From Dehalococcoidia bacterium (GTDB lineage Bacteria > Chloroflexota > Dehalococcoidia > GIF9 > AB-539-J10): a stretch of 64,000 nt of DNA. Numbering within the stretch: the stretch's first letter is position 1; every line of letters begins with the position of its first letter. The position numbers were made by a program, and so were the translations under genes. The DNA is taken from assembly GCA_030612025.1 (NCBI GenBank), contig JAUWOR010000004.1:1-64000 (forward strand), in the 5' to 3' direction. Under the pieces are notes generated by a model. The model did not search any database and was not told where the DNA came from. It worked only from the letters and a program-made list of their open reading frames with translations. This document shows, piece after piece, positions 1 through 64,000 of this stretch.

Positions 1-175
1 TGGACCCCTCCACAAAAGCTATTTCATAGTTATCCTCCCTTTCTGTTTTAGCCTCCCTAAAATTGACGATATCTACGTGGTTCAGTAGCTCCACTAATTC
101 AGTGTCAAAGTTGAGAACCTCAAGCTGGCAGCCTTCACAACCAGTAAAATCGAAAAAACCTAACTTTGGTTTCAT
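1..175 (-). CDS. hydD: [NiFe]-hydrogenase group 3b small (delta) subunit, N-terminal part; runs off the window
   Basis: Manual translation from ATG 175: MKPKLGFFDFTGCEGCQLEVLN...IAFVEGS, with the CxxC and VEGS small-subunit motifs; directly follows the gamma subunit stop. Confidence 0.85.
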   Translation of the reverse strand, partial: MKPKLGFFDFTGCEGCQLEVLNFDTELVELLNHVDIVNFREAKTEREDNYEIAFVEGS

Positions 176-1015
176 CTAGATCGCCTCCCTTAATTTCTTG
201 ACCTCAGCATAGGTGAAGACCGGTCCCTCTTGACAGACATATACGCCATTGATCTGGCAATGCCCACATTTACCTATGCCACACTTCATCCTTCTCTCCA
301 GAGACATTATTATTCTTTCATCAGGGATGCCTTTTTTGTGGCATTCAGCCACCACAAACTTGTACATCACTGGCGGCCCTACTACGACGGCGAATATCTT
401 TTCGGGGTCTATATGAACTTCGGAAGAGAGGGTAGTTACTACTCCCACATGTCCAGTCCATTCTTCATCGCCTTCATCCACTGTTTCCAAAAGCTCCATG
501 TCTTCTCTTCTATGCCATTTATCCAGCTCGTTGACGAACATGCGCTCCCTCGGATTCCTGCAGCCCGACAGGATGATAAGCCGGCCAAATTCACTTCTTT
601 TGTCTAGAATGTAATTGATTAGAGAGCGTAGAGGAAATAGACCAATGCCTCCAGCTACTATCACGATGTCTTTACCCTTAAGATTATCTACAGGGAAGCC
701 ATTGCCGAAAGGTCCTCTAATACCCACCGTTGCTCCTATATCCAGGTTATGTAGGGCATTGGTTACATTGCCGACGTTTCGTACTGCTAGCTCAAAACTG
801 CCTTTCTTTGTTGGCGAGGATGAAATTGATATAGGGGCTTCGCCAATACCAAAAATGGAAAGCTCGACGAACTGACCGGGCTTATGACCCAATTCCTTGC
901 CATCCTTCAGCCTGAATTCAAACACTTTCTCCCTCTCAGCTATAGGCTCGACTCTTATTAGTTCAGCAAGGTGTGGCAGATAGATAGATGCCTGTGGAAC
1001 TGCTTGACTAATCAT
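176..1015 (-). CDS. hydG: Sulfhydrogenase-type gamma subunit (FAD/NAD-binding, 2Fe-2S; AsrB-like)
   Basis: PGQF, RGPFGNGF, AGGIGL, ERRMKCGIGKCGHC and CxEGPVF motifs. Confidence 0.85.
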   Translation of the reverse strand: MISQAVPQASIYLPHLAELIRVEPIAEREKVFEFRLKDGKELGHKPGQFVELSIFGIGEAPISISSSPTKKGSFELAVRNVGNVTNALHNLDIGATVGIRGPFGNGFPVDNLKGKDIVIVAGGIGLFPLRSLINYILDKRSEFGRLIILSGCRNPRERMFVNELDKWHRREDMELLETVDEGDEEWTGHVGVVTTLSSEVHIDPEKIFAVVVGPPVMYKFVVAECHKKGIPDERIIMSLERRMKCGIGKCGHCQINGVYVCQEGPVFTYAEVKKLREAI

Positions 1016-1016
1016 A

Positions 1017-2051
1017 TTACTTACTCTCCTCCTTTAATCTATTAAAAGTCTCAGCCGGGCTGGCGATCTCGGCAAGACAGGCGGAAGCACACCTTCCACA
1101 GCCAACACAGCCTAGCTTTCCATACCTTTCCCAGATATATTTTCCTTTGCGGTACATACGGTGTCGGAATCGACTTTCTTTGTCTCCTCTGAAATTTCCT
1201 CCTCCGGCTACCGCGGCAAAGTCAGCTAGCATGCAACCATCCCACTGGCGATACCTCTCACCTTCTTTGAGATTAAGGGCGACATCATCCTGAACATCAA
1301 AACAAAAACAGGTTGGGCATACCACGATGCAGGAGCCACAACTGAGACACCTCTCACTTTTCTCTTTCCACCAGGGGCTATCCCAGGATTTGTCTAGCAG
1401 TTGTGGCAACTCTTCAGGCGAAATATTAAGGGTTACTTTGTATCGGGCGAGCGCTTTTTGCCGCTCGCTGTTGCGCTGTGCTAATTCTGCTTGAGTTGCC
1501 TCTCTTGTTTCAGCATATTTCGTAAGTAGCTGTTCTCCCTTGCTGCTGCCAATAGCTACCACATAGCTATCGCCGATGTCGGTTAGCATTAGATCAAAGC
1601 CAGTCTCGGTGGTAGCTGTGCCCAGGCTAGGGCAGAAAGCATTGGGATTGGGGTTTAAGCAATCAACACCGATTATCACAGCCTTTTCTCTCTTGGAAAG
1701 ATAGTTGATATCTGGGTTAGTAGTTGAAAATGCTACATCCAGAAGTTCAATAGCTTTAATATCGTAAGGGTGGACACCGAAAAGAATTAGCGGCTTAGCC
1801 TCAACAACTGGCTTAACTTCAGGTTCTTTACCTAATTCAAACTTAATAAGCGTCTCTTTTGGGGGGAAGAGATACATTTTTGGTGGCAATAGCGTGGTAT
1901 CATAATCAAGACACAACTCACCAGTTTCAATGAGCTTGTCAAAAGCATACTTGCCATCTTTCCTTTTTGGCCCTATTACTTCAGCCTCCGCATTGATGAG
2001 ATTGTCAACAAACGGCGCCATGTTTTGTTTTTCTATGATTTTATTTTCCAT
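1017..2051 (-). CDS. hydB: Sulfhydrogenase-type beta subunit (4Fe-4S dicluster; AsrA-like)
   Basis: CLSCGSCIVVCPTCFC and CVGCGRCASAC motifs; operon with hypA, hypB, gamma and delta. Confidence 0.85.
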   Translation of the reverse strand: MENKIIEKQNMAPFVDNLINAEAEVIGPKRKDGKYAFDKLIETGELCLDYDTTLLPPKMYLFPPKETLIKFELGKEPEVKPVVEAKPLILFGVHPYDIKAIELLDVAFSTTNPDINYLSKREKAVIIGVDCLNPNPNAFCPSLGTATTETGFDLMLTDIGDSYVVAIGSSKGEQLLTKYAETREATQAELAQRNSERQKALARYKVTLNISPEELPQLLDKSWDSPWWKEKSERCLSCGSCIVVCPTCFCFDVQDDVALNLKEGERYRQWDGCMLADFAAVAGGGNFRGDKESRFRHRMYRKGKYIWERYGKLGCVGCGRCASACLAEIASPAETFNRLKEESK

Positions 2052-2741
2052 TTACCCTCCTTTGTTTATGATTTTGCGGGCATTGGTTTCCACCTCGTTC
2101 AATAACCATGAGCACCAATTTTCTATTCCCATGCCAGTCTTACAAGAAAGCTCGAAGAATTTGACCTTTGCATTTAGCCCTTCAGCAGCGTGCCGAAAGG
2201 CAAGAATATCGAAATCAAGATAGGGGAGAAGATCTAGTTTATTTATTATCACGGCATCGGCATCAGCAAAAATCATGGGATATTTAGTGGGTTTGTCATC
2301 ACCTTCAGGCAAACTGGAGATCACTACTCTTCTATGTTCCCCGAGGATGAATTCAGAGGGGCAGATAAGATTGCCCACATTTTCAATGAGAAGCAAATCT
2401 ATGTCCTCTAGCGGCAAACTCTTGAGAGCGCGGCTAATCATATTAGCAATTAGGGTGCAATTCTCTGACATATTTCTTGTGGTTATCTGGACAACTGCTA
2501 CTGCCTCGTTTTTAACCCTTTCCGCATCCAGAGTTGAGGCCACATCGCCTTCGACAACTGCAATTCTTAGTTTATTCTTCAGCTTAGCCAGGGTTTGCAG
2601 AATAAGGCTTGTTTTGCCGGCACCTGGAGCTGACATAATATTAATAGCAAAAACTTTGTGCTTGTCCAGAAGACGCTGGTTTTGAGAGGCTATAGACTCG
2701 TTGGCCTCCAGAATGTTTTGTATAACTTCTATTTTCCTCAT
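2052..2741 (-). CDS. hypB: Hydrogenase nickel-incorporation GTPase HypB
   Basis: APGAGKT P-loop, EGD, ENVGNLICP, EGDDKPTKYP, NKLDL. Confidence 0.93.
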   Translation of the reverse strand: MRKIEVIQNILEANESIASQNQRLLDKHKVFAINIMSAPGAGKTSLILQTLAKLKNKLRIAVVEGDVASTLDAERVKNEAVAVVQITTRNMSENCTLIANMISRALKSLPLEDIDLLLIENVGNLICPSEFILGEHRRVVISSLPEGDDKPTKYPMIFADADAVIINKLDLLPYLDFDILAFRHAAEGLNAKVKFFELSCKTGMGIENWCSWLLNEVETNARKIINKGG

Positions 2742-3079
2742 TCCACCTCTATGCTTTCTATATATAGCTCACGCCCTCCAGCTATTTCCACACTCTGGCT
2801 TTGGCATTTAGGGCAGGTCCATATGGTGTCTTGAGGGCAAAAAACAGTGGAGCAACTTCGGCAGCGAAATTGAGCTGGTGCCGATTCAAAGTGAAGAACT
2901 GCTCCTTCAGCAATGCTATCCTTGCTGAGGAAATCAAAATAAAATTCAATACAATCAGGCACGAAACCTGACAACTCGCCAATAACTAAGTTGATTTTAG
3001 TAACCTTGCTAGCTTGCGCCTCTTTAGCTTTATCTAAGGCAATATTGACAATACTTTCCGTTATCCCCAGCTCATGCAT
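2738..3079 (-). CDS. hypA: Hydrogenase nickel metallochaperone HypA
   Basis: MHE N-terminus, two CxxC, GRELYIESIEVE C-terminus. Confidence 0.95.
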   Translation of the reverse strand: MHELGITESIVNIALDKAKEAQASKVTKINLVIGELSGFVPDCIEFYFDFLSKDSIAEGAVLHFESAPAQFRCRSCSTVFCPQDTIWTCPKCQSQSVEIAGGRELYIESIEVE

Positions 3080-3161
3080 TTCATACGATTGTCAAACAGC
3101 GTGGTATTATAGCTTACTTTAACCTCAAAATCTAGCTATTGATAAAGAAGCAGCAATTGGC

Positions 3162-4505
3162 TTACAGAATAGGCAAATATCTCTTAAGCTCGTAGTCAGT
3201 TACTTGGGTGCGGTAGTCGTCCCAATCTACCTTTTTGTTGTGGATAAAGGTATTAAAAACATGTTCCCCTAAAGCCTTTTTCACTAATTCGCTACCCTCA
3301 GTAAGTTTTATAGCTTCATATAAGCTGCCGGGAAGTGTACCTATCCCCCCCTCTTGCCGCTCTTGCTCAGTCATTTCAAAAACATTCTTTTCCACAGGTG
3401 GTGGCGGTTCATATTCCTTCTCAATTCCTTCCAACCCAGCAGCCAGCATGACACTAAAAGCTAAGTAGGGGTTGCAAGCGGGGTCGGGAGACCTGAATTC
3501 AATTCTGGTAGCGCTCTCTTTCCCTGGTTGATATTCGGGTATTCGGATTAAATCAGCTCGGTTTCTCCGTGCCCATGTAATGTATACCGGTGCTTCATAG
3601 CCTGGAAGGAGGCGTTTATAAGAATTCACCCACTGGTTAGTAACAGAGGTGATCGCAGGTGCATGTTTTAATAAACCAGCGACAAAATGTTTGGCTATCT
3701 GGGATAGATGATGAGGATCATTATTATCAAAGAAGGCATTTCTATCACCTTTGAATAGCGACATGTGCACATGCATCCCACTACCATTTACACCAAACAC
3801 TGGCTTGGGCATAAAGGTGGCAAAAACACCATGATTTTGAGCTACTTGTTTGACTACCAACTTATAGGTCATCACACTGTCAGCCATAGTCAAGGCATCG
3901 GTGTAACGTAAGTCTATTTCATGTTGGCTGGGAGCAACTTCGTGGTGGCTATATTCCACACCGATACCCATTTCCTCCAAGGTTAGAATCGTTTCTCTCC
4001 TGAGGTCGCTGGCTATGTCTGGGGGGGTCATATCAAAATATCCCCCTTCATCTAAAGGCTGAGTTTCCCTAGAGTCCTTGAAGTAAAAATACTCTAGCTC
4101 TGGTCCCACGTGGAAGGTATAGCCCATATCAGCAGCTCTCTTTAAGTTTCTTTTCAGCACGTACCTTGGGTCGCCTTCAAAAGATTGCCCGCCAGGCCAG
4201 TAAATATCGCAAAACATCTTGGCTACGCCTTGATGTTCCCTTGGACGCAAAGGAAGGATTTGGAAAGTGATTGGATCAGGTAGGGCAATCATGTCGCTCT
4301 CATCAATACGAGCAAAGCCTTGAATAGATGAACCATCGAAGCCCAGCCCTCTTTCTAGAGCGCCTTCCAATTCCTCCACAGTGATGGCAACGCTTTTCAA
4401 GAAACCCAGAATGTCAGTGAACCAAAGGTTGATAAATTTGATATCTTGTTCCTTAGTTATTTTAAGGATATGTTCCTTAGTCTCGATTCGCTCCTTGATA
4501 GTCAT
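3162..4505 (-). CDS. glnA: Glutamine synthetase type I
   Basis: FDGSSI, HHEVAPSQHEI, TFMPKP, NGSGMH, RIEFRSPDP. Start moved to ATG 4505, which follows an AGGAGG RBS. Confidence 0.95.
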   Translation of the reverse strand: MTIKERIETKEHILKITKEQDIKFINLWFTDILGFLKSVAITVEELEGALERGLGFDGSSIQGFARIDESDMIALPDPITFQILPLRPREHQGVAKMFCDIYWPGGQSFEGDPRYVLKRNLKRAADMGYTFHVGPELEYFYFKDSRETQPLDEGGYFDMTPPDIASDLRRETILTLEEMGIGVEYSHHEVAPSQHEIDLRYTDALTMADSVMTYKLVVKQVAQNHGVFATFMPKPVFGVNGSGMHVHMSLFKGDRNAFFDNNDPHHLSQIAKHFVAGLLKHAPAITSVTNQWVNSYKRLLPGYEAPVYITWARRNRADLIRIPEYQPGKESATRIEFRSPDPACNPYLAFSVMLAAGLEGIEKEYEPPPPVEKNVFEMTEQERQEGGIGTLPGSLYEAIKLTEGSELVKKALGEHVFNTFIHNKKVDWDDYRTQVTDYELKRYLPIL

Positions 4506-4707
4506 CAATCCTCCTATTCTTCGGAATAACCTGCTGCTATCAAACCACAAATTAGAGCTAAAATCAACAAGACCATCGCCATCCACGTTGTTCAAATGTT
4601 AAAGCTAAGCAAGCCTCTACGTTCATAGTATTACACCTGTGCGTAAAATCGTGAGAGGCATTACCATAGAGGTTCTTTGAAGAGAAGTTCAAGGTAACAG
4701 TAAACTG

Positions 4708-4729
4708 TTGCCAAAATCGATTTTGGCAA
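4708..4729. promoter_or_regulatory. Perfect 22-bp palindrome TTGCCAAAATCGATTTTGGCAA; possible operator or terminator
   Basis: Seen directly in the gdh-glnA intergenic region; function inferred only. Confidence 0.35.
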
Positions 4730-4838
4730 GAGACTAATGGACTACTACTGGATTAAAGGATGGGTAAGCCCTCCGTCTAAGAATGTTTACTTAGGCGTTT
4801 AAGGAAATGAGAGTAATTAAGCCTTTCATTAGTATTTG

Positions 4839-6085
4839 CTATACCCATCCCCGAAGCTTAATAGCTTCAGCTACTTTGCTTACTGCCCCATATAGGCGGC
4901 TGTCCTATTATCAACGCCTTCCTTTTTCGCCAGCCCATATACATCATAGAGTGCCTTGGTCATCTTTTTGTCCAATTTCTCATATACCTCTTCCTCTGGC
5001 CAGTAGTATCCATAGTTATTCTGAACCCACTCGAAATAAGAAACTGTTACTCCGCCAGCATTGCAAAGAAAATCTGGAATCTGGAAAACGCCTTTCTTAG
5101 ACAGGATTTCATCTGCTTCCAGCGTTACCGGGCCATTAGCAGCTTCAGCAACTACCTTGGCATTTACATTGCTAGCATTTCCTCTAGTTATCTGATTTTC
5201 CAAAGCCGCCGGTATCAAGAAATCACACTCAAGGCTTAAAAGCTCCTCATTTATTATCTGCTTTGTCCCCGGAAAATCAATAACTGAGCCTGTTTTATCC
5301 TTGTGCTCCTTTACAGCCTTGTAATCTAAGCCCTCCTCATTCAAGATACCGCCCTTAGAATCGGAGACCGCGATAACACTACATCCTTTCTTTGTGAGTA
5401 GACTGGGAAGATTGTATCCAGCATTCCCATACCCCTGAATAACTACGGTAGCACCTTTGAGATCAATGCCTACAATCTTTGCCGCTTCCCTTATGGTGTA
5501 GACCACGCCCATGGCAGTAGCGTCTCCTCTACCAAGAGAGCCTCCCAAGGGAATAGGTTTTCCCGTAATCACGCCTGGTACGTTATAGCCTGTTATTTTA
5601 CTGTATTCGTCCATCATCCAGGCCATAATCTGTGGATTTGTGTAAACGTCTGGTGCTGGTATATCCTTCTCGGGACCAATGAAACTACATATTTGATCTA
5701 TATATCCCCTTGATAACCTTTCGATTTCTCTTTGAGACATTTCCTTTGTGTCGCAAATAACCCCTCCCTTTGCACCTCCGTATGGGATGTCAACTACGGC
5801 ACACTTCCAGGTCATCCATGCTGCCAAGGCACGAACAGTGTCTATGGTCTCTTCCGGATGAAATCTTATTCCCCCTTTCATCGGTCCTCTGGCATTGTTG
5901 TATTGAACCCTGAACCCCTTGAATATTTTTGTGCTGCCATTGTCCATCTTCACAGGTATGGATACCCACAATTCCCGCATCGGCTCTCTAAGAAATAAAT
6001 GTATCTGTGGATCTAAATTTAATTTCTTCGCTGCTTTATCCAATTGCGCTTGGGCTATTTTGAATGGATTTAATTCTTCTGTCAT
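4839..6085 (-). pseudogene. gdhA: Glutamate dehydrogenase with a 1-nt frameshift near the 3' end (may be a sequencing error)
   Basis: [39 protein letters not shown]. The frame stops at AAYMGQ* (4880), while the expected tail [15 protein letters not shown] continues in another frame to 4839. Confidence 0.8.
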
Positions 6086-6156
6086 TCTCCAACTCCGTTT
6101 TATGAAATTTTTAAATAAACCCCCATTATATAGCACCAACTCAAAAAAGGAAAAAT

Positions 6157-7536
6157 GCGAATTAAATCACCTAAAATAGAACCGAAGGAGGAGTTATTAA
6201 ATCATATAAAATCTAACCGAAGGTACTTAAAATGTGGTCTGGTTAATGCTCTAAAGGAGGTTAAGCCAGGCTATGGAGAGAATGGATATGCACTCAAGGA
6301 ATGAATATCTGAAAGTAATAAGGAAGAGTTACATCAAGGCAGGGAGCAGAAAGGGGAAGACACAAATCCTGGATGAATATTGTCGTAATACGGGTCAGAC
6401 GAGGAAATATGTCATCACGAAGATACATAAGGCAGAATTAAGGCCCAAGCAGAGGAAGAAGAGGAAAGAGACATACGGTGGCCAGGTCAGAGCAGCCCTG
6501 GCCAGGATATGGGAAATCTTTGACTATCCTTGTGGTCAGAGGCTCAAGCCTCTTCTTGAGACGGAATTGGATAGATTAAGATATCTCGGTGAGATTGAAG
6601 TGCCAGACAATATAGCTTTGAAGCTGAGTATGATAAGCTCTGCCACAATTGACAGGAAGCTTAAGCATCAAAGGGAATTTTTACACCTTTCAAGGGCAAA
6701 AGGTGGCCCTAAACCAGGCTATATTTTAAGGCAGAAGATTCCTATAAAGCTTACCGAGTGGGATACCTCCATAGTGGGTTACTCGGAAATAGACCTGGTC
6801 GTGCATTGTGGCTCTTCTACCCTTGGGGAATATGTGAATACATTGAGCACGACGGAGATATCCTCTGGATGGTGGGAGGGAGAGGCAATCATGGGCAAAT
6901 CTCAAGAGTATAGTTTCGGGGCATTGAAACAGATAAGGAAGAGGATCCCCTTTGACTGGAAAGGCATAGATTCTGACAATGGATCCGAATTCATCAATCA
7001 GATTTTGTACAAGTATTGTCAGAAAGAAAAGCTGGGATTTACCAGGTCAAGGCCAAACAGGAAGAATGATAATGCCTACATTGAACAGAAGAACTGGACT
7101 TATGTGAGGAAGATATTTGGCTACCTGAGATACGATACTTATGAAGAGTTAGCTATCATGAATGACCTTTATCATAATGAACTAAGGCTATACAAAAACT
7201 TCTTCCAGCCGGTGATGAAGCTGAAAAGCAAGGAAAAGGTGGGTGGCAAGGTAAAAAGGAAGTACGAAGATTCGAAGACACCATATCAGAGACTGATGGA
7301 ATCGGGCCAAATTCGAGATGAGGTAAGAGATGAACTCAAGGATATCTACCTCAGCTTAAATCCCGCCGCGCTCAAGAGAAATATCGATGCTAAATTAGCC
7401 AGGCTGTATAAAGCTTACGCCATGAAAGGAAAAACCCGACAGGTTAACCCATACAAAAAGTTATCGCCTCATTCGGTACGATCTTATGTGATTCAACAAC
7501 CTGCAGTTGGGTTAGCTAGTTAAATGATTTGACACG
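6157..7536 (+). mobile_element. Insertion sequence with an rve-type DDE transposase and paired subterminal repeats; ends approximate
   Basis: Two AATCA...TAA...ACCGAA motifs at 6161-6222 and two inverted copies at 7472-7533 bracket the transposase. Confidence 0.7.
6273..7523 (+). CDS. DDE/integrase-core transposase (ISNCY-like)
   Basis: EIDLVVHCG, DSDNGSEF, SRPNRKNDNAYIEQKN (DDE triad), KTPYQRL. Confidence 0.9.
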   Translation: MERMDMHSRNEYLKVIRKSYIKAGSRKGKTQILDEYCRNTGQTRKYVITKIHKAELRPKQRKKRKETYGGQVRAALARIWEIFDYPCGQRLKPLLETELDRLRYLGEIEVPDNIALKLSMISSATIDRKLKHQREFLHLSRAKGGPKPGYILRQKIPIKLTEWDTSIVGYSEIDLVVHCGSSTLGEYVNTLSTTEISSGWWEGEAIMGKSQEYSFGALKQIRKRIPFDWKGIDSDNGSEFINQILYKYCQKEKLGFTRSRPNRKNDNAYIEQKNWTYVRKIFGYLRYDTYEELAIMNDLYHNELRLYKNFFQPVMKLKSKEKVGGKVKRKYEDSKTPYQRLMESGQIRDEVRDELKDIYLSLNPAALKRNIDAKLARLYKAYAMKGKTRQVNPYKKLSPHSVRSYVIQQPAVGLAS

Positions 7537-7550
7537 TAATGAGTTTTTCC

Positions 7551-8321
7551 TTACGTCTTTACTGATATACCTCTTTCCTTCAGATATTGCTTCGCTTGGG
7601 ATATTGAAATCTCCCCGAAGTGAAAGATGGAAGCAGCTAAAACTGCCGATGCCTTCCCTATTGCTACAGCTTCATAAAGGTGCTCTAGCTTACCAGCACC
7701 ACCTGAAGCTATTACCGGTATGGTAACAGCTTCAGCCACAGCTTTAGTCATCTCTAAATCGTAGCCTTCCTTAGTGCCGTCAGCGTCCTTGCTGGTAAGC
7801 AGGATTTCACCTGCTCCTAGCTCCTCCACCTTCTTTGCCCACTCAACAATGTTCATTCCTGTGGCCTCGCTACCACTTTTGACTACTACCTCCAGTCGAG
7901 GGAGATCACTCCCCAGTGGATTTTTCCTCCCATCAATAGCAACCACTAATCTATCCTTGCTAAACTCCTTTGTTGCTTTGCTTATAAGCTTAGGATTCCT
8001 CACAGCAGCGGTATTTATCGAGACTCTGTCTACGCCCAGATTGAACAAGACTTTAATATCCTCGATATTTCTAATCCCACCTCCTACGGCAAAAGGGATA
8101 GTAACCTTTTCCGCTACCTTCTTGACCCATTCCAGCCTTGTCCCTCTATTCTCTACGGTAGCGGTGATATCGAGGAAGACTAGCTCGTCGGCGCCTTCTC
8201 GACAATAAGCCTCTGCTGCCTCCACTGGGTCTCGGGCATCCCTGAGGCTTTCAAACTTCACCCCTTTAACCACTCGCCCATCTTTGACATCAAGGCAGGG
8301 TATAATTCTTATCCCTTCCAA
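7551..8321 (-). CDS. hisF: Imidazole glycerol phosphate synthase cyclase subunit
   Basis: RIIPCLDVKDGRVVKG, GADELVFLDI, GAGEILLTS, IASGGAG, ASIFHFG. Confidence 0.95.
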   Translation of the reverse strand: MEGIRIIPCLDVKDGRVVKGVKFESLRDARDPVEAAEAYCREGADELVFLDITATVENRGTRLEWVKKVAEKVTIPFAVGGGIRNIEDIKVLFNLGVDRVSINTAAVRNPKLISKATKEFSKDRLVVAIDGRKNPLGSDLPRLEVVVKSGSEATGMNIVEWAKKVEELGAGEILLTSKDADGTKEGYDLEMTKAVAEAVTIPVIASGGAGKLEHLYEAVAIGKASAVLAASIFHFGEISISQAKQYLKERGISVKT

Positions 8322-8357
8322 CTAAATCCTCTTCTTAAACAATGCATTTTTATGTAA

Positions 8358-9638
8358 TTACGGGTATATTCCCCTAGTGGACATAGCAGATACCACTTGC
8401 CTTACTGCTAACATATAGGCGGCAGTTCGCATATCTGTTTTTTCAGCCTGGCTAGTTTCCAATACTTTTGTAAAGGCGTTAGTCATTATTCTCGTTAGCC
8501 TATCGTTTATTTCCTCCTCCTCCCAGAAGAAAGATTCTATGTTCTGTACCCACTCAAAGTAGGATACTATCACCCCTCCTATATTGGCCAATATATCGGG
8601 AATAACAAATACCCCGTTATCGTGAAGAATCTTAGCTGCTTCAGGGGTAGTTGGCCCATTGGCGCCTTCCACAACGATTTTCGCTTTTACCTGTGCTGCG
8701 TTGGCTGTAGTTATTTGATTTCCTAGAGCTGCTGGTACTAGGATGTCACACGGTAGCGCCAATAGCTCAGCATTGGCAAGCTTGGCGTTGCCATTACCCA
8801 TAGCTTCACCACCCTTGAAACCGATTACAAATCCCCCACCTGCTCCGTTTCTGTAATTGAGCAAGGCCTCTATGTCTAGGCCTTTCGAGTTATAAACGCC
8901 GCCTTTGACATCGGTTACTGCTATGACTCGGCAGCCTTCTCTGGCTAGCCACCTGGCTGCTGCGGAGCCTACATTACCAAAACCTTGGACCGCTACTGTA
9001 GCCCCCTCGAGGCTCATGTGTTTTTGCTTGGCTGCGAGTTTGGCAATCACCGTGCAACCACGGCCGGTGGCCTCAAACCTTCCCTTGCTACCACCTATGC
9101 TGATAGGCTTACCTGTGACCACTGCTGGAACAGAATAACCTTTCGCCATGCTATAGGTATCCATAATCCATGCCATAATTTGAGGACTTGTGCCTACATC
9201 AGGAGCTGGGATATCGCTTTCAGGACCTATTAAGATCGAGATCTCCGTGGTATAACGCCGAGTTAATCTCTCCAGCTCAGTTCGAGACATGAGCTCTGGA
9301 TTACAGATAACAGCTCCCTTGGCACCACCGTAGGGTATATTGGCGACCGCGGCCTTCAGTGTCATTCGGGCTGCTAAAGCTCTAGTCTCATCCAGAGTAA
9401 CATCGGGGTGATAGCGAATTCCACCCTTGGCCGGCCCACGGGTATCATTATGCTGAACTCTGAAACCAGTGAAAATTTTTACTGTCCCAGCGTCCATTTT
9501 TACGGGAAAATTAACTATTAATTCGCGCTCACATTTTCCTAGCCGCAAACGATACGCATCCTTGACATTTAGCCGTTCACAGGCGGCATTAATTTGACTC
9601 ACCACCGTTTCGAAAAGATTGTTTTTTGCAGTGCTCAT
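8358..9638 (-). CDS. gdhA: Glu/Leu/Phe/Val-family dehydrogenase, likely glutamate dehydrogenase; second, intact copy
   Basis: KGGIRYHP, PYGGAKG, PAPDVGT, QGFGNVG, EGANGP, VSYFEW. Confidence 0.9.
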   Translation of the reverse strand: MSTAKNNLFETVVSQINAACERLNVKDAYRLRLGKCERELIVNFPVKMDAGTVKIFTGFRVQHNDTRGPAKGGIRYHPDVTLDETRALAARMTLKAAVANIPYGGAKGAVICNPELMSRTELERLTRRYTTEISILIGPESDIPAPDVGTSPQIMAWIMDTYSMAKGYSVPAVVTGKPISIGGSKGRFEATGRGCTVIAKLAAKQKHMSLEGATVAVQGFGNVGSAAARWLAREGCRVIAVTDVKGGVYNSKGLDIEALLNYRNGAGGGFVIGFKGGEAMGNGNAKLANAELLALPCDILVPAALGNQITTANAAQVKAKIVVEGANGPTTPEAAKILHDNGVFVIPDILANIGGVIVSYFEWVQNIESFFWEEEEINDRLTRIMTNAFTKVLETSQAEKTDMRTAAYMLAVRQVVSAMSTRGIYP

Positions 9639-9657
9639 AATAGCCTCCTCCTTTAGT

Positions 9658-10467
9658 TTAAAGATTGCTAACGATTAAATCTTCAATTGTTTTCTTCCAC
9701 CCTTCAGGGCCGATCCCTGGTACTTTATGAACATTAGCTAAATCTATTTCCTCCCATAGCTTATTCGGCTTCTGAACCAGCACCGGGATATCCACTGCAG
9801 CTAGCATAGGCAAATCGTTTTCACTGTCACCTATGCCGATAGTTTCCACACCACCAAATTCTTGCCTAAATAAGCGAGTTAAAATCCGAGTAGCCTTGCC
9901 CTTATCATTTCCTCTCATAGCAGCATAATATCTACCTCCATGAGTATAGCTAAGTCCCGCCTCCTTAATCTTGTTTAAGGTTAAATTTTGCCTTATTTTA
10001 TCACCTTTTAGCTTAAAGGTTTCATCATACTCCCTTTGTTTTGCCAAAGTGGCAAATTCCAAACTTAAGCCACTATCCTCAGCCACTTCCTCGACACTCA
10101 TATCTCCAAAACCTTTAATAGTTGTGCCTGTTTCCATTTCAATTCTTTTTAACGCCTCCCTTATTTGCTCGTAGGGAGTGCCCAACTCAATTACTATATA
10201 ACCTGGGGTAATTTTATGGTGTTCAAAAGGAAGGGAGAAATAATTTTCGGGGATAAAGATAGCTCCTCCGTTCTCCACTATGAAAGGATCGTTTATGCCT
10301 AGTTCTCTTCGATATACCTCTTGCTCCGCTCTTGTCTTAGCAGAGCAGAAGATAAGTGGTATTTCCTTCCTGCGGAGCAATTTCACGGCATCCATGGCTT
10401 GGTGATAGGAATAAGTAATAGGATCAAGTAGAGTTCCATCGAGATCGGTGAAAATCACCCGTTTCAT
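9658..10467 (-). CDS. mpgP: Mannosyl-3-phosphoglycerate phosphatase (HAD IIB)
   Basis: FTDLDGTLLD, CSAKTRAE, PFIVENG, KQREYDE, GDSENDLPML; divergent from mpgS. Confidence 0.9.
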   Translation of the reverse strand: MKRVIFTDLDGTLLDPITYSYHQAMDAVKLLRRKEIPLIFCSAKTRAEQEVYRRELGINDPFIVENGGAIFIPENYFSLPFEHHKITPGYIVIELGTPYEQIREALKRIEMETGTTIKGFGDMSVEEVAEDSGLSLEFATLAKQREYDETFKLKGDKIRQNLTLNKIKEAGLSYTHGGRYYAAMRGNDKGKATRILTRLFRQEFGGVETIGIGDSENDLPMLAAVDIPVLVQKPNKLWEEIDLANVHKVPGIGPEGWKKTIEDLIVSNL

Positions 10468-10590
10468 TTCAAATAAATTAACATATAAATTACCTTGGGG
10501 TCAAAGGAACCCGTGGTGAATCGCGGGACAGTGATTTGCCACTGGTGAGATATTTCTGCTACCATGTTTTCGTTCCGAAGGAGGCGAAAG

Positions 10591-11778
10591 GTGTTTATAG
10601 AGAGTCCGAGGTATACGGAGCGTTTTGGCTCAATCAGATTAAATCATGTGCAAAAGGTAATAGCTTTAGACTCAGGGTTGAAAAGCGAATTACCTCCTCA
10701 TGGTGCTATGGGGGTAATAAAAATAAATGAGGAAACAATTAAGCACTTTGAGGACAGGATGGCGATTGTCATTCCAGTTAAAGATGAAAAACTCAAGCTT
10801 ATTGAGGGAGTGGTTAGCGGAGTGCCACATGATTGTCTGGTAATAGTAGTTTCCAATAGCCAGAGGGAAAAAGTTGACCGATTCAGAATGGAAGGAGATG
10901 CCTTGAATCAGCTTTGTCGTTTTACCGTCCGTGAGGCTTTGATTGCTCACCAAAAAGACCCTGCTATCGGCGAGGCTATGGGGGAAGCTGGCTATGATGA
11001 CCTTTTGGGTACAGATGGATTGGTGCGTGATGGCAAAAGTGAGGCTATGCTAATAGGCTTGCTCATGGCCAAGGCGGCAGGGAAAGAGTATGTCGGCTTC
11101 ATTGATGCCGATAATTATTTTCCGGGGGCAGTATTGGAGTATGTGAGAAATTACACCGCTGGTTTTAGCTTAGCTCAATCTCCTTATAGTATGGTGAGAA
11201 TATTATGGCAGTATAAGCCCAAGATTTCAGGAGGGTTATTCTTCAAGAAATGGGGAAGGGTATCGGAGGTTACCAATAAGCACTTGAATGATCTGATATC
11301 CACCAAGACAGGATTTGAAACCGAGGTTGTGAAAACAGGTAATGCTGGGGAGCATGCCATGAGTATGAAGCTGGCAGAGATTTTGCCTTATGCTTCAGGA
11401 TATGCTGTGGAACCCCAAGAATTAGTATCTATCTTCGAAGATTTTGGTGGTATCTTGCCCACAAAGAATCTTAAGGCGATGGAACAGGGGATAGATATAT
11501 TTCAAATTGAGACCAGAAACCCTCATCTGCATGAGGAAAAAGGCGATGAGCACATTCAGGAGATGCTATTAGCTGCCATGAGCACCATTTATCATTCACC
11601 TCTTTGTGGAGCGAAAACAAAGCAGGCGATTTTAGCAGAGTTAATTAAGCAACAAATTCTTAAAGAGGCTGAAGAACCTCCTCCTGTTCAGCTTATTAGC
11701 CCGCTAAAGAGAGTGGATACAGGTAGATTTATAAGCCACATGCGAGAGGATTTTAATAAATATAGTGTGTTAGGCTAA
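10591..11778 (+). CDS. mpgS: Mannosyl-3-phosphoglycerate synthase (GT55)
   Basis: GVPHDCL, VRDGKSEAM, FIDADNYFPGAV, KWGRVSE, GNAGEHAM, ETRNPHLHE. Start placed at GTG 10591 after a GGAGG RBS. Confidence 0.92.
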   Translation: MFIESPRYTERFGSIRLNHVQKVIALDSGLKSELPPHGAMGVIKINEETIKHFEDRMAIVIPVKDEKLKLIEGVVSGVPHDCLVIVVSNSQREKVDRFRMEGDALNQLCRFTVREALIAHQKDPAIGEAMGEAGYDDLLGTDGLVRDGKSEAMLIGLLMAKAAGKEYVGFIDADNYFPGAVLEYVRNYTAGFSLAQSPYSMVRILWQYKPKISGGLFFKKWGRVSEVTNKHLNDLISTKTGFETEVVKTGNAGEHAMSMKLAEILPYASGYAVEPQELVSIFEDFGGILPTKNLKAMEQGIDIFQIETRNPHLHEEKGDEHIQEMLLAAMSTIYHSPLCGAKTKQAILAELIKQQILKEAEEPPPVQLISPLKRVDTGRFISHMREDFNKYSVLG

Positions 11779-11781
11779 ATT

Positions 11782-13458
11782 CTAAGAAGGAAACCTCATC
11801 CTATCCAAGAAATACCTTATCTTTTCCCTTTCAGGCTTGTTAAGCAAACCTTTTTCGTATGCTAGCACGTCAAAGAAGAACTGCACGTTCTGGGGGACTT
11901 GCCAAAGGGATTTTTGTGCATATCGATAACCATATCGTTCAGAACTACCCAATTTCTCAGTGGTAATTTTATCGCTCGAGTAACCAATACTCTTTACTTT
12001 ATTTGCATTGAAACCATTCTTCTTGGCTATTTCATCCAGTACGCTGTGAACACCAGTACCATGCTGGGCGGCATCTTTGCTCCTCTCAGCATATTCAGCG
12101 GAAATGCCTATTCTTTGAGCAAGCTGGCGATGTGGATGTTTCCCTAGGTGGTCATCTTCACAGATTACTTTCAATTGCGGGGCTACACTCATAGCTAACA
12201 TCACTACTTTCGCATCGAGATAAGGGAACATCATCTCAGCGCCATGTGCCCTAGCTATTTTATTCTCACGGTCTAAAGTTTCTATATCACCTCTGGAAAG
12301 GTCTTCCCGCATCCTCTGGGAGAGCCCTTGAGAGCCTTCTTGGTTTAGAACTTCAGGATACCAGACATAGCCTCCCCATAATTCATCTGCTCCCTGACCA
12401 GAAAAAGTAACCTCAACCCCATCCTGGATGGCTATGTCCAGCGCAGCATAGACACCAATGCCAGCTTCAACCTGGACAAAATCTCTCTCCTCAACTGCCT
12501 CAATAACTTTGGAGGTATATTCCTCTACTTCGCCAACACTCAATACTTTCACTTTATGATTAAGTCCTGTCTCTTTTGCAAACCTTCGGGCAAAGTCTAC
12601 ATCTATAGAGTCAGCAAAACCGGCAGTATAAGCAATTATTTTTATTCCGGCTGGAGAACCGATATCATGTACTAATTTAGCTAACAAGCAACTATCTACA
12701 CCTCCTGATAGTAGTATCCCTACTTTATCTATGCCACGTAATCTCTTTTTCACCGCTGAGTAAATTGCCTCCTGATAGCGATCCACAGCCTGAGTCATAT
12801 TTTCTATTTCGATTTCCCCTTTTTCTATGGGCCAGGCTTTCTTGATCTTTATTCCTTCTTGATCAAATATAGCAAGTGTGCCAGCTCGAAGAGGTATAAC
12901 ATCGTCAAGGCCTATCTGCCATAATGCCTTCTTATTGGAAGCAAAGGACAAAAGCCCATCGCCTTCAGCAAGATAAAGGGGCTTTGTGCCTAGAGAATTT
13001 CGGGCTATCACCGTTTGCTCAGGGCTGCTAACCGCTAAAGCATAATCGCCATCCAAGTACTTTAATGCCCTTCGCACTTTATCTTCCAGACTACCGGGTA
13101 GTTCTTTAAGCAGACAAACTATAATCTCAGTATCATTTTCGCTTGTTAAATAATGGTTTTCCTTGAGCCTGGATGCCACTTCATGAGAGTTATAAAACTT
13201 GCCATCATACATAAATACTAAATTGCTCTCAGGGTCTATGTAAGGTTGCTGAAGAGGCTTTTTGACGATGGGCAAAGATACTTCAGCTAAAACTTTGTTT
13301 CCATTTGGACTTCCAACTACAGAGTTAATTAGCCATTGATATCCCTCGCCCTCCGGATTGGTCTTGGTGATGGATTGGGGATGGAACGCTTCCAATATAG
13401 TGGCCAGTTTATCTGCTAAGTCTTCATCTTCGCTGAAAACCCCAGCCATTTGACCCAT
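11782..13458 (-). CDS. Asparagine-synthetase-like ATP-dependent amide ligase lacking the N-terminal catalytic Cys
   Basis: LLSGGVDS PP-loop, SGQGADELWGGY, LDRENK, PYLD; Ntn-like N domain (DGKFYN, DTE, GTKPLY) begins MGQMAG rather than MCG. Confidence 0.8.
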   Translation of the reverse strand: MGQMAGVFSEDEDLADKLATILEAFHPQSITKTNPEGEGYQWLINSVVGSPNGNKVLAEVSLPIVKKPLQQPYIDPESNLVFMYDGKFYNSHEVASRLKENHYLTSENDTEIIVCLLKELPGSLEDKVRRALKYLDGDYALAVSSPEQTVIARNSLGTKPLYLAEGDGLLSFASNKKALWQIGLDDVIPLRAGTLAIFDQEGIKIKKAWPIEKGEIEIENMTQAVDRYQEAIYSAVKKRLRGIDKVGILLSGGVDSCLLAKLVHDIGSPAGIKIIAYTAGFADSIDVDFARRFAKETGLNHKVKVLSVGEVEEYTSKVIEAVEERDFVQVEAGIGVYAALDIAIQDGVEVTFSGQGADELWGGYVWYPEVLNQEGSQGLSQRMREDLSRGDIETLDRENKIARAHGAEMMFPYLDAKVVMLAMSVAPQLKVICEDDHLGKHPHRQLAQRIGISAEYAERSKDAAQHGTGVHSVLDEIAKKNGFNANKVKSIGYSSDKITTEKLGSSERYGYRYAQKSLWQVPQNVQFFFDVLAYEKGLLNKPEREKIRYFLDRMRFPS

Positions 13459-13587
13459 ATCGTTAACCTCCGCTTTTTAAGGTTACACTAACTTAATTTG
13501 AAGGATATCATAAATCTGGTTGCTTTAGCAAATGTTACCCAGCAGGAAAGTTGACACATATACTAGGGTAAGATAAATTGAGGATTA

Positions 13588-14676
13588 ATGAAGGCTGTTA
13601 TCTTAGCTGGTGGGGAAGCAATTAGACTGCGTCCTCTTACTTGTAGCACAGCTAAAATAATGGTCCCCATACTAAATCGTCCTTTACTTGAGCATCTTAT
13701 CAATTACCTTAAAAAGCACAGCATGGTTGATATTATCATTGCCTTGGGCAAGCAGGTTGAACAGATTCAGAGTTATTTTGGCGATGGTAGCAGGTTTGGC
13801 GTGAGAATAGCCTACTCGGTGGAACATTTTCCCATGGGAACAGCAGGGGCAGTGAAGAATACTGAAAGGTTTCTGGATGAGTCCGTCATTGTGTTTAATG
13901 GTGATATCTTCACGGATATTGATCTAACCGCCATGGTGGATTTGCATTGCGAGAAGAAAGCTAGTGTAAGCATAGCCTTGACGCCTGTAAAAGATCCTAC
14001 TATTTACGGAGTGGTAGAAACGGATGCTGGAAATAGGGTTAAGCGCTTCACAGAAAAGCCAAGTCGGGATGAAGTAACTACTAATATGATTAATGCCGGT
14101 ATTTACATTCTGGAGCCGGAAATCTTAAACTACATTCCTCCTAAAGTCTTCTTCACCTTTGAACGCAACGTCTTTCCTGCCGCCTTGGAAAGGGGACAGG
14201 CTATCTATGGCTATCCGTCTGAGGCTTACTGGATTGATATAGGAACTCCAGAGAAATACTTAAGGCTAAACCACGATTTACTCCCTCGCTATATCGGCGA
14301 CAAAGGAGTAGAATTTGAGGGCGAAAGCGTAGTTCACCCCCAAGCTCAAATCGAAGGACCAGTGATAATTGACCAAGGTTGCTTTATTGGCAAGAATTCT
14401 ATAATAAGAGGACCAGCTGTGATAGGCTCAGGATGCCAGATAGAAGAAGGTGCCACAGTGGAAGGGGCAGTATTATGGCAAAGCTGTAAAGTTGGCAAAG
14501 GGGCTAAGCTTAAAAACTGTGTGGTTGCCTCCAATTGTTATATTGGGGATGAGAGTGAAGTTTTGGATGGCTGTGTTTTGGGTGATAACGTAAGGATTGA
14601 GAGGGGGAATAAGCTATCTCAGGGCATCAGAATTTGGCCCGATAAATCTATCGAGCCAGATGCCAGTTCATTCTAA
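13588..14676 (+). CDS. NDP-sugar synthase, likely mannose-1-phosphate guanylyltransferase
   Basis: LAGGEAIRLRPLT, GTAGAVK, NGDI, FTEKP, YWIDIGTP, C-terminal hexapeptide repeats. Confidence 0.85.
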   Translation: MKAVILAGGEAIRLRPLTCSTAKIMVPILNRPLLEHLINYLKKHSMVDIIIALGKQVEQIQSYFGDGSRFGVRIAYSVEHFPMGTAGAVKNTERFLDESVIVFNGDIFTDIDLTAMVDLHCEKKASVSIALTPVKDPTIYGVVETDAGNRVKRFTEKPSRDEVTTNMINAGIYILEPEILNYIPPKVFFTFERNVFPAALERGQAIYGYPSEAYWIDIGTPEKYLRLNHDLLPRYIGDKGVEFEGESVVHPQAQIEGPVIIDQGCFIGKNSIIRGPAVIGSGCQIEEGATVEGAVLWQSCKVGKGAKLKNCVVASNCYIGDESEVLDGCVLGDNVRIERGNKLSQGIRIWPDKSIEPDASSF

Positions 14677-14751
14677 GAGAGAGTCAACCCTAAGGCTGGA
14701 GTGTGCTAATTAACGAAGTAATTTTTAGGGTTAAAAATAAAGGAGCGTGAA

Positions 14752-17283
14752 ATGAAGACAATATACTTAGTGCCTCATACCCATTATGATGTGGCCTGGG
14801 CTTTCTCTAAAGAGGATTACCTTAAAATAAATGAAGAGATCCTAAAGGGAGTCATGAAGCTAATGGAGGTTCCAGAATTTAAGTTTTGTCTGGAGCAGAC
14901 CTTTCTGCTTCAAGAGATAGAAAAGAGAAACCCAGAGCTTTGGCAAGGCTTGAAACGGATGGTGGCGGAGGGAAAGCTTGAAATAGTTGATGGGCAATAT
15001 CTCATGCCTGATACTATGCTCCCGACGGGTGAAGTGCTAGTAAGGGAAATACTCTTCGGCAAGAAGTATTGTCAAGAGAAATTTGGTATTGAAGTTCCTG
15101 TAGCTTGGGCAGCGGATAGCTTTGGCATGAATGCCCAGCTCCCTCAAATTTATAACAAAGCGGGATACAAATGGCTAGCATTTAGAAGAGGGGCAAAGGC
15201 GGAGATAACACAGAGCGAATTCATTTGGAAAGGCCTGGATGGGTCAACTATCTTGGCTCACTGGATGCCCCTTGGCTACAGAGCTGGCCTTAACCTAGAT
15301 AGATTGGAGCAATCATTTAGTGACCTTGATAAATATGCTGCTACCTCTCATATCCTCATGCCCTGCGGCAGTGGCTCAATGCCTCCACAAGCAGAAATTC
15401 CTCAAGCGGTAAGGGATTGGAACACCACGCATCTTGGTATTGAAATGAAGATCGCCACCCCCGAGGAATTTTTCCAGGCGTTGGAACAAACCAAAAAGAA
15501 GTTCGAGGTTGTGGAAGGGGAACTATATGACAATGAGCTTGTAGATGTATTTCCACAGGTTTGCACCAGCCGATTGTGGATAGTGCAAAGCTCTAGGGAA
15601 TGCGAAGGCTTACTTATGGCTGCAGAGGAATTTGCTACCATCGCTTGGCTGCTCGGAGCTGAGTATCCCGCTTCTGAACTACATGAGGCCTGGGAAAATA
15701 TTCTTTTTATCGCCTTCCATGACATCATTACTGGCTGTGGGGTGGATGAGATTTACGAAGAGGTAAAAGAGATTTGCTCTTCCCTTAAAGCAAAACTTAC
15801 CGATCGCTTAAATCAATCCTTGTCTTATATCGCCGGAAAGGTTGGCACTGGTGGTGAAGCGCTCCTGGCATTCAACCCTTTGCCCTGGAGAATGCGGAAT
15901 TGGGGCGAAGCTGAGCTAAAATTGCCCCCGGGGTATGAGGGTGTCCCGGGGATAAAGGAAAGAAAAGAGGTAGAGAGCGAGGTTATAGAGATAGGAAAAA
16001 GTGAAGAAGATAAGATTGAAGGAGCAAAAATAGGCTTTACCTGTGACCTCCCACCTTTGGGTTACAAAGTGTATAAGCTAACCCCGCCCCCGTGTCATTA
16101 TGAGCCGAAGGCATGGCAAGCCGAAGGTGGGATAAAGGTTGAAGGGGAAAGCGTAGAAACTCCGTTCTATAAAGTGACTGTGAATAAGGAGACCGGCATA
16201 ATCGAGGTCTCAGATAAGAAAGGCGAACTTTTGGTTAGGGGAAATGAAATCTTTATCGATGATGAGATAGGTGACCTTTACTATCACCGCTCTAGATTTG
16301 CTGATCTTATAAAGAGCGAATCTGGAGAGGGGCTTAAATACGGAAGTTTTAAACCCAAGAGCTTCAGGATAGAGAAGGGAGTTTTGCAGGCGAAGATAAT
16401 TTTCGAGGATGAGTATTATTGCCTCACTTGGCCTTATAGGTTAAAGGAAAGGTTTCCCCCCATGCTTTATAAATATAAAACGCTGGATATCCATAAAGAG
16501 GTTATAGTTTTCCGAGACCTTCCCCGAATTGAGTTCATCACTAGGATTGAGAATAAATATCCTAACATAAGGCTCAGTGTTAAGTTTGATACGGGAATGG
16601 AGAGGAAAGTATATTTCCGGGAGACACAATTTGGGGTTATCCCCGAGCCGACAGAATACTTCACCAGCAGAGAAGAAGGGTTTAAGCCTTCAGGAATACC
16701 TAATTTCCTCAGCTGGTTTGACCTGAGCGATGGAATAAGGGGGATAACCTTTATGAACAAAGGGTTGCCAGCAGCTCTGATAATGAAAGGCTCCGTCTTC
16801 ATCAGGCTTTTGAGAAGTGTCTATGGGCTTTCCGCTGATGGAATAGCTGGCCCCCTAGTTCCTACCCCGGATGCCCTGGAGCTTAGACCTTACCTCTTTG
16901 AATATGCCCTTCAGCCTCATGAGGGTGATTGGAGGCAAGCTAAAATGTACAAGCAAGCTCAAGATTTCCATCACTTGCCTTATTGTATTCAAGCAAGCTC
17001 CCAGGGAGAGCTCCCGGAAGAATTCTCCTTCGTGAAACTTTCCCCCGATAACCTTATCCTCTCAGCGCTTAAAAAGGCTGAGGATAGTGATGAAGTAATC
17101 TTAAGGTTCTTTGAAACGATCGGAGAAGCTACTGTGGCCGAGCTTGAGCTATTCAGGGTGATTAAGCGGGCTGCGGTTGTCGACTTGCTAGAGCGGGAGC
17201 TACACGAACTCAAGGCAGATGGTAATAAGTTGCGGTTAGAAGTTAAGCCCTTCGAGATAGTAACCTTAAAGCTTAAACTTTAG
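14752..17283 (+). CDS. Glycoside hydrolase family 38 alpha-mannosidase, possibly a mannosylglycerate hydrolase
   Basis: HTHYDVAW, DSFG, FHDIITG, SALKKAED, PFEIVTL. Confidence 0.88.
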   Translation: MKTIYLVPHTHYDVAWAFSKEDYLKINEEILKGVMKLMEVPEFKFCLEQTFLLQEIEKRNPELWQGLKRMVAEGKLEIVDGQYLMPDTMLPTGEVLVREILFGKKYCQEKFGIEVPVAWAADSFGMNAQLPQIYNKAGYKWLAFRRGAKAEITQSEFIWKGLDGSTILAHWMPLGYRAGLNLDRLEQSFSDLDKYAATSHILMPCGSGSMPPQAEIPQAVRDWNTTHLGIEMKIATPEEFFQALEQTKKKFEVVEGELYDNELVDVFPQVCTSRLWIVQSSRECEGLLMAAEEFATIAWLLGAEYPASELHEAWENILFIAFHDIITGCGVDEIYEEVKEICSSLKAKLTDRLNQSLSYIAGKVGTGGEALLAFNPLPWRMRNWGEAELKLPPGYEGVPGIKERKEVESEVIEIGKSEEDKIEGAKIGFTCDLPPLGYKVYKLTPPPCHYEPKAWQAEGGIKVEGESVETPFYKVTVNKETGIIEVSDKKGELLVRGNEIFIDDEIGDLYYHRSRFADLIKSESGEGLKYGSFKPKSFRIEKGVLQAKIIFEDEYYCLTWPYRLKERFPPMLYKYKTLDIHKEVIVFRDLPRIEFITRIENKYPNIRLSVKFDTGMERKVYFRETQFGVIPEPTEYFTSREEGFKPSGIPNFLSWFDLSDGIRGITFMNKGLPAALIMKGSVFIRLLRSVYGLSADGIAGPLVPTPDALELRPYLFEYALQPHEGDWRQAKMYKQAQDFHHLPYCIQASSQGELPEEFSFVKLSPDNLILSALKKAEDSDEVILRFFETIGEATVAELELFRVIKRAAVVDLLERELHELKADGNKLRLEVKPFEIVTLKLKL

Positions 17284-17346
17284 AGGTAAGATTTGGGTTC
17301 GGGAGGGCAAAGTGGGAATTGATATTAAACTCGCCCGGTGGCTTGC

Positions 17347-18438
17347 TTAGACATTAAATAGAAAGGTAATTACGTTGCCATCCTGGACGACGTAATTCTT
17401 ACCCTCCATTTTAAGCAAACCCCTTTTCCGTGCCTCAGCTAAATTGCCACATCTCTCCAAATCACTATAGCTAATTACCTCAGCGCGGATAAACCCTCTT
17501 TCCATGTCAGAATGAACCTTTCCTGCTGCCTTTGGTGCCGTGATACCCCTGGGGATAGTCCAGACTTTTAACTCGGCAGAGGCCGTGGTGAAGAAGGAAA
17601 TTAGCCCTAGAAGGCGGTAAGAAAGGTTGATAACCCAATCAAGCGCTGGTGTAGTTAGCCCCATGGCTTCACGGAATTCCTCAGCCTCGGCGTCGCTGAG
17701 CTGACCTAACTCCATCTCTAGCTTGCCACATAGAGCCACTACAGCAAATTGGGGATAAAGTGACTTTATCTCACTTTCCAATTGCGAAGCTCGGGGTATT
17801 TGTTCCTCCCCAATGTTAAGGACGGCCAGCATCGGTTTAGCGGTGAGAAACTGGTAAGTAGACAGTATTTTGAGTTCATCTTTAGCTAAGCCTTGCTCTC
17901 TGATCGGCATATCTTTTTCTAATGCTGTCTTAATCTTCTGCAGCAAAAGTTGTTCTTTTGCCAATAATTCGCGTTCCGGTGCTTTAGCTCCCTTTAAAGT
18001 TACCTCTAGCCTATCCAGCTTCCTTTCAATGATAGCTAGGTCGGAGAAGGCAAGCTCTAAATCTAAGGTAGCTATATCTCTCTTAGGGTCTACGCTTCCC
18101 TCAGGATGGGGTATTTTTCCGTCTTCGAAAGCTCGAACTACTTGGAGCAGGGCATCAGCAGTAGTCAGATAGCTCAAAAGTCCTCCTCCTATTTCCTCCT
18201 TGCTGCTAAAAGCTTTAGGTGAGCCGGCGATGTCTGCGTAGCTTACTTCAGCGGGAACTGTTTTTTTAGGATGGAATATATTTTCTAGTGCTGATAATCG
18301 TGAGTCAGGCACTTTAGCCACACCTATATTCGGGGTCAGAGAAGGGGAATAAGCGGCAACTTCAGCCTTGCCTTTGGTTAAAGCATTAAAAACTGTTGTT
18401 TTGCCGCTCTTTGGTAGCCCGATGATAGCAATTTTCAT
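17347..18438 (-). CDS. ychF: Redox-regulated ATPase YchF
   Basis: GLPKSGKTT, DIAG, VVRAF, LTAKP, AGKVHSDMERGFIRAEV. Confidence 0.93.
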   Translation of the reverse strand: MKIAIIGLPKSGKTTVFNALTKGKAEVAAYSPSLTPNIGVAKVPDSRLSALENIFHPKKTVPAEVSYADIAGSPKAFSSKEEIGGGLLSYLTTADALLQVVRAFEDGKIPHPEGSVDPKRDIATLDLELAFSDLAIIERKLDRLEVTLKGAKAPERELLAKEQLLLQKIKTALEKDMPIREQGLAKDELKILSTYQFLTAKPMLAVLNIGEEQIPRASQLESEIKSLYPQFAVVALCGKLEMELGQLSDAEAEEFREAMGLTTPALDWVINLSYRLLGLISFFTTASAELKVWTIPRGITAPKAAGKVHSDMERGFIRAEVISYSDLERCGNLAEARKRGLLKMEGKNYVVQDGNVITFLFNV

Positions 18439-18508
18439 ATTTATATTTTACCACATTTATGCCTTAGCTTCCCCCAAAGGAGTTTGCCCTGTGATAGAAT
18501 ACCAAAGG

Positions 18509-19513
18509 ATGTTTTATATTCTTTATGGTCAGGACGATTTCTCCCTTAATCGAGCTTTAGAGAGGGTTAAAGCTGACTTAGGCGACCCACAAATGCTGGC
18601 AGTTAATACTACTAAGCTGGATGGCCAGCATTTAACCTTAAGCGAGCTTCAGGACAATTGTAATGTTGCTCCTTTCTTGTCTCCATATCGTTTGGTTATA
18701 GTCGATGGCTTACTGAAGAGGTTTGAGCCGAAGCCAGGCAAACAGCGATTTAGTAAACGTGCCGTCACTAAATCCGAAAACGCACTGGGGGAAGGTTTGG
18801 TCTCTTATATTAAGCAAATGGCACCAACCACCGTGCTGGTGCTAGTTGATGATAGCAGAATAAGTAGTCATAACCCTTTGTTAAGGAAGCTTTCGCCATT
18901 GGCTAAAGTGAAGACTTTTCCTCTGCTGCGAGGTAGGGGGTTAGCCGCTTGGATACAACAACGAGTAAGCGAAGAGGGTGGTAGTATCACCTCTGAGGCT
19001 GTGGGTTTGCTCGCTGAACTTATAGATGGAAACTTATGGGCGATGAACAATGAGCTCCTGAAGTTGCTTCTCTATACCCAAGGACGTCCTATTGGTGAAG
19101 ACGATGTTAGACAACTGGTAAGCTATGCACAGGAGACTAACATCTTTGCCTTGGTGGATGCCATCGTCGAAGGTCAAACTGAAATAGCCCAGCGGATGCT
19201 ACACCGGCTCTATCAGGAAGGCATCGCAGCGACCTACATTCTAGCCATGATTACCAGACAATTCCGTTTAATAGCACAAGCTAGAGAGCTGGATTTGGGG
19301 TTATCTCGGCAGCAAATTCAAGATAAATTAGGCTTAACCTCAAACTACGCTCTGGATAAAACACTCAGTCAAGCCAAACTATATGATTTTGAGCACATAA
19401 AGCGAGCTTATGATAAGCTTTTGGAAACTGACCTAGCCATAAAAACTGGCAAATACAATGACCAATTAGCCCTGGAACTTTTAGTGGCTGAGCTTGCCAC
19501 CTCCCGAGTTTAA
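18509..19513 (+). CDS. holA: DNA polymerase III delta subunit
   Basis: YILYGQD, PFLSPYRLVIV, NELLKL, IFALVDAI, DLAIKTG. Start moved to ATG 18509. Confidence 0.9.
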   Translation: MFYILYGQDDFSLNRALERVKADLGDPQMLAVNTTKLDGQHLTLSELQDNCNVAPFLSPYRLVIVDGLLKRFEPKPGKQRFSKRAVTKSENALGEGLVSYIKQMAPTTVLVLVDDSRISSHNPLLRKLSPLAKVKTFPLLRGRGLAAWIQQRVSEEGGSITSEAVGLLAELIDGNLWAMNNELLKLLLYTQGRPIGEDDVRQLVSYAQETNIFALVDAIVEGQTEIAQRMLHRLYQEGIAATYILAMITRQFRLIAQARELDLGLSRQQIQDKLGLTSNYALDKTLSQAKLYDFEHIKRAYDKLLETDLAIKTGKYNDQLALELLVAELATSRV

Positions 19514-19643
19514 GATGGCTGCCTTCTCATTTATTGTGCTCGCTAGCTTTATTTTGTGTTAGCATCTATGCTAACATACCCGATATTGAGACTCAATTGA
19601 TAGCTAAGCTAATATTTTCCCGAATCAGAAAGGGTGATGACAA

Positions 19644-22571
19644 ATGACTGGTGATGAACTTAGGCAGTTTTTTCTGAGGTTCTTCGAAGATAGGGGTCAT
19701 AAGATCATCCCTGGTTCATCCTTGATTCCTCGTGGAGATCCTACCCTATTATTGACTACCGCTGGCATGGCGCAATTTAAGCCTTACTTTTTGGGATTGG
19801 AGAAGCCTCCTAGTCCACGGCTGGTTTCTTGCCAAAAATGTTTCCGTAATACTGATATAGATTCTGTTGGCGATACCAAACATCTTACTTTCTTCGAGAT
19901 GCTGGGGAATTTCAGTATTGGTGACTATTTCAAAAGAGAGGCTATTGCTTGGGCTTGGGAATTTGTCACTGAGCACTTAAAATTACCGAAAGAGCGGCTA
20001 TGGGCAACTGTTTACCTTGACGATGACGAAGCTTTTAACTATTGGCGGGAAGTAGGAATTCCAGCTGAGAAAATATTGCGCTTTGGGGAGGAGGATAATT
20101 TCTGGGGTCCGGCCGGTGATTCGGGGCCTTGCGGGCCATGCAGCGAAATCCATTACGATTTAGGAGTGGAGGCTGGTTGTGGTAGGCCTGAATGTAAACC
20201 TAATTGTGACTGTGGTCGCTTCTCTGAAATCTGGAATCTGGTATTTACTCAATATGACCAGAGTCCTGATGGTAAGCGTACTCCGCTGCCTAAACCGAAT
20301 ATTGATACTGGCATGGGTTTGGAAAGGACTGCAGTGGTTATGCAAGGCAAATATTCAGTCTATGAGACAGATCTTTTCTTACCCCTCATTCAAAGAATTT
20401 GCCGATTAACAGGCAAATGTTGTGGTAAGAGTGATAGTGATGACCAAGCTATTAGAATTATCGCTGAGCATGGCCGTGGTATTCCCTTTCTTATTGCTGA
20501 TGGTGTTTTGCCCTCCAATGAAGGTAGAGGCTATGTTTTACGGCGAGTGTTGCGTCGCGCCTCTCTTTTTGCTAGAAGGCTGGGTTTGGATAAGCCTTTC
20601 CTTAATGAAGTTGCTGAGGTAGTCATTTCTCAAATGGGTGATATATATCCTGAACTGACAACCAATCGAGATTTGATTAGACAGGTTGTTAAAGATGAGG
20701 AGGGGAAATTCTATGAGACGTTAAACACAGGGCTGGGAATTCTTCAAGACGAAGTAATTCCTTTAAGGCAAGATTATCAAAAAACCTTGAGCAAGTTAAA
20801 GCAAGATGTTGAGTCAGATCTCAAAAGTTTTCGCCCTAACGTTCCAACACAAACAGTCGTTACACAAGTAATCACACGTGTAAAAGGAGTAATAGCTACA
20901 GATGTTACTAAGGTAGGCCACGGATTTGTTATGTTGGGCACAGTCAAGTCTTGGAGAAAAGCTATCGAGCAGTTAGTTAAAAAACTAAATGAGTGTATAG
21001 CTAATGGTGCAGTTCGTGAGTTAATTGAGGAGCTTATCCATGATAGTTTCGAAGGGATTAACAAAAGTGTGAACCAAATTTCAGGCCTAGAAGTATTCAC
21101 GCTTTATGATACTCATGGCTTTCCACCAGAGTTAACTGCAGAGATTGCTAAAGAAAAGGGGCTTTCCATAGATTGGGAGAGTTTCCAGGCTGAGATGGAA
21201 AAGCAACGAGAAAGGGCCAGGGCAGCCCAGACTTTTGTTAAGACGGCGACAGCTAGGGCGAGAATTGTTAGCCCCACGACGCCGTTTATTGACTATGCTA
21301 TGAGTGCCTCTCAGTCTAAAATCCGTGAACTAGTGGTCGGAGAGCATTCTGTGGTGATTGCCTCTCAAGGTGATGAAGTTGACATAATTCTAGACAAGAC
21401 CCCTTTCTATGGCGAGATGGGTGGGCAAGTAGGGGACACCGGGGAGATAAGCGGTAGCAAAGGAAAAGTGGTTGTTACAAATACCATTAGAAGCCTCTCG
21501 GACGTAGTAATCCATCAGGGAAAAGTTATTGAGGGCAGTATATCCGCTGGTGATGAAGTAGAGGCCGAAATTGATGTTGCCCGTCGTCTGGATATCGCTC
21601 GCAACCATACCGCTACCCACCTTCTCCAAGGCGCTCTAAGGCAAATATTGAGCCACCGCGTTTCTCAGAGGGGTTCACTAGTAGAGCCAGATAGGCTCAG
21701 GTTTGACTTCTCCTGGCGAGCAGCAATAACTGAGGAGCAACTTACACAGATTGAAAGAAGGGTTAATGAGAGGATACGCCAGAACTTGCCAGTGAAGCCC
21801 AAAATGGTTCCATATAAACAAGCTATTGCTGAAGGTGCTATCGCTTTGTTTGAGGAGAAATATGGGGAGCAGGTCCGAGTGGTGGAAGTTGGCGAACCAG
21901 CGATAAGTAAAGAGCTTTGTGGTGGCACGCATGTTAAATCAACCGGGGAGATCGGTTTTTTCCTTATAACGGGCGAAAGCAGCATTGGCACTGGTCTGCG
22001 GCGCATTGAAGCGGTGACCGGGAGTGGAGCTGAATCCTTGGTTGAGAAGCGTCTTGCTACTTTGCAAGGTGTGGCCGAGGAGACAGGGAGCTCACCCGAA
22101 GAGGTTGACAGTAAAGTAAAAGCACTTGTTAGTGAACTGGAAAAAGAACGCAAGCATTCTCTTTCATTAGAGAGGGAATTATCACGGAGGCTAGCAGATT
22201 GCCTGCTGGAGCAGACACAGCAGGTTAATGGTGTAACTGTCCTGTCTGCTAAGGTGCCGTCGTTAACTATGCCTGTCCTCAGGGAGATGGGTGATATATT
22301 GCGGGACAAACTAAAGAGCGTCATAGTAATTTTAGCTACCATTTATAATGGCAAGCCAAATTTTCTGGCTATGGTTACTCCTGATTTAGTAGCTAAAGGA
22401 TTCCATGCTGGTGACATTGTTAAGCAGGTGGCTAAGCTAACTGGTGGTGGTGGTGGCGGCAAAGCAAGCATGGCTCAAGCAGGCGGCAAAGATGTGGCTA
22501 AGGTTGATGAAGCTTTGAATCTGGTTAAAAACATCGTTGCCAGCCAAGCTAAGCGAGCTCGGCAGGTCTAA
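19644..22571 (+). CDS. alaS: Alanine--tRNA ligase with an insertion of about 100 aa
   Basis: TTAGMAQFK, HLTFFEMLGNFS, DTGMGLER, YDTHGFP, NHTATHLL, ELCGGTHV, RRIEAVTG, GGGGG. Confidence 0.97.
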   Translation: MTGDELRQFFLRFFEDRGHKIIPGSSLIPRGDPTLLLTTAGMAQFKPYFLGLEKPPSPRLVSCQKCFRNTDIDSVGDTKHLTFFEMLGNFSIGDYFKREAIAWAWEFVTEHLKLPKERLWATVYLDDDEAFNYWREVGIPAEKILRFGEEDNFWGPAGDSGPCGPCSEIHYDLGVEAGCGRPECKPNCDCGRFSEIWNLVFTQYDQSPDGKRTPLPKPNIDTGMGLERTAVVMQGKYSVYETDLFLPLIQRICRLTGKCCGKSDSDDQAIRIIAEHGRGIPFLIADGVLPSNEGRGYVLRRVLRRASLFARRLGLDKPFLNEVAEVVISQMGDIYPELTTNRDLIRQVVKDEEGKFYETLNTGLGILQDEVIPLRQDYQKTLSKLKQDVESDLKSFRPNVPTQTVVTQVITRVKGVIATDVTKVGHGFVMLGTVKSWRKAIEQLVKKLNECIANGAVRELIEELIHDSFEGINKSVNQISGLEVFTLYDTHGFPPELTAEIAKEKGLSIDWESFQAEMEKQRERARAAQTFVKTATARARIVSPTTPFIDYAMSASQSKIRELVVGEHSVVIASQGDEVDIILDKTPFYGEMGGQVGDTGEISGSKGKVVVTNTIRSLSDVVIHQGKVIEGSISAGDEVEAEIDVARRLDIARNHTATHLLQGALRQILSHRVSQRGSLVEPDRLRFDFSWRAAITEEQLTQIERRVNERIRQNLPVKPKMVPYKQAIAEGAIALFEEKYGEQVRVVEVGEPAISKELCGGTHVKSTGEIGFFLITGESSIGTGLRRIEAVTGSGAESLVEKRLATLQGVAEETGSSPEEVDSKVKALVSELEKERKHSLSLERELSRRLADCLLEQTQQVNGVTVLSAKVPSLTMPVLREMGDILRDKLKSVIVILATIYNGKPNFLAMVTPDLVAKGFHAGDIVKQVAKLTGGGGGGKASMAQAGGKDVAKVDEALNLVKNIVASQAKRARQV

Positions 22572-22572
22572 T

Positions 22573-23202
22573 ATGCGCAGCCTGGGATTAGATATTGGGG
22601 ATAAAAGGACAGGAGTGGCCATAAGTGACCCTGAAGGTCTTCTGGCTGTACCTCTAACTGTGATCGTTAGCCAAAGCGAAGAGGCAACTATAGGTGATAT
22701 TGTCAAACTTGTGGAGCAGCATAGGATAGAACGTATCGTAGTTGGTCTGCCTCGCTCCTTAAGTGGTAGCCTTGGTCCACAGGCCGATAAAGTAACCGCT
22801 TTTGTCGAGAAACTTCGAAATGGCATTGCCAGCCGAAGCCCTGAGCCCTTCAGTTCCTTCAGGGTGACAAAAGGGGATTGTCATTCTGAGGGAGCGAAGC
22901 GGCCGAAGAATCTTGCCCAGGGTGAACTCCGCACAGGGGCAGCGAAGCAATCTCGTCTTACCTCAGTTGACATACAACTATGGGATGAGAGGTTCTCCAC
23001 TGTAGCTGTTGAGAAATTGATGGTTAAGGCTGGCACCAAGAAGAATAAAAGGAATGAACACCGGGATGCTTTGGCTGCTGCCTTTATTCTTCAGGGATTT
23101 CTTGACAGTTGTCATTCTGAGCCCTTCGCCTCTTGTCATTCTGAGGGAGAGAAGCGACCGAAGAATCTCACTCAGGGTAAACTCCGCGAAGAATCTAGTT
23201 AA
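22573..23202 (+). CDS. ruvX: YqgF/RuvX-family nuclease with repeat-derived internal insertion and C-terminal extension
   Basis: LGLDIGDKRTGVAISD, VVGLP, WDERFST, DALAAAFILQ. Start at ATG 22573. Confidence 0.92.
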   Translation: MRSLGLDIGDKRTGVAISDPEGLLAVPLTVIVSQSEEATIGDIVKLVEQHRIERIVVGLPRSLSGSLGPQADKVTAFVEKLRNGIASRSPEPFSSFRVTKGDCHSEGAKRPKNLAQGELRTGAAKQSRLTSVDIQLWDERFSTVAVEKLMVKAGTKKNKRNEHRDALAAAFILQGFLDSCHSEPFASCHSEGEKRPKNLTQGKLREESS

Positions 23203-24089
23203 TGCCAAAGTTCATCGGCCTCATCGGTTATCCCTTAAAGCATTCCATCTCCCCATATTTTCAGCAGGCGGCTTTGGATTACTACCACCTTGATATTCGC
23301 TATGAAGCCTGGGAAACTGGCCCACAGAAACTTGAAGCTATAATAGCTAAATTAAGAGAGCCTCGAAAGCTGGGAGCTAATGTAACAGTCCCCTATAAAG
23401 AAGCAGTGTTACCTTTACTGGACGAGGTTGATGAGCTGGCAAGCTTGATTGGCGCTGTCAATACCGTAGTTAAGAGGGATAATAGACTTTTGGGTTTCAA
23501 TACCGATGCGCATGGCTTTATCCAGGCATTAAATAAAGAAGGACATTTTGAAGCTGAAGGTAAACGGGTGGTGATTCTCGGTGCTGGTGGAGTTGCCAGG
23601 GCAGTGTGCTTTGCTTTGGTGCAGGAGAAAGCAAGTTCGCTCATTATTGTTAATCGCACTCCGGCGCGGGCTAGGGCATTGGCTGACAGCTTAAGAAGCC
23701 ATATTAGAGATTCTTCCCTACGCTCAGAAGGACTGAAAACTGAGGTCACCACTTTGTCTTGGCAAGCTCTAAATTTGGGTAAAACTTTTGGCCGCTGCCA
23801 TTTAATAGTCAACTGCACCACTATAGGAATGAAATACAGTCCTCAAGAGGGGCAATCGCCTTTGAGCCTTGCCGTGATTCCAAGCGGTGTTTTGGTCTAT
23901 GATCTGGTATATAACCCTTGTCCAACGCCTTTATTGCTGGTAGCAGAAAAGGCAGGAGCCAATACACTTGACGGACTAGCTATGCTAGTATATCAGGGAG
24001 CCGCCTCATTTGAGTTATGGACGGGAAAGAAAGCCCCAGTTGACATAATGCTTAAAAGGGCAAGGGAAGTAATAGGAGGAGAAAGATGA
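23202..24089 (+). CDS. aroE: Shikimate dehydrogenase
   Basis: HSISP, NVTVPYK, GAVNT, NTD, GAGG, NRT, DLVYNP, MLVYQGA. Confidence 0.95.
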   Translation: MPKFIGLIGYPLKHSISPYFQQAALDYYHLDIRYEAWETGPQKLEAIIAKLREPRKLGANVTVPYKEAVLPLLDEVDELASLIGAVNTVVKRDNRLLGFNTDAHGFIQALNKEGHFEAEGKRVVILGAGGVARAVCFALVQEKASSLIIVNRTPARARALADSLRSHIRDSSLRSEGLKTEVTTLSWQALNLGKTFGRCHLIVNCTTIGMKYSPQEGQSPLSLAVIPSGVLVYDLVYNPCPTPLLLVAEKAGANTLDGLAMLVYQGAASFELWTGKKAPVDIMLKRAREVIGGER

Positions 24090-25027
24090 AAAAAGTAACA
24101 ATTATTGCTTTGGCTATGTTATTGCTAGTGGCGATGTTGATTCCTACTAGCTGCATTCCAGTAGGGGATAAAATTGCTGTGATTCCTCTCAGCGGGTCTA
24201 TTACATCTGAAGGCGGTTCCCTCCTTTTTGGTCCCACTATCACTCCTGGGTCAGTGAGGGAACAACTGGGTAGGGCAGAGAAGGATATTGCTGTGAGAGC
24301 GATTGTTCTTCGCATAGAGAGCCCTGGTGGTGTAGTAGCGCCTTGTCAAGAGATTCTAAAGGAGATAGAACGGGTTAAGGAATCAAAACCAATTGTGGTT
24401 AGCATGGGGAATATGGCTGCGTCTGGCGGCTATTATATCTCGGCTGAAGCTGACAAGATTGTAGCCCTTCCAGGCACACTAACTGGAAGCATCGGGGTTA
24501 TCTCCCAGATACCAAATGTTAAGGGGCTTTACGATAAACTGGGAATCGAGATGCAAACCTTCAAAGGTGGGAAGTATAAAGATATGTATGCTGGATTGAG
24601 GGAGCTAACACCCGAAGAGAAGGAAATTATGCAACAACTGGTGGATGACTATTATGAGCAATTTGTTGCGGTAGTGGCTGAAGGTAGGGGGTTGAGCAAA
24701 GATGAGGTCAGGAGTTTAGCTACGGGGCAACTTTATACCGGTGCTGAAGCTAAAAAGTTAGGGTTAGTTGACGAACTAGGTGGGTTGGATACCGCCATAG
24801 ATTTGGCAGCAGAGCTAGCTGGTATTACCACTCCAAAAATAGAGTACTACGAACCCCCGAGTAAGTCCTTATTAGAGTCGCTTCTAGGAATTAATCTGGA
24901 TGGCTTAGTTTATGCCATCCAGATGAGATTATTGGGATTAAGTGGGCAGGACATAGTCCTGTTGCAGACTTTAAGCCATATTTATCCTGAGCCACAATAT
25001 CTTGCCTCACTCATTCCTCTCGCTTGA
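24086..25027 (+). CDS. sppA: Signal peptide peptidase SppA (S49)
   Basis: ESPGG, AASGGYYIS, TGSIGV, GKYKD, GLVDELG; hydrophobic N-terminus ending TSC. Confidence 0.92.
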   Translation: MKKVTIIALAMLLLVAMLIPTSCIPVGDKIAVIPLSGSITSEGGSLLFGPTITPGSVREQLGRAEKDIAVRAIVLRIESPGGVVAPCQEILKEIERVKESKPIVVSMGNMAASGGYYISAEADKIVALPGTLTGSIGVISQIPNVKGLYDKLGIEMQTFKGGKYKDMYAGLRELTPEEKEIMQQLVDDYYEQFVAVVAEGRGLSKDEVRSLATGQLYTGAEAKKLGLVDELGGLDTAIDLAAELAGITTPKIEYYEPPSKSLLESLLGINLDGLVYAIQMRLLGLSGQDIVLLQTLSHIYPEPQYLASLIPLA

Positions 25028-25059
25028 GGGGAGAGGTTAGGTGAGGGTGAAGGAAGCTA

Positions 25060-26316
25060 ATGGGACAATTTCGCTTTATCACTGCTGGAGAATCCCACGG
25101 GAAGGGATTGGTAGCCATAGTTGAAGGGATGGTAGCCGACCTTCCCTTGGAAGCGGAATATATCAATAAAGAACTCAAGCGTCGCCAGCAAGGCTATGGA
25201 CGCGGTCCCCGCATGGAAATAGAACAAGACAAGGTAGAAGTCATCTCGGGGATTCGCTATGGACTCACTATAGGCAGCCCCATCGCTCTTTTTATCCCTA
25301 ACCGAGATTGGCAAAACTGGCAAGAGCAGCTAAGCATCACTCCTCTGGAGAAAGAAACTGAGCCCATAACGCGTCCTCGCCCGGGACATGCTGATTTGGC
25401 CGGAGTGACTAAATATAGCCTGAAAGACATCAGACCTGTAATGGAAAGAGCCAGCGCTCGAGAGACTGCTGCCAGGGTAGCTGCTGGTGCTATCGCCAAA
25501 AGGTTTCTCGAGGAGCTCGGCATTGTTATTCATAGCCATACCATAGCTATTGGCAGCGTAAGAATGTTATTGCGTGGCAATTCCCTCCGTCATTGCGAGC
25601 GAAGCGAAGCAATCTCTATAAATTGGCAGCGGGTTGAGGCTTCCCCAGTCCGCTGTGTTGACGCCGAGGCAGAAAAGGAAATGATAGCCGCTATTGATAA
25701 AGCCAAAGCTGAGGGAGATACCTTAGGAGGCATTTTTGAGCTAATCGCCACTGGTGTGCCTATTGGCTTAGGCAGCCATGTTAGCTGGGAGTGCCGACTT
25801 GATGGCAGAATTGCCCGGGCTATAATGAGCATCAACGCCGTGAAAGGAATGGAGATTGGTGCTGGATTTACTCTAGCTAAAATCAAAGGCTCACAGGCTC
25901 ACGATGTTATTGAACCCAATCCTCCATCTGTCATTGCGAGGGACTCTCCTTCCTCGTCATTGCGAGGAGCGTCAGCGACGAAGCAATCGCTCCCTTGGCA
26001 CCATGCCACCAACTATGCTGGTGGCATCGAAGGTGGCATAAGCAATGGCGAAGACATAATAGTCAAGGCGGCAGTCAAGCCTATTGCCACTTTAGCTAAG
26101 CCATTGCCATCTATAGACCTTCGCAGCGGTGAGGTAGCCAAAGCCCACTATGAGCGCAGTGACATCTGTGTTGTTCCTGCGGCGGGGGTAATTGGCGAAG
26201 CGATGCTGGCTATTGTTCTTGCCGATGCCTGCCTGGAGAAATTCGGCGGGGATAACCTAAAGGAAACCCTGGCGAATTATCATAACTACATAAGTCATAT
26301 CTCTTTATGGAGATGA
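25060..26316 (+). CDS. aroC: Chorismate synthase with two repeat-derived insertions
   Basis: TAGESHG, RPRPGHAD, ERASARETA, GGIEGGISNG, ERSD. Confidence 0.96.
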   Translation: MGQFRFITAGESHGKGLVAIVEGMVADLPLEAEYINKELKRRQQGYGRGPRMEIEQDKVEVISGIRYGLTIGSPIALFIPNRDWQNWQEQLSITPLEKETEPITRPRPGHADLAGVTKYSLKDIRPVMERASARETAARVAAGAIAKRFLEELGIVIHSHTIAIGSVRMLLRGNSLRHCERSEAISINWQRVEASPVRCVDAEAEKEMIAAIDKAKAEGDTLGGIFELIATGVPIGLGSHVSWECRLDGRIARAIMSINAVKGMEIGAGFTLAKIKGSQAHDVIEPNPPSVIARDSPSSSLRGASATKQSLPWHHATNYAGGIEGGISNGEDIIVKAAVKPIATLAKPLPSIDLRSGEVAKAHYERSDICVVPAAGVIGEAMLAIVLADACLEKFGGDNLKETLANYHNYISHISLWR

Positions 26317-28016
26317 GCAGGCAAGTGGCTAACATCATTATCACTGGTTTTTCTGCCACCGGTAAATCACTGGTGGCTAAAGAGGTAGCTCAGCGGCTAA
26401 ATTGGAATTTCATTGATACCGATGATGAAGTAGTTAAGTTAGCGGGCAAATCAATTGATGAGATTTTTCAGCAAGATGGGGAGGGCCGGTTCAGGGAGCT
26501 TGAGCGGGAAGTAATCAGAAAAGGTTGCCAGCAGAGACAAACAGTTATAGCTATTGGTGGGGGTGCTATCGTTGACCCTCAAAACTATAAATTGCTTGCC
26601 CAAAGCGGTTTAATCATTTGTCTTGAAGCTAAACCGGAGACAATTTATCAACGCTTATTCCAAAATGCTACCTATGGCTGTGAGACTGAAGTTCGCCCTC
26701 TCCTGGCTACCAACAATCCCCTGGAGCGCATCAGACAGCTTAAAGCTTCCCGGCAGCCCTACTATGCCAGTGTTGACTGGACGATTCATACCGATAGATT
26801 AAGCCTTAGCCAGGTGGCTGAGGAGGTGGTAAGAGGGTGGCAATTGCTTCGCTCCGCTCATCACCCTCACCTTAATCCTCTCCCGTCAAGGGAGAGGAAA
26901 TTAGGCTCGCAGCTAAAGGCTAATAAGGACGTTACTTGTTGGGTGCAAACGGCTACTCAAAGCTATCCTGTTTTTGTTGGCTATGGCCTATTGCAGAAGC
27001 TTGGAGAGAAGATAAAAGAGACTGGTTTATCTGGCGTTGTGACCATAATTAGCGATGAAACCGCCTTTTCCATTTATGGTCGGAAAGTGGAAAGTATCCT
27101 CAAAAATGCCGGTTTTGCCGTTAACACCTTGGTAGTGCCGCCAGGCGAAAAAACTAAGAATATCAATTCTGCCATTAAGATTTATGACTTCTTGGTGGAG
27201 CAACGAATGGAGAGGGATGATATGCTCATTGCCTTAGGGGGTGGCATGGTAGGCGACTTAGCTGGCTTTGTCGCGGCCACTTTTTTACGAGGAATGCCCT
27301 GGATACCGCTGCCAACCAGCCTAGTGGCTATGGTTGATGCCAGCATCGGAGGCAAAGTAGGTGTCAACCACCCTCAAGGGAAAAATCTTATCGGTGCTTT
27401 TTATCAGCCGAGCTTTGTCTTAGCCGATGTCCAGACGCTTACTACTTTACCTGAACGTGAGTTAACCTCGGGGTGGGCTGAGGTTATTAAATATGGCTTG
27501 ACTCTGGACAAGGTTTTTTTTGAATTCTTAGAGGCTAATGCTGATAAGCTAATAAAGCTGGAGCCGAATGCAGTTACCCAAGCTATCGTCCGTAGCGCTG
27601 CTATCAAGGCTCAGATTGTTAGTGAAGATGAGAAGGAAAGGGGAAGACGCATCATCTTGAACTATGGGCATACCATTGCCCATGGACTGGAAGCAGCCAC
27701 TCAATATAAGCGTTTCCTCCATGGCGAAGCAGTGGCTATTGGCATGATGGGAGCCGCTAAACTCAGCCGGAGGGTAGGTCTTTTACCCTCGGATATAGTT
27801 GAGCGGCAGCAATCCTTATTACAAAAGTTTGGCTTACCTGTCAGCTTTTCCGGGTTAAGCCTGGCTGAGGTAGTGAGAGCTATGGAGCTGGATAAGAAGA
27901 CTAGAGCCAAAGCGATTCGTTGGGTGCTTTTGACAGATATAGGGCAAACGACAATTCGTAGTGATGTACCTCGGCGAGATGTACTAGCCATTCTTCAGGA
28001 GCTATTATGGATGTGA
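26313..28016 (+). CDS. aroKB: Fused shikimate kinase / 3-dehydroquinate synthase
   Basis: N part GFSATGKS, DTD, GEGRFRELE, GGG, RPLL; C part GGGMVGD, DASIGGK, KNLIGAF, LNYGHTIAH, HGEAV. ATG overlaps the aroC TGA. Confidence 0.93.
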   Translation: MSRQVANIIITGFSATGKSLVAKEVAQRLNWNFIDTDDEVVKLAGKSIDEIFQQDGEGRFRELEREVIRKGCQQRQTVIAIGGGAIVDPQNYKLLAQSGLIICLEAKPETIYQRLFQNATYGCETEVRPLLATNNPLERIRQLKASRQPYYASVDWTIHTDRLSLSQVAEEVVRGWQLLRSAHHPHLNPLPSRERKLGSQLKANKDVTCWVQTATQSYPVFVGYGLLQKLGEKIKETGLSGVVTIISDETAFSIYGRKVESILKNAGFAVNTLVVPPGEKTKNINSAIKIYDFLVEQRMERDDMLIALGGGMVGDLAGFVAATFLRGMPWIPLPTSLVAMVDASIGGKVGVNHPQGKNLIGAFYQPSFVLADVQTLTTLPERELTSGWAEVIKYGLTLDKVFFEFLEANADKLIKLEPNAVTQAIVRSAAIKAQIVSEDEKERGRRIILNYGHTIAHGLEAATQYKRFLHGEAVAIGMMGAAKLSRRVGLLPSDIVERQQSLLQKFGLPVSFSGLSLAEVVRAMELDKKTRAKAIRWVLLTDIGQTTIRSDVPRRDVLAILQELLWM

Positions 28017-28177
28017 TGTTATTGCATGCCGAATTTCCTCTCCCTTGATAGGAGAGGATTAAGGTGAGGGTGAAATTTCCCCTCCCTCTAACTCCCTCCC
28101 GCTAGGGGAGGGAGAACCAGCTCTGTAATGGCGGAGTTCATCTCCGCCTCGGTCGGGGACAAGCCCCGACCCTACGA
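28016..28177. repeat. Cluster of CCTCTCCC..GGAGAGG hairpins and a GTAG-type REP-like element
   Basis: ttcctctcccttgataggagagg..gtgagggtga, ctccctcccgctaggggagggag, ggcggagttcatctccgcc, ggtcggggacaagccccgacc. Confidence 0.75.
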
Positions 28178-28257
28178 GGTTCACTCCCAATGATGAGAAA
28201 GGGTGTCATTTAATTGAATGAAAGCCTCTTATAAGCTATAATCGCCACATAGATTAA

Positions 28258-28391
28258 GAGGGTGTTTAAAAATGTAGTTGCCCAATTTATTGGGCGACCG
28301 TGCCTGATAAATCAGGCAACTACAAAAACTTGGGGGTGAAACATCTCCGAGATGGCTGAAATTGAACCGAGAGGCAAAATTAAACAGCCTG
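28258..28391 (+). mobile_element. MITE-like element, copy 1 (module C only)
   Basis: Ends GAGGGTGTTTAA..TTAAACAGCCT; shares sequence with copies at 30587, 32208, 39068 and 58124. Confidence 0.75.
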
Positions 28392-28412
28392 ATTAATAAA
28401 TGGAGGTTATTT

Positions 28413-30221
28413 TTGCTTAAGAGCCATAGTTGCGGCGAATTACGGAAAAAAATTGCCGGCCAGAAGGTAACTTTGGCTGGCTGGGTGCATCGGCGGCGCG
28501 ACCACGGTGGTATGGCCTTCATTGACCTGCGAGACAGCAGTGGCATAGTCCAGATAGTGTTCAATCCACAAATATCACCAGAGGCATATCAAGTAGCTGG
28601 CTCGCTTCGCCATGAATATGTAATTCAGGTTGAAGGCGAAGTCGTTTCCCGTCCTAAAGGAACCGAAAACCCTAAATTGGCTACCGGGGAAATCGAGGTT
28701 ATGGCCCAAAAAGCTACTGTCCTTAATCCTTCAGAGACACCACCATTCTATATCAATGAAGATGTGGAGGTTGAGGAAAGCCTTTGTCTCAAGAACCGCT
28801 ACTTATATTTGAGAAGGCCTAGAATGAGAGATAACATCGTCCTGCGTCACAAGATAGCAAAGTTCATCCGGGATTTCCTCGATGCCAAGGGCTTTATCGA
28901 GGTGGAAACGCCCATCCTGATTAAGAGCACTCCCGAGGGGGCGCGAGATTACCTTGTGCCCAGCCGCCTCAATCCGGGCAAGTTTTATGCTCTCCCCCAA
29001 TCGCCTCAGCAGCTTAAACAGCTCCTCATGGTAGCTGGTTTGGAAAGGTATTTTCAGATAGCCAAATGCTTTCGAGACGAAGACCTGCGGGCTGATCGCC
29101 AGCCCGAATTCACCCAGCTTGACTTAGAAGTAAGCTTTGTGGAGGAAGAGGATATATTGCAACTTATGGAGGAGCTTTTTACCTCACTTGTGGAGACCGT
29201 TAAGCCTGAAATGCAACTAATAAAGCCCTTCCCGCGCTTCTCCTATAAGGAGGCAGTGGAGAGGTATGGCACGGATAAGCCTGATGTGAGGTTTAGCCTG
29301 GAGCTTAAAGACATCTCTGACATTGCGGCTCAAACCGACTTCGCCATTTTCCGCTCCGCCATTGACAACCATGGCAAGGTGAAAGGAATTTGCCTTCCGG
29401 GCTGTGCCCATTATAGCCGTCATCAACTAGATGAGCTAATCAATCTGGCCCGAGGTCATGGAGCGGAAGGTTTAATAACCCTGGCCTTCCCACCTGAGAG
29501 CTATCAACTGTCAGCTATCAGCTCAGACAAAATTAAGTCAGCGGCGGCCAGACATTTAACTCAAGCCCAGTTAGAAAACATCGCCGCTAAGTTTGAAGCC
29601 AAGTCTGGTGACCTTTTGCTCATTGTGGCTGATAAAGCAGGGGTAGTTAATAAAGCACTTGATGAGTTACGTTGTGAAATGGCACGCCGTCTTAATCTAG
29701 CTGATGCTAACTTACTGGCTTTTACCTTCGTAGTTGACTTTCCTTTATTGGAATGGAGCGAGACCGCCAATCGCTGGGAACCTATGCATCATCCGTTTAC
29801 TGCTCTTCGAGAGGAGGATATACCACTGCTTGATACCGAATCAGCTAGAGTCCAGGCCCGCCATTATGATGTGGTGTGCAACGGATGTGAGCTTGGCAGT
29901 GGCAGTATCAGAATTCATAACCGCCAGCTTCAGGAGAAAATATTCCAGCTTCTGGGTTATAGTAAGGAAGAAATAGAAGAACGTTTTGGGCATTTTCTCA
30001 GGGCATTGGAATATGGAGCCCCACCCCATGGAGGTATCGCTATTGGCCTGGACCGCCTGGTCATGCTGCTCGCTAAAGAGCAGACTATCAGGGAAGTCAT
30101 CGCCTTTCCTAAAAATCAAAACGCGGTTGACTTGATGTTCGATACCCCTTCCTATGTTGATAAGAAGCAGCTTGATGAGTTGAACCTTAAGTTGAAGCAC
30201 GAGATTCTTCGCTCGGAGTGA
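28413..30221 (+). CDS. aspS: Aspartate--tRNA(Asp/Asn) ligase, probably non-discriminating
   Basis: RRRDHGG (His typical of the non-discriminating type), TPEGARDYLVP, LPQSPQ, CFRDEDLRADRQPEFTQLD, HHPFT, GAPPHGG. TTG start at 28413 after GGAGG. Confidence 0.96.
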   Translation: MLKSHSCGELRKKIAGQKVTLAGWVHRRRDHGGMAFIDLRDSSGIVQIVFNPQISPEAYQVAGSLRHEYVIQVEGEVVSRPKGTENPKLATGEIEVMAQKATVLNPSETPPFYINEDVEVEESLCLKNRYLYLRRPRMRDNIVLRHKIAKFIRDFLDAKGFIEVETPILIKSTPEGARDYLVPSRLNPGKFYALPQSPQQLKQLLMVAGLERYFQIAKCFRDEDLRADRQPEFTQLDLEVSFVEEEDILQLMEELFTSLVETVKPEMQLIKPFPRFSYKEAVERYGTDKPDVRFSLELKDISDIAAQTDFAIFRSAIDNHGKVKGICLPGCAHYSRHQLDELINLARGHGAEGLITLAFPPESYQLSAISSDKIKSAAARHLTQAQLENIAAKFEAKSGDLLLIVADKAGVVNKALDELRCEMARRLNLADANLLAFTFVVDFPLLEWSETANRWEPMHHPFTALREEDIPLLDTESARVQARHYDVVCNGCELGSGSIRIHNRQLQEKIFQLLGYSKEEIEERFGHFLRALEYGAPPHGGIAIGLDRLVMLLAKEQTIREVIAFPKNQNAVDLMFDTPSYVDKKQLDELNLKLKHEILRSE

Positions 30222-30560
30222 TAAGGGATGAGGACTCAGAAGGACAACCCCTTTTTGTCACCCTGACCCTGAACCCTTCGCCTCTTGTCATTCTGAGGGA
30301 GGGAAGCGACCGAAGAATCTCACTCAGGGCAGGCTCTGTGAAGGGGGAAGGGTCTCTGGGATTCTTCGCCGAGTTTACCCTGAGCAAAGCTGAAGTGCTC
30401 GGAATGACTGGGGATGGGATTATAGTATCTTGCAAAAGTCTCCACATATATTCGTCGTCTTGTAAGGAAAAGAGGCACCATTACATGAGAGGATAAAGGT
30501 GAGGGTGAAACCAGATGAATTCCCCCTCCCTCTAACCTCCTCCCGCCAGGGGAGGGAGGA
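30201..30560. repeat. Nested GTCATT..GAATC palindromes and CCCTC hairpins after aspS
   Basis: gagattcttcg.., gtcattctgagggagggaagcgaccgaagaatctc inside cccttcg..ctcagggcaggc, and ctcctcccgccaggggagggag. Confidence 0.8.
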
Positions 30561-30586
30561 TTGTGATGATTTGTGCGGTTAACTAT

Positions 30587-30822
30587 ATGGGTGTTTAAAA
30601 ATGTAGTGCGCGGCTTTAGCCCTGTGTAGTAGCGAAGATTACTACACGGGGTAGCCTCGTGCACGACCCTAAAGGGTCGCACTACGAAAATTAGAATGAG
30701 GAATGTAGTTGCCCAATTTATTGGGCGACCGTGCCTGATAAATCAGGCAACTACAAAAATTTGGGGGTGAAACACCTCCGAGATGGCTGAAATTGAACGG
30801 GGAAGCAAAATTAAACAGCTTC
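30587..30822 (+). mobile_element. MITE-like element, copy 2 (modules A+B+C)
   Basis: Near-identical to 32208-32443; terminal GTGTTTAA..TTAAACAGC. Confidence 0.8.
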
Positions 30823-30870
30823 ACTATAGATGACAGGTAAGGTTGTTAAAGGAACTTTAAGGTGTGAAAT

Positions 30871-32169
30871 ATGAAAGTAACCCGTGAAAAGCTGGAGAAT
30901 TGTCAGGTATCGCTTAATATAGAAGCTGAAGCCCGTGAGCTAGAAAAAGCTCTCGAGGGAGCTTACCGCCATTTGGTTAGCAAAGTTTCTATACCTGGCT
31001 TCCGTAAAGGGAAGACTCCTCGAGCTATTTTGGAACAGCATCTGGGTAAAAGCACTTTGCTGGAGGAAGCCCTGGAGCGTCTCGTACCCCAGCTTTATAA
31101 ACAGGCGCTTGAATCAGAGAAAATTGAACCTATTGCCCAACCACAAATAGAAATTACTCAAAACGAGCCCTTAGTTTTCAAAGCCATCGTGCCGCTCAAG
31201 CCTACAGTTAAGCTTGGCGACTACCACAGCATAAAGCTAAAAGCTGAGCCGGTAGAAATCGGCGCGGGGGAAATTGGAGCTGCTATTGAGCAGCTTCGCC
31301 AGCAACAGGCAGTATTACTACCTGTAGACCGCCCCGTCCAGCCTGGCGATTTCGTCACCCTGAGCATCGAGGCCACCATTGAAGGCAAGCCATTTCTAAA
31401 CCATAAAGACCTACTATATCAGGTGGATAGCAATGCAACCTTTCCCTTACCTGATTTTGCTCCAAAATTGGAGGGTGTGAAGAAGAACGAGGAGAAGATT
31501 TTTAGCCTTAAAGTTCCGGCTGACTATAGCATCAAGGAATTTTGTGGGCAGGAATGCCTTTTCAAAACCACGGTTAGCGAGATAAAGGAGAAACAATTGC
31601 CCCAGCTTGATGATGAGTTTGCCCAAAGTTGTAATTATGCTAATTTAACTCAGCTAAGGGAAGGGGTAACGGCTGATTTGAGAGCTAAAGCGGAACAAAG
31701 GAGTCACCTGGAGCTAAGACAAAAAGCTATTGATGCCGTCGTCAAAGTCAGTGAAGTGGACTATCCCCCTATCCTGGAGGACAGGGAAATTGACAGTCTT
31801 CTTGAGGATGTGGCACGACGTTTTGGTTACCGGGAGGTGGAGGATTACCTGAAAAGGGTTAGCAAGACAAAGGAGGAGATTAGAGAGGAATTGCGTCCCA
31901 TAGCTAAGAAGCGAGTTATTAATACTCTTGTCCTGGATAAAGTGGCTGAAGAGGAAAAGGTTGAAATTACTTCCCCAGAAGTAGATAATAAAGTGGAGGA
32001 GATTCTTGGGGACGCTAAGGATAAGGAGAAAATGCGGAGATTTCTTGCTTTGCCTCAGGTCAGAGAGTCAATTGGTGAGTCTCTGCGCACCCAAAAGACG
32101 ATGGATCGGCTGATGCAGATAGTTAGTAGAAACCAAGAGGAGACAAAGGAGCATTCAGCATTAAGCTGA
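30871..32169 (+). CDS. tig: Trigger factor
   Basis: IPGFRKGK ribosome-binding motif, FKBP-like middle domain, LDDEFA. Confidence 0.95.
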   Translation: MKVTREKLENCQVSLNIEAEARELEKALEGAYRHLVSKVSIPGFRKGKTPRAILEQHLGKSTLLEEALERLVPQLYKQALESEKIEPIAQPQIEITQNEPLVFKAIVPLKPTVKLGDYHSIKLKAEPVEIGAGEIGAAIEQLRQQQAVLLPVDRPVQPGDFVTLSIEATIEGKPFLNHKDLLYQVDSNATFPLPDFAPKLEGVKKNEEKIFSLKVPADYSIKEFCGQECLFKTTVSEIKEKQLPQLDDEFAQSCNYANLTQLREGVTADLRAKAEQRSHLELRQKAIDAVVKVSEVDYPPILEDREIDSLLEDVARRFGYREVEDYLKRVSKTKEEIREELRPIAKKRVINTLVLDKVAEEEKVEITSPEVDNKVEEILGDAKDKEKMRRFLALPQVRESIGESLRTQKTMDRLMQIVSRNQEETKEHSALS

Positions 32170-32207
32170 AAACTGATGGCTGAGGGCTGAAATTAATAAA
32201 CAATAAA

Positions 32208-32443
32208 GAGGTTGTTTAGAAATGTAGTGCGAGGCTTTAGCCCTGTGTAGTAGCGAAGATTACTACACGGGGTAGCCTCGTGCACGACCCTAAAGGGTCG
32301 CACTACGAAAATTAGAATGAGGAATGTAGTTGTCCAATTTATTGGGCGACTGTGCCTGATAAATCAGGCAACTACAAAAATTTGGGGGTGAACCACCTCC
32401 GAGATGGCTGAAATTGAACGGGGAAGCAAAATTAGACAGCCTC
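32208..32443 (+). mobile_element. MITE-like element, copy 3 (modules A+B+C)
   Basis: GAGGTTGTTTAGAAA..ATTAGACAGCCTC; direct repeat of 30587-30822. Confidence 0.8.
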
Positions 32444-32463
32444 GTAAAGTAAAGGAGGAGCCA

Positions 32464-33072
32464 ATGGACACAGTATCTCAGGTAATAATTCCCACAGTGA
32501 CTGAGACGGGTGCTCGAGGTGAGCGTGCTTCTTTTGACATATATTCCCTTTTGCTGCGGGAAAGGATTGTTTTCCTGGGCACACCGATCAATGACCAGAT
32601 AGCCAATCTCATTATCGCCCAGCTCCTCTATTTAGAAAGGGAAGACCCGGAAAAGGATATCAGCCTTTATATTCATTGCCCCGGCGGGATAATCAGCGCT
32701 GGCCTGGCTATCTACGATACCATGCAGCTTCTGCGCTGCCCGGTGTCCACCATCTGCGTTGGCCTAGCGGCCAGCATGGGCACCTTGCTTCTTTGTGCTG
32801 GCACCAAAGGCAAGAGGTATTCTTTGCCTAACTCCACCATACATCTTCACCAGGCGGTTGGTGGTGCTCAAGGACAGGCAGCCGATGTTGAGATCGCTGC
32901 TCGGGAAATTATGCGCATGCAGGAAAGAATCCGCAATATTCTGGCTAAACATACCGGTCAGACGATGGAGAAAATTGCTCACGATACCGATAGAGACTTT
33001 TACCTTGACTCCCAGCAAGCGGTGGAATATGGCATTGTAGACGAGATACTCAGTAAGCCAGAGAAGAAGTGA
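32464..33072 (+). CDS. clpP: ATP-dependent Clp protease proteolytic subunit
   Basis: [16 protein letters not shown] (Ser), HQ (His), DRD, YGIVD. Start at ATG 32464 after AGGAGG. Confidence 0.96.
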
Positions 33073-33078
33073 AGTTCT

Positions 33079-33446
33079 TGTCATTGCGGGCCGAATTTCC
33101 TCTCCCCCTCCCTCTAACTCCCTCCCACCAAGGGAGGGAGGATCACCTCCGTAGTGTCGGGGTTTATCCCCGCCTCAGTGGTTGAGGACGGAGCGGCGTT
33201 TGCAAATAAGCGTAGCGCAAGGCTTCAGCCCTATGTAGTAGCGAAGATTACTACACGGGGTAGCCTCGCGCCAGGCAGCGGGGAATGCACGACCTTAAAA
33301 GGGCGCACTACGAAAACCAAGCGCCTCCTGTCATTGCGAGGCGAAGGCGTGGCAATCTCGCCTCAAATGTCATTCTGAGCGTGTGAGCCGAAGCCCTGAA
33401 CGAAGGGAAGGGGAAGAATCTCAAGGTGGGAGAGCGAAACAATCAC
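33079..33446. repeat. Dense mosaic of several repeat families
   Basis: GTCATTGCG elements, a CCCTC hairpin, GTAG REP-like elements with the 32-bp insert (33229-33260), nested gtcattctgagc..gaagaatctc. Confidence 0.8.
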
Positions 33447-33499
33447 AGCCCTGTACGCAGCCTTTGCTATAGGTTGAATTGGGGGTATAATTAGGCAAA

Positions 33500-33667
33500 A
33501 TGCTTATCTTGCCAAGCTTGCTGAAAGCAGCTTCCATAGCTTACTTGGCCAGCCCTCAGAGGTTCTGGGGCTTGGGCAAAGTAGGCTTAATCACCACTAT
33601 TGTTGTTTCTGTCATCCTTATTGTGACCTTCGTATGGATATTCCACGGCACTAAGAAGCGAGACTGA
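33500..33667 (+). CDS. Putative 55-aa single-pass membrane protein (below the ORF-track cutoff)
   Basis: MLILPSLLKAASIAYLASPQRFWGLGKVGLITTIVVSVILIVTFVWIFHGTKKRD; TATAAT lies 8 nt upstream of the ATG. Confidence 0.55.
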   Translation: MLILPSLLKAASIAYLASPQRFWGLGKVGLITTIVVSVILIVTFVWIFHGTKKRD

Positions 33668-33680
33668 CTCCTTCGCTTCC

Positions 33681-33891
33681 TGCCATTGCGAGCCGAAGGC
33701 GTGGCAATCCGGCGGGATTTATCCCGGCCTTAGTGATTGGGCACAAGCCCCAACCAAAAAGGTACCCCGCGTCCACCCTATCCCTTTATCTGGTGAGGTA
33801 GAGGCGGGGATAAACCACGCCACTACGAAGTGAGATTGCTATGCTTTTGGCTTTCACCCTCACCTTAATTCTCTCCCTTGACGAGAGAGGA
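33681..33891. repeat. Second repeat mosaic
   Basis: gccattgcgagccgaaggcgtggcaatc, gtagaggcggggataaaccacgccactac, ccctcaccttaattctctcccttgacgagagagg. Confidence 0.75.
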
Positions 33892-33922
33892 AGTTTGGCT
33901 GGCTTGGTGAGTTGACATAATA

Positions 33923-34912
33923 TTAACCCAGTTTGGCAGCTTCTGCTCTGACGAGGCGCCGAATTCTCTTATGGATTTCCAGAGGCTGAGCTATGTCTTT
34001 CCTTTCAGCCAGCCAGTAGAAATGCTCCCGGTTACCCTTTCCACCGACGCTTTCCTTTTCCTTAACCATTAGCTCGACTGCCTGCCGTTTGCCTCTCTCC
34101 CAGGCTTCCAGAACTATCCCTAAATCATCCAGGTTTGTGGATGCCAGGCCCATGGTGGAGTAGGGTAGGGCATATTCATTGGCATTGAAGGCAATGGCTA
34201 ACCCGCCGACTTTATTCACAGTTTGAAGCATTTTGAAGTCGGTGATGCTATCTCCCACCGCTATCCAATGGGAGAGAGGTTTTCCTAGCCTGGCGGCGAA
34301 ATGCTCCAGTGCCTCTATCTTGCGTTTCCCACCTACGGGCTTAACTTTATTTATAATTCTCCCTGAACTTGTCCTGAGCAGCTCTTGCCAGTAAAAGCGG
34401 TCCAGTGTTTGTTTTATCCTGGCATCGTCTACCTCTGGGGTGAGGGTGATAAATTCCCATTCGGCTCGCTCCAGCAGGGTGAAATCATCCTGGTTTTGTA
34501 GCTGGCAAATCTGATCCAGGGGGAAGGAAGTGCAAGCTACATTTTGATCTGGGATTCCCAGCCTTTGTGTGATGGCAAAAGCATATTGCTCATAGCTGGT
34601 GCTGATGCAAAATATTTGCCATCCTTGAGATTTGAGCCTGGAGATTAAATCAGAGGCGCCGGGGGTCAATTTAGCTTCTTGCCCCATAGTGGTGATTTGT
34701 TTTTCCCTTATTCCATGGCGGGCAAGGAAAGGAGCGATGAGGGCCAGAGTATCTCCGGGCTCATAATCCTGCCTGCCTTCCAGGGTTAACAAATCATCGT
34801 ACCGGCTGATGACTTCAAAAATCCTACTACCGTGGGGCAACAGCTTCATCAACTCATAGGCATTATCTTGAGGAGCCAGAGGACCTTCAAGGTCAAAGCA
34901 GATTAGATTCAT
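33923..34912 (-). CDS. HAD-superfamily phosphohydrolase (EhaR/COG4030-like)
   Basis: FDLEGP, DNAYE, YEPGDTL, ISTSYEQY, GDSITD, AFNANEYA. Start moved to ATG 34912 because the upstream extension is repeat DNA. Confidence 0.75.
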   Translation of the reverse strand: MNLICFDLEGPLAPQDNAYELMKLLPHGSRIFEVISRYDDLLTLEGRQDYEPGDTLALIAPFLARHGIREKQITTMGQEAKLTPGASDLISRLKSQGWQIFCISTSYEQYAFAITQRLGIPDQNVACTSFPLDQICQLQNQDDFTLLERAEWEFITLTPEVDDARIKQTLDRFYWQELLRTSSGRIINKVKPVGGKRKIEALEHFAARLGKPLSHWIAVGDSITDFKMLQTVNKVGGLAIAFNANEYALPYSTMGLASTNLDDLGIVLEAWERGKRQAVELMVKEKESVGGKGNREHFYWLAERKDIAQPLEIHKRIRRLVRAEAAKLG

Positions 34913-34947
34913 CTCAATATTCCCTCCCATCCTTTTGTTCCGTAATC

Positions 34948-35099
34948 GGGATTGCTTCGGCACTCTGTGCCTCGCAATGACAAGAAGAAAGTATGGCGCG
35001 TAATGATATTTTGAGTAGCCATCAGCTATCAGCGCTTCGTAGTGCGAGGCTTTAGCCTCGTGCCGCACATAACTGCACGACCCTGAAGGGTCGCACTAT
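34948..35099. repeat. GTCATTGCG element, heptamer run and an empty module A
   Basis: gggattgcttcggcactctgtgcctcgcaatgac; agccatcagctatcagc; gtagtgcgaggctttagcctcgtg..cgaccctgaagggtcgcacta. Confidence 0.8.
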
Positions 35100-35105
35100 A
35101 TCTAT

Positions 35106-35993
35106 TTAAGTCGCTATCAGTTTATCTATTTTACTACTAAGGTCATAGCCATCAATTGACCTTTCCTGAGCATCAACGACTTTACCCTCTTTGATGCTGA
35201 TATTCCCCTGGCTTAGGACTTTAAGGGTGGAGATAATGAGGGGAAACTCCTGGGCAAGCTCATGTTGGCGAATAAGCTGGAATAGCATATTTCGGTCGTC
35301 CTTTTGCCAATATTGGTCGAAGGGCTTGCCTTTGATGGGAAAAAAGCAGTAGCTGACTACAGGTCCTCTATCCAATTCGGGGGTCACCAGGTGCATCATT
35401 GCCCCAGCTTCCTCAGCTTTGTCTTCTATCAACTTCCATATTACCTCTTGCCAGCTACCCACAGGTCCACCAGGGGGTGCGGGGTGAAGGTTAACCATGT
35501 TGTATTTCTGGCATAGCTCTTCTCCTATGATGAGCATGTAGCCAGCGAGGACACAGAGGTCGGGGGCGAATTGTTCAATTCTCTTATTTACCTCTCTATC
35601 ATATTCAAGACGCCATCTCTCCTGAGATGGCTTGGCTATGGCCGCAATAACATTACTGTCGTTCTGATTCCTACCCTTATTGTCATTCTGAGGGAGAGAA
35701 GCGACTGAAGAATCTCCTCTTCGCTTCACTGGGAGCTTCGGCTGCTCAGGACAGGCTCCGCGAAGCAATCTTAACTTGAATTTCCTGTGGGAGAAACAGA
35801 TGAGGGGGATGCCATAGCTGTGAACTAACTCGAAGAAGGAGTCGCTTTCCCCTGATTCGCCAGGCTCTCGATTGCTAAAAACGAAGCTAATTTTCCCTGT
35901 TATATCGCTGGTGGCGATACTTTCTTGTACCGCTTGCAAAAGCTGCCGTGCTGCTTCATCCCTGCCGGTGGAGAACCAACCAATGTTTAGCAA
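35106..35993 (-). CDS. purN: Phosphoribosylglycinamide formyltransferase with a repeat-derived insertion of about 49 aa
   Basis: STGRD, FVFSNRE, LAGYM, NLHPA, ELDRGP. Confidence 0.88.
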   Translation of the reverse strand: MLNIGWFSTGRDEAARQLLQAVQESIATSDITGKISFVFSNREPGESGESDSFFELVHSYGIPLICFSHRKFKLRLLRGACPEQPKLPVKRRGDSSVASLPQNDNKGRNQNDSNVIAAIAKPSQERWRLEYDREVNKRIEQFAPDLCVLAGYMLIIGEELCQKYNMVNLHPAPPGGPVGSWQEVIWKLIEDKAEEAGAMMHLVTPELDRGPVVSYCFFPIKGKPFDQYWQKDDRNMLFQLIRQHELAQEFPLIISTLKVLSQGNISIKEGKVVDAQERSIDGYDLSSKIDKLIAT

Positions 35994-36046
35994 GACTTAG
36001 CTTTACTCCTTTCGCAGTGCGACCCTTTAGGGTCGCGCATACGTTT

Positions 36047-36712
36047 TTAAACACCTCGAAAACACTTATTTACCTTCACCCAGATGCTAGCGAAGTGAAC
36101 TAAAGGGTTAGACCTGTGCCCGAATATCTTCCCTCGGGATAAACTGCCCAGGAAATCGCTTGGGCTGTTGAATTCAGGCATTTCCACGTAAGCCCGGCCA
36201 ATTTCGCCTAAGGTATGAGCATCACTTCCAGCGCTAGCAGGCAGCTTATATTTTAGAGCCAATCGCCAAGCTTTGCTAGAGTTGTTAGGGAAAAAGTCGC
36301 GTGAATTAAGAACTTCAATAATATCAACCTGGGATACAATTTCTGGTGATAGGAGATTGCTTCGCTTGCTCGTAGCTAACAAAGAAGGTGAACGGCCATA
36401 CGGATGGGGAATGCCGACCAACCCACCTTGACTTTTTATTCGGGTTATTGTTTCCTCGGGAGATAATCCCTTGGGGACTTCTTCGATGAGAAATAAACCT
36501 ATCAATTCACCCATGGAGGTCATAATTTCCTCAGCGATGATTACCTTAAAGGGAGCTATTCCCTTTAGCTTCAAAGCTCCAGAGATGGTGTTATGGTCAG
36601 TCACAGCAAGGCAGTTTATGCCTATCTTAAGACACTGGTTCACCATCCCTTCTAAAGGGGTATTGCAGTCCATGGAGTAGCAGGTATGAACGTGTAAATC
36701 AGCTTTTATCAA
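36047..36712 (-). CDS. PHP-domain metal-dependent phosphoesterase
   Basis: DLHVHT, TDHN, HPY, EVLNSR, GSDAH. Confidence 0.88.
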   Translation of the reverse strand: MIKADLHVHTCYSMDCNTPLEGMVNQCLKIGINCLAVTDHNTISGALKLKGIAPFKVIIAEEIMTSMGELIGLFLIEEVPKGLSPEETITRIKSQGGLVGIPHPYGRSPSLLATSKRSNLLSPEIVSQVDIIEVLNSRDFFPNNSSKAWRLALKYKLPASAGSDAHTLGEIGRAYVEMPEFNSPSDFLGSLSRGKIFGHRSNPLVHFASIWVKVNKCFRGV

Positions 36713-37269
36713 CTTGCCCTTTCTAGATATTCCCCACTGCGGGTATCAACTTTGATGATGTCCCCCATGCTAATAAACAGAGGAACCTGAATGGTAATGC
36801 CGGTTTCCACCCTGGCTGGCTTACTTCCCCCAGTAGCCGTATCTCCTTTAAAGCCGGGCTCCGTCTCAGTAACTTGAAGCTCTACAGTAATAGGCAACTC
36901 TATGTTTACCGCTTCACCCTTACAGGTCAGAATTTCCAGATTTAGCCCTTCTTTGAGGTAGTTTATGCCCTCTCCTATTTGAACTGCGGCCAATGTTATT
37001 TGCTCGTAGCTCTCATTATCCATAAAGTAGTAAAGGTCACCATCGTTATAAAGATATTGGACTGAGTGGTGCTCCAGAAAAGCTGGGGCAAATTTGTCGC
37101 TGGCCTGAAAGGAGCGTTCAATGACATTGCTGCTGCGGATATTGCGAAGCCGTAATCGAATCTGGGCTGAGCCTCGCCCTATCTTAATATGATGATATTC
37201 AGTAATCTGATATATTTCTCCATCTAGCTCTATGGCGATTCCCTTCTTCAATTCCCCAGCACTGATCAT
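36709..37269 (-). CDS. efp: Elongation factor P
   Basis: KIGRGSA, QYLY, PGFKGDTATG, VPLFI, KVDTR. Confidence 0.96.
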   Translation of the reverse strand: MISAGELKKGIAIELDGEIYQITEYHHIKIGRGSAQIRLRLRNIRSSNVIERSFQASDKFAPAFLEHHSVQYLYNDGDLYYFMDNESYEQITLAAVQIGEGINYLKEGLNLEILTCKGEAVNIELPITVELQVTETEPGFKGDTATGGSKPARVETGITIQVPLFISMGDIIKVDTRSGEYLERAS

Positions 37270-37303
37270 ATAATGGCCTCCATCCTTTGTAAGCTGTCAG
37301 CGT

Positions 37304-37453
37304 TCAGTAGTCAGCTATCAGTTTCTGTATGAATCCTGTAAGCATGCGTTTTACTTCCACTGCTTGATTATTCAATCCCTCATAAGTTTTTATGTCTAGG
37401 TATCCCAAATCTCGGGACTTTTGCCACACTTTTAAGCTTCTGAAATCTTTCAT
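37304..37453 (-). pseudogene. Internally deleted four-helix-bundle (23S IVP/TIGR02436-like) gene, 49 aa, flanked by heptamer repeats
   Basis: Manual translation MKDFRSLKVWQKS|RDLGYLDIKTYEGLNNQAVEVKRMLTGFIQKLIADY*: the family's N- and C-terminal motifs are joined and the central QxRR..SIxxNIAEG core is missing. Confidence 0.75.
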
Positions 37454-37510
37454 TGTTAAATATTCAGCGGTCAGCCCTCAGTGTTCAGTGAGTTGCTGAC
37501 TGCTGAAAGC

Positions 37511-38605
37511 TCATAGCTGAAAGCTATCCTTTCCTGACCTGGTGAGCACTTTAGCTCTGCCTTTTTCTAGAGTTACCATATCCTCAATTCTAACACCACC
37601 ATATCCAGTGAGGTAAATTCCAGGTTCTATGGTAAAAACCATGCTATCGCCAAGCAAGTCTGATGAAGCGGTAGAGAGTGTAGGGAGCTCATGTATTGTC
37701 AGCCCGACACCATGACCCAGACCATGTCCGAAATTATCGCCATAGCCAGCTTGCTCAATAACACTCCGAGCCAACTTATCAGCCTCACTTGCAGTCATGC
37801 CTGATTCGATCCTGTCTATAGCTACGAGCTGTGCTTCCAAGACGATGTTATAAATAGCTGATAGCTGATAGCTGACAGCTTTCAGCTTTTTGCCCCAGCA
37901 TAAAGTGCGGCTAAAATCGCTGCAATAGCCACCAATGCGGGCTCCCATGTCAATTAGCACCGGTTCACCAGGGTGAATTACTCTTTCTGTGGGCTTAGCG
38001 TGAGGTAAAGCTGAATTGGGGCCTGAGGCTACTATAATTTCAAAAGGCACTCCCTCACTTCCATTCCGGCGAAGGAATTTCTCAATTTCCCAGGCTGCTT
38101 CCCTTTCTGTTACACCTGGGCGAATTATGGATTTAACCTGTTCGAAAGTAGCATCAGTTAGCTCCACGGCCTTTATGATAAGCTCTAATTCCTCTGGCTC
38201 CTTTACGGAGCGGAGATGCTCCACCAAGTTAGTGGTGGGAACAAGCTCTAAGTTTAACTGTTTGGCTTTTATCGTTTCAGCGAGCTGGTGATGAGCAGCA
38301 AAGGAAAGGTACTCCGCCTCAAAACCTAATTTATGCCACCCTAAATTGGATATCAGGTCGAGAAGCCAGTTATGTGGCTCTCCTTTAATTTGGATGATTT
38401 CGAAATCTTGGGTCTCTTTCTTAGCTTGCTCCGTATAACGAAAGTCGGTGGCTAAAAGGGCCTGGTTACCTGAGATGAGCAGCCACCCTGAGGAGCCGGT
38501 AAATCCAGAAAGGTAGCGATAATTTTCCGGCTGAGAAACTAAAAGGCCATCCAAGCCCTTTTCGGCAATTGGAGATCGCAGCTTCTGCAATCGGCTTACG
38601 GCCAA
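37511..38605 (-). CDS. Xaa-Pro aminopeptidase (M24B)
   Basis: YLSGFTGS, TDFRY, ALPHA, IDMG, YCSDFSRT, HGLGHGVG, IEPGIY, GGVRIED. TTG start at 38605. Confidence 0.92.
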   Translation of the reverse strand: MAVSRLQKLRSPIAEKGLDGLLVSQPENYRYLSGFTGSSGWLLISGNQALLATDFRYTEQAKKETQDFEIIQIKGEPHNWLLDLISNLGWHKLGFEAEYLSFAAHHQLAETIKAKQLNLELVPTTNLVEHLRSVKEPEELELIIKAVELTDATFEQVKSIIRPGVTEREAAWEIEKFLRRNGSEGVPFEIIVASGPNSALPHAKPTERVIHPGEPVLIDMGARIGGYCSDFSRTLCWGKKLKAVSYQLSAIYNIVLEAQLVAIDRIESGMTASEADKLARSVIEQAGYGDNFGHGLGHGVGLTIHELPTLSTASSDLLGDSMVFTIEPGIYLTGYGGVRIEDMVTLEKGRAKVLTRSGKDSFQL

Positions 38606-39042
38606 CTTTCTCCCCTCAGTTGGGCTACTAAAGCTCGCAAGGCAGCGATATACCCTCTCCAGCCTAAGCCACTGATTTGCCCTTTGGCTATGGGAGCTAT
38701 TACAGACTGAGCTCGCCATTCCTCTCGGGCATAAATATTGGATAAATGAACTTCAATGAGTGGCAGCTTAGTATCAGCCAAGGCATCACGAAGGGAAAAG
38801 CCATAGTGAGTGAGAGCCCCGGGGTTGATGATTATGCCACTTGCTGAATCCGTTTGCTCCTGAATGAAGTCTATAAGTGCACCTTCGCTATTAGATTGGA
38901 AGGTTACCACCTCTATATTTAATGCCTCACCCTGCTCCTTTATCAGAGAATCGATCTCGGCTAAAGTCTTGCCTCCGTAGATTTCTTTGTCTCGCTTACC
39001 GAGCATATTTAAGTTTGGTCCGTTAATGACTAGAATTTTCAT
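38596..39042 (-). CDS. aroQ: Type II 3-dehydroquinate dehydratase
   Basis: NGPNLNMLGKR, QSNSEG, INPGALTH, EVHLSNIYARE. Confidence 0.96.
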   Translation of the reverse strand: MKILVINGPNLNMLGKRDKEIYGGKTLAEIDSLIKEQGEALNIEVVTFQSNSEGALIDFIQEQTDSASGIIINPGALTHYGFSLRDALADTKLPLIEVHLSNIYAREEWRAQSVIAPIAKGQISGLGWRGYIAALRALVAQLRGESWP

Positions 39043-39067
39043 AAGGCTACCTCCTCCTTGAGATTGT

Positions 39068-39245
39068 TAGACTGTTTAATTTTGCCTCAGCTTTAAAACT
39101 AGATTTTCCTCATCCGGTTTTAATAATCTTCACCCCCAAGATTCTTGTAGTGCGACCCTTTAGGGTCGTGCACGAGGCTACCCCGTGTAGTACTCTTCGC
39201 TACTACACAGGGCTAAAGCCTCGCACTACATTTTTAAATGGCCTC
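39068..39245 (-). mobile_element. MITE-like element, copy 4 (modules A+B); its terminus supplies the topA stop codon
   Basis: On the minus strand GAGGCCATTTAAAAATGTAGTGCG..AAAATTAAACAGTCT. Confidence 0.8.
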
Positions 39246-41375
39246 TTCCCTCTCCGACTCCAACTTAGCTAGTTTTACTTTATACTGGCAGGCGGTGCAT
39301 TTTGCCTTGCCGTCTCTATCCAGCACCAAAAGCTTACCACACTCAGGGCAAGGCTGGGGAATTGGTTTATAATTTGTGGCGAATTTACATTGGGGAAAAT
39401 TGCTGCAGCCATAGAAAACTTGCCCTCTTTTATTGACTCTCTCCACCAATTCGACACCACATTGTGGGCAGGGGATTCCGATCTTGACCATGAAGGGGCG
39501 CGTTGTCTTACACTCAGGGTAACCACTACAGGCGAGAAATTTGCCAAACCGTCCCATTTTTACCACCATAGGTCGGCCGCAGTTAGGACATATTTCATCG
39601 GTTGGCTTACTCATATCAACTTTAACTATAGCTAATCGAGCTTTACACAGCATATCCTCGAAGGGAGAGTAAAAGTCTCTTAAAACGGGTATCCATTCCT
39701 GCTTACCTTGAGCTATTTCATCCAGTTGTTCTTCCATCTGTGCTGTGAAACCAAAATCAACAATCTTTGGGAAATGCTCCTTCAAAATGCTATTTACAAT
39801 CACGCCCAGTTCGTGGGGATAGAATTTTCCGTCTGCTTTATACACGTAGTCCCTTTCCTGAATAATCGACAGGATGGGGGCGTAAGTGCTGGGACGACCA
39901 ATACCCCTCTGCTCCAGTGCTTTAATCAAGGTCGCTTCGGTGTAGCGGGGTGGGGGTTGGGTGAAGTGCTGTTCAGGGAAGGTTCCCCAATAGCTTAATC
40001 TGTCACCAATTTTCAACTCAGGCAAGAAAACAAAACCTTCTTGCTCCTCTTCATCCTTAGTTTCGCTATAAACGGTTATGAAGCCAGGAAATTTAACCAC
40101 AGAGCTAGCGGCTTTAAGTAAATAGCCTTGAGATTGCTTCGCTTCGCTCGCAATGACATGGTTGGTTTGTATTTCCACATTGGTTGTGTCGTATAAGGCT
40201 GGTGACATCTGGCTGGCTACCATGCGTTTCCAGATAAGCTGATAGAGTTTTAACTGGGCTGGATTAAGAAATGGTTTAACTTGTTCTGGCTCACGGTAAA
40301 TCTTGGTAGGGCGAATTGCCTCATGAGCTTCCTGCGCCCATTTTGCTTTCCGGGCAAAAACACGTGGCTTTGATGGTAGGAAATCCTCCCCATACTTTTT
40401 AGCGATAAAGTCCCTCACTTCAGCTATAGCGGAGACAGCCACACGAGTGGAGTCGGTGCGCATATAGGTAATAAGCCCCACCGAGCCTTCCTCGCCCAGG
40501 GGCAGGCCTTCGTAAAGCTGTTGAGCCACTGCCATAGTGTGCTTAGCGGTGAAGTGCAGTTTCCTCCAGGCTTCCTGCTGTAAAGTGCTGGTGATGAAAG
40601 GCGGAGCTGGCTGGCGAGCTATTTGTTTGGTTCGTATTGATTTAACGAAATAATTAGCCTTTTCTAAATCGGCAGTAATCTTGTTTGCCTTATTCGCATC
40701 GCTGATATTTAGCTTCGTGCCATCGGCTGAGGCTATGAGTTTGGCTCTAAACTTGGCTTCCTGTTCTTCGAGCGGAGCTAATTCAACCTCGATAATCCAA
40801 TATTCTTTAGGATTAAAGTCCTGAATTTTCTGCTCACGGTCAGCAATCATTCTTACCGCCACCGATTGAACTCTGCCGGCTGAGAGGCCCCTCTGCACCT
40901 TCCGCCATAGCAGGGGGCTTAGTTTATAGCCAACGAGTCTATCGAGGATGCGCCTGGCTTGCTGGGCGTTAACTAAATTTATATCAATGGAGTGGGGGGT
41001 CTTGAATGCTTTTTTTACTGCCTCCTTGGTTATTTCGTGAAAGACAACGCGACGAATAGGCACTTTATCTCTATCTAATTTAGCTGCGGCAACAAGATGC
41101 CAGGAGATTGCCTCTCCCTCACGGTCGGGGTCGGTGGCTAGATAAATAGAGCTGGCTTTACTCGCTGCCTCTTTGATTTCTCGGATTACCTTTCTCTTTC
41201 TCTGTGGGATGACATATTTGGGGGTGAAGTCTTTATCTATATTCACTCCTAAGCTTTTCCGAGGTAAATCACGCACATGTCCTAATGATGCCTTAATGCT
41301 ATAGCTACGCCCCAAAATCTTATTTAGCGTCCTCGCCTTGGCCGGAGATTCAACAATAACTAATTTCTGTGCCAT
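39234..41375 (-). CDS. topA: DNA topoisomerase I with a short palindromic insertion
   Basis: VESPAKA, ATDPDREGE, SAGRVQS, LITYMRTDS, AHEAIRPT, GIGRPSTY, C-terminal zinc ribbons. Confidence 0.97.
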   Translation of the reverse strand: MAQKLVIVESPAKARTLNKILGRSYSIKASLGHVRDLPRKSLGVNIDKDFTPKYVIPQRKRKVIREIKEAASKASSIYLATDPDREGEAISWHLVAAAKLDRDKVPIRRVVFHEITKEAVKKAFKTPHSIDINLVNAQQARRILDRLVGYKLSPLLWRKVQRGLSAGRVQSVAVRMIADREQKIQDFNPKEYWIIEVELAPLEEQEAKFRAKLIASADGTKLNISDANKANKITADLEKANYFVKSIRTKQIARQPAPPFITSTLQQEAWRKLHFTAKHTMAVAQQLYEGLPLGEEGSVGLITYMRTDSTRVAVSAIAEVRDFIAKKYGEDFLPSKPRVFARKAKWAQEAHEAIRPTKIYREPEQVKPFLNPAQLKLYQLIWKRMVASQMSPALYDTTNVEIQTNHVIASEAKQSQGYLLKAASSVVKFPGFITVYSETKDEEEQEGFVFLPELKIGDRLSYWGTFPEQHFTQPPPRYTEATLIKALEQRGIGRPSTYAPILSIIQERDYVYKADGKFYPHELGVIVNSILKEHFPKIVDFGFTAQMEEQLDEIAQGKQEWIPVLRDFYSPFEDMLCKARLAIVKVDMSKPTDEICPNCGRPMVVKMGRFGKFLACSGYPECKTTRPFMVKIGIPCPQCGVELVERVNKRGQVFYGCSNFPQCKFATNYKPIPQPCPECGKLLVLDRDGKAKCTACQYKVKLAKLESEREEAI

Positions 41376-41378
41376 AAC

Positions 41379-42485
41379 CTACCTTGTTTTAACTTCGTGA
41401 GCCAGCACATAATTCATATTGCCTACTTGTCTGGCTATTCCCTTCAATTCCAGCATGGCTAGCGTGCTGCTTACCTCCGGTATGGTTAAACCGCTACGAC
41501 GGCAAATCTCATCTATATGGTTTGGCTCAGAAGTTAGTTGCTTTAGTATCACAGATTCAGTTTCATCCGCTGGCAGGAACTCCTTGATCTCCAGTTGCTG
41601 TGTTACCATGGTCAAGTTTAATTCTTCTAAAATGTCAGCAAAGTCATGGACCAGCTTGGCTCCTTCCTGTATAAGGCGGTTGGTTCCCTTACTAGAGGGG
41701 GAAAGGATACTGCCTGGGATGGCAAAAACCTCCCGGTTTTGCTCTACTGCCTGATGTGCTGTGATTAAAGCTCCACTCCTTTCTCCAGCCTCCACCACTA
41801 ATACCCCTAAGCTTAGACCGCTCATAATCCGATTGCGAAGTGGAAAGTTCTCAGCCTTAGGTCTTATACCTAAAGGATATTCGCTTAGCAATGCCCCGCT
41901 TTCCATAATAGCTTGGGCTAATTTAACGTTTTCAGCCGGGTAAACAATATCCAGTCCCGAGGCGAAGACAGCTACCGTTCTACCTCCAGCATCTAAAGTA
42001 GCCCGATGGGCTATGGAATCAATTCCTCTGGCTAATCCACTAACAATAGTAATTTTGCTTCTTGCCAGGTCAGCCACGATTTCTTCCGTTACTTGCCGTC
42101 CGTAGATGGTAGGGCGGCGGGTGCCAACCACAGCGAGGCAGGGTTCATCCTGGGATAAAAGATTGCCCCTGACATAGAGCACCGGCGGGTAATCATAGAT
42201 TTGCTTCAATCTAGGAGGATAAGAGGGGTCTTCGCAGGCAAGCACCTTTACCTTGTAGCGTTCCAGCTTTTCTATCTCAGCATCCAGGGAAATCTTGGGA
42301 CGCAGCAGAAGTAAAGCATCTATGCTTCGTGAGTCTAATCCGGCCTGCTTTAACTCGCCTTCCGGGGCTTTCCAAGCGTCCTGTAAACTGCCAAAATGCT
42401 CTTTTAGCTGGGAAACCCTCACTCGGCCAACCCCAGGTATTTTGGAGAAGCCTACCCAGTATTTCAGCTCGTTAGCGCTTACCAT
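41379..42485 (-). CDS. dprA: DNA-processing protein DprA
   Basis: AVVGTR, VSGLARGID, NFPLRNR, EAGERSGALITA, NRLIQEGA. Confidence 0.95.
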   Translation of the reverse strand: MVSANELKYWVGFSKIPGVGRVRVSQLKEHFGSLQDAWKAPEGELKQAGLDSRSIDALLLLRPKISLDAEIEKLERYKVKVLACEDPSYPPRLKQIYDYPPVLYVRGNLLSQDEPCLAVVGTRRPTIYGRQVTEEIVADLARSKITIVSGLARGIDSIAHRATLDAGGRTVAVFASGLDIVYPAENVKLAQAIMESGALLSEYPLGIRPKAENFPLRNRIMSGLSLGVLVVEAGERSGALITAHQAVEQNREVFAIPGSILSPSSKGTNRLIQEGAKLVHDFADILEELNLTMVTQQLEIKEFLPADETESVILKQLTSEPNHIDEICRRSGLTIPEVSSTLAMLELKGIARQVGNMNYVLAHEVKTR

Positions 42486-42573
42486 GGAACTCGAATGGAT
42501 TGTAGCATAGACGGGGTAAGCAAGGAAGAATGTGTACTTGTTCGTATGATGGCTGCCAGATGGGTTCCCTCCT

Positions 42574-42827
42574 TGTCATTGCGGGGCACATTTCCTCTCC
42601 CTTGAGGAGAGGATTGAGGTGAGGGTGATGAACGAAGCAATCTCAACGAAAGGGGATAACCATGGGATTGCTTCGCGGAGCCTGTCCTGAGCGCCACCAG
42701 ATTCTTCGCGGAGTTTATCCTGGTGAGCCGAAGCTCTGAGTCCTGACGATAGGAAGGAACCGAAGAGGAGATTCTTCGGTCGCTTCTCTTCCTCAGAATG
42801 CCAGAAAGCGAAGGACTCGCAATGACA
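42574..42827. repeat. Multiply nested palindromic elements
   Basis: A gtcattgcg..cgaagcaatctc element is split by a CCTCTCC hairpin; a gggattgcttcg..gcaatgac element encloses two agattcttcg elements. Confidence 0.8.
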
Positions 42828-42942
42828 TAAAAACTAGCGGTAAAGAGGCTGACAGTATTACCCGCACCTGAAGGATAATAGACACACACTGATTGCCGTA
42901 GCGTGTTAGTCCATGTGCTAGACTAAAAAATTAAACTTTACC

Positions 42943-44115
42943 TCACTTCTCAGCATAGGTGACAGTAAGGGTAACTGAATACCACTCAATATATTGCTTG
43001 ATGCAGTTACCGTTAGTTTTACTCGTAAAGTCGGCTCTCAACTGCAGGCGTCTGGGACTAAGCCCCTTCCCGATCCTGCTTACCTCCTCTGTTACATCTA
43101 TAACTTCCGGGGGGTCCCATATAATGTTGCCCAGTTCCATTTTCCAATCTGCGTAATAACTTGGTAAGTCTCCCGAAGTATCATCACGAATCTGCCATAG
43201 ATGTAACCCTCGAAGCCCTTCGCGGCCTGGGGCGAATGGACTGGGATCACCAACCACTTCCTTTGTGGTAAAAGTGAGCTTGGCCGCCTTTACCTCAGTG
43301 CCTATCAAGCTGTAGAGGTCGAAGCTCCAGAAGGCGCGGTAGCCGACATTATCATCGTCATCTCCGGCCTTAGTAAAAGTATAATGGCGTCCAGTACTGG
43401 ATACTGTGCCAGTTTCGCTGGACACTGGATCAAAGGTTTCCGTCACCTCAGTCCTCTGCGCGGTAATCGATACACTGCCTATAGTGCCACCGCCCTTACC
43501 ATCATCAACGATAACTGTAATAGTAAACTCTCCCTCTCTATCTGGTGCTATCCAGGTGACTGTGCTGCCTGACCCGGTAATGCTGCCATCACTGGCCTTC
43601 CAGTCGTAGTTGAGAACATCGCCATCTGGGTCCGTGGCAACACAGGTAATCGTCGATTTGCCCTGGGGTGGAATTGTAACCGGGTCGGCGACTAAGCTAG
43701 AAATAACTGGGTCCATGTTCTGCACCACACTCATTGTTACACTGGCTTGTGTAATACCACTTTTGCTATCTTTGACAGTAACAGTAATAGTGTAATCTCC
43801 GTATTGCTCTGAAGCTACCCAAGAAACTGTAGGTCCAGTCCCGGTGAATTTGCCACCTGTGGTTGACCATTCATAGCTTATAGTATCACCATCTGGGTCT
43901 GACGCATTGCATTGAATCTCAATCATGTCTGAGGGATAAGCTTGCGTCTGAGCAGGTGTTAGACTTGAGATTTGTGGTGGTTGATTAGCGCTTGGGGTCG
44001 GGGTTGGAGTTGGTGGTGCTGGCGCAGGTTCTTCACTTGGGCCACAGGCACTGCATATTATTATTGTAAGCAGTATAGCCAGAATTACCCCGATTCTTAT
44101 TTTGAATCTATTCAT
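42943..44115 (-). CDS. Lipoprotein with tandem Ig/PKD-like repeats
   Basis: Signal peptide ending SAC, Pro/Thr linker, two N.PP.I..L..ASDPDGD..Y.W....G repeats. Confidence 0.75.
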   Translation of the reverse strand: MNRFKIRIGVILAILLTIIICSACGPSEEPAPAPPTPTPTPSANQPPQISSLTPAQTQAYPSDMIEIQCNASDPDGDTISYEWSTTGGKFTGTGPTVSWVASEQYGDYTITVTVKDSKSGITQASVTMSVVQNMDPVISSLVADPVTIPPQGKSTITCVATDPDGDVLNYDWKASDGSITGSGSTVTWIAPDREGEFTITVIVDDGKGGGTIGSVSITAQRTEVTETFDPVSSETGTVSSTGRHYTFTKAGDDDDNVGYRAFWSFDLYSLIGTEVKAAKLTFTTKEVVGDPSPFAPGREGLRGLHLWQIRDDTSGDLPSYYADWKMELGNIIWDPPEVIDVTEEVSRIGKGLSPRRLQLRADFTSKTNGNCIKQYIEWYSVTLTVTYAEK

Positions 44116-44335
44116 TTTATTTACCTTCCTTATTGGCGCAAGTTAGCTGAAATTAATTATATCTAAGATGTATGTTTTATACAATGCTAGCGACATAACC
44201 TTAGACTCATTATGCTTGAGCAACAGAGCTTGGAGGAGTCTACCCAGTATTTCAACTCATCAGTGGTTAGCATAAAAGTTGAATGGATTTTAGCATAGGC
44301 ACTGGCTAAAGGATAGCTAAATTAGTTCTTAAAGC

Positions 44336-46978
44336 TTAAGTGGTTGGCTCCACCGCTACTCTTGCCGCAGTAAGGCGGGCTACAGGCACACGGTAAGGCG
44401 AGCAACTCACATAGTCTAAGCCTACTTTATGGAAAAATTCTATGGACTTTGGGTCCCCTCCATGTTCCCCACAAACGCCTATCTTTAGGTCAGGCTTGGT
44501 TTTCCTCCCCCTTTCCACTGCTATTTTTATAAGTTCACCAACTCCCTTCTCATCCAAGCTAATGAAAGGGTCAAGCCTAAAAATTTCCCTCTTGAGATAA
44601 GAGGGCATAAAAGTTCCAGCATCGTCTCGACTAATCCCTAGAGCCATTTGAGTTAAATCGTTAGTGCCAAAGGAAAAGAAGTCAGCAAATTTAGCAAGCT
44701 CGTCGGCAATGAGAGCAGCCCTGGGAAGTTCGATCATTATTCCTACTTTATAGGCTAGACCTTCAGCTTCTTTCTCTCTTTTTACCTTCTCACAAGTAGT
44801 AACTACGAGTTCCCTGAGAAACTTTAACTCCTCAACATGTGCTATAAGAGGTAGCATAATCTCAGGAAAGACCCTAACCCCCTTTTTACTCAACTCGCAG
44901 GCAGCCTCCATTATAGCTCTAACCTGTATTTGGTAGATTTCAGGGGAGGTAATGCCAAGACGACATCCGCGATGACCAAGCATAGGATTGGACTCGTGCA
45001 ACTCTTCCACCCTGTCACGAAGCTTTTCAAAGGGAGTGCTTAAGTGCTGGGATAAAGCTTTGAGTTCATCCGCAGCGTAAGGTGGGGGAAGAAATTCATG
45101 AAGAGGAGGGTCTAAAAGGCGAATGGTGACAGGCAAGCCTTCCATTTGTGCAAAAATTTGCCCAAAATCTGCTCTTTGAATCCGCAGAAGCTCTTCCAAA
45201 GCTTTCTCTTTGGCTCTACTCTCTTCAGCAATTATTACTCTCCTAAAGTGGTCTATTCTATCGGGTTGGAAAAACATGTGCTCTGTTCTACAAAGTCCCA
45301 CACCTTCGGCTCCAAGTTCTCTCGCTAGCTTCGCATCTTGGGGATTATCAGCGTTTGCCATAACTTTTAACCTCTTAGCCAAATCTGTCCAAACTAAGAG
45401 TTCTTCTAGATCGCGACCAGGCCTTGGGGCGATAACGGGGAGTTTCCCCGAGAGAACCTCCCCTTCGGTTCCGTCCAAAGTAATGTAGTCCCCTTTTCTG
45501 AATATTCTATTCCCCGCGACAAATTCCCCTCTCCCCTCATTAATGTTTATACCACTTGCGCCCACTATACAAGTTTTCCCCATACCTCGAGTCACCACTG
45601 CGGCGTGTGATGTTATTCCTCCCGTGGCGGTCAGCACCCCTATGGCAGCCCTTATTCCCGAGAAATCATCGGCTGAGGTTTTATTTCTAACTAGAATAAA
45701 CTCATCACCACCTTCGCGGGCGAGCTGAGCCAGCTCCTCTGGATCAAATATTATCTTTCCTGAAGCAACCCCTGGGGAGGCGGGAAGACCCGTAGCAATG
45801 ACTTCTTTTTCCACTGTAGGATCCAGAGTAGGATATAATAGTTGCTCTATATCCTCTGGAGCGATATAACGGAGAGCCTCCTTTTTGCTAATTAATTTTT
45901 CCCTCGCCATATCAATAGCAATTTTGACACCTGCTTGAGCTGTCCTTTTCCCCGCCCTCGTTTGCAAGACCCATAATTTTCCATCCTGGATAGTAAATTC
46001 AATGTCCTGTAAATCTTTAAAGTGTCGTTCCAGTCTCTGAGAAATGTCTGAGAGCTCTTGGTAGCATTGAGGCATAATCTCTGCTAAAGCGCTTATAGGT
46101 TGAGGAGTTCTAATCCCTGCTACTATATCCTCGCCTTGAGCATTGCACATAAATTCTCCAAAAAGCTTCCTTTCCCCTGTTGACGGATCGCGAGAGAAAA
46201 CAACTCCAGCACCACTTCTGTTTCCCATATTCCCAAAAACCATAGCTTGAATATTTGCTGCTGTCCCCCACTCTGAGGGAATATCGTTAGCCTCTCTATA
46301 TGCTATGGCTCTGGGTGTATTCCAGGACTCGAAGACAGCGGAAATGGCTCCCCAAAGTTGCACATAAGGGTCGGAGGGACACTCTTTACCGCTAACTTCT
46401 TTTATTTCGCTTTTCATCCTTTCTAGTAGATTCTTGAGGCCGTCAGCTGAGAGTTCAGTATCTAGTGTAAGGTCCTTCCTCTCCTTTTCATCCTCCAAGA
46501 GTTTCTCAAAAACCTCCCCTGGCATTCCCATCACTATTTTGCCATACATTTGGATAAATCTTCGGTAGCTGTCGTAGGCAAATCTTTCGTTACTCGTACC
46601 TTTTGCTAAGCCACAAACGGTATTTTCATTTAAGCCTACGTTGAGTATGGTGTCCATCATACCTGGCATGGATACTCGGGCGCCCGAGCGCACAGAAAGA
46701 AGTAGGGGATTTCCCTTATCACCAAATTTCGCCCCTATAATTTTTTCTATTTTGGCCAAATTCTCATCTACTTGATGTTTTAATTCTTTGGGATAGCGCT
46801 TATTATTCTGAAAGTAAAGGTTACAGACCTCAGATGTAATGGTAAATCCAAGAGGAACTGGGATTCCCATTCTTGACATCTCGGCAAGATTAGCTCCCTT
46901 ACCTCCTAAAATACTCTTTAGCTCTGCTTTTCCATCCGCTGTGCCACCACCAAAAAAGTAAACGTATTTCGTTTCCAT
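44336..46978 (-). CDS. ppdK: Pyruvate, phosphate dikinase
   Basis: GGKGANLAEM, SVRSGA, QGEDIVAG, GGITSHAAV, GLCRTEHM, SFGTNDL, GEHGGD. Confidence 0.97.
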   Translation of the reverse strand: METKYVYFFGGGTADGKAELKSILGGKGANLAEMSRMGIPVPLGFTITSEVCNLYFQNNKRYPKELKHQVDENLAKIEKIIGAKFGDKGNPLLLSVRSGARVSMPGMMDTILNVGLNENTVCGLAKGTSNERFAYDSYRRFIQMYGKIVMGMPGEVFEKLLEDEKERKDLTLDTELSADGLKNLLERMKSEIKEVSGKECPSDPYVQLWGAISAVFESWNTPRAIAYREANDIPSEWGTAANIQAMVFGNMGNRSGAGVVFSRDPSTGERKLFGEFMCNAQGEDIVAGIRTPQPISALAEIMPQCYQELSDISQRLERHFKDLQDIEFTIQDGKLWVLQTRAGKRTAQAGVKIAIDMAREKLISKKEALRYIAPEDIEQLLYPTLDPTVEKEVIATGLPASPGVASGKIIFDPEELAQLAREGGDEFILVRNKTSADDFSGIRAAIGVLTATGGITSHAAVVTRGMGKTCIVGASGININEGRGEFVAGNRIFRKGDYITLDGTEGEVLSGKLPVIAPRPGRDLEELLVWTDLAKRLKVMANADNPQDAKLARELGAEGVGLCRTEHMFFQPDRIDHFRRVIIAEESRAKEKALEELLRIQRADFGQIFAQMEGLPVTIRLLDPPLHEFLPPPYAADELKALSQHLSTPFEKLRDRVEELHESNPMLGHRGCRLGITSPEIYQIQVRAIMEAACELSKKGVRVFPEIMLPLIAHVEELKFLRELVVTTCEKVKREKEAEGLAYKVGIMIELPRAALIADELAKFADFFSFGTNDLTQMALGISRDDAGTFMPSYLKREIFRLDPFISLDEKGVGELIKIAVERGRKTKPDLKIGVCGEHGGDPKSIEFFHKVGLDYVSCSPYRVPVARLTAARVAVEPTT

Positions 46979-47210
46979 TTTTTATCCCCTCTTTTCAGTC
47001 TTTGATTTTAGACACCTTGTATATTGTAACACTTGCTGCTGCCAGAGGAAGAGCAAAGTCCATTTAGTGGCAAGTCCTACGGAAACCACCATCTAGGGAT
47101 GGCGAATCTTTTCTCGCAGCCTTGGCAATATATCCTACGAGCCAAGCCACAAGCAGCACCGCCACTTCGAACTAAACCAACTTTTTGGGGTTTACCCACT
47201 GAAATCTCCT

Positions 47211-47906
47211 CTAATCTTTGAGAGCATAATCTACGGCAGCTCTCGCATGTATTGTCGTGGTGTCAAAAAGAAGAACTGGGCAATCTTCTTGTTTTACCAA
47301 AAGAGGCAATTCTGTGCAGCCTAAAATAATCCCCCGAGCGCCATCATCAACAAGACCTTTCATAATTGTTTTAATTTGCTCTCTTGATGAGTGCTTTATT
47401 TCTCCTAGGCATAATTCCTTAAAAATCACACTGTGGATTACCTGGCGGGCAGCTTCGTTGGGAATTAAAACATCGAGAGCATACTTCTCTTTTAGACGCC
47501 CTTTATAAAAATCCTCTTCCATGGTGAATGTAGAACCTAAAAGGCCAAGTTTCTTAAAACCGAACGTAATAATCTTCTCGGCAGTAACGTCAGCGATATG
47601 CAGTAGGGGAATGTTTATATTTGCGGCCACATCATTTGCCATTTTGTGCATTGTATTAGTGCAAATTAGAACAAAATCTGCCCCGCCTCTTTCTACTCTT
47701 TTCGCCGCCTCTATCATTAAATTTGTCGCCTCATCCCATCTTCCTCCACGCTGAAGTTCTCCAATATCTTCAAAATCAAAGCTATAAATTACGATTTTCG
47801 CTGAATGAAGGCCGCCTAATCTTCCTTTTACAGCTTTATTTATAATCCGGTAATACTCTGCCGTTGATTCCCAGCTCATCCCACCAATAAGCCCGATTGT
47901 TTTCAT
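47211..47906 (-). CDS. Aspartate/glutamate racemase family protein (RacX/YgeA-like)
   Basis: GLIGGMSWEST, ICTNTMH, LGCTELP, FDTT. Start at ATG 47906. Confidence 0.92.
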   Translation of the reverse strand: MKTIGLIGGMSWESTAEYYRIINKAVKGRLGGLHSAKIVIYSFDFEDIGELQRGGRWDEATNLMIEAAKRVERGGADFVLICTNTMHKMANDVAANINIPLLHIADVTAEKIITFGFKKLGLLGSTFTMEEDFYKGRLKEKYALDVLIPNEAARQVIHSVIFKELCLGEIKHSSREQIKTIMKGLVDDGARGIILGCTELPLLVKQEDCPVLLFDTTTIHARAAVDYALKD

Positions 47907-47933
47907 AACTGTTCTCCTTTGTCTCTTAACGGT

Positions 47934-48009
47934 GTCTAACATTTTACGTGTTTACGAGGTGCTGAAGGCATTTAGATAAGCGAAGCGAACCGCAAACACG
48001 CTGTTATGT
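47934..48009 (-). other. Possible integron attC-like site
   Basis: On the minus strand ACATAAC (overlapping the stop of 48004-48720)..CGTGTTTGCG..CGTAAACACG..GTTAGAC; spacing is not canonical. Confidence 0.4.
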
Positions 48010-48720
48010 GCAGTCAAAATGATCATCGCATTTGTATGGCTTGTATCTATTTTCTTTTGCATAATCATTTATGACTTTCCAAGTTTTATTTATCAACTCA
48101 CCAGTTTTCGCCATGATAAAAAAGGCAACTATGTTATCCGACAGGCATATAGGACCTCTTGTATTCATGCCTCTGCGAACTTTTTGTCCAATCTGCGCAA
48201 AGTAACTCTCTCGTTTTACTCTTGGGATATACTGATAGACCAAAATTAGTGAGTTAGAGTCCATGCGAGCGTATAAAGCACTTAACTCACTATACTTCAA
48301 GTACTTATGACCATTTCCACTTCGCATACTCTTAACTTCAAATCCATTGTCTGGGTCGATTACTACTACCGATCTATTAAGGATAGAAGAGTCAATGCTA
48401 TCAAAATATTGTTCCCTTCCTGCATTTGAAAAATATTCATCCTCTTTATAGGGGTGGTATTCTATATTTTTGCTTGACATGAAAAAGCGAAGATTCTTTA
48501 TATTCCTATTTGATTCCTTTATGCAGCCCTTTAGAAAATTGTCTAACTCTCTTCGTCTACTTCCATCATAGTCGGTCCGACTGCCGTGACCAGAGGGATC
48601 ATGTTCTGTGAGCATTGGAATAAAAGTAAAGCACTTTAAGTTGTCTATTTTCTCAATCAAAGTAAGAACCAAGTCATACTTAAGAAAATCATTCTTATCA
48701 CCGAAATACTGGTTTTTCAT
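48004..48720 (-). CDS. Hypothetical protein, low GC
   Basis: 238-aa ORF starting MKNQYFGDKNDFLKY with a DPDNG motif; no function recognised. Confidence 0.7.
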   Translation of the reverse strand: MKNQYFGDKNDFLKYDLVLTLIEKIDNLKCFTFIPMLTEHDPSGHGSRTDYDGSRRRELDNFLKGCIKESNRNIKNLRFFMSSKNIEYHPYKEDEYFSNAGREQYFDSIDSSILNRSVVVIDPDNGFEVKSMRSGNGHKYLKYSELSALYARMDSNSLILVYQYIPRVKRESYFAQIGQKVRRGMNTRGPICLSDNIVAFFIMAKTGELINKTWKVINDYAKENRYKPYKCDDHFDCT

Positions 48721-48797
48721 TTCACCAAATTTCCTCTATTTTGATTAAGTCAAAATTGGCTGGCGGGCGCTCGCTGTAGGCGAGTCCTTTTCCACTT

Positions 48798-48886
48798 TGG
48801 CGGAGAGGGTGGGATTCGAACCTGCGGTCACCAAAGGCAACATGCGCTCTCCAGTCGCGCCTGATAGGCCACTCCAGCACCACTCC
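48798..48886 (-). pseudogene. Degenerate full-length copy of tRNA-Ser(GGA)
   Basis: Colinear with 49283-49371, with substitutions that break the T stem, variable arm, anticodon stem and acceptor stem. Confidence 0.85.
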
Positions 48887-48901
48887 TATGCCCTTTTTGT
48901 C

Positions 48902-49002
48902 TCACCTCCTTTTAATTCGTATCTTCCGTGGTTCTATGATAATCAAGTTTCCCTCGAAGTCATCCTCAGATAGGTCGTTGAGTCTTTTTGTAGTTTTGGC
49001 AT
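48902..49002 (-). pseudogene. Remnant of a DUF5615-like PIN toxin (internal deletion)
   Basis: An ATG just after the DUF433 stop, then an out-of-frame tail KRLNDLSEDDFEGNLIIIEPRKIRIKRR* resembling the C-terminus of that family. Confidence 0.5.
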
Positions 49003-49003
49003 T

Positions 49004-49228
49004 TTATCCTGCTGCCTTGATCTCTTCGCTGGACAGGGTCTTAGCAGCATAGTCAAGGGCAGCTAATATATCCTCGTGAGTGATTTCGTACTCAGCCATA
49101 ACCTCCGCGTAGGTCATTCCTCCAGCAAGTTTGCCAATAATAAGGTCTACTGGGACGCGTGTCCCGCTAATCACAGGCTTACCAAAACGAATTTTCTCAT
49201 CCACGCTAATCCTCGGGGCTATTTCCAT
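49004..49228 (-). CDS. DUF433 antitoxin
   Basis: RISVDEKIRFGKPVISGTRVPV..EDILAALDYA. Confidence 0.9.
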   Translation of the reverse strand: MEIAPRISVDEKIRFGKPVISGTRVPVDLIIGKLAGGMTYAEVMAEYEITHEDILAALDYAAKTLSSEEIKAAG

Positions 49229-49282
49229 GGCGTTCCTCCTTTGATCATAATTCTTTATATCACTTTCTTCTCTAATTCAACT

Positions 49283-49371
<89 letters not shown>

Positions 49372-49384
49372 AGCTATACGTTCT

Positions 49385-49738
49385 TTAGCTGCTATTTGGC
49401 TCCAGCTCCTTTATGATTTTCCTTACTTTTACTCTTAAGGCAGGAATATCTTGCTTCACTGTATGCCAAACGGCGTCTATGTCCACGCCAAAATAATCAT
49501 GGATAAGCTTGTCTCTCGCTCCTGCCATCTTCTTCCAAGGTATATCTGGATATTTTTCCTTGAATTCTTGAGTTAACCTCTTAGTAGCCTCTCCCATTAT
49601 TTCAATCTCTCTCATCACACCAGCTTGAACTAAATTATTATCCATAAAATCCTTATATTTTACTTCTTTGGTGTATTCTTCGATTCGATATATAGCATCC
49701 AAAATATGCTTTAGATATACCTGATTGTCCTTCTTCAC
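49385..49738 (-). CDS. HEPN/DUF86 (HepT-like) RNase toxin
   Basis: YLKHILDAI, IMGEA, IPWKKMAGARDKLIHDYFGVD (Rx4H motif). Confidence 0.92.
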   Translation of the reverse strand: MKKDNQVYLKHILDAIYRIEEYTKEVKYKDFMDNNLVQAGVMREIEIMGEATKRLTQEFKEKYPDIPWKKMAGARDKLIHDYFGVDIDAVWHTVKQDIPALRVKVRKIIKELEPNSS

Positions 49739-50034
49739 TCGTAAATCACCACCATTTCCTTCTTTATCCTGTCAACTAAATAGGGGCTTATGGATTTTTC
49801 GGTTAGCAAATCTACCTTTATACCTAACGCTTCGGATAGTTCCTGTTCTATTCCTACAATATCAAGAAGAGTTTTCCCTTCCGAAAATTCAACAATAATA
49901 TCCATATCGCTTTCTGGGTTTGCTTCACCTCTTGCATAAGATCCAAAAATACTTACTTTCCTTACTCCATAGCTTGCGAGGATTGAAGTTACTTTTTTAA
50001 ATATTATATTTGTCGCAATTTTGCTTTTATTCAT
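49735..50034 (-). CDS. MNT (MntA-like) nucleotidyltransferase antitoxin
   Basis: FGSYARGE, SDMDIIV, KVDL. Start at ATG 50034. Confidence 0.92.
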   Translation of the reverse strand: MNKSKIATNIIFKKVTSILASYGVRKVSIFGSYARGEANPESDMDIIVEFSEGKTLLDIVGIEQELSEALGIKVDLLTEKSISPYLVDRIKKEMVVIYE

Positions 50035-50057
50035 CTTGTCGCCTTCATTTATCTCAG

Positions 50058-50146
50058 TGGCGGAGAGGGTGGGATTCGAACCCACGAGGCAATTGCTGCC
50101 CACCGCTTTTCGAGAGCGGCACCATCAACCACTCGGTCACCTCTCC
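50058..50146 (-). tRNA. tRNA-Ser(CGA)
   Basis: Anticodon arm CCGCT-CTCGAAA-AGCGG, long variable arm, encoded CCA. Confidence 0.95.
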
Positions 50147-50257
50147 TTGCTTATAGTGGTAATTATACCATATAGTTCATATCAGCCATGTGCTTTATAG
50201 CTCGCCCTTTATATAGTATGATTGTCTCATGCCACTAAGCGCTAGGAGCTATAACCT

Positions 50258-51274
50258 TTGATTTGGTTCAAGTTTGTTCTATGTCTGGCCATCATCCTAT
50301 TTGCTGGAACAAAGCTAGCTCGGTATGGGGATGCTATTGCCGAGAAGACAGGCTTAGGACGAATATGGATAGGGCTGGTGCTTCTTGCTGCTATTACCAC
50401 CATGCCTGAGCTGGTCACTAGTATGAGCTCAGTTGCTTTAGTTAGGCCCCCTTCCCCCGATTTAGCTTTGGGCACCCTTTTTGGAAGTTGCTTGTTCAAT
50501 CTCTCTATCCTGGCTTTGCTGGATATTCTGCACCGCTCTACCCCAGTCTTGACCGAAGCAAGTCTGAGACATACAGCATCGGCTGGCTGGGGGATATTGC
50601 TTATTGCTATTGCCGCTGGGGGTATCCTTGCTGAAGCGAGGTTTCCTGGAATGGCTCTGGGACGAATGGGCGTACCAAGCATTATTATTCTTGTGGTGTA
50701 TTTGGTAGGTATGAGACAAATGTTCCTCTCTGAACGTGGCCACCAATCGGCCACAGCGAAAGCTGATTCTCTCCAATATAAGGAGATCCCGGCAAAGACA
50801 GTATATCTCAGATTTGCATTGGCCGCGGCAGCAATTATTGCCGCTGGAATATGGCTGTCATTCATTGGTAATAAGATTGCCGAGACTACTGGTTGGGGGG
50901 CCAGTTTTGTTGGCAGTTTATTCCTAGCTATCGCTACCTCGGCACCCGAGCTGGTAGTTGCTACAACTGCCCTGCGTATTGGAGCTATAGATATGGCAGT
51001 CGCCGATGTATTAGGCGCTAATATGCTTGATATCACCGTCATTTTCCCGGTTGACGTTTTTTATAGCAAAGGATTTATTCTCTCCTCGGTATCGGGTAGT
51101 CACCTTATTACTGCTGTGGTGGTAGTGGTGATGAACCTTCTTGTTATTCTTGGGCTGAAGTTTCGGCAGAGACGCAAGACTTTTGTTGTCATTAGTTGGT
51201 ATGCCCTGGCCTTAATCGGGCTTTATATTTTTGGCGCCTATGCCTTATTTACCTCAGGCACAAGCTTAGGGTAA
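50258..51274 (+). CDS. Sodium:calcium antiporter family (CaCA) membrane protein
   Basis: Two alpha repeats, TTMPEL..GS..FN and ATSAPEL..GANM. Confidence 0.88.
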   Translation: MIWFKFVLCLAIILFAGTKLARYGDAIAEKTGLGRIWIGLVLLAAITTMPELVTSMSSVALVRPPSPDLALGTLFGSCLFNLSILALLDILHRSTPVLTEASLRHTASAGWGILLIAIAAGGILAEARFPGMALGRMGVPSIIILVVYLVGMRQMFLSERGHQSATAKADSLQYKEIPAKTVYLRFALAAAAIIAAGIWLSFIGNKIAETTGWGASFVGSLFLAIATSAPELVVATTALRIGAIDMAVADVLGANMLDITVIFPVDVFYSKGFILSSVSGSHLITAVVVVVMNLLVILGLKFRQRRKTFVVISWYALALIGLYIFGAYALFTSGTSLG

Positions 51275-51386
51275 ACCCTTATTTAAATGATTACCCTTTT
51301 CTTGACTCAGCTTTCCACCGGGAATAATATACCAGTGATAATTACAGATGCCACCTCAGCGTTAGAAGAATCCCTAGGAAGAACCT

Positions 51387-52475
51387 ATGATACATAAATG
51401 CCGCTACCTTATGTGGCTTATTTGGAAAAAGATTATTTACCGCCCGGTGTTATCGATCCTTCTCCTGCTAGTATTTGTCTACTTTGGTGCCACCTTCGCC
51501 GTTATGGCATATGAGAAGGTCGGGCTTGGCAGTGCCACAGCGCTGATCTTACCTGCCTTCTTTGGCGAATTAGGAATAGTGGAAAGCCCCTTCTTAGCAG
51601 TCCGGATTAGCATTGTGGCTGGACTGATAGCTAGCATTACCTTTCTAGCCATCATTACGGCTAAAATCACAAGCTTGCTTGTTGAATTCATTAGAAGAGG
51701 AGGAAGCATGGTGAAAAAGGTCAATTTTTCGGGTCACATTGTAATCTGTAGCTGGAATTTCCAGGGAGAGCGAATCGTTAACCAGCTACTGCCGCCTAAC
51801 CAGAAGCAATACCGCCACATCGTGGTTCTGGCTAATACAGAGCAACGACCGGTAAAGGATGAGCGTGTTGAGTTCATAAAAGGTGACCCCACTCAGGAAG
51901 AAAACCTGGTTCGAGCTGGGGTAATGAGAGCCGACAGCGTTATTGTACTCACCGACCTTTCCAAGAGTGCTAATGAGGCTGATGCTGAAGCTCTTATGGT
52001 GGTGCTGGCAGTGGAATCTCTAAACCGAAAAGTCCATACCTGTGTACAGCTCCTTAACTCCGCTAACCGTATGCATTTGGAGCGCGCCCATGCTGACGAG
52101 ATTATTTGTCTCGATCAGCTTGGAGGGAACCTTGTTGTGGCTTCAGCCTTAAATCACGGCGTTTCGCGCGTAGTGGCGGAGTTATTAACCTTCAATATAG
52201 GTAGTGAGTTCTACCGTTACGATGGTCATATATCAGATGCACTGGTGGGGAGGGAGTTTGCTGAGGCGGTGCAGGTATTGACACAGCGACGCATGATTCT
52301 CCTGGCTGTGGAGACCAATTACTCGGAAGAACTGCGATCGCAACTAAGCGCTGATATCCTGTATAAGTTGCCAGAAGAGAAACGGGTGATGGTGGTTAAT
52401 CCGCAGTCCCAGTACAAAATTCGCCAGAGCGATGCTCTCTTTGTAATTGCAGAATCAGCGCCGACCAAACTCTGA
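51387..52475 (+). CDS. TrkA-N/RCK-domain potassium-channel-like protein
   Basis: N-terminal TM segments, HIVICSWN, GDPT, RAGV..AD, ADEII; no GYG selectivity filter visible. Confidence 0.7.
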   Translation: MIHKCRYLMWLIWKKIIYRPVLSILLLLVFVYFGATFAVMAYEKVGLGSATALILPAFFGELGIVESPFLAVRISIVAGLIASITFLAIITAKITSLLVEFIRRGGSMVKKVNFSGHIVICSWNFQGERIVNQLLPPNQKQYRHIVVLANTEQRPVKDERVEFIKGDPTQEENLVRAGVMRADSVIVLTDLSKSANEADAEALMVVLAVESLNRKVHTCVQLLNSANRMHLERAHADEIICLDQLGGNLVVASALNHGVSRVVAELLTFNIGSEFYRYDGHISDALVGREFAEAVQVLTQRRMILLAVETNYSEELRSQLSADILYKLPEEKRVMVVNPQSQYKIRQSDALFVIAESAPTKL

Positions 52476-52577
52476 AAGCTATGGTGTGGCGATGTAGCAG
52501 TTGTGTGAAGTTTTAGCAATGCTAGGTCATCCAAAAGAGTTGATTAAATCACCTTGGAGTGCTAAACTGCGTTCGTG

Positions 52578-52649
52578 GCCCCTGTAGCTCAGAGGATAGA
52601 GCACTGGCCTCCGGAGCCAGGTGCAAGGGTTCGAGTCCCTTCAGGGGTA
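52578..52649 (+). tRNA. tRNA-Arg(CCG)
   Basis: GCCCCTG acceptor, CTGGC-CTCCGGA-GCCAG anticodon arm, GGTTCGAGTCC T arm; CCA not encoded. Confidence 0.93.
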
Positions 52650-52678
52650 TATTCTTAACTAAAGGAGGTGTTTATGAT

Positions 52679-53260
52679 ATGGCGCAACTAAAAAGAGATC
52701 CAATTGGGATAAGGTGGCATGGACGGGGCGGTCAAGGAGCAGTGACCGCAAGCAAAATCTTAGCAGAGGCAGGGAAATCTGAAGATAAGTATTTTTTGGG
52801 CTTGCCTGATTATGGAGCAGAGCGTGCCGGAGCTGCTATGCGCTCCTTTACTACGGTGAGCACTAAGCCGATAAGGGCTCTTTGTGAGATCGCTGAACCT
52901 GATGCAGTAGTGGTGCTTGATTCCACGCTTCTTGACGAAGTCAATGTGGTGGCTGGGCTTAAGGAAGACGGAGTGCTTGTGATCAATACCACTGAATCTC
53001 CAGCTAATATTCGTTCTAAGTTAGGCTATAAAGGGAAAATATATGCGGTTGACGCTACTTCCCTTTCTATAGAAAACCTGGGTAGAAATATACCTAACAT
53101 TCCCATGCTTGGCGCTCTAGCTCGGGCTGTCGAAGTAGTAAGCAAAGAAAATTTGGTTAAAATGATTAGAGAATCACTCAGCAGTAAATTTAAGGAAGCA
53201 GTTGTTGAGGGAAATGTGAAAGCCTTTGAGAAAGCTTACGAGACGGTTCAAGCGGGCTAA
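52679..53260 (+). CDS. porC: 2-oxoacid (pyruvate-type):ferredoxin oxidoreductase gamma subunit
   Basis: IRWHGRGGQGAVT, YGAERAGA, PNIPMLGA. Start at ATG 52679. Confidence 0.92.
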   Translation: MAQLKRDPIGIRWHGRGGQGAVTASKILAEAGKSEDKYFLGLPDYGAERAGAAMRSFTTVSTKPIRALCEIAEPDAVVVLDSTLLDEVNVVAGLKEDGVLVINTTESPANIRSKLGYKGKIYAVDATSLSIENLGRNIPNIPMLGALARAVEVVSKENLVKMIRESLSSKFKEAVVEGNVKAFEKAYETVQAG

Positions 53261-53278
53261 AAATCTTTTGGAAGGAGA

Positions 53279-53587
53279 GTGCAAATGCGGCTAAAGAGTT
53301 GGAAAGAATTAGAGACAGGTGTGGTAATTCTCGAACCAGGTAACTCGGTACTGTACAGGACAGGCACTTGGCGTACTTTTCGTCCAGTAATTGACATGGA
53401 GAAGTGTACTCATTGTATGCTTTGCTGGCTTTATTGCCCAGATGGCAGCGTTTTAGTTAAAGAGAGTAAAGTAATAGGAATTGATTATGAACATTGCAAA
53501 GGTTGTGGAATTTGTGCCTATGAGTGCCCAAAGAAGGTGATCACCATGATAGAAGAAGTTAAAGCAAGAACGGAGGAGGCAAAATAA
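53279..53587 (+). CDS. porD: 2-oxoacid:ferredoxin oxidoreductase delta subunit
   Basis: TGTWRTFRP, two CxxCxxCxxxCP motifs. Confidence 0.92.
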   Translation: MQMRLKSWKELETGVVILEPGNSVLYRTGTWRTFRPVIDMEKCTHCMLCWLYCPDGSVLVKESKVIGIDYEHCKGCGICAYECPKKVITMIEEVKARTEEAK

Positions 53588-54792
53588 TGACTGAAGTTAT
53601 GGTAAGAAAGGCTGAAGTTAAAGCTCTTGAAGGTGATAAGGCAGTTACTGAAGCCATGCGTCAGATAAATCCTGATATCGTGGCTGCTTATCCTGTTACC
53701 CCTCAAACTGAGATTGTTATGGAGTTCAGCCAATTCGTCGCCGAAGGTTTGGTAGATACGGAGTTCATCCCTGTGGAAAGCGAGTTTGCTGCTATGAGCT
53801 CTTGCGTAGGGGCTTCTTGTGCTGGTGCTCGAGCCATGTCAGCTACCTGTGGGCCGGGATTAGAACTCATGTGGGAAAACCTCTGGGTTGCTTCAGGGCT
53901 TCGCTGTCCTATTGTGATGGCAGTGGTTAATAGGTCTCATGCCGCTCCCCTTAACATACTTACTGACCAGACCGATATGATGGGGTCCCGTGATACAGGT
54001 TGGGTTCAAATTTACGCCGAAAACCATCAAGAAGTTTATGATAACTTCATCCAGGCGGTACGCATAGCAGAGCACCCCGATATTCTCCTGCCAATAATGT
54101 CTGGTCACGCTGGCTTTGTTTTAGGGCATACTCTGGGTCGAGTTGAAGTCTTGCCCGACGAGGTAGTAAGGAATTTTGTTGGAGAGTATAAACCCCTTTA
54201 TTCCCTCTTAGATATAGACCATCCCAAAACTTTTGGAGCTTACGATCACTGGGATTATTTTTTCGAACACAGACGTCAGGTATTCGAAGCAATAAATAAC
54301 GCCTTAAGAGTTATCCCAGAGATCGGGCAGAAATATGGCAAAATTAGCGGGAGGTATTACGGACTGGTTGAGCCCTACAGGCTTGATGATGCCGATGTGG
54401 TGATTATGATCATAGGTTCAGGGGCAGGTGCCTGCAGGGAAGCCGTGGATGAGATGCGAGAAAAGGACACAAAGGCAGGGATGCTTAAAGTTCGTTGCTT
54501 TCGTCCCTTCCCAACTGAGGAAGTGGTAAAGGCCCTTAAGGATAAAAAGGCAGTGGCAGTGATGGATAGATGCGCTTGCTTTGGAGCTGAGGGAGGTCCT
54601 TTATTCATCGAGACCTGCGCAGCCTTCTTCAATCGTGGTCTACGCATGAAGCTCATCGATTACTTTTATGGCTTAGGTGGCCGGGACACTGTTCCCTCTG
54701 AATTTTGTGACATTTTCCGCGAACTATCTCAAATTGCCGAGACCGGTGAGATTAAGCCGCCGCTCGTTAGATATCTTGCCGTTAGAGAGTAA
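53587..54792 (+). CDS. porA: 2-oxoacid:ferredoxin oxidoreductase alpha subunit
   Basis: AAYPVTPQT, ESE, VNR, FRPFP, GLGGRD. Confidence 0.92.
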   Translation: MTEVMVRKAEVKALEGDKAVTEAMRQINPDIVAAYPVTPQTEIVMEFSQFVAEGLVDTEFIPVESEFAAMSSCVGASCAGARAMSATCGPGLELMWENLWVASGLRCPIVMAVVNRSHAAPLNILTDQTDMMGSRDTGWVQIYAENHQEVYDNFIQAVRIAEHPDILLPIMSGHAGFVLGHTLGRVEVLPDEVVRNFVGEYKPLYSLLDIDHPKTFGAYDHWDYFFEHRRQVFEAINNALRVIPEIGQKYGKISGRYYGLVEPYRLDDADVVIMIIGSGAGACREAVDEMREKDTKAGMLKVRCFRPFPTEEVVKALKDKKAVAVMDRCACFGAEGGPLFIETCAAFFNRGLRMKLIDYFYGLGGRDTVPSEFCDIFRELSQIAETGEIKPPLVRYLAVRE

Positions 54793-54801
54793 GGAGGTAA
54801 T

Positions 54802-55734
54802 ATGCCAATAAAGTTAAAGGAGATATGTAATCAGGAAGATAAAATAGCGCCGGGGCACAGAGCCTGTCATGGATGTCCAGAAACCATTGTCGTTCGACAG
54901 GTATTGCACACAATAACTGCCATGGGTAAGCCGGTAATAACGGCTTGCCCCACCGGCTGTCTGGAGGTTTGTACCTCCCCTTATCCACAGACTGCTTGGC
55001 GGGTTCCTTGGATTCACAATGCTTTTGAGAACGTTTCCAGCACATTGGCTGCTGCCTGGTCGACTTATAAGCATTTTGTCAAGCTAGGCAAGATGGAAGA
55101 CCGCGACATCAAATTTGTGGTCTTTGGGGGAGATGGAGCTACCTATGATATCGGGCTCCAGTTTATAAGTGGGGTAATAGAGCGAGGCCAGCATATACTT
55201 TATGTTTGTCTTAATAACGAGGCTTATATGAATACCGGAATTCAACGCAGCGGGGCAACCCCCCTCGGTGCTTGGACTACCACCACCCCGGTGGGAAAGG
55301 TCTTGCCGGGCAAAACAGAACACCGTAAGGACGTCGTTGGTATGTTTGTTGCTAATGGTATTCCTTACGCTGCTCAGGCAGCACCACATGCCTGGCGTGA
55401 CCTAATGACTAAGGTTCAGAAAGCAGTTTCAATTGAGGGTCCCTCCTACATCGATGTAATAGCACCTTGCCCTCGTGGCTGGCGTTTCCCCATGGATCAG
55501 ACCATCTATATGTCTCGACTTGCCGTTGATACTTGTATGTGGCCGCTTTATGAAGTTGAGAATGGTAAATATAAGATAACCTCAAGGCCTCTTGAGAAAA
55601 AGCCGGTAATAGAATATTTGAAGGCGCAAGGGAGATTTGGGCATTTACTTCTCCCTGAAAACAAGCACATAGCTGATGAACTGCAGAGGAAAGTAGACCA
55701 GGATTGGGAGGAATTGCAGAAGCGAGCAAAGTGA
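54802..55734 (+). CDS. porB: 2-oxoacid:ferredoxin oxidoreductase beta subunit
   Basis: GHRACHGC, TGC, GGDG (TPP binding), NEAYMNTGIQRS, PCPRGW. Confidence 0.92.
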   Translation: MPIKLKEICNQEDKIAPGHRACHGCPETIVVRQVLHTITAMGKPVITACPTGCLEVCTSPYPQTAWRVPWIHNAFENVSSTLAAAWSTYKHFVKLGKMEDRDIKFVVFGGDGATYDIGLQFISGVIERGQHILYVCLNNEAYMNTGIQRSGATPLGAWTTTTPVGKVLPGKTEHRKDVVGMFVANGIPYAAQAAPHAWRDLMTKVQKAVSIEGPSYIDVIAPCPRGWRFPMDQTIYMSRLAVDTCMWPLYEVENGKYKITSRPLEKKPVIEYLKAQGRFGHLLLPENKHIADELQRKVDQDWEELQKRAK

Positions 55735-55789
55735 TATTTAACCCTGAAAGTTTTGGAGCTTGGAATTTAGGATTTGTGATTTAAGTTAG

Positions 55790-55866
<77 letters not shown>

Positions 55867-56049
55867 AAATAGGAAATAAGAGGCTTAGACCTCATGGTCT
55901 TTTCCGGGGCGGGTCGGCAAATGAATAATGGCCGATCAAATTAGAGGCGTCGCCAGGGACCTCCCTAAGTCCCTGGCTAGTAGAAATGGCTCCGAATCGT
56001 CCTCACGTAAAGCATCTCCAAGAATAGTTTATCACCTGAGCAGCCTTGC

Positions 56050-56901
56050 TTACTTTGGACAGAGCTTGCCACTATAGCGGATATAATCCCGGCGTACTAG
56101 AATTTCTTCCAACTGCCTTTGTATTTTGTCCTTCAATGTGCAGAGGGCATTAAAAAGCTTTTTCATACGACCCATCGTATCACCTTGCATACAATCATCG
56201 AATACCTCTCGATATCTCCTCTCATATTCTCTTTGCTTATCTCCATTTGTTTTAACCACTATTACATTCTCGCCATCAACGCAGAGGATCATAACTGCTC
56301 GCCCTGTCTGGGTTGTCGCCTCTTGCCAGCTAAAGTGAAAGGCCACAGGCTTCTCTCCTGCAAGCGTCAAACCTAAACGCTTGACCATAGGTTTCTCAAA
56401 TTCTGGCGTCAGCCTTGATCCAGGGTAGTCGCAACCCCTAACCCTGAGCTCCATTTTCGTCTCGCCCTCCTTCACCAGATCCTCTAGCAAATTCTCACTC
56501 AAGTCTATATATTGTGCATGTTTTTCTTTCCAAGCCTCATAATCCGCCCACAACGATTTGAAAGGCAAATGCTCCCCAAGATATTTAAAAAGTGGCTCCT
56601 TCTCCACATTCCTACAGTCTGTTAAAGTATCCTGACTAATTTTGAATGCATCCAGTTTAATACTATCCTTCCACTTTATAATTAGCTCTCTTATCTCAGC
56701 CATATGTTCAGCTGTTGCATCTTCTAATCTCCTTCTCCTCACTCGCTCCGTCCTTTCCTCTTCCTCAGCAAGCTCTAAATGACGCTTCATTGTCCTCTGA
56801 TCCCAAATGCCAAAACTCTTCATTATTTCAGCGTATGTAGCGCCATCTCTATGAAGCCGAAGCATTCTCTTCCTTTGAGAGGGTGTTATTCTCCCTGGCA
56901 T
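56050..56901 (-). CDS. Hypothetical protein with a probable N-terminal helix-turn-helix
   Basis: LRLHRDGATYAEIMKSFGIWDQRTMKRHL followed by a charged helical segment. Confidence 0.6.
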   Translation of the reverse strand: MPGRITPSQRKRMLRLHRDGATYAEIMKSFGIWDQRTMKRHLELAEEEERTERVRRRRLEDATAEHMAEIRELIIKWKDSIKLDAFKISQDTLTDCRNVEKEPLFKYLGEHLPFKSLWADYEAWKEKHAQYIDLSENLLEDLVKEGETKMELRVRGCDYPGSRLTPEFEKPMVKRLGLTLAGEKPVAFHFSWQEATTQTGRAVMILCVDGENVIVVKTNGDKQREYERRYREVFDDCMQGDTMGRMKKLFNALCTLKDKIQRQLEEILVRRDYIRYSGKLCPK

Positions 56902-57099
56902 CTTTAAAAAATCACCTTTCCAGTTTTTGCAGTTTGCTAAGCTTTGAAAATGCCTTATTTTGTATTTTCAGTGCACTTCCTAACTTGCCATTTTGTATTT
57001 TACCACATTTATGTTTTTCCCGTACCACCTTATACTGACAGCGTAACTAGAAATACGGAAATCGGTTGAATGCAAGTCCATATTAACTCTCCTTTAAAG

Positions 57100-57130
57100 T
57101 ATAGCCCGCTTTCGACCAGAGCGGGCTATA
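57100..57130. terminator. Hairpin with CGACC loop
   Basis: tatagcccgcttt-cgacc-agagcgggctata. Confidence 0.45.
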
Positions 57131-57149
57131 TTGTTAGAAGGGATGCTTT

Positions 57150-58082
57150 GTGGAAATTTCTGGCGGAACAGAGAGGAGGCATTGCATAAATATGATGGAG
57201 CAAAGAATAGGTACTGTAGATAAGTTAAAGATCATTTCTTTAGTAGAGAATTCCCCGAGATATGATTCCTACCTTAAAGGTTGCAACGGTATATCCTTTT
57301 GGCTTGAAGTAACAGCAGGGGATATTCACAGAAATATTCTCTTCGATGTTGGGCCTGTAGCCGAACCAGTTATTTATAACGCAAAAAAACTCAATCTTAA
57401 GCTTTCTGAAGTAGACATGATAGTTTTATCACATTGTCATTTTGATCATACTGCGGGTTTAGCCGGCGTTATCCCTGAAATTGGGCATGAAGTCCCGATC
57501 TTTGGACACCCCGACATATTTAGACCAAATTTTACTTTAAAGCCTGAATTCATGAACTATGCCATGGTTGGTGAAAACAGAAGAGAGAGCATAGAGCAAC
57601 TTGGGGGTTATTTTATCCTTACAAAGTCGCCTATTGAACCGATTCCTGGCCTTATGGTGACTGGAGAAGTGGAAAAGACCACTGATTTTGAAGAAGTTGG
57701 TGGTGTCTCCTGCTTTACAATTGATACCGAAGGTAATCTTGTTCCTGATAACTTGAAAGATGACTATTCCATAGTGATTAACTTAAAGGATAGAGGTATT
57801 GTGATTATAACTGGTTGTGGCCATGCGGGGCCAGTTAATATCATTAAGCATTCCATCAAAATCTCCGGTGTAGATAAACTGGAAGGCATAATAGGCGGAT
57901 TCCACCTTTTACAAGCTGGTCAAGAAAGAATAGACCTTACCATTGAAGAACTTAAAAAATTCAAGCCAAGATGGATTGCCCCCATGCATTGCACCGGTGT
58001 GATACCTACAGCTAAGATAGCATTGGCTTTTGAGAGCGAGTCCCGAGAAATGCATGCCGGGAATATTATTAATTTACCTTGA
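57150..58082 (+). CDS. Metallo-beta-lactamase-fold hydrolase (COG1237-like); true start may be about 57192
   Basis: LFDVG, SHCHFDHTAG, TGCGHAG, GGFHL, PMHCTG. Confidence 0.88.
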   Translation: MEISGGTERRHCINMMEQRIGTVDKLKIISLVENSPRYDSYLKGCNGISFWLEVTAGDIHRNILFDVGPVAEPVIYNAKKLNLKLSEVDMIVLSHCHFDHTAGLAGVIPEIGHEVPIFGHPDIFRPNFTLKPEFMNYAMVGENRRESIEQLGGYFILTKSPIEPIPGLMVTGEVEKTTDFEEVGGVSCFTIDTEGNLVPDNLKDDYSIVINLKDRGIVIITGCGHAGPVNIIKHSIKISGVDKLEGIIGGFHLLQAGQERIDLTIEELKKFKPRWIAPMHCTGVIPTAKIALAFESESREMHAGNIINLP

Positions 58083-58123
58083 GAAATTTTTATGAATTTT
58101 ATAAGGATAGGAAAATCTAAACC

Positions 58124-58266
58124 AAGGGTGTTTAAAAATGTAGTACGAGGCTTTAGCCTCGTGCACGACCCTAAAGGGTCGCACTACGAGAATCTTGGAG
58201 ATGAAGAGTATTAAAACTGGATGAGGCAAATCCAGTTTTGAATCTGAGGCAAAATTAAACAGCCTC
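58124..58266 (+). mobile_element. MITE-like element, copy 5 (empty module A)
   Basis: AGGGTGTTTAAAAATGTAGT..AAAATTAAACAGCCTC; backbone matches 39068-39245. Confidence 0.8.
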
Positions 58267-58354
58267 ATAAACTATAAAGGAGGTAAAAAGGGCTAGAAGC
58301 TAGAAATAGGGAAGTTTAATCTGTTATGAAAAATAAAAAGGAGGGAAGAAAACG

Positions 58355-59701
58355 ATGGAAAAGGGGAAAGGTGGACTTAAGAGAGAAGTAGGGCTATTTG
58401 GAGTTATAGCATTTGCGGCCGGGTCAGTTATAGGTGCAGGCCCGATGGTTCTAGCTGGTGGAGCTTCAGCGCTTTGTGGTCCCGCTGTCTGGCTGGCATA
58501 TATTATTATTGGCATACCGCTGATAATCGTGGCCATTTCCTACGCGGGTGTGGCCTCTGCTATGCCTGTAGAAGGAGGTACATACTATTATCCTTCTAGA
58601 ATATATTCGCCTTTCTGGGGATTCTTGTCAGGCTGGACTAGATGGTTGGCATACATTACGCCAATAGCTGTTACGGCCATAGCCTTTTCAGACCACATCC
58701 ACACGGTGGCCCCGGTGATTCCTGCAGTGGTGCTTATGGTTGGGTTTATTGGAATTTTCTACATCTTGAATGTAGTGGGCATTAAAATATCATCGATAGC
58801 TCAGATGATAATGTTTAGCATACTTGTAGTTGGTCTGCTTGTCTTTGGCTTTAAGGGGTTGACAAGCATCAACTCAGAATTTATGACGCCAATGCAACCT
58901 TTTGGCTTTAGCGGGACAGTAAAGGCCGCCGCTCTTCTCTTTTTCGCCTATGTAGGATTCACAATGGCTGCCGAAATTGGTGAAGAGGTAAAAAATCCCG
59001 GGAAAAATGTTCCCAGGGGAATGGTAATAGGAATATTGCTTTGTGTTTTTGTATATGTTGTTATGTCTGTTGCTGCTTCTGGTAACCTAATTTGGTCTGA
59101 GCAGGCTGCCTCATCAACACCTATTTTTGATGCCGGTAAAGTTGTTTTGCCAGCAGCTGCCGCAACTATTTTCCTGCTGGTAGTTATCATGGCTGTTAGT
59201 ACTTCGCAAAATGCTTTTCAACTGGGGTGTTCACGTATGCTTTTGACCTTGGGGCGGGATAAAGTAATTCCCAAGAAGCTTAGCTCAGTGAATCCGCGTT
59301 TCGGGACGCCAATCTGGGCCTTAAGTGCAAGTGTGCTTATTGCTCTAATATTTATAGCTTCCGGGAAAGGTTTGATATTTGCCTGTTATACTTGTAACCT
59401 CAACTTTCTCTTTAGCTATATAACAGTAATGATTGCTACCATCTTTTTACCTCGGAATAAGCCAGAACTTTATGAAAAAGCACCATTTAAACTCAAGGGT
59501 GCCATGAACTATGTGCTTCCTATAATTGCCATAGTGGTTTCCATTATTTTTATGGCATTACAAGAACCAATGGCTATGGTGTGGACTGCAGTCTGGTTAG
59601 CAATCGGAGTAAGTGTTTATTTCGTACGCAAGAGTCAATTAGCAAAAGAAGGTGTTAAGTTAGAAGACCTTCTGAAGCGTATGCCAGAAGAAATGGAATA
59701 A
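58355..59701 (+). CDS. APC-family amino acid permease
   Basis: LKREVG, GSVIGAG, PVEGG, FFAYVGF, EEVKNP, SRML, FGTP; about 12 TM segments. Confidence 0.92.
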   Translation: MEKGKGGLKREVGLFGVIAFAAGSVIGAGPMVLAGGASALCGPAVWLAYIIIGIPLIIVAISYAGVASAMPVEGGTYYYPSRIYSPFWGFLSGWTRWLAYITPIAVTAIAFSDHIHTVAPVIPAVVLMVGFIGIFYILNVVGIKISSIAQMIMFSILVVGLLVFGFKGLTSINSEFMTPMQPFGFSGTVKAAALLFFAYVGFTMAAEIGEEVKNPGKNVPRGMVIGILLCVFVYVVMSVAASGNLIWSEQAASSTPIFDAGKVVLPAAAATIFLLVVIMAVSTSQNAFQLGCSRMLLTLGRDKVIPKKLSSVNPRFGTPIWALSASVLIALIFIASGKGLIFACYTCNLNFLFSYITVMIATIFLPRNKPELYEKAPFKLKGAMNYVLPIIAIVVSIIFMALQEPMAMVWTAVWLAIGVSVYFVRKSQLAKEGVKLEDLLKRMPEEME

Positions 59702-59723
59702 CTTTAGCCAAACATCAGATCTT

Positions 59724-59760
59724 CAGGAAGGTCCACTCTCGACCAGAGTGGACCTTCCTG
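59724..59760. terminator. Perfect 16-bp hairpin with CGACC loop after the permease
   Basis: caggaaggtccactct-cgacc-agagtggaccttcctg. Confidence 0.55.
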
Positions 59761-60028
59761 CCTGTGTAGGCCAAGCTTGAGTCTTTTGGTGCTGTTCCGC
59801 TTTTATTAACACAAGAGGGTGGGGGTTCGAACCCTCAACCAAGGGGGAAAACAAGGGTTCCAGGGGTTCAGCAACTCTCCGACTCTTAATCAGCTAATTT
59901 CCGCCTGATTTGATTTTCTTACTTCACAACTGCTATGCTTTTCCACAAGAGGAGGCAGGCGGATTTCGCCCCTTTTGTAGCTCGGTTTGGGACCATGAGG
60001 TCGGAGGTTCGAATCCTCTCACCCCAAT

Positions 60029-60103
60029 GCGGGAGTAACTCAGTGGTAGAGTTCCTGCCTTCCAAGCAGGGTGTCGCGGGTTCGAGTCCCGTCTCCCGCT
60101 CCA
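60029..60103 (+). tRNA. tRNA-Gly(TCC)
   Basis: GCGGGAG acceptor, CCTGC-CTTCCAA-GCAGG anticodon arm, TCCA end. Confidence 0.95.
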
Positions 60104-60108
60104 AAATT

Positions 60109-60183
60109 GGGCTCGTAGCTCAGTGGCAGAGCGGCCGGCTCATAACCGGTTGGTCGTAGGTTCGAATCCTACCGAGCCCACCA
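60109..60183 (+). tRNA. tRNA with CAT anticodon (probably Ile2; elongator Met possible)
   Basis: GGGCTCG acceptor, GCCGG-CTCATAA-CCGGT anticodon arm, ACCA end; lacks initiator features. Confidence 0.9.
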
Positions 60184-60560
60184 GTTATTTTACCTTAGTT
60201 TAGAGTCGAAAGAACGTATAATTAACTCTATCAAATAACCAGGGTTTTGGCACCGGATGATGGCAGATCCACAGTGAATCACTTGAGAAATGGGACATTG
60301 AACGGCAGAATCCTAGAATTATAAAGGGGCGTGGGCGCAGTTGAGCCGCAACATCAAGTGAGAAATTTCCTACCAAATTTGGAGCTAAATTCGAGCTTCG
60401 ACGAAGACGACTAAGAATCCAAATTCAATAAACCTAGTCGGGCGGTTGCTTACTATATTACTAGATACATACCGGAGATATTTATGGCTTCGTGCGTTTC
60501 TTTACTTGCTCACGCTTCTTAGCTATAATGCCGCTGGGGTTTTACCCTTGGAGGTGAAGA

Positions 60561-60923
60561 ATGGCAGAACAGGAAATGGACCAAGAGGAATTTGGACGCC
60601 AAGTATTCTGGGACAGGCTTGACAAGAGAGCTCCCAAAACGCATGCAGCAGTTGTGCTGTTTGATCGGTTATTCAATATTGTCTGGAAAGACGTTGCCGT
60701 AGATATTGGTCAAGCCCAAGAGATAGTCATATCCGTCGGGGCAGATGGAAAGATCAGAACGTCACTTGCTGGTTGGCTCGCATTGGGGGCTGTCGCTGCT
60801 GCTGCCTACAACATGGCTCGTGAAGACTTGAAACAATCTAGGGCCGAGCTAGACAAGAAAATAGCTGAGCTAGACGATAAGGTCTTCAGATTGTTGACTA
60901 GTCATGGCGGGGTAAATGAGTAG
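60561..60923 (+). CDS. Hypothetical protein
   Basis: GGAGG RBS; hydrophobic stretch followed by a coiled-coil-like tail. Confidence 0.6.
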   Translation: MAEQEMDQEEFGRQVFWDRLDKRAPKTHAAVVLFDRLFNIVWKDVAVDIGQAQEIVISVGADGKIRTSLAGWLALGAVAAAAYNMAREDLKQSRAELDKKIAELDDKVFRLLTSHGGVNE

Positions 60924-61097
60924 GCCAGCAAGTTGACCTAAAGAGCTAACATTTTGGCTTTTTGTTACCTCCGCAAGCTCGCTATTGGCCTCATATTTGG
61001 GCATTGACAATTGTATCAATGGGAGACCAAACCTGAGTTCCTAAATATGGAGGAAACTTGAGAACAATAACACCCGATAAGGGAGTGATGGTGACAG

Positions 61098-61123
61098 AAG
61101 AAGGGCACAAAAATGCCCTTCTT
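61098..61123. terminator. Hairpin at the end of the 62751-61122 operon
   Basis: aagaagggca-caaaaa-tgcccttctt. Confidence 0.5.
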
Positions 61124-61709
61124 ATTCTTGCTCTTGATGGATTTCAAATTGATTGCTAAGTTTTTCATCTGGAAATAGTCTCTGGATTTCATCCCATTCC
61201 TCCTCTGGTATCCTTGAGAAGTAATCTCTTAATCTCATCCTAAGCAAATGTCTGCGCTTAACGTCTAACTCTAGTAGCTTCTCTGTTCCTATTTCTCGTA
61301 GCAAGGAACTCTTTATAGGCATCATCGTTGAGAAATCAACCACTGACTCACTACCAATAACTGGATTGTCTTCAAAGTAGAAATACTGTACAGGGTCATT
61401 ATCTGGCGTGTTTTCTCCATTTTCAATTAGTTTTTGATACTCTTCTGTTCCCTGTTTGAACGGCATTTTCAGAGATAGCGGAGCAACTAATACTTGTGGC
61501 CTCCTAGGTCTCAATTTTCCTTTGTCATCTGGATACCATTGTAGTTCGCAACAATGCGATAGGATAACTAGGTATGAGTAGGATATCTTGGGGCTTTGTG
61601 GGACCGTTATTTGATTTTCTTTTAGTCTTAGAAAATTCGCTTGCACATAATACGTTTTTTGAACAATGTCACCCTGTTTTAGTATATCAGACTTGTTCTC
61701 AACAAACAT
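61122..61709 (-). CDS. Hypothetical protein, possibly PemK/MazF-like fold
   Basis: Pattern QGDI..LVILSHCCEL..VLVAPL..VVDF..L...R..L...L..YFSR; fold call is by eye. Confidence 0.55.
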   Translation of the reverse strand: MFVENKSDILKQGDIVQKTYYVQANFLRLKENQITVPQSPKISYSYLVILSHCCELQWYPDDKGKLRPRRPQVLVAPLSLKMPFKQGTEEYQKLIENGENTPDNDPVQYFYFEDNPVIGSESVVDFSTMMPIKSSLLREIGTEKLLELDVKRRHLLRMRLRDYFSRIPEEEWDEIQRLFPDEKLSNQFEIHQEQE

Positions 61710-61746
61710 GGATATCTCATTTTACAAGATGTCTCTTTGCTACAAA

Positions 61747-61956
61747 TCAAACAGCACGTTTAGGCTTAGGATATGCCTTATCAGCCCTTTCCCTATCAAT
61801 AATGGTCAAAATCGCATAGTCTCCTGTTTCTGGCAGTTCAAACTCCTCAATTTCAATAGTGCCAGAAACAGAACTCGGTTCATTGCTAGTAAGAATGCCC
61901 GGACTGTAAATCCATGTAATCTCTTCTATTCTTGTAGCCTTTCCCTGCTTTGTCAT
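61747..61956 (-). CDS. Small hypothetical protein (69 aa) with an acidic central stretch
   Basis: Strong GAGGAGG RBS overlapping the end of the upstream gene. Confidence 0.6.
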   Translation of the reverse strand: MTKQGKATRIEEITWIYSPGILTSNEPSSVSGTIEIEEFELPETGDYAILTIIDRERADKAYPKPKRAV

Positions 61957-61959
61957 TTT

Positions 61960-62751
61960 TTATTCCTCCTCAAGTAAAATAGACGTTAGTCTTTTTCTCT
62001 TAATCCATTTGAAGGTATTACTTGGCAACACTAATCCAACATCTATTTCTCCACCAACGGATGGAATCACGTTCGCAAATCTCTGATAGTTTGCTGTAGT
62101 TTCAATTAGAAAATTACAATAATCTATTGCATCCTGTACTGACCACGCAGGATATGGCTGCTGTAACTGAGGTCCTAATCCTTTGAGTTCCCAAAGTTTT
62201 ATTGCTACATAGGTTGTACCACTTACTGTCGTGCCAAAACCAGTCCATTCTTTCAGCAAATTTCTCTTGCCGATATCAACGCTGATTGATATTGGATTTC
62301 CTTCTTCATATCCAACAATTTGGAATCCCATAACATATTTGTCTTTAGGTATCTTATTAAACTCCTTCTCTCCCATAGCTTTCTTTAATTCATTCTGCAA
62401 ATATCTAGCCAATTCATCAGCTGTTTTTCTTAAACCATCCTCTTCTCTGGTATTTTCAAAACACCTGATACAAGCGAATACCGATTTATTTCCTATAGCA
62501 CCTATTCCATGAGTTCCTACCCCAAGCTTATGCCACAGCGGCTGGATTTTCTGCGAATAAGGTAACGTTGTTGATACTCCCTGACCCACTGGCACTTCAA
62601 TTGCAGCACTAAATTCATGCTCTTTCCCACAATTTGGGCATGTTGTTTTGCCTTTAGCTGATAGCTTAGGTGGCTGCATATGAATTGTTGACATGCTATC
62701 AGCTGCTATTACAATTCCATCAGGCACCCTAGTAGACGCAATTAAAGTCAT
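61960..62751 (-). CDS. Proteasome-beta-like Ntn hydrolase with a zinc-ribbon-like insert
   Basis: Starts M-TLIAS..DGIVIAADS (Thr1 nucleophile pattern), contains CPNCGKEH, SG, and C-terminal SVGGEIDV. Start moved to ATG 62751. Confidence 0.75.
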   Translation of the reverse strand: MTLIASTRVPDGIVIAADSMSTIHMQPPKLSAKGKTTCPNCGKEHEFSAAIEVPVGQGVSTTLPYSQKIQPLWHKLGVGTHGIGAIGNKSVFACIRCFENTREEDGLRKTADELARYLQNELKKAMGEKEFNKIPKDKYVMGFQIVGYEEGNPISISVDIGKRNLLKEWTGFGTTVSGTTYVAIKLWELKGLGPQLQQPYPAWSVQDAIDYCNFLIETTANYQRFANVIPSVGGEIDVGLVLPSNTFKWIKRKRLTSILLEEE

Positions 62752-63048
62752 TTTGAAATTATACCACCAACGCACCAATATAATATTTAAAGTGTAACCA
62801 CTTGTATGCCCTATCCTGCATTTTCCTACAGTTCACGACTACTGTCAAGTTACATCATGGCCCATTATCAGAAGAAACAACAAGTCTATGTTTTGTTATG
62901 CTTGTGACGAAAGCCAAATCCCTTCTCAAAAGTTGCTCAATCCTCCGATAAAGCCTAAAGCTATCCTCAAACTTCACTGACCCAAAAAACATTGATTTGG
63001 AAGTGATCTAATGATTAGGTGCAGGTCATAAAGATAGCGGATAAGTCA

Positions 63049-63549
63049 CTAAACTTTTGACTTCATTTCATCCATGAGTCTGAACATCTTAACACATGCA
63101 TCCTGAGCCTGTCTCCACTGCTCATGTTCTACTCTACCCTCCTTCATTACAGCCCAATACACGCTAGCGATTTGTCTCCAATATCCTCGTAAATCCTCTG
63201 AGCCAGTTGTACGGATTGATGCCGATGCTTCACCGGTTAAATGCTGTATCCGCTTCTCTATTTCCACCATCGCATCCTTATCATCATATATCGGTAGTCC
63301 TATTTCCTCTCCAACTGCTATTCCAATAATCCTCATCATTAACTTGGTTGTCTCTTCCACTACTTCAAGTCTCTCAGATAATAGTTCTCGCTTTATTCTC
63401 CGCTGCTCTCTTTCGAGCTCATTTTGCCTATTTCTTGTCTCATCTTCTAATGACCATTTCCTTTGTCTTTTCTGAACAAAGTATGCACCTATATAACTAA
63501 CAATTGCGCCTCCCAGTGTTCCTGCTACAGCTATAATACTAGAGTCCAC
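63049..63549 (-). CDS. Hypothetical protein with an N-terminal membrane anchor and coiled coil
   Basis: IIAVAGTLGGAIVSYIGAYF followed by a charged helix; AGGAG RBS before a GTG start. Confidence 0.7.
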   Translation of the reverse strand: MDSSIIAVAGTLGGAIVSYIGAYFVQKRQRKWSLEDETRNRQNELEREQRRIKRELLSERLEVVEETTKLMMRIIGIAVGEEIGLPIYDDKDAMVEIEKRIQHLTGEASASIRTTGSEDLRGYWRQIASVYWAVMKEGRVEHEQWRQAQDACVKMFRLMDEMKSKV

Positions 63550-63908
63550 GTCACTCTCCTAATGTGTATTCAAACTGACCTGCCCTTATGATTATATCAC
63601 CTTCTAAGTCAGATTCAATGGCACAGTGCTTGACAGTATCTAGTTTAATGTACCAGCCTGTCCGCCTGAGTTTTTAGCCTACTTCTCCGGTAGGGCAAAG
63701 GAGTCGGGCTAAAGCTCGGCTTGTTTTGCGCAAAATTCCCTCAAAAATCACTCGACTAGTCCATTTACACCCATGAGGTTATTTTACCCCCCAAATTTCG
63801 CCTCTCACGACCAGTTTTTTTGTCCCGAGGATTTTTTTCAAGAATCTCCTGTTTCTCCTCGGGGAGGGTTTAGATTACTTGACATAATACTTCGGCGGGG
63901 TGACCTCA

Positions 63909-64000
63909 CTAATCAGGCTCGGCCAAGGGATGATATTTGTGGTGGGTTTCTTCAGCATATTTATCTGAGGCATGGACATACCGGGTAGTGGTATCCAAAG
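63909..64000 (-). CDS. C-terminus of a tyrosine recombinase/integrase (partial)
   Basis: Manual translation LDTTTRYVHASDKYAEETHHKYHPLAEPD*, with the TTxxYxH catalytic-Tyr motif. Confidence 0.7.
   Translation of the reverse strand, partial: LDTTTRYVHASDKYAEETHHKYHPLAEPD

What the first reader, a model, noticed from the sequence alone, without database searches (positions are those of the whole stretch)
61122..62751. Three-gene island operon: proteasome-like Thr protease, small protein, PemK-like protein; candidate defence or TA system
Seen: a tight minus-strand operon in low-GC DNA between the tRNA cluster and an integrase tail, closed by a hairpin. Gene 1 begins M-T and has the DG.VIAADS motif of proteasome beta/HslV subunits plus an unusual CPNCGKEH insert. 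Gene 2 is 69 aa. Gene 3 has a QGDI..ILSHCCEL..VAPL..VVDF pattern reminiscent of PemK/MazF folds. Inference: a protease-gated toxin module in which the Ntn protease cleaves the small protein or the toxin on sensing phage or stress. I do not recognise it as a named system.
Basis: partly seen in the sequence, partly recalled or inferred. Interest (0 to 1): 0.75.

Follow-up and report, generated by a model that had tools for sequence, protein, structure and literature searches.

The report
Proteasome-like protease toxin-antitoxin trio
Three tightly packed genes encode a proteasome-type protease, a small two-part linker protein and a MazF-shaped putative toxin, and related gene trios elsewhere swap both the protease and the toxin, pointing to an undescribed kind of toxin-antitoxin module that carries its own protease.

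Summary
In detail: three minus-strand genes (g1 263 aa, g2 69 aa, g3 195 aa) lie 3 and 37 nt apart in low-GC DNA. None matches Pfam, NCBIfam, PADLOC or PHROGs. Predicted structures put g1 in the proteasome-beta/Anbu/HslV fold (Z 17), with Thr after Met, Asp18 and Lys68 conserved and a Cys-x2-Cys hairpin inserted between them. g3 has the MazF/CcdB toxin fold (Z 10.7).

The trio is not a fixed unit. Of 56 g1 relatives in genomes, 9 have a PIN gene in the third position, 8 ParE-like and 6 Doc, and none has g3. Of 9 other g3 loci, 4 carry g1 and 4 carry an unrelated ClpP-like SDH serine protease in the same position. That protease family in turn precedes PemK, PIN, Doc and YafQ toxins.

The middle protein is a mosaic. 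Its N-terminal part follows the protease type and its C-terminal part follows the toxin type.

Best reading (0.55): a three-part module in which a dedicated protease acts on a two-part antitoxin that holds the toxin. Cleavage, toxicity and any trigger are inferred, not shown. I found no description in the searched literature. Novelty: new variant of a known kind.

The parts
61960..62751 (-). g1: 263-aa proteasome-beta-like Ntn hydrolase. The Thr2 codon is at 62746-62748. D18 and K68 correspond to proteasome D17 and K33.
   Evidence: AF2 pLDDT 83.0. Foldseek best E 2.2e-7 to 20S subunits. VIA Z 17.2 (8adn_a) and Z 17.0 to Anbu 5loy_A, with model residue 2 aligned to chain residue 1. hhalign to HslV aligns T2/D18/K68 with T1/D17/K33, at low probability of 22.6%.
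62599..62664 (-). Insert in g1 (residues about 30-51): a two-stranded hairpin with Cys38-x2-Cys41 at its tip, lying between the Asp and Lys of the catalytic set.
   Evidence: C38 and C41 are at least 90% conserved. Strands E30-37 and E44-51 appear in the model, with flanks 21-28 and 54-64 below pLDDT 50. Only sub-threshold zinc-ribbon Pfam hits, E 0.03-0.25.
61747..61956 (-). g2: 69-aa two-part linker and presumed antitoxin.
   Evidence: No family hits.
61753..61839 (-). g2 C-terminal module (residues 40-68, motif [DE]YA..T..DR.R..[KR].YP.P). It travels with g3 whichever protease is upstream.
   Evidence: BLASTP against the small protein of the SDH-protease loci: E 2e-10 over 29 residues and E 9e-8. 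Alignment A4.
61122..61709 (-). g3: 195-aa MazF/CcdB-fold protein with a C-terminal helical extension; presumed toxin.
   Evidence: AF2 pLDDT 84.6. Foldseek to S. aureus and B. subtilis MazF, E 2.8e-4, TM 0.66 normalised to target. VIA Z 10.7 (8zws_A, rmsd 2.8, 104 aligned), 10.6 (4mzm_A), CcdB 9.3, Kid 8.0.
61098..61123 (.). Symmetric hairpin with a 10-bp stem, abutting the g3 stop codon; a possible terminator.
   Evidence: The T-tail on the minus strand is weak.
62820..62848 (-). Promoter-like site (TTGACA, 17 nt spacer, GAAAAT) upstream of g1.
   Evidence: The number of such sites in the region is not above shuffles (5 found, shuffle mean 7.0), so this is weak evidence.
63909..64000 (-). 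Context: the 3' tail of a XerC/XerD-like tyrosine recombinase gene that runs off the window.
   Evidence: (TIGR02224/TIGR02225 E about 1e-48, below the equivalog cut-offs).
60029..60183 (+). Context: tRNA-Gly(TCC) and tRNA-Met(CAT) bordering the low-GC stretch.

Best explanation
The three genes form a three-part toxin-antitoxin-type module that brings its own protease. g3 is the toxin: a divergent MazF/CcdB-fold protein whose biochemical activity is unknown. g2 is a two-part antitoxin. Its C-terminal module binds and neutralises g3, and its N-terminal module tethers it to g1 or presents it as a substrate. g1 is an active threonine protease of the proteasome-beta family that needs no propeptide removal beyond loss of Met1. 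It acts on g2, most likely cutting its disordered Ser/Pro-rich middle or degrading it. This makes the antitoxin unstable, so the toxin is released when g2 supply stops or when the protease is switched on. The same design is built with a different, unrelated protease (a ClpP-like SDH serine protease) and with at least five other toxin families. Shown here: the folds, the conserved catalytic positions, the gene order and tight spacing, the partner swapping, and the mosaic make-up of the middle protein. Inferred: proteolysis of g2, toxicity of g3, whether turnover is constant or triggered, and any role in phage defence or element maintenance.
For: 1. Folds and catalytic residues.
- g1 matches proteasome beta, Anbu, BPH and HslV (VIA Z 17.2, 17.0, 13.8, 12.8. 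Foldseek E about 2e-7).
- Position 2 is Thr in 23 of 26 rows and Ser in 3. D18 and K68 are invariant and align with HslV T1/D17/K33.
- g3 matches MazF, CcdB and Kid (Z 10.7-8.0. Foldseek E 2.8e-4).

2. The slot after g1 and its small gene holds known toxins. Among 56 genome loci:
- PIN in 9 (Pfam hits in 7; 2 more by BLAST cluster).
- ParE_like in 8 (Pfam in 2, one sub-threshold, the rest by tblastn).
- Fic/Doc in 6 (Pfam in 5; one cut by the contig end).
- A viral-contig locus (L122) also has g1 followed by Doc.

3. Non-homologous replacement of the protease.
- Of 9 other g3 loci, 4 have g1 (L060-L063) and 4 have an SDH_protease (PF01972) in the same place (L057, L058, L064, L065; L064 and L065 encode identical proteins). 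One differs (L059).
- Of 31 examined loci of that SDH protease family (35 were returned), the third gene is PemK (L089), PIN (L090, L110), Doc (L113), YafQ (L108) or g3 (L087, L088).

4. The middle protein is a mosaic.
- The window's g2 residues 40-68 match the small protein of the SDH-type g3 loci (E 2e-10; E 9e-8).
- That same SDH-type small protein (L087), residues 7-63, matches the small protein of an SDH-PemK locus (E 1e-6).

5. Fusion. In L025, g1 and the second gene form one 433-aa ORF.

6. Co-diversification. On a quick ML tree of 54 g1 rows, third-gene type follows g1 clades. All groups together need 10 changes against a shuffled mean of 35.5, and 0 of 200 shuffles were as low. The MazF-like and ParE groups each form one branch with 100% SH-aLRT support.

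7. Predicted complex of g1 + g3 with g2 as partner: weak support.
- Score 0.48, best control 0.00.
- The pass mark was reached by 116 of 157 solved complexes and 2 of 215 mismatched pairs. A score of 0.60 or under was seen in only 18 of those 157 and in both mismatches that passed.
- The runs agree in at least 22% of contacts, and the partner's pLDDT is at least 40.
- The control with g1 replaced scored 0.00.
Against: - No experiment exists, and no RNA data were found.
- g1-type proteases do not always accompany a toxin. 13 of 56 g1 loci (Verrucomicrobiota and relatives) have only a small helical protein, and about 16 have no recognisable third gene. 24 of 31 SDH loci have a small protein but no recognised toxin. 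So the protease plus small protein pair may have its own function.
- g3 lacks any PemK Pfam match. In its wider superfamily (40-row alignment A5) the conserved positions are Q12 G13 D14, S51, C54, K144, R153 and R166. No conserved Arg sits where I recall the MazF catalytic Arg. RNase activity is therefore not supported, and toxicity rests on fold and gene position only.
- Sequence-level support for g1 as a proteasome relative is weak: hhalign probability is 22.6%, and PF00227 does not match.
- The complex prediction is only weak support and gave no interface.
- g2 has no DNA-binding domain of the kind usual in type II antitoxins.
- Many loci come from related Poribacteria MAGs and are not independent.
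Confidence: 0.55

Rival explanations
1. The core unit is the protease plus its small downstream protein, either as a protease with its own inhibitor or substrate peptide, or as a two-gene toxin-antitoxin pair in which the unregulated protease is the harmful partner. The third-gene toxins are add-ons that borrowed the small protein as an antitoxin scaffold. On this reading g1 does not control g3.
For: The protease plus small-ORF pair occurs without any recognised toxin in 13 helical-type g1 loci and others, and in 24 of 31 examined SDH-protease loci. The small ORF is usually translationally coupled to the protease: its start lies within -40 to +60 nt of the g1 stop in 34 of 56 loci, and tblastn finds 12 more.
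Against: This does not explain why the same slot repeatedly acquires toxins of at least six families with both protease types, nor the g1-second gene fusion in L025. The two readings are not exclusive.
Confidence: 0.15
2. Neutralisation works by degrading the toxin, as in SocAB type VI systems (recalled). g2 is an adaptor that hands g3 to g1, and g1 keeps the toxin level low. Loss of g2 or g1 frees g3.
For: The two-part build of g2, with one module per partner. Catalytic residues are conserved in g1.
Against: No unfoldase or ATPase lies in the operon. The toxins in this slot have at least six unrelated compact folds, which a free-standing Ntn or ClpP-fold peptidase is unlikely to degrade without unfolding. 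Disordered Ser-rich linkers in the middle proteins are easier targets.
Confidence: 0.1
3. g1 is not a protease here. It could be a ligase or transpeptidase like connectase, or a catalytically irrelevant scaffold or chaperone for the antitoxin, as SecB is in TAC systems.
For: Connectase is among the structural matches (6zw0_A, Z 10.5). Fuchs et al. 2021 state that proteasome homologues can have non-protease activities (PMC8665760, passages read).
Against: An unrelated serine protease fold (PF01972) replaces g1 in front of homologous g2-g3 pairs, which argues that proteolysis is the shared function. Invariant T/S2, D18 and K68 argue against a mere scaffold.
Confidence: 0.08
4. This is not a toxin module at all. 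g3 is a harmless MazF-fold protein, for example a nucleic-acid or protein binder, and the operon is a small regulatory or processing pathway.
For: g3 shows no conservation of the MazF catalytic Arg as I recall it. 0 of 60 distant g3 relatives carry any Pfam family. Distant relatives sit next to TIGR04255-family genes instead.
Against: The equivalent slot is filled by established toxin families with both protease types. The distribution is sporadic (4 of 301 Chloroflexota genomes). Placement is low-GC and next to tRNA genes, and in relatives next to phage terminase genes or an integrase.
Confidence: 0.07

Closest known systems
Type II toxin-antitoxin pairs MazEF / PemIK / Kis-Kid and CcdAB
   Same: g3 has their toxin fold (Z 10.7-8.0). 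A small protein is encoded just upstream in the antitoxin position. In an SDH-protease locus the same slot holds a true PemK_toxin (PF02452, E 4.7e-26).
   Different: g3 has no PF02452 match. It has about 55 extra residues in the barrel and a C-terminal helical hairpin, and its conserved SxCC[DE]L motif is distinct. g2 has no recognisable DNA-binding domain. A protease gene is part of the operon.
Protease-containing toxin-antitoxin and defence modules with an ImmA/IrrE-type metalloprotease (RosmerTA RmrA; the ImmA hub D25 of NetFlax, PMC10440598, passages read)
   Same: A protease domain is wired to many different toxins, with partner swapping.
   Different: There the protease is a zinc metallopeptidase, usually fused to or paired with an HTH, and itself counts as the antitoxin. 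Here the protease is an Ntn threonine protease (or a ClpP-fold serine protease), and a separate two-part small protein sits between it and the toxin. No words for Ntn, ClpP or three-gene layouts occur in that paper.
Toxin-antitoxin-chaperone (TAC) three-part systems (PMC5105189, PMC6377645; search listing and abstracts only)
   Same: A third protein acts on the antitoxin through a dedicated extra segment of the antitoxin, which controls its stability.
   Different: In TAC the accessory protein is a SecB chaperone that protects the antitoxin. Here it is a protease-fold enzyme with a conserved catalytic set, encoded first in the operon.
Orphan proteasome homologues (HslV, Anbu, BPH, connectase, and the PMI/PHI/WPH etc. 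families of Fuchs, Alva & Lupas 2021, PMC8665760)
   Same: The proteasome-beta fold, Thr directly after Met with no propeptide, and no AAA+ partner nearby. g1 is about as similar to Anbu as to 20S beta subunits.
   Different: g1 has an insert between the Asp17 and Lys33 equivalents. This site is not among the insertion sites described in the passages I read. The paper states that no genomic context suggestive of function was found, whereas this family has a clear one. I could not test whether g1 belongs to one of their named families, because their sequences are not held here.
Protease-gated immune switches such as CalpL-CalpT-CalpS or Craspase
   Same: A protease cleaves a tethered inhibitor to release an effector.
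   Different: Those are driven by CRISPR type III signals and use Lon-like or caspase-like proteases. No sensor or signal-producing gene is present here.

Membership tests
Proteasome beta / HslV family (MEROPS T1, Pfam PF00227) | Ntn alpha-beta-beta-alpha sandwich fold | tested here: met
   VIA Z 17.2 (8adn_a, rmsd 3.3, 185 aligned), Anbu 17.0, BPH 13.8, HslV 12.8. Foldseek E about 2e-7.
Proteasome beta / HslV family (MEROPS T1, Pfam PF00227) | N-terminal Thr (or Ser) nucleophile exposed at residue 1 of the mature chain | tested here: met
   M-T start. 23 of 26 aligned homologues have T and 3 have S at this column. Structural alignments pair model residue 2 with chain residue 1. Removal of Met1 is assumed, not shown.
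Proteasome beta / HslV family (MEROPS T1, Pfam PF00227) | Asp17 and Lys33 of the catalytic set | tested here: met
   D18 and K68 are invariant in 26 sequences. They align to HslV D17 and K33 by hhalign, though at only 22.6% probability.
Proteasome beta / HslV family (MEROPS T1, Pfam PF00227) | Match to the family's sequence profile | tested here: not met
   No PF00227 hit at E <= 1. The PF00227 search of the window's own genome found nothing. The best PDB sequence hit is a proteasome beta-2 N-terminus at E 1.1.
Proteasome beta / HslV family (MEROPS T1, Pfam PF00227) | Ring assembly and/or an AAA+ unfoldase partner | not tested
   No ATPase gene in the operon. Oligomer state was not predicted.
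MazF/PemK/Kid endoribonuclease toxins (PF02452) | SH3-like barrel of the CcdB/MazF superfamily | tested here: met
   VIA Z 10.7 (8zws_A, rmsd 2.8, 104 aligned) and 10.6 (4mzm_A). The next non-toxin folds score Z <= 3.4. Foldseek E 2.8e-4.
MazF/PemK/Kid endoribonuclease toxins (PF02452) | Match to the family's sequence profile | tested here: not met
   No Pfam hit at E <= 1. 0 of 60 distant relatives have any Pfam family.
MazF/PemK/Kid endoribonuclease toxins (PF02452) | Catalytic Arg and Thr/Ser of the RNase site (positions recalled, not taken from a tool) | tested here: inconclusive
   Close relatives have PRRP and APLS, but the Arg is not conserved across the 40-row superfamily alignment. 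No residue-level structural alignment was available.
Type II toxin-antitoxin system | Small antitoxin gene directly upstream of, and co-inherited with, the toxin gene | tested here: met
   A g2-type gene is present in 8 of 9 other g3 loci, with a conserved C-terminal module.
Type II toxin-antitoxin system | Toxicity of the toxin and its neutralisation by direct binding of the antitoxin | not testable with these tools
   The only related result is a three-chain complex prediction with weak support (0.48, best control 0.00), whose signal depended on g1 being present.
Type II toxin-antitoxin system | Antitoxin with a DNA-binding domain for autoregulation | tested here: not met
   No Pfam or NCBIfam domain in g2.
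Catalogued anti-phage defence systems (PADLOC-DB v2) | Match of any component to a system model | tested here: not met
   No hit for g1, g2 or g3 at E <= 1. None for g1 relatives or second genes, and only E 0.022 for the SDH protease.

The most novel reading that the evidence does not exclude
A general, so far undescribed class of self-contained proteolytic toxin switches. Either of two unrelated ATPase-free proteases (a proteasome-beta-like Ntn protease or a ClpP-like SDH serine protease) is coupled to at least six toxin folds: the MazF-like g3, PemK, PIN, Doc, ParE-like and YafQ. The coupling runs through a mosaic small protein whose N-module is specific for the protease and whose C-module is specific for the toxin. 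This would give an orphan proteasome-homologue family its first function and make toxin-antitoxin modules independent of host Lon/Clp proteases, which would explain their spread across more than ten phyla and onto phages.
Probability: 0.45. Interest if true: 0.85.

Novelty: new variant of a known kind. Interest (0 to 1): 0.78.

Why it matters
Antitoxin instability is central to how toxin-antitoxin modules work, and it is normally attributed to housekeeping Lon or Clp proteases. A module that encodes its own protease, in two unrelated versions, would be a distinct control design that can move between hosts.

It would also supply the first genomic-context clue to function for a bacterial proteasome homologue family. 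The 2021 survey of these homologues stated that no such context had been found (PMC8665760).

The mosaic middle protein gives a directly testable rule (the N-module picks the protease, the C-module picks the toxin) that could be checked by module swaps. g3 itself founds an unannotated MazF-fold superfamily: 118 representatives at E <= 0.001, and none of the 60 scanned carries a Pfam family.

Tried and rejected
- **Family libraries.** Pfam, NCBIfam, PADLOC and PHROGs gave nothing for g1, g2 or g3.
- **PDB sequence search.** Only E 1.1 to the proteasome beta-2 N-terminus for g1, and chance-level hits for g3.
- **Fixed trio.** The idea that g1 and g3 are an obligate pair is rejected. An A2 profile found no g3 in any of the 56 g1 genome loci.
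- **Wider g3 superfamily loci.** I used the genome search instead. It found matches in 4 of 301 Chloroflexota genomes, in other contexts.
- **Cross-protease similarity of the Doc-type middle proteins.** No BLAST alignment. The mosaic claim therefore rests on the g3-type middle proteins only.
- **A shared N-module among g1-type middle proteins.** A MAFFT alignment of 20 N-termini shows a recurring pattern: a basic tail, then alternating hydrophobic residues often ending in Pro. This was judged by eye and not tested statistically.
- **Island borders.** No direct repeat of the tRNA 3' end was found at the far side of the low-GC stretch, so integration is not shown.
- **Expression.** No RNA holder is listed among the 20 runs that hold the stretch. 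All are sediment, cold-seep or vent metagenome DNA.
- **Zinc ribbon in g1.** Only two conserved Cys and sub-threshold Pfam hits. I do not call it a zinc ribbon.
- **Tree.** The careful tree search did not finish in 288 s, so the quick tree was used.
- **Atlas.** The search for g3 returned only unnamed clusters.
- **Literature.** Seven full-text searches found no paper linking a proteasome-like/Ntn or SDH protease to toxin-antitoxin or defence modules. Term searches within PMC10440598, PMC10865869, PMC11980606 and PMC8665760 found none either. Supplements were not opened, and subscription journals are not covered.
Full report
**What is there.** Three minus-strand ORFs lie at the stated coordinates: g1 at 61960-62751 (263 aa), g2 at 61747-61956 (69 aa) and g3 at 61122-61709 (195 aa).
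- The gaps between them are 3 and 37 nt.
- The stretch has GC 0.37-0.40, against 0.47-0.53 on the tRNA side.
- It lies between tRNA-Gly/tRNA-Met (60029-60183) and the tail of a XerC/D-like recombinase (63909-64000).
- A 10-bp-stem hairpin (61098-61123) abuts the g3 stop codon, with a weak T-tail.
- No direct repeat marks the stretch as an integrated element.
- The genome is a 1.4-Mb, 19-contig assembly, 95.6% complete. Its nearest g3 relatives are labelled Dehalococcoidales or Chloroflexi.

**The proteins have no names.** Pfam, NCBIfam, PADLOC and PHROGs return nothing significant for any of the three. All three are nevertheless conserved. g1 has 27 homologues and g3 has 23 at E <= 0.001, all unannotated. 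Six g1/g3 hit pairs list the same longest-contig length, which suggests shared contigs (an inference).

**g1 is a proteasome-family Ntn hydrolase.**
- The AlphaFold model (pLDDT 83.0) matches 20S subunits by Foldseek (best E 2.2e-7).
- In the Foldseek-independent search it matches 20S beta (8adn_a, Z 17.2, rmsd 3.3, 185 aligned), Anbu (5loy_A, Z 17.0, 19% identity), BPH (13.8), HslV (12.8) and connectase (10.5).
- Several of these alignments pair model residue 2 with residue 1 of the mature enzyme.
- In 26 aligned homologues the residue after Met is Thr in 23 and Ser in 3. D18 and K68 are invariant.
- A profile-profile alignment to eight Chloroflexota HslV sequences places T2, D18 and K68 on HslV T1, D17 and K33. 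Its probability is only 22.6%.
- Between the Asp and the Lys lies an insert of about 35 residues, which the model builds as a hairpin with conserved Cys38-x2-Cys41 at its tip. Its flanks are low-confidence.
- With only two conserved Cys I do not call it a zinc ribbon.
- The sequence profile PF00227 does not detect g1.

**g3 has the MazF/CcdB fold.**
- The model (pLDDT 84.6) matches S. aureus and B. subtilis MazF by Foldseek (E 2.8e-4, TM 0.66 normalised to the target).
- It matches MazF-mt3 (Z 10.7, rmsd 2.8, 104 aligned), SaMazF (10.6), CcdB (9.3) and Kid (8.0) in the wide search. Type III toxins follow at Z 4.0-6.6 and unrelated folds score Z <= 3.4.
- Compared with MazF it has extra barrel elements and a C-terminal helical hairpin.
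- A profile search of 1.84 billion representatives finds 118 relatives at E <= 0.001. None of the 60 scanned has a Pfam family.
- Across 40 of them the conserved positions are Q12 G13 D14, S51, C54, K144, R153 and R166. This is not the Arg/Thr pair I recall for MazF RNases. The fold therefore says toxin-like, but the activity is open.

**The trio is modular, not fixed.**
- Genome loci with a g1 relative: 56. None has g3 nearby.
- In the equivalent third position there is PIN in 9 loci, ParE-like in 8, Fic/Doc in 6, and an unknown 136-146-aa family in 4.
- 13 loci, mostly Verrucomicrobiota, have only a 61-79-aa helical protein.
- A small gene starts within -40 to +60 nt of the g1 stop in 34 of 56 loci. 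tblastn finds 12 more.
- In L025, g1 and this second gene form one 433-aa ORF.
- Of 9 other g3 loci, 4 have g1-g2-g3 (L060, which is partial, and L061-L063). Four have a 331-335-aa ClpP-like SDH serine protease (PF01972, E 1e-19 to 1e-22) followed by an 88-106-aa small gene and g3 (L057, L058, L064, L065; the last two encode identical proteins). One differs (L059).
- That SDH protease family gave 35 genome loci across many phyla, of which I examined 31. It is likewise followed by a small gene. In 7 loci a third gene follows that is PemK (L089), PIN (L090, L110), Doc (L113), YafQ (L108) or g3 (L087, L088, which are the same contigs as L058 and L057).

**The middle protein is a mosaic.**
- The window's g2 residues 40-68 match the C-terminal part of the small protein in SDH-type g3 loci (59% identity over 29 residues, E 2e-10; E 9e-8). 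Its first 39 residues do not match.
- The SDH-type small protein of L087 matches, over residues 7-63, the small protein of the SDH-PemK locus L089 (E 1e-6).
- So the N-module goes with the protease type and the C-module with the toxin type.
- I could show this only for the g3-type proteins. The Doc-type proteins of the two protease types gave no BLAST alignment.
- The N-termini of 20 g1-type middle proteins share, by eye, a basic tail followed by an alternating hydrophobic strand that often ends in Pro. This was not tested statistically.

**Co-diversification and mobility.**
- The tree used 54 g1 rows. I left out L027, L049, L051 and L056 as split or fragmentary, and L054 and L055 as very distant. 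Rows were trimmed to the conserved start and to 285 residues.
- On this quick maximum-likelihood tree, third-gene type follows g1 clades. The MazF-like group (4 rows) and the ParE group (8 rows) each sit on one branch with 100% SH-aLRT. The helical group (11 rows) has 99%.
- All labels together need 10 changes against a shuffled mean of 35.5, and 0 of 200 shuffles were as low. The careful search did not finish. Many rows are related Poribacteria MAGs, so clustering is partly inheritance.
- The Doc group spans Armatimonadota, Myxococcota, Thermodesulfobacteriota and Spirochaetota, which fits horizontal movement as a unit.
- L063 carries the g1-g2-g3 trio right after phage terminase small and large subunit genes.
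- The viral contig L122 carries g1 followed by Doc and an integrase.
- g3 relatives were found in 4 of 301 Chloroflexota genomes sampled.

**How it most likely works.**
- Two unrelated protease folds occupy the same slot in front of homologous g2-g3 pairs, and the catalytic residues of g1 are invariant. This points to proteolysis as the shared function.
- The middle proteins have low-complexity Ser-rich centres. These are plausible cleavage targets for a protease without an unfoldase.
- I therefore read g1 as a dedicated protease acting on the two-part antitoxin g2, whose C-module holds the toxin g3.
- Whether g1 gives constant turnover (a host-independent addiction or abortive-infection timer) or is switched on by a trigger cannot be told from sequence.

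**Complex prediction.**
- A three-chain prediction with g2 as partner gave weak support: score 0.48, best control 0.00.
- The pass mark was reached by 116 of 157 solved complexes and 2 of 215 mismatched pairs. A score of 0.60 or under was seen in only 18 of those 157 and in both mismatches that passed.
- The runs agree in at least 22% of contacts and the partner's pLDDT is at least 40.
- The score fell to 0.00 when g1 was replaced. No interface was reported.

**What weighs against this reading.**
- Many protease plus small-protein pairs have no toxin, so the pair may have its own role.
- g3's toxicity is inferred from fold and gene position only.
- The sequence-level link of g1 to proteasomes is weak.
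- There are no expression data; no RNA holder is listed.

**Comparison with what is known.**
- The nearest described designs are protease-bearing toxin-antitoxin systems with ImmA-type metalloproteases (RosmerTA, the NetFlax hub D25; PMC10440598, passages) and chaperone-assisted TAC systems (search listing and abstracts). Neither uses an Ntn or ClpP-fold protease or a separate two-part linker.
- The survey of proteasome homologues by Fuchs, Alva and Lupas (PMC8665760; passages read) contains none of the words toxin, zinc or operon. It states that no genomic contexts suggestive of function were found.
- Whether g1 belongs to one of their named families could not be tested here.
- Seven full-text searches found no paper that links these proteases to toxin-antitoxin or defence modules. 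Supplements and subscription journals were not covered.
- Earlier notes of this scan list other orphan proteasome-like genes in other genomes, but none with a toxin context.

**Verdict.** The system is best seen as one instance of a modular protease / linker-antitoxin / toxin design that appears to be undescribed. Confidence in that mechanism is 0.55, and interest is 0.78.

Noticed in passing
L086 (G000 contig C14, 97146-100472); also L084: The window's own genome has a second, very distant g3-like gene (257 aa, motif VVSQDCDLEW, E 9.5e-6 to profile A5). It lies directly downstream of a TIGR04255-family gene (E 1e-38). The same pairing occurs in another Chloroflexota genome (L084). This may be a separate two-gene module built on the same MazF-fold superfamily.
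   Followed up: partly
L025:6001-7486: In one Poribacteria genome the g1 homologue and the second gene are fused into one 433-aa ORF, followed by a ParE-like gene. This is a natural fusion of the protease with its linker protein.
   Followed up: partly
L018-L020, L023, L026, L027, L029, L031, L032, L034, L041, L042, L049: 13 g1 homologues, mostly from Verrucomicrobiota, are followed only by a 61-79-aa helical protein (consensus start MSFAY.QGQE..AL.F.EK.L). No toxin gene was recognised. The role of this pair is unexplained.
   Followed up: partly
L091-L116 (SDH protease loci): In many phyla, including a Klebsiella sp. (L107), a ClpP-like SDH protease is followed by a 57-92-aa Ser-rich protein with a shared motif (..Y.D.S.SS...SSADP.SL..IIKN) and no recognised toxin. 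phrog_11747 matches the protease at E 1e-60, so it is common in phages.
   Followed up: partly
L011, L013, L014, L021 (third gene, 136-146 aa): Four Poribacteria g1 loci carry an unannotated 136-146-aa protein in the toxin slot, with no Pfam or NCBIfam hit. It is a candidate new toxin family. Type I restriction-modification methylase genes (HsdM) follow directly.
   Followed up: no
window 59817-59835 and 59999-60017: Two extra copies of a tRNA T-arm-like 19-mer (GGTCGGAGGTTCGAATCCT and a variant) lie upstream of the called tRNA-Gly and tRNA-Met, where ARAGORN called no tRNA. They may be missed or decayed tRNA genes.
   Followed up: no
window 48798-50146: Three tRNA-Ser genes lie in a row on the minus strand, two with anticodon GGA and one with CGA.
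   Followed up: no
window 63049-63549 (-) and 60561-60923 (+): Two further unannotated ORFs lie in the low-GC stretch. One is a 166-aa protein whose N-terminal stretch looks hydrophobic by eye, with only sub-threshold Pfam hits to VTT_dom and a coiled-coil DUF (E 0.06-0.09). The other is a 120-aa protein. Neither is conserved next to the trio in L061-L063.
   Followed up: partly
L063:146-1890: In this 18.8-kb metagenome contig the g1-g2-g3 trio sits just downstream of phage terminase small and large subunit genes. An exonuclease-like phage gene lies further on, so this copy appears to ride on a phage or prophage.
   Followed up: partly
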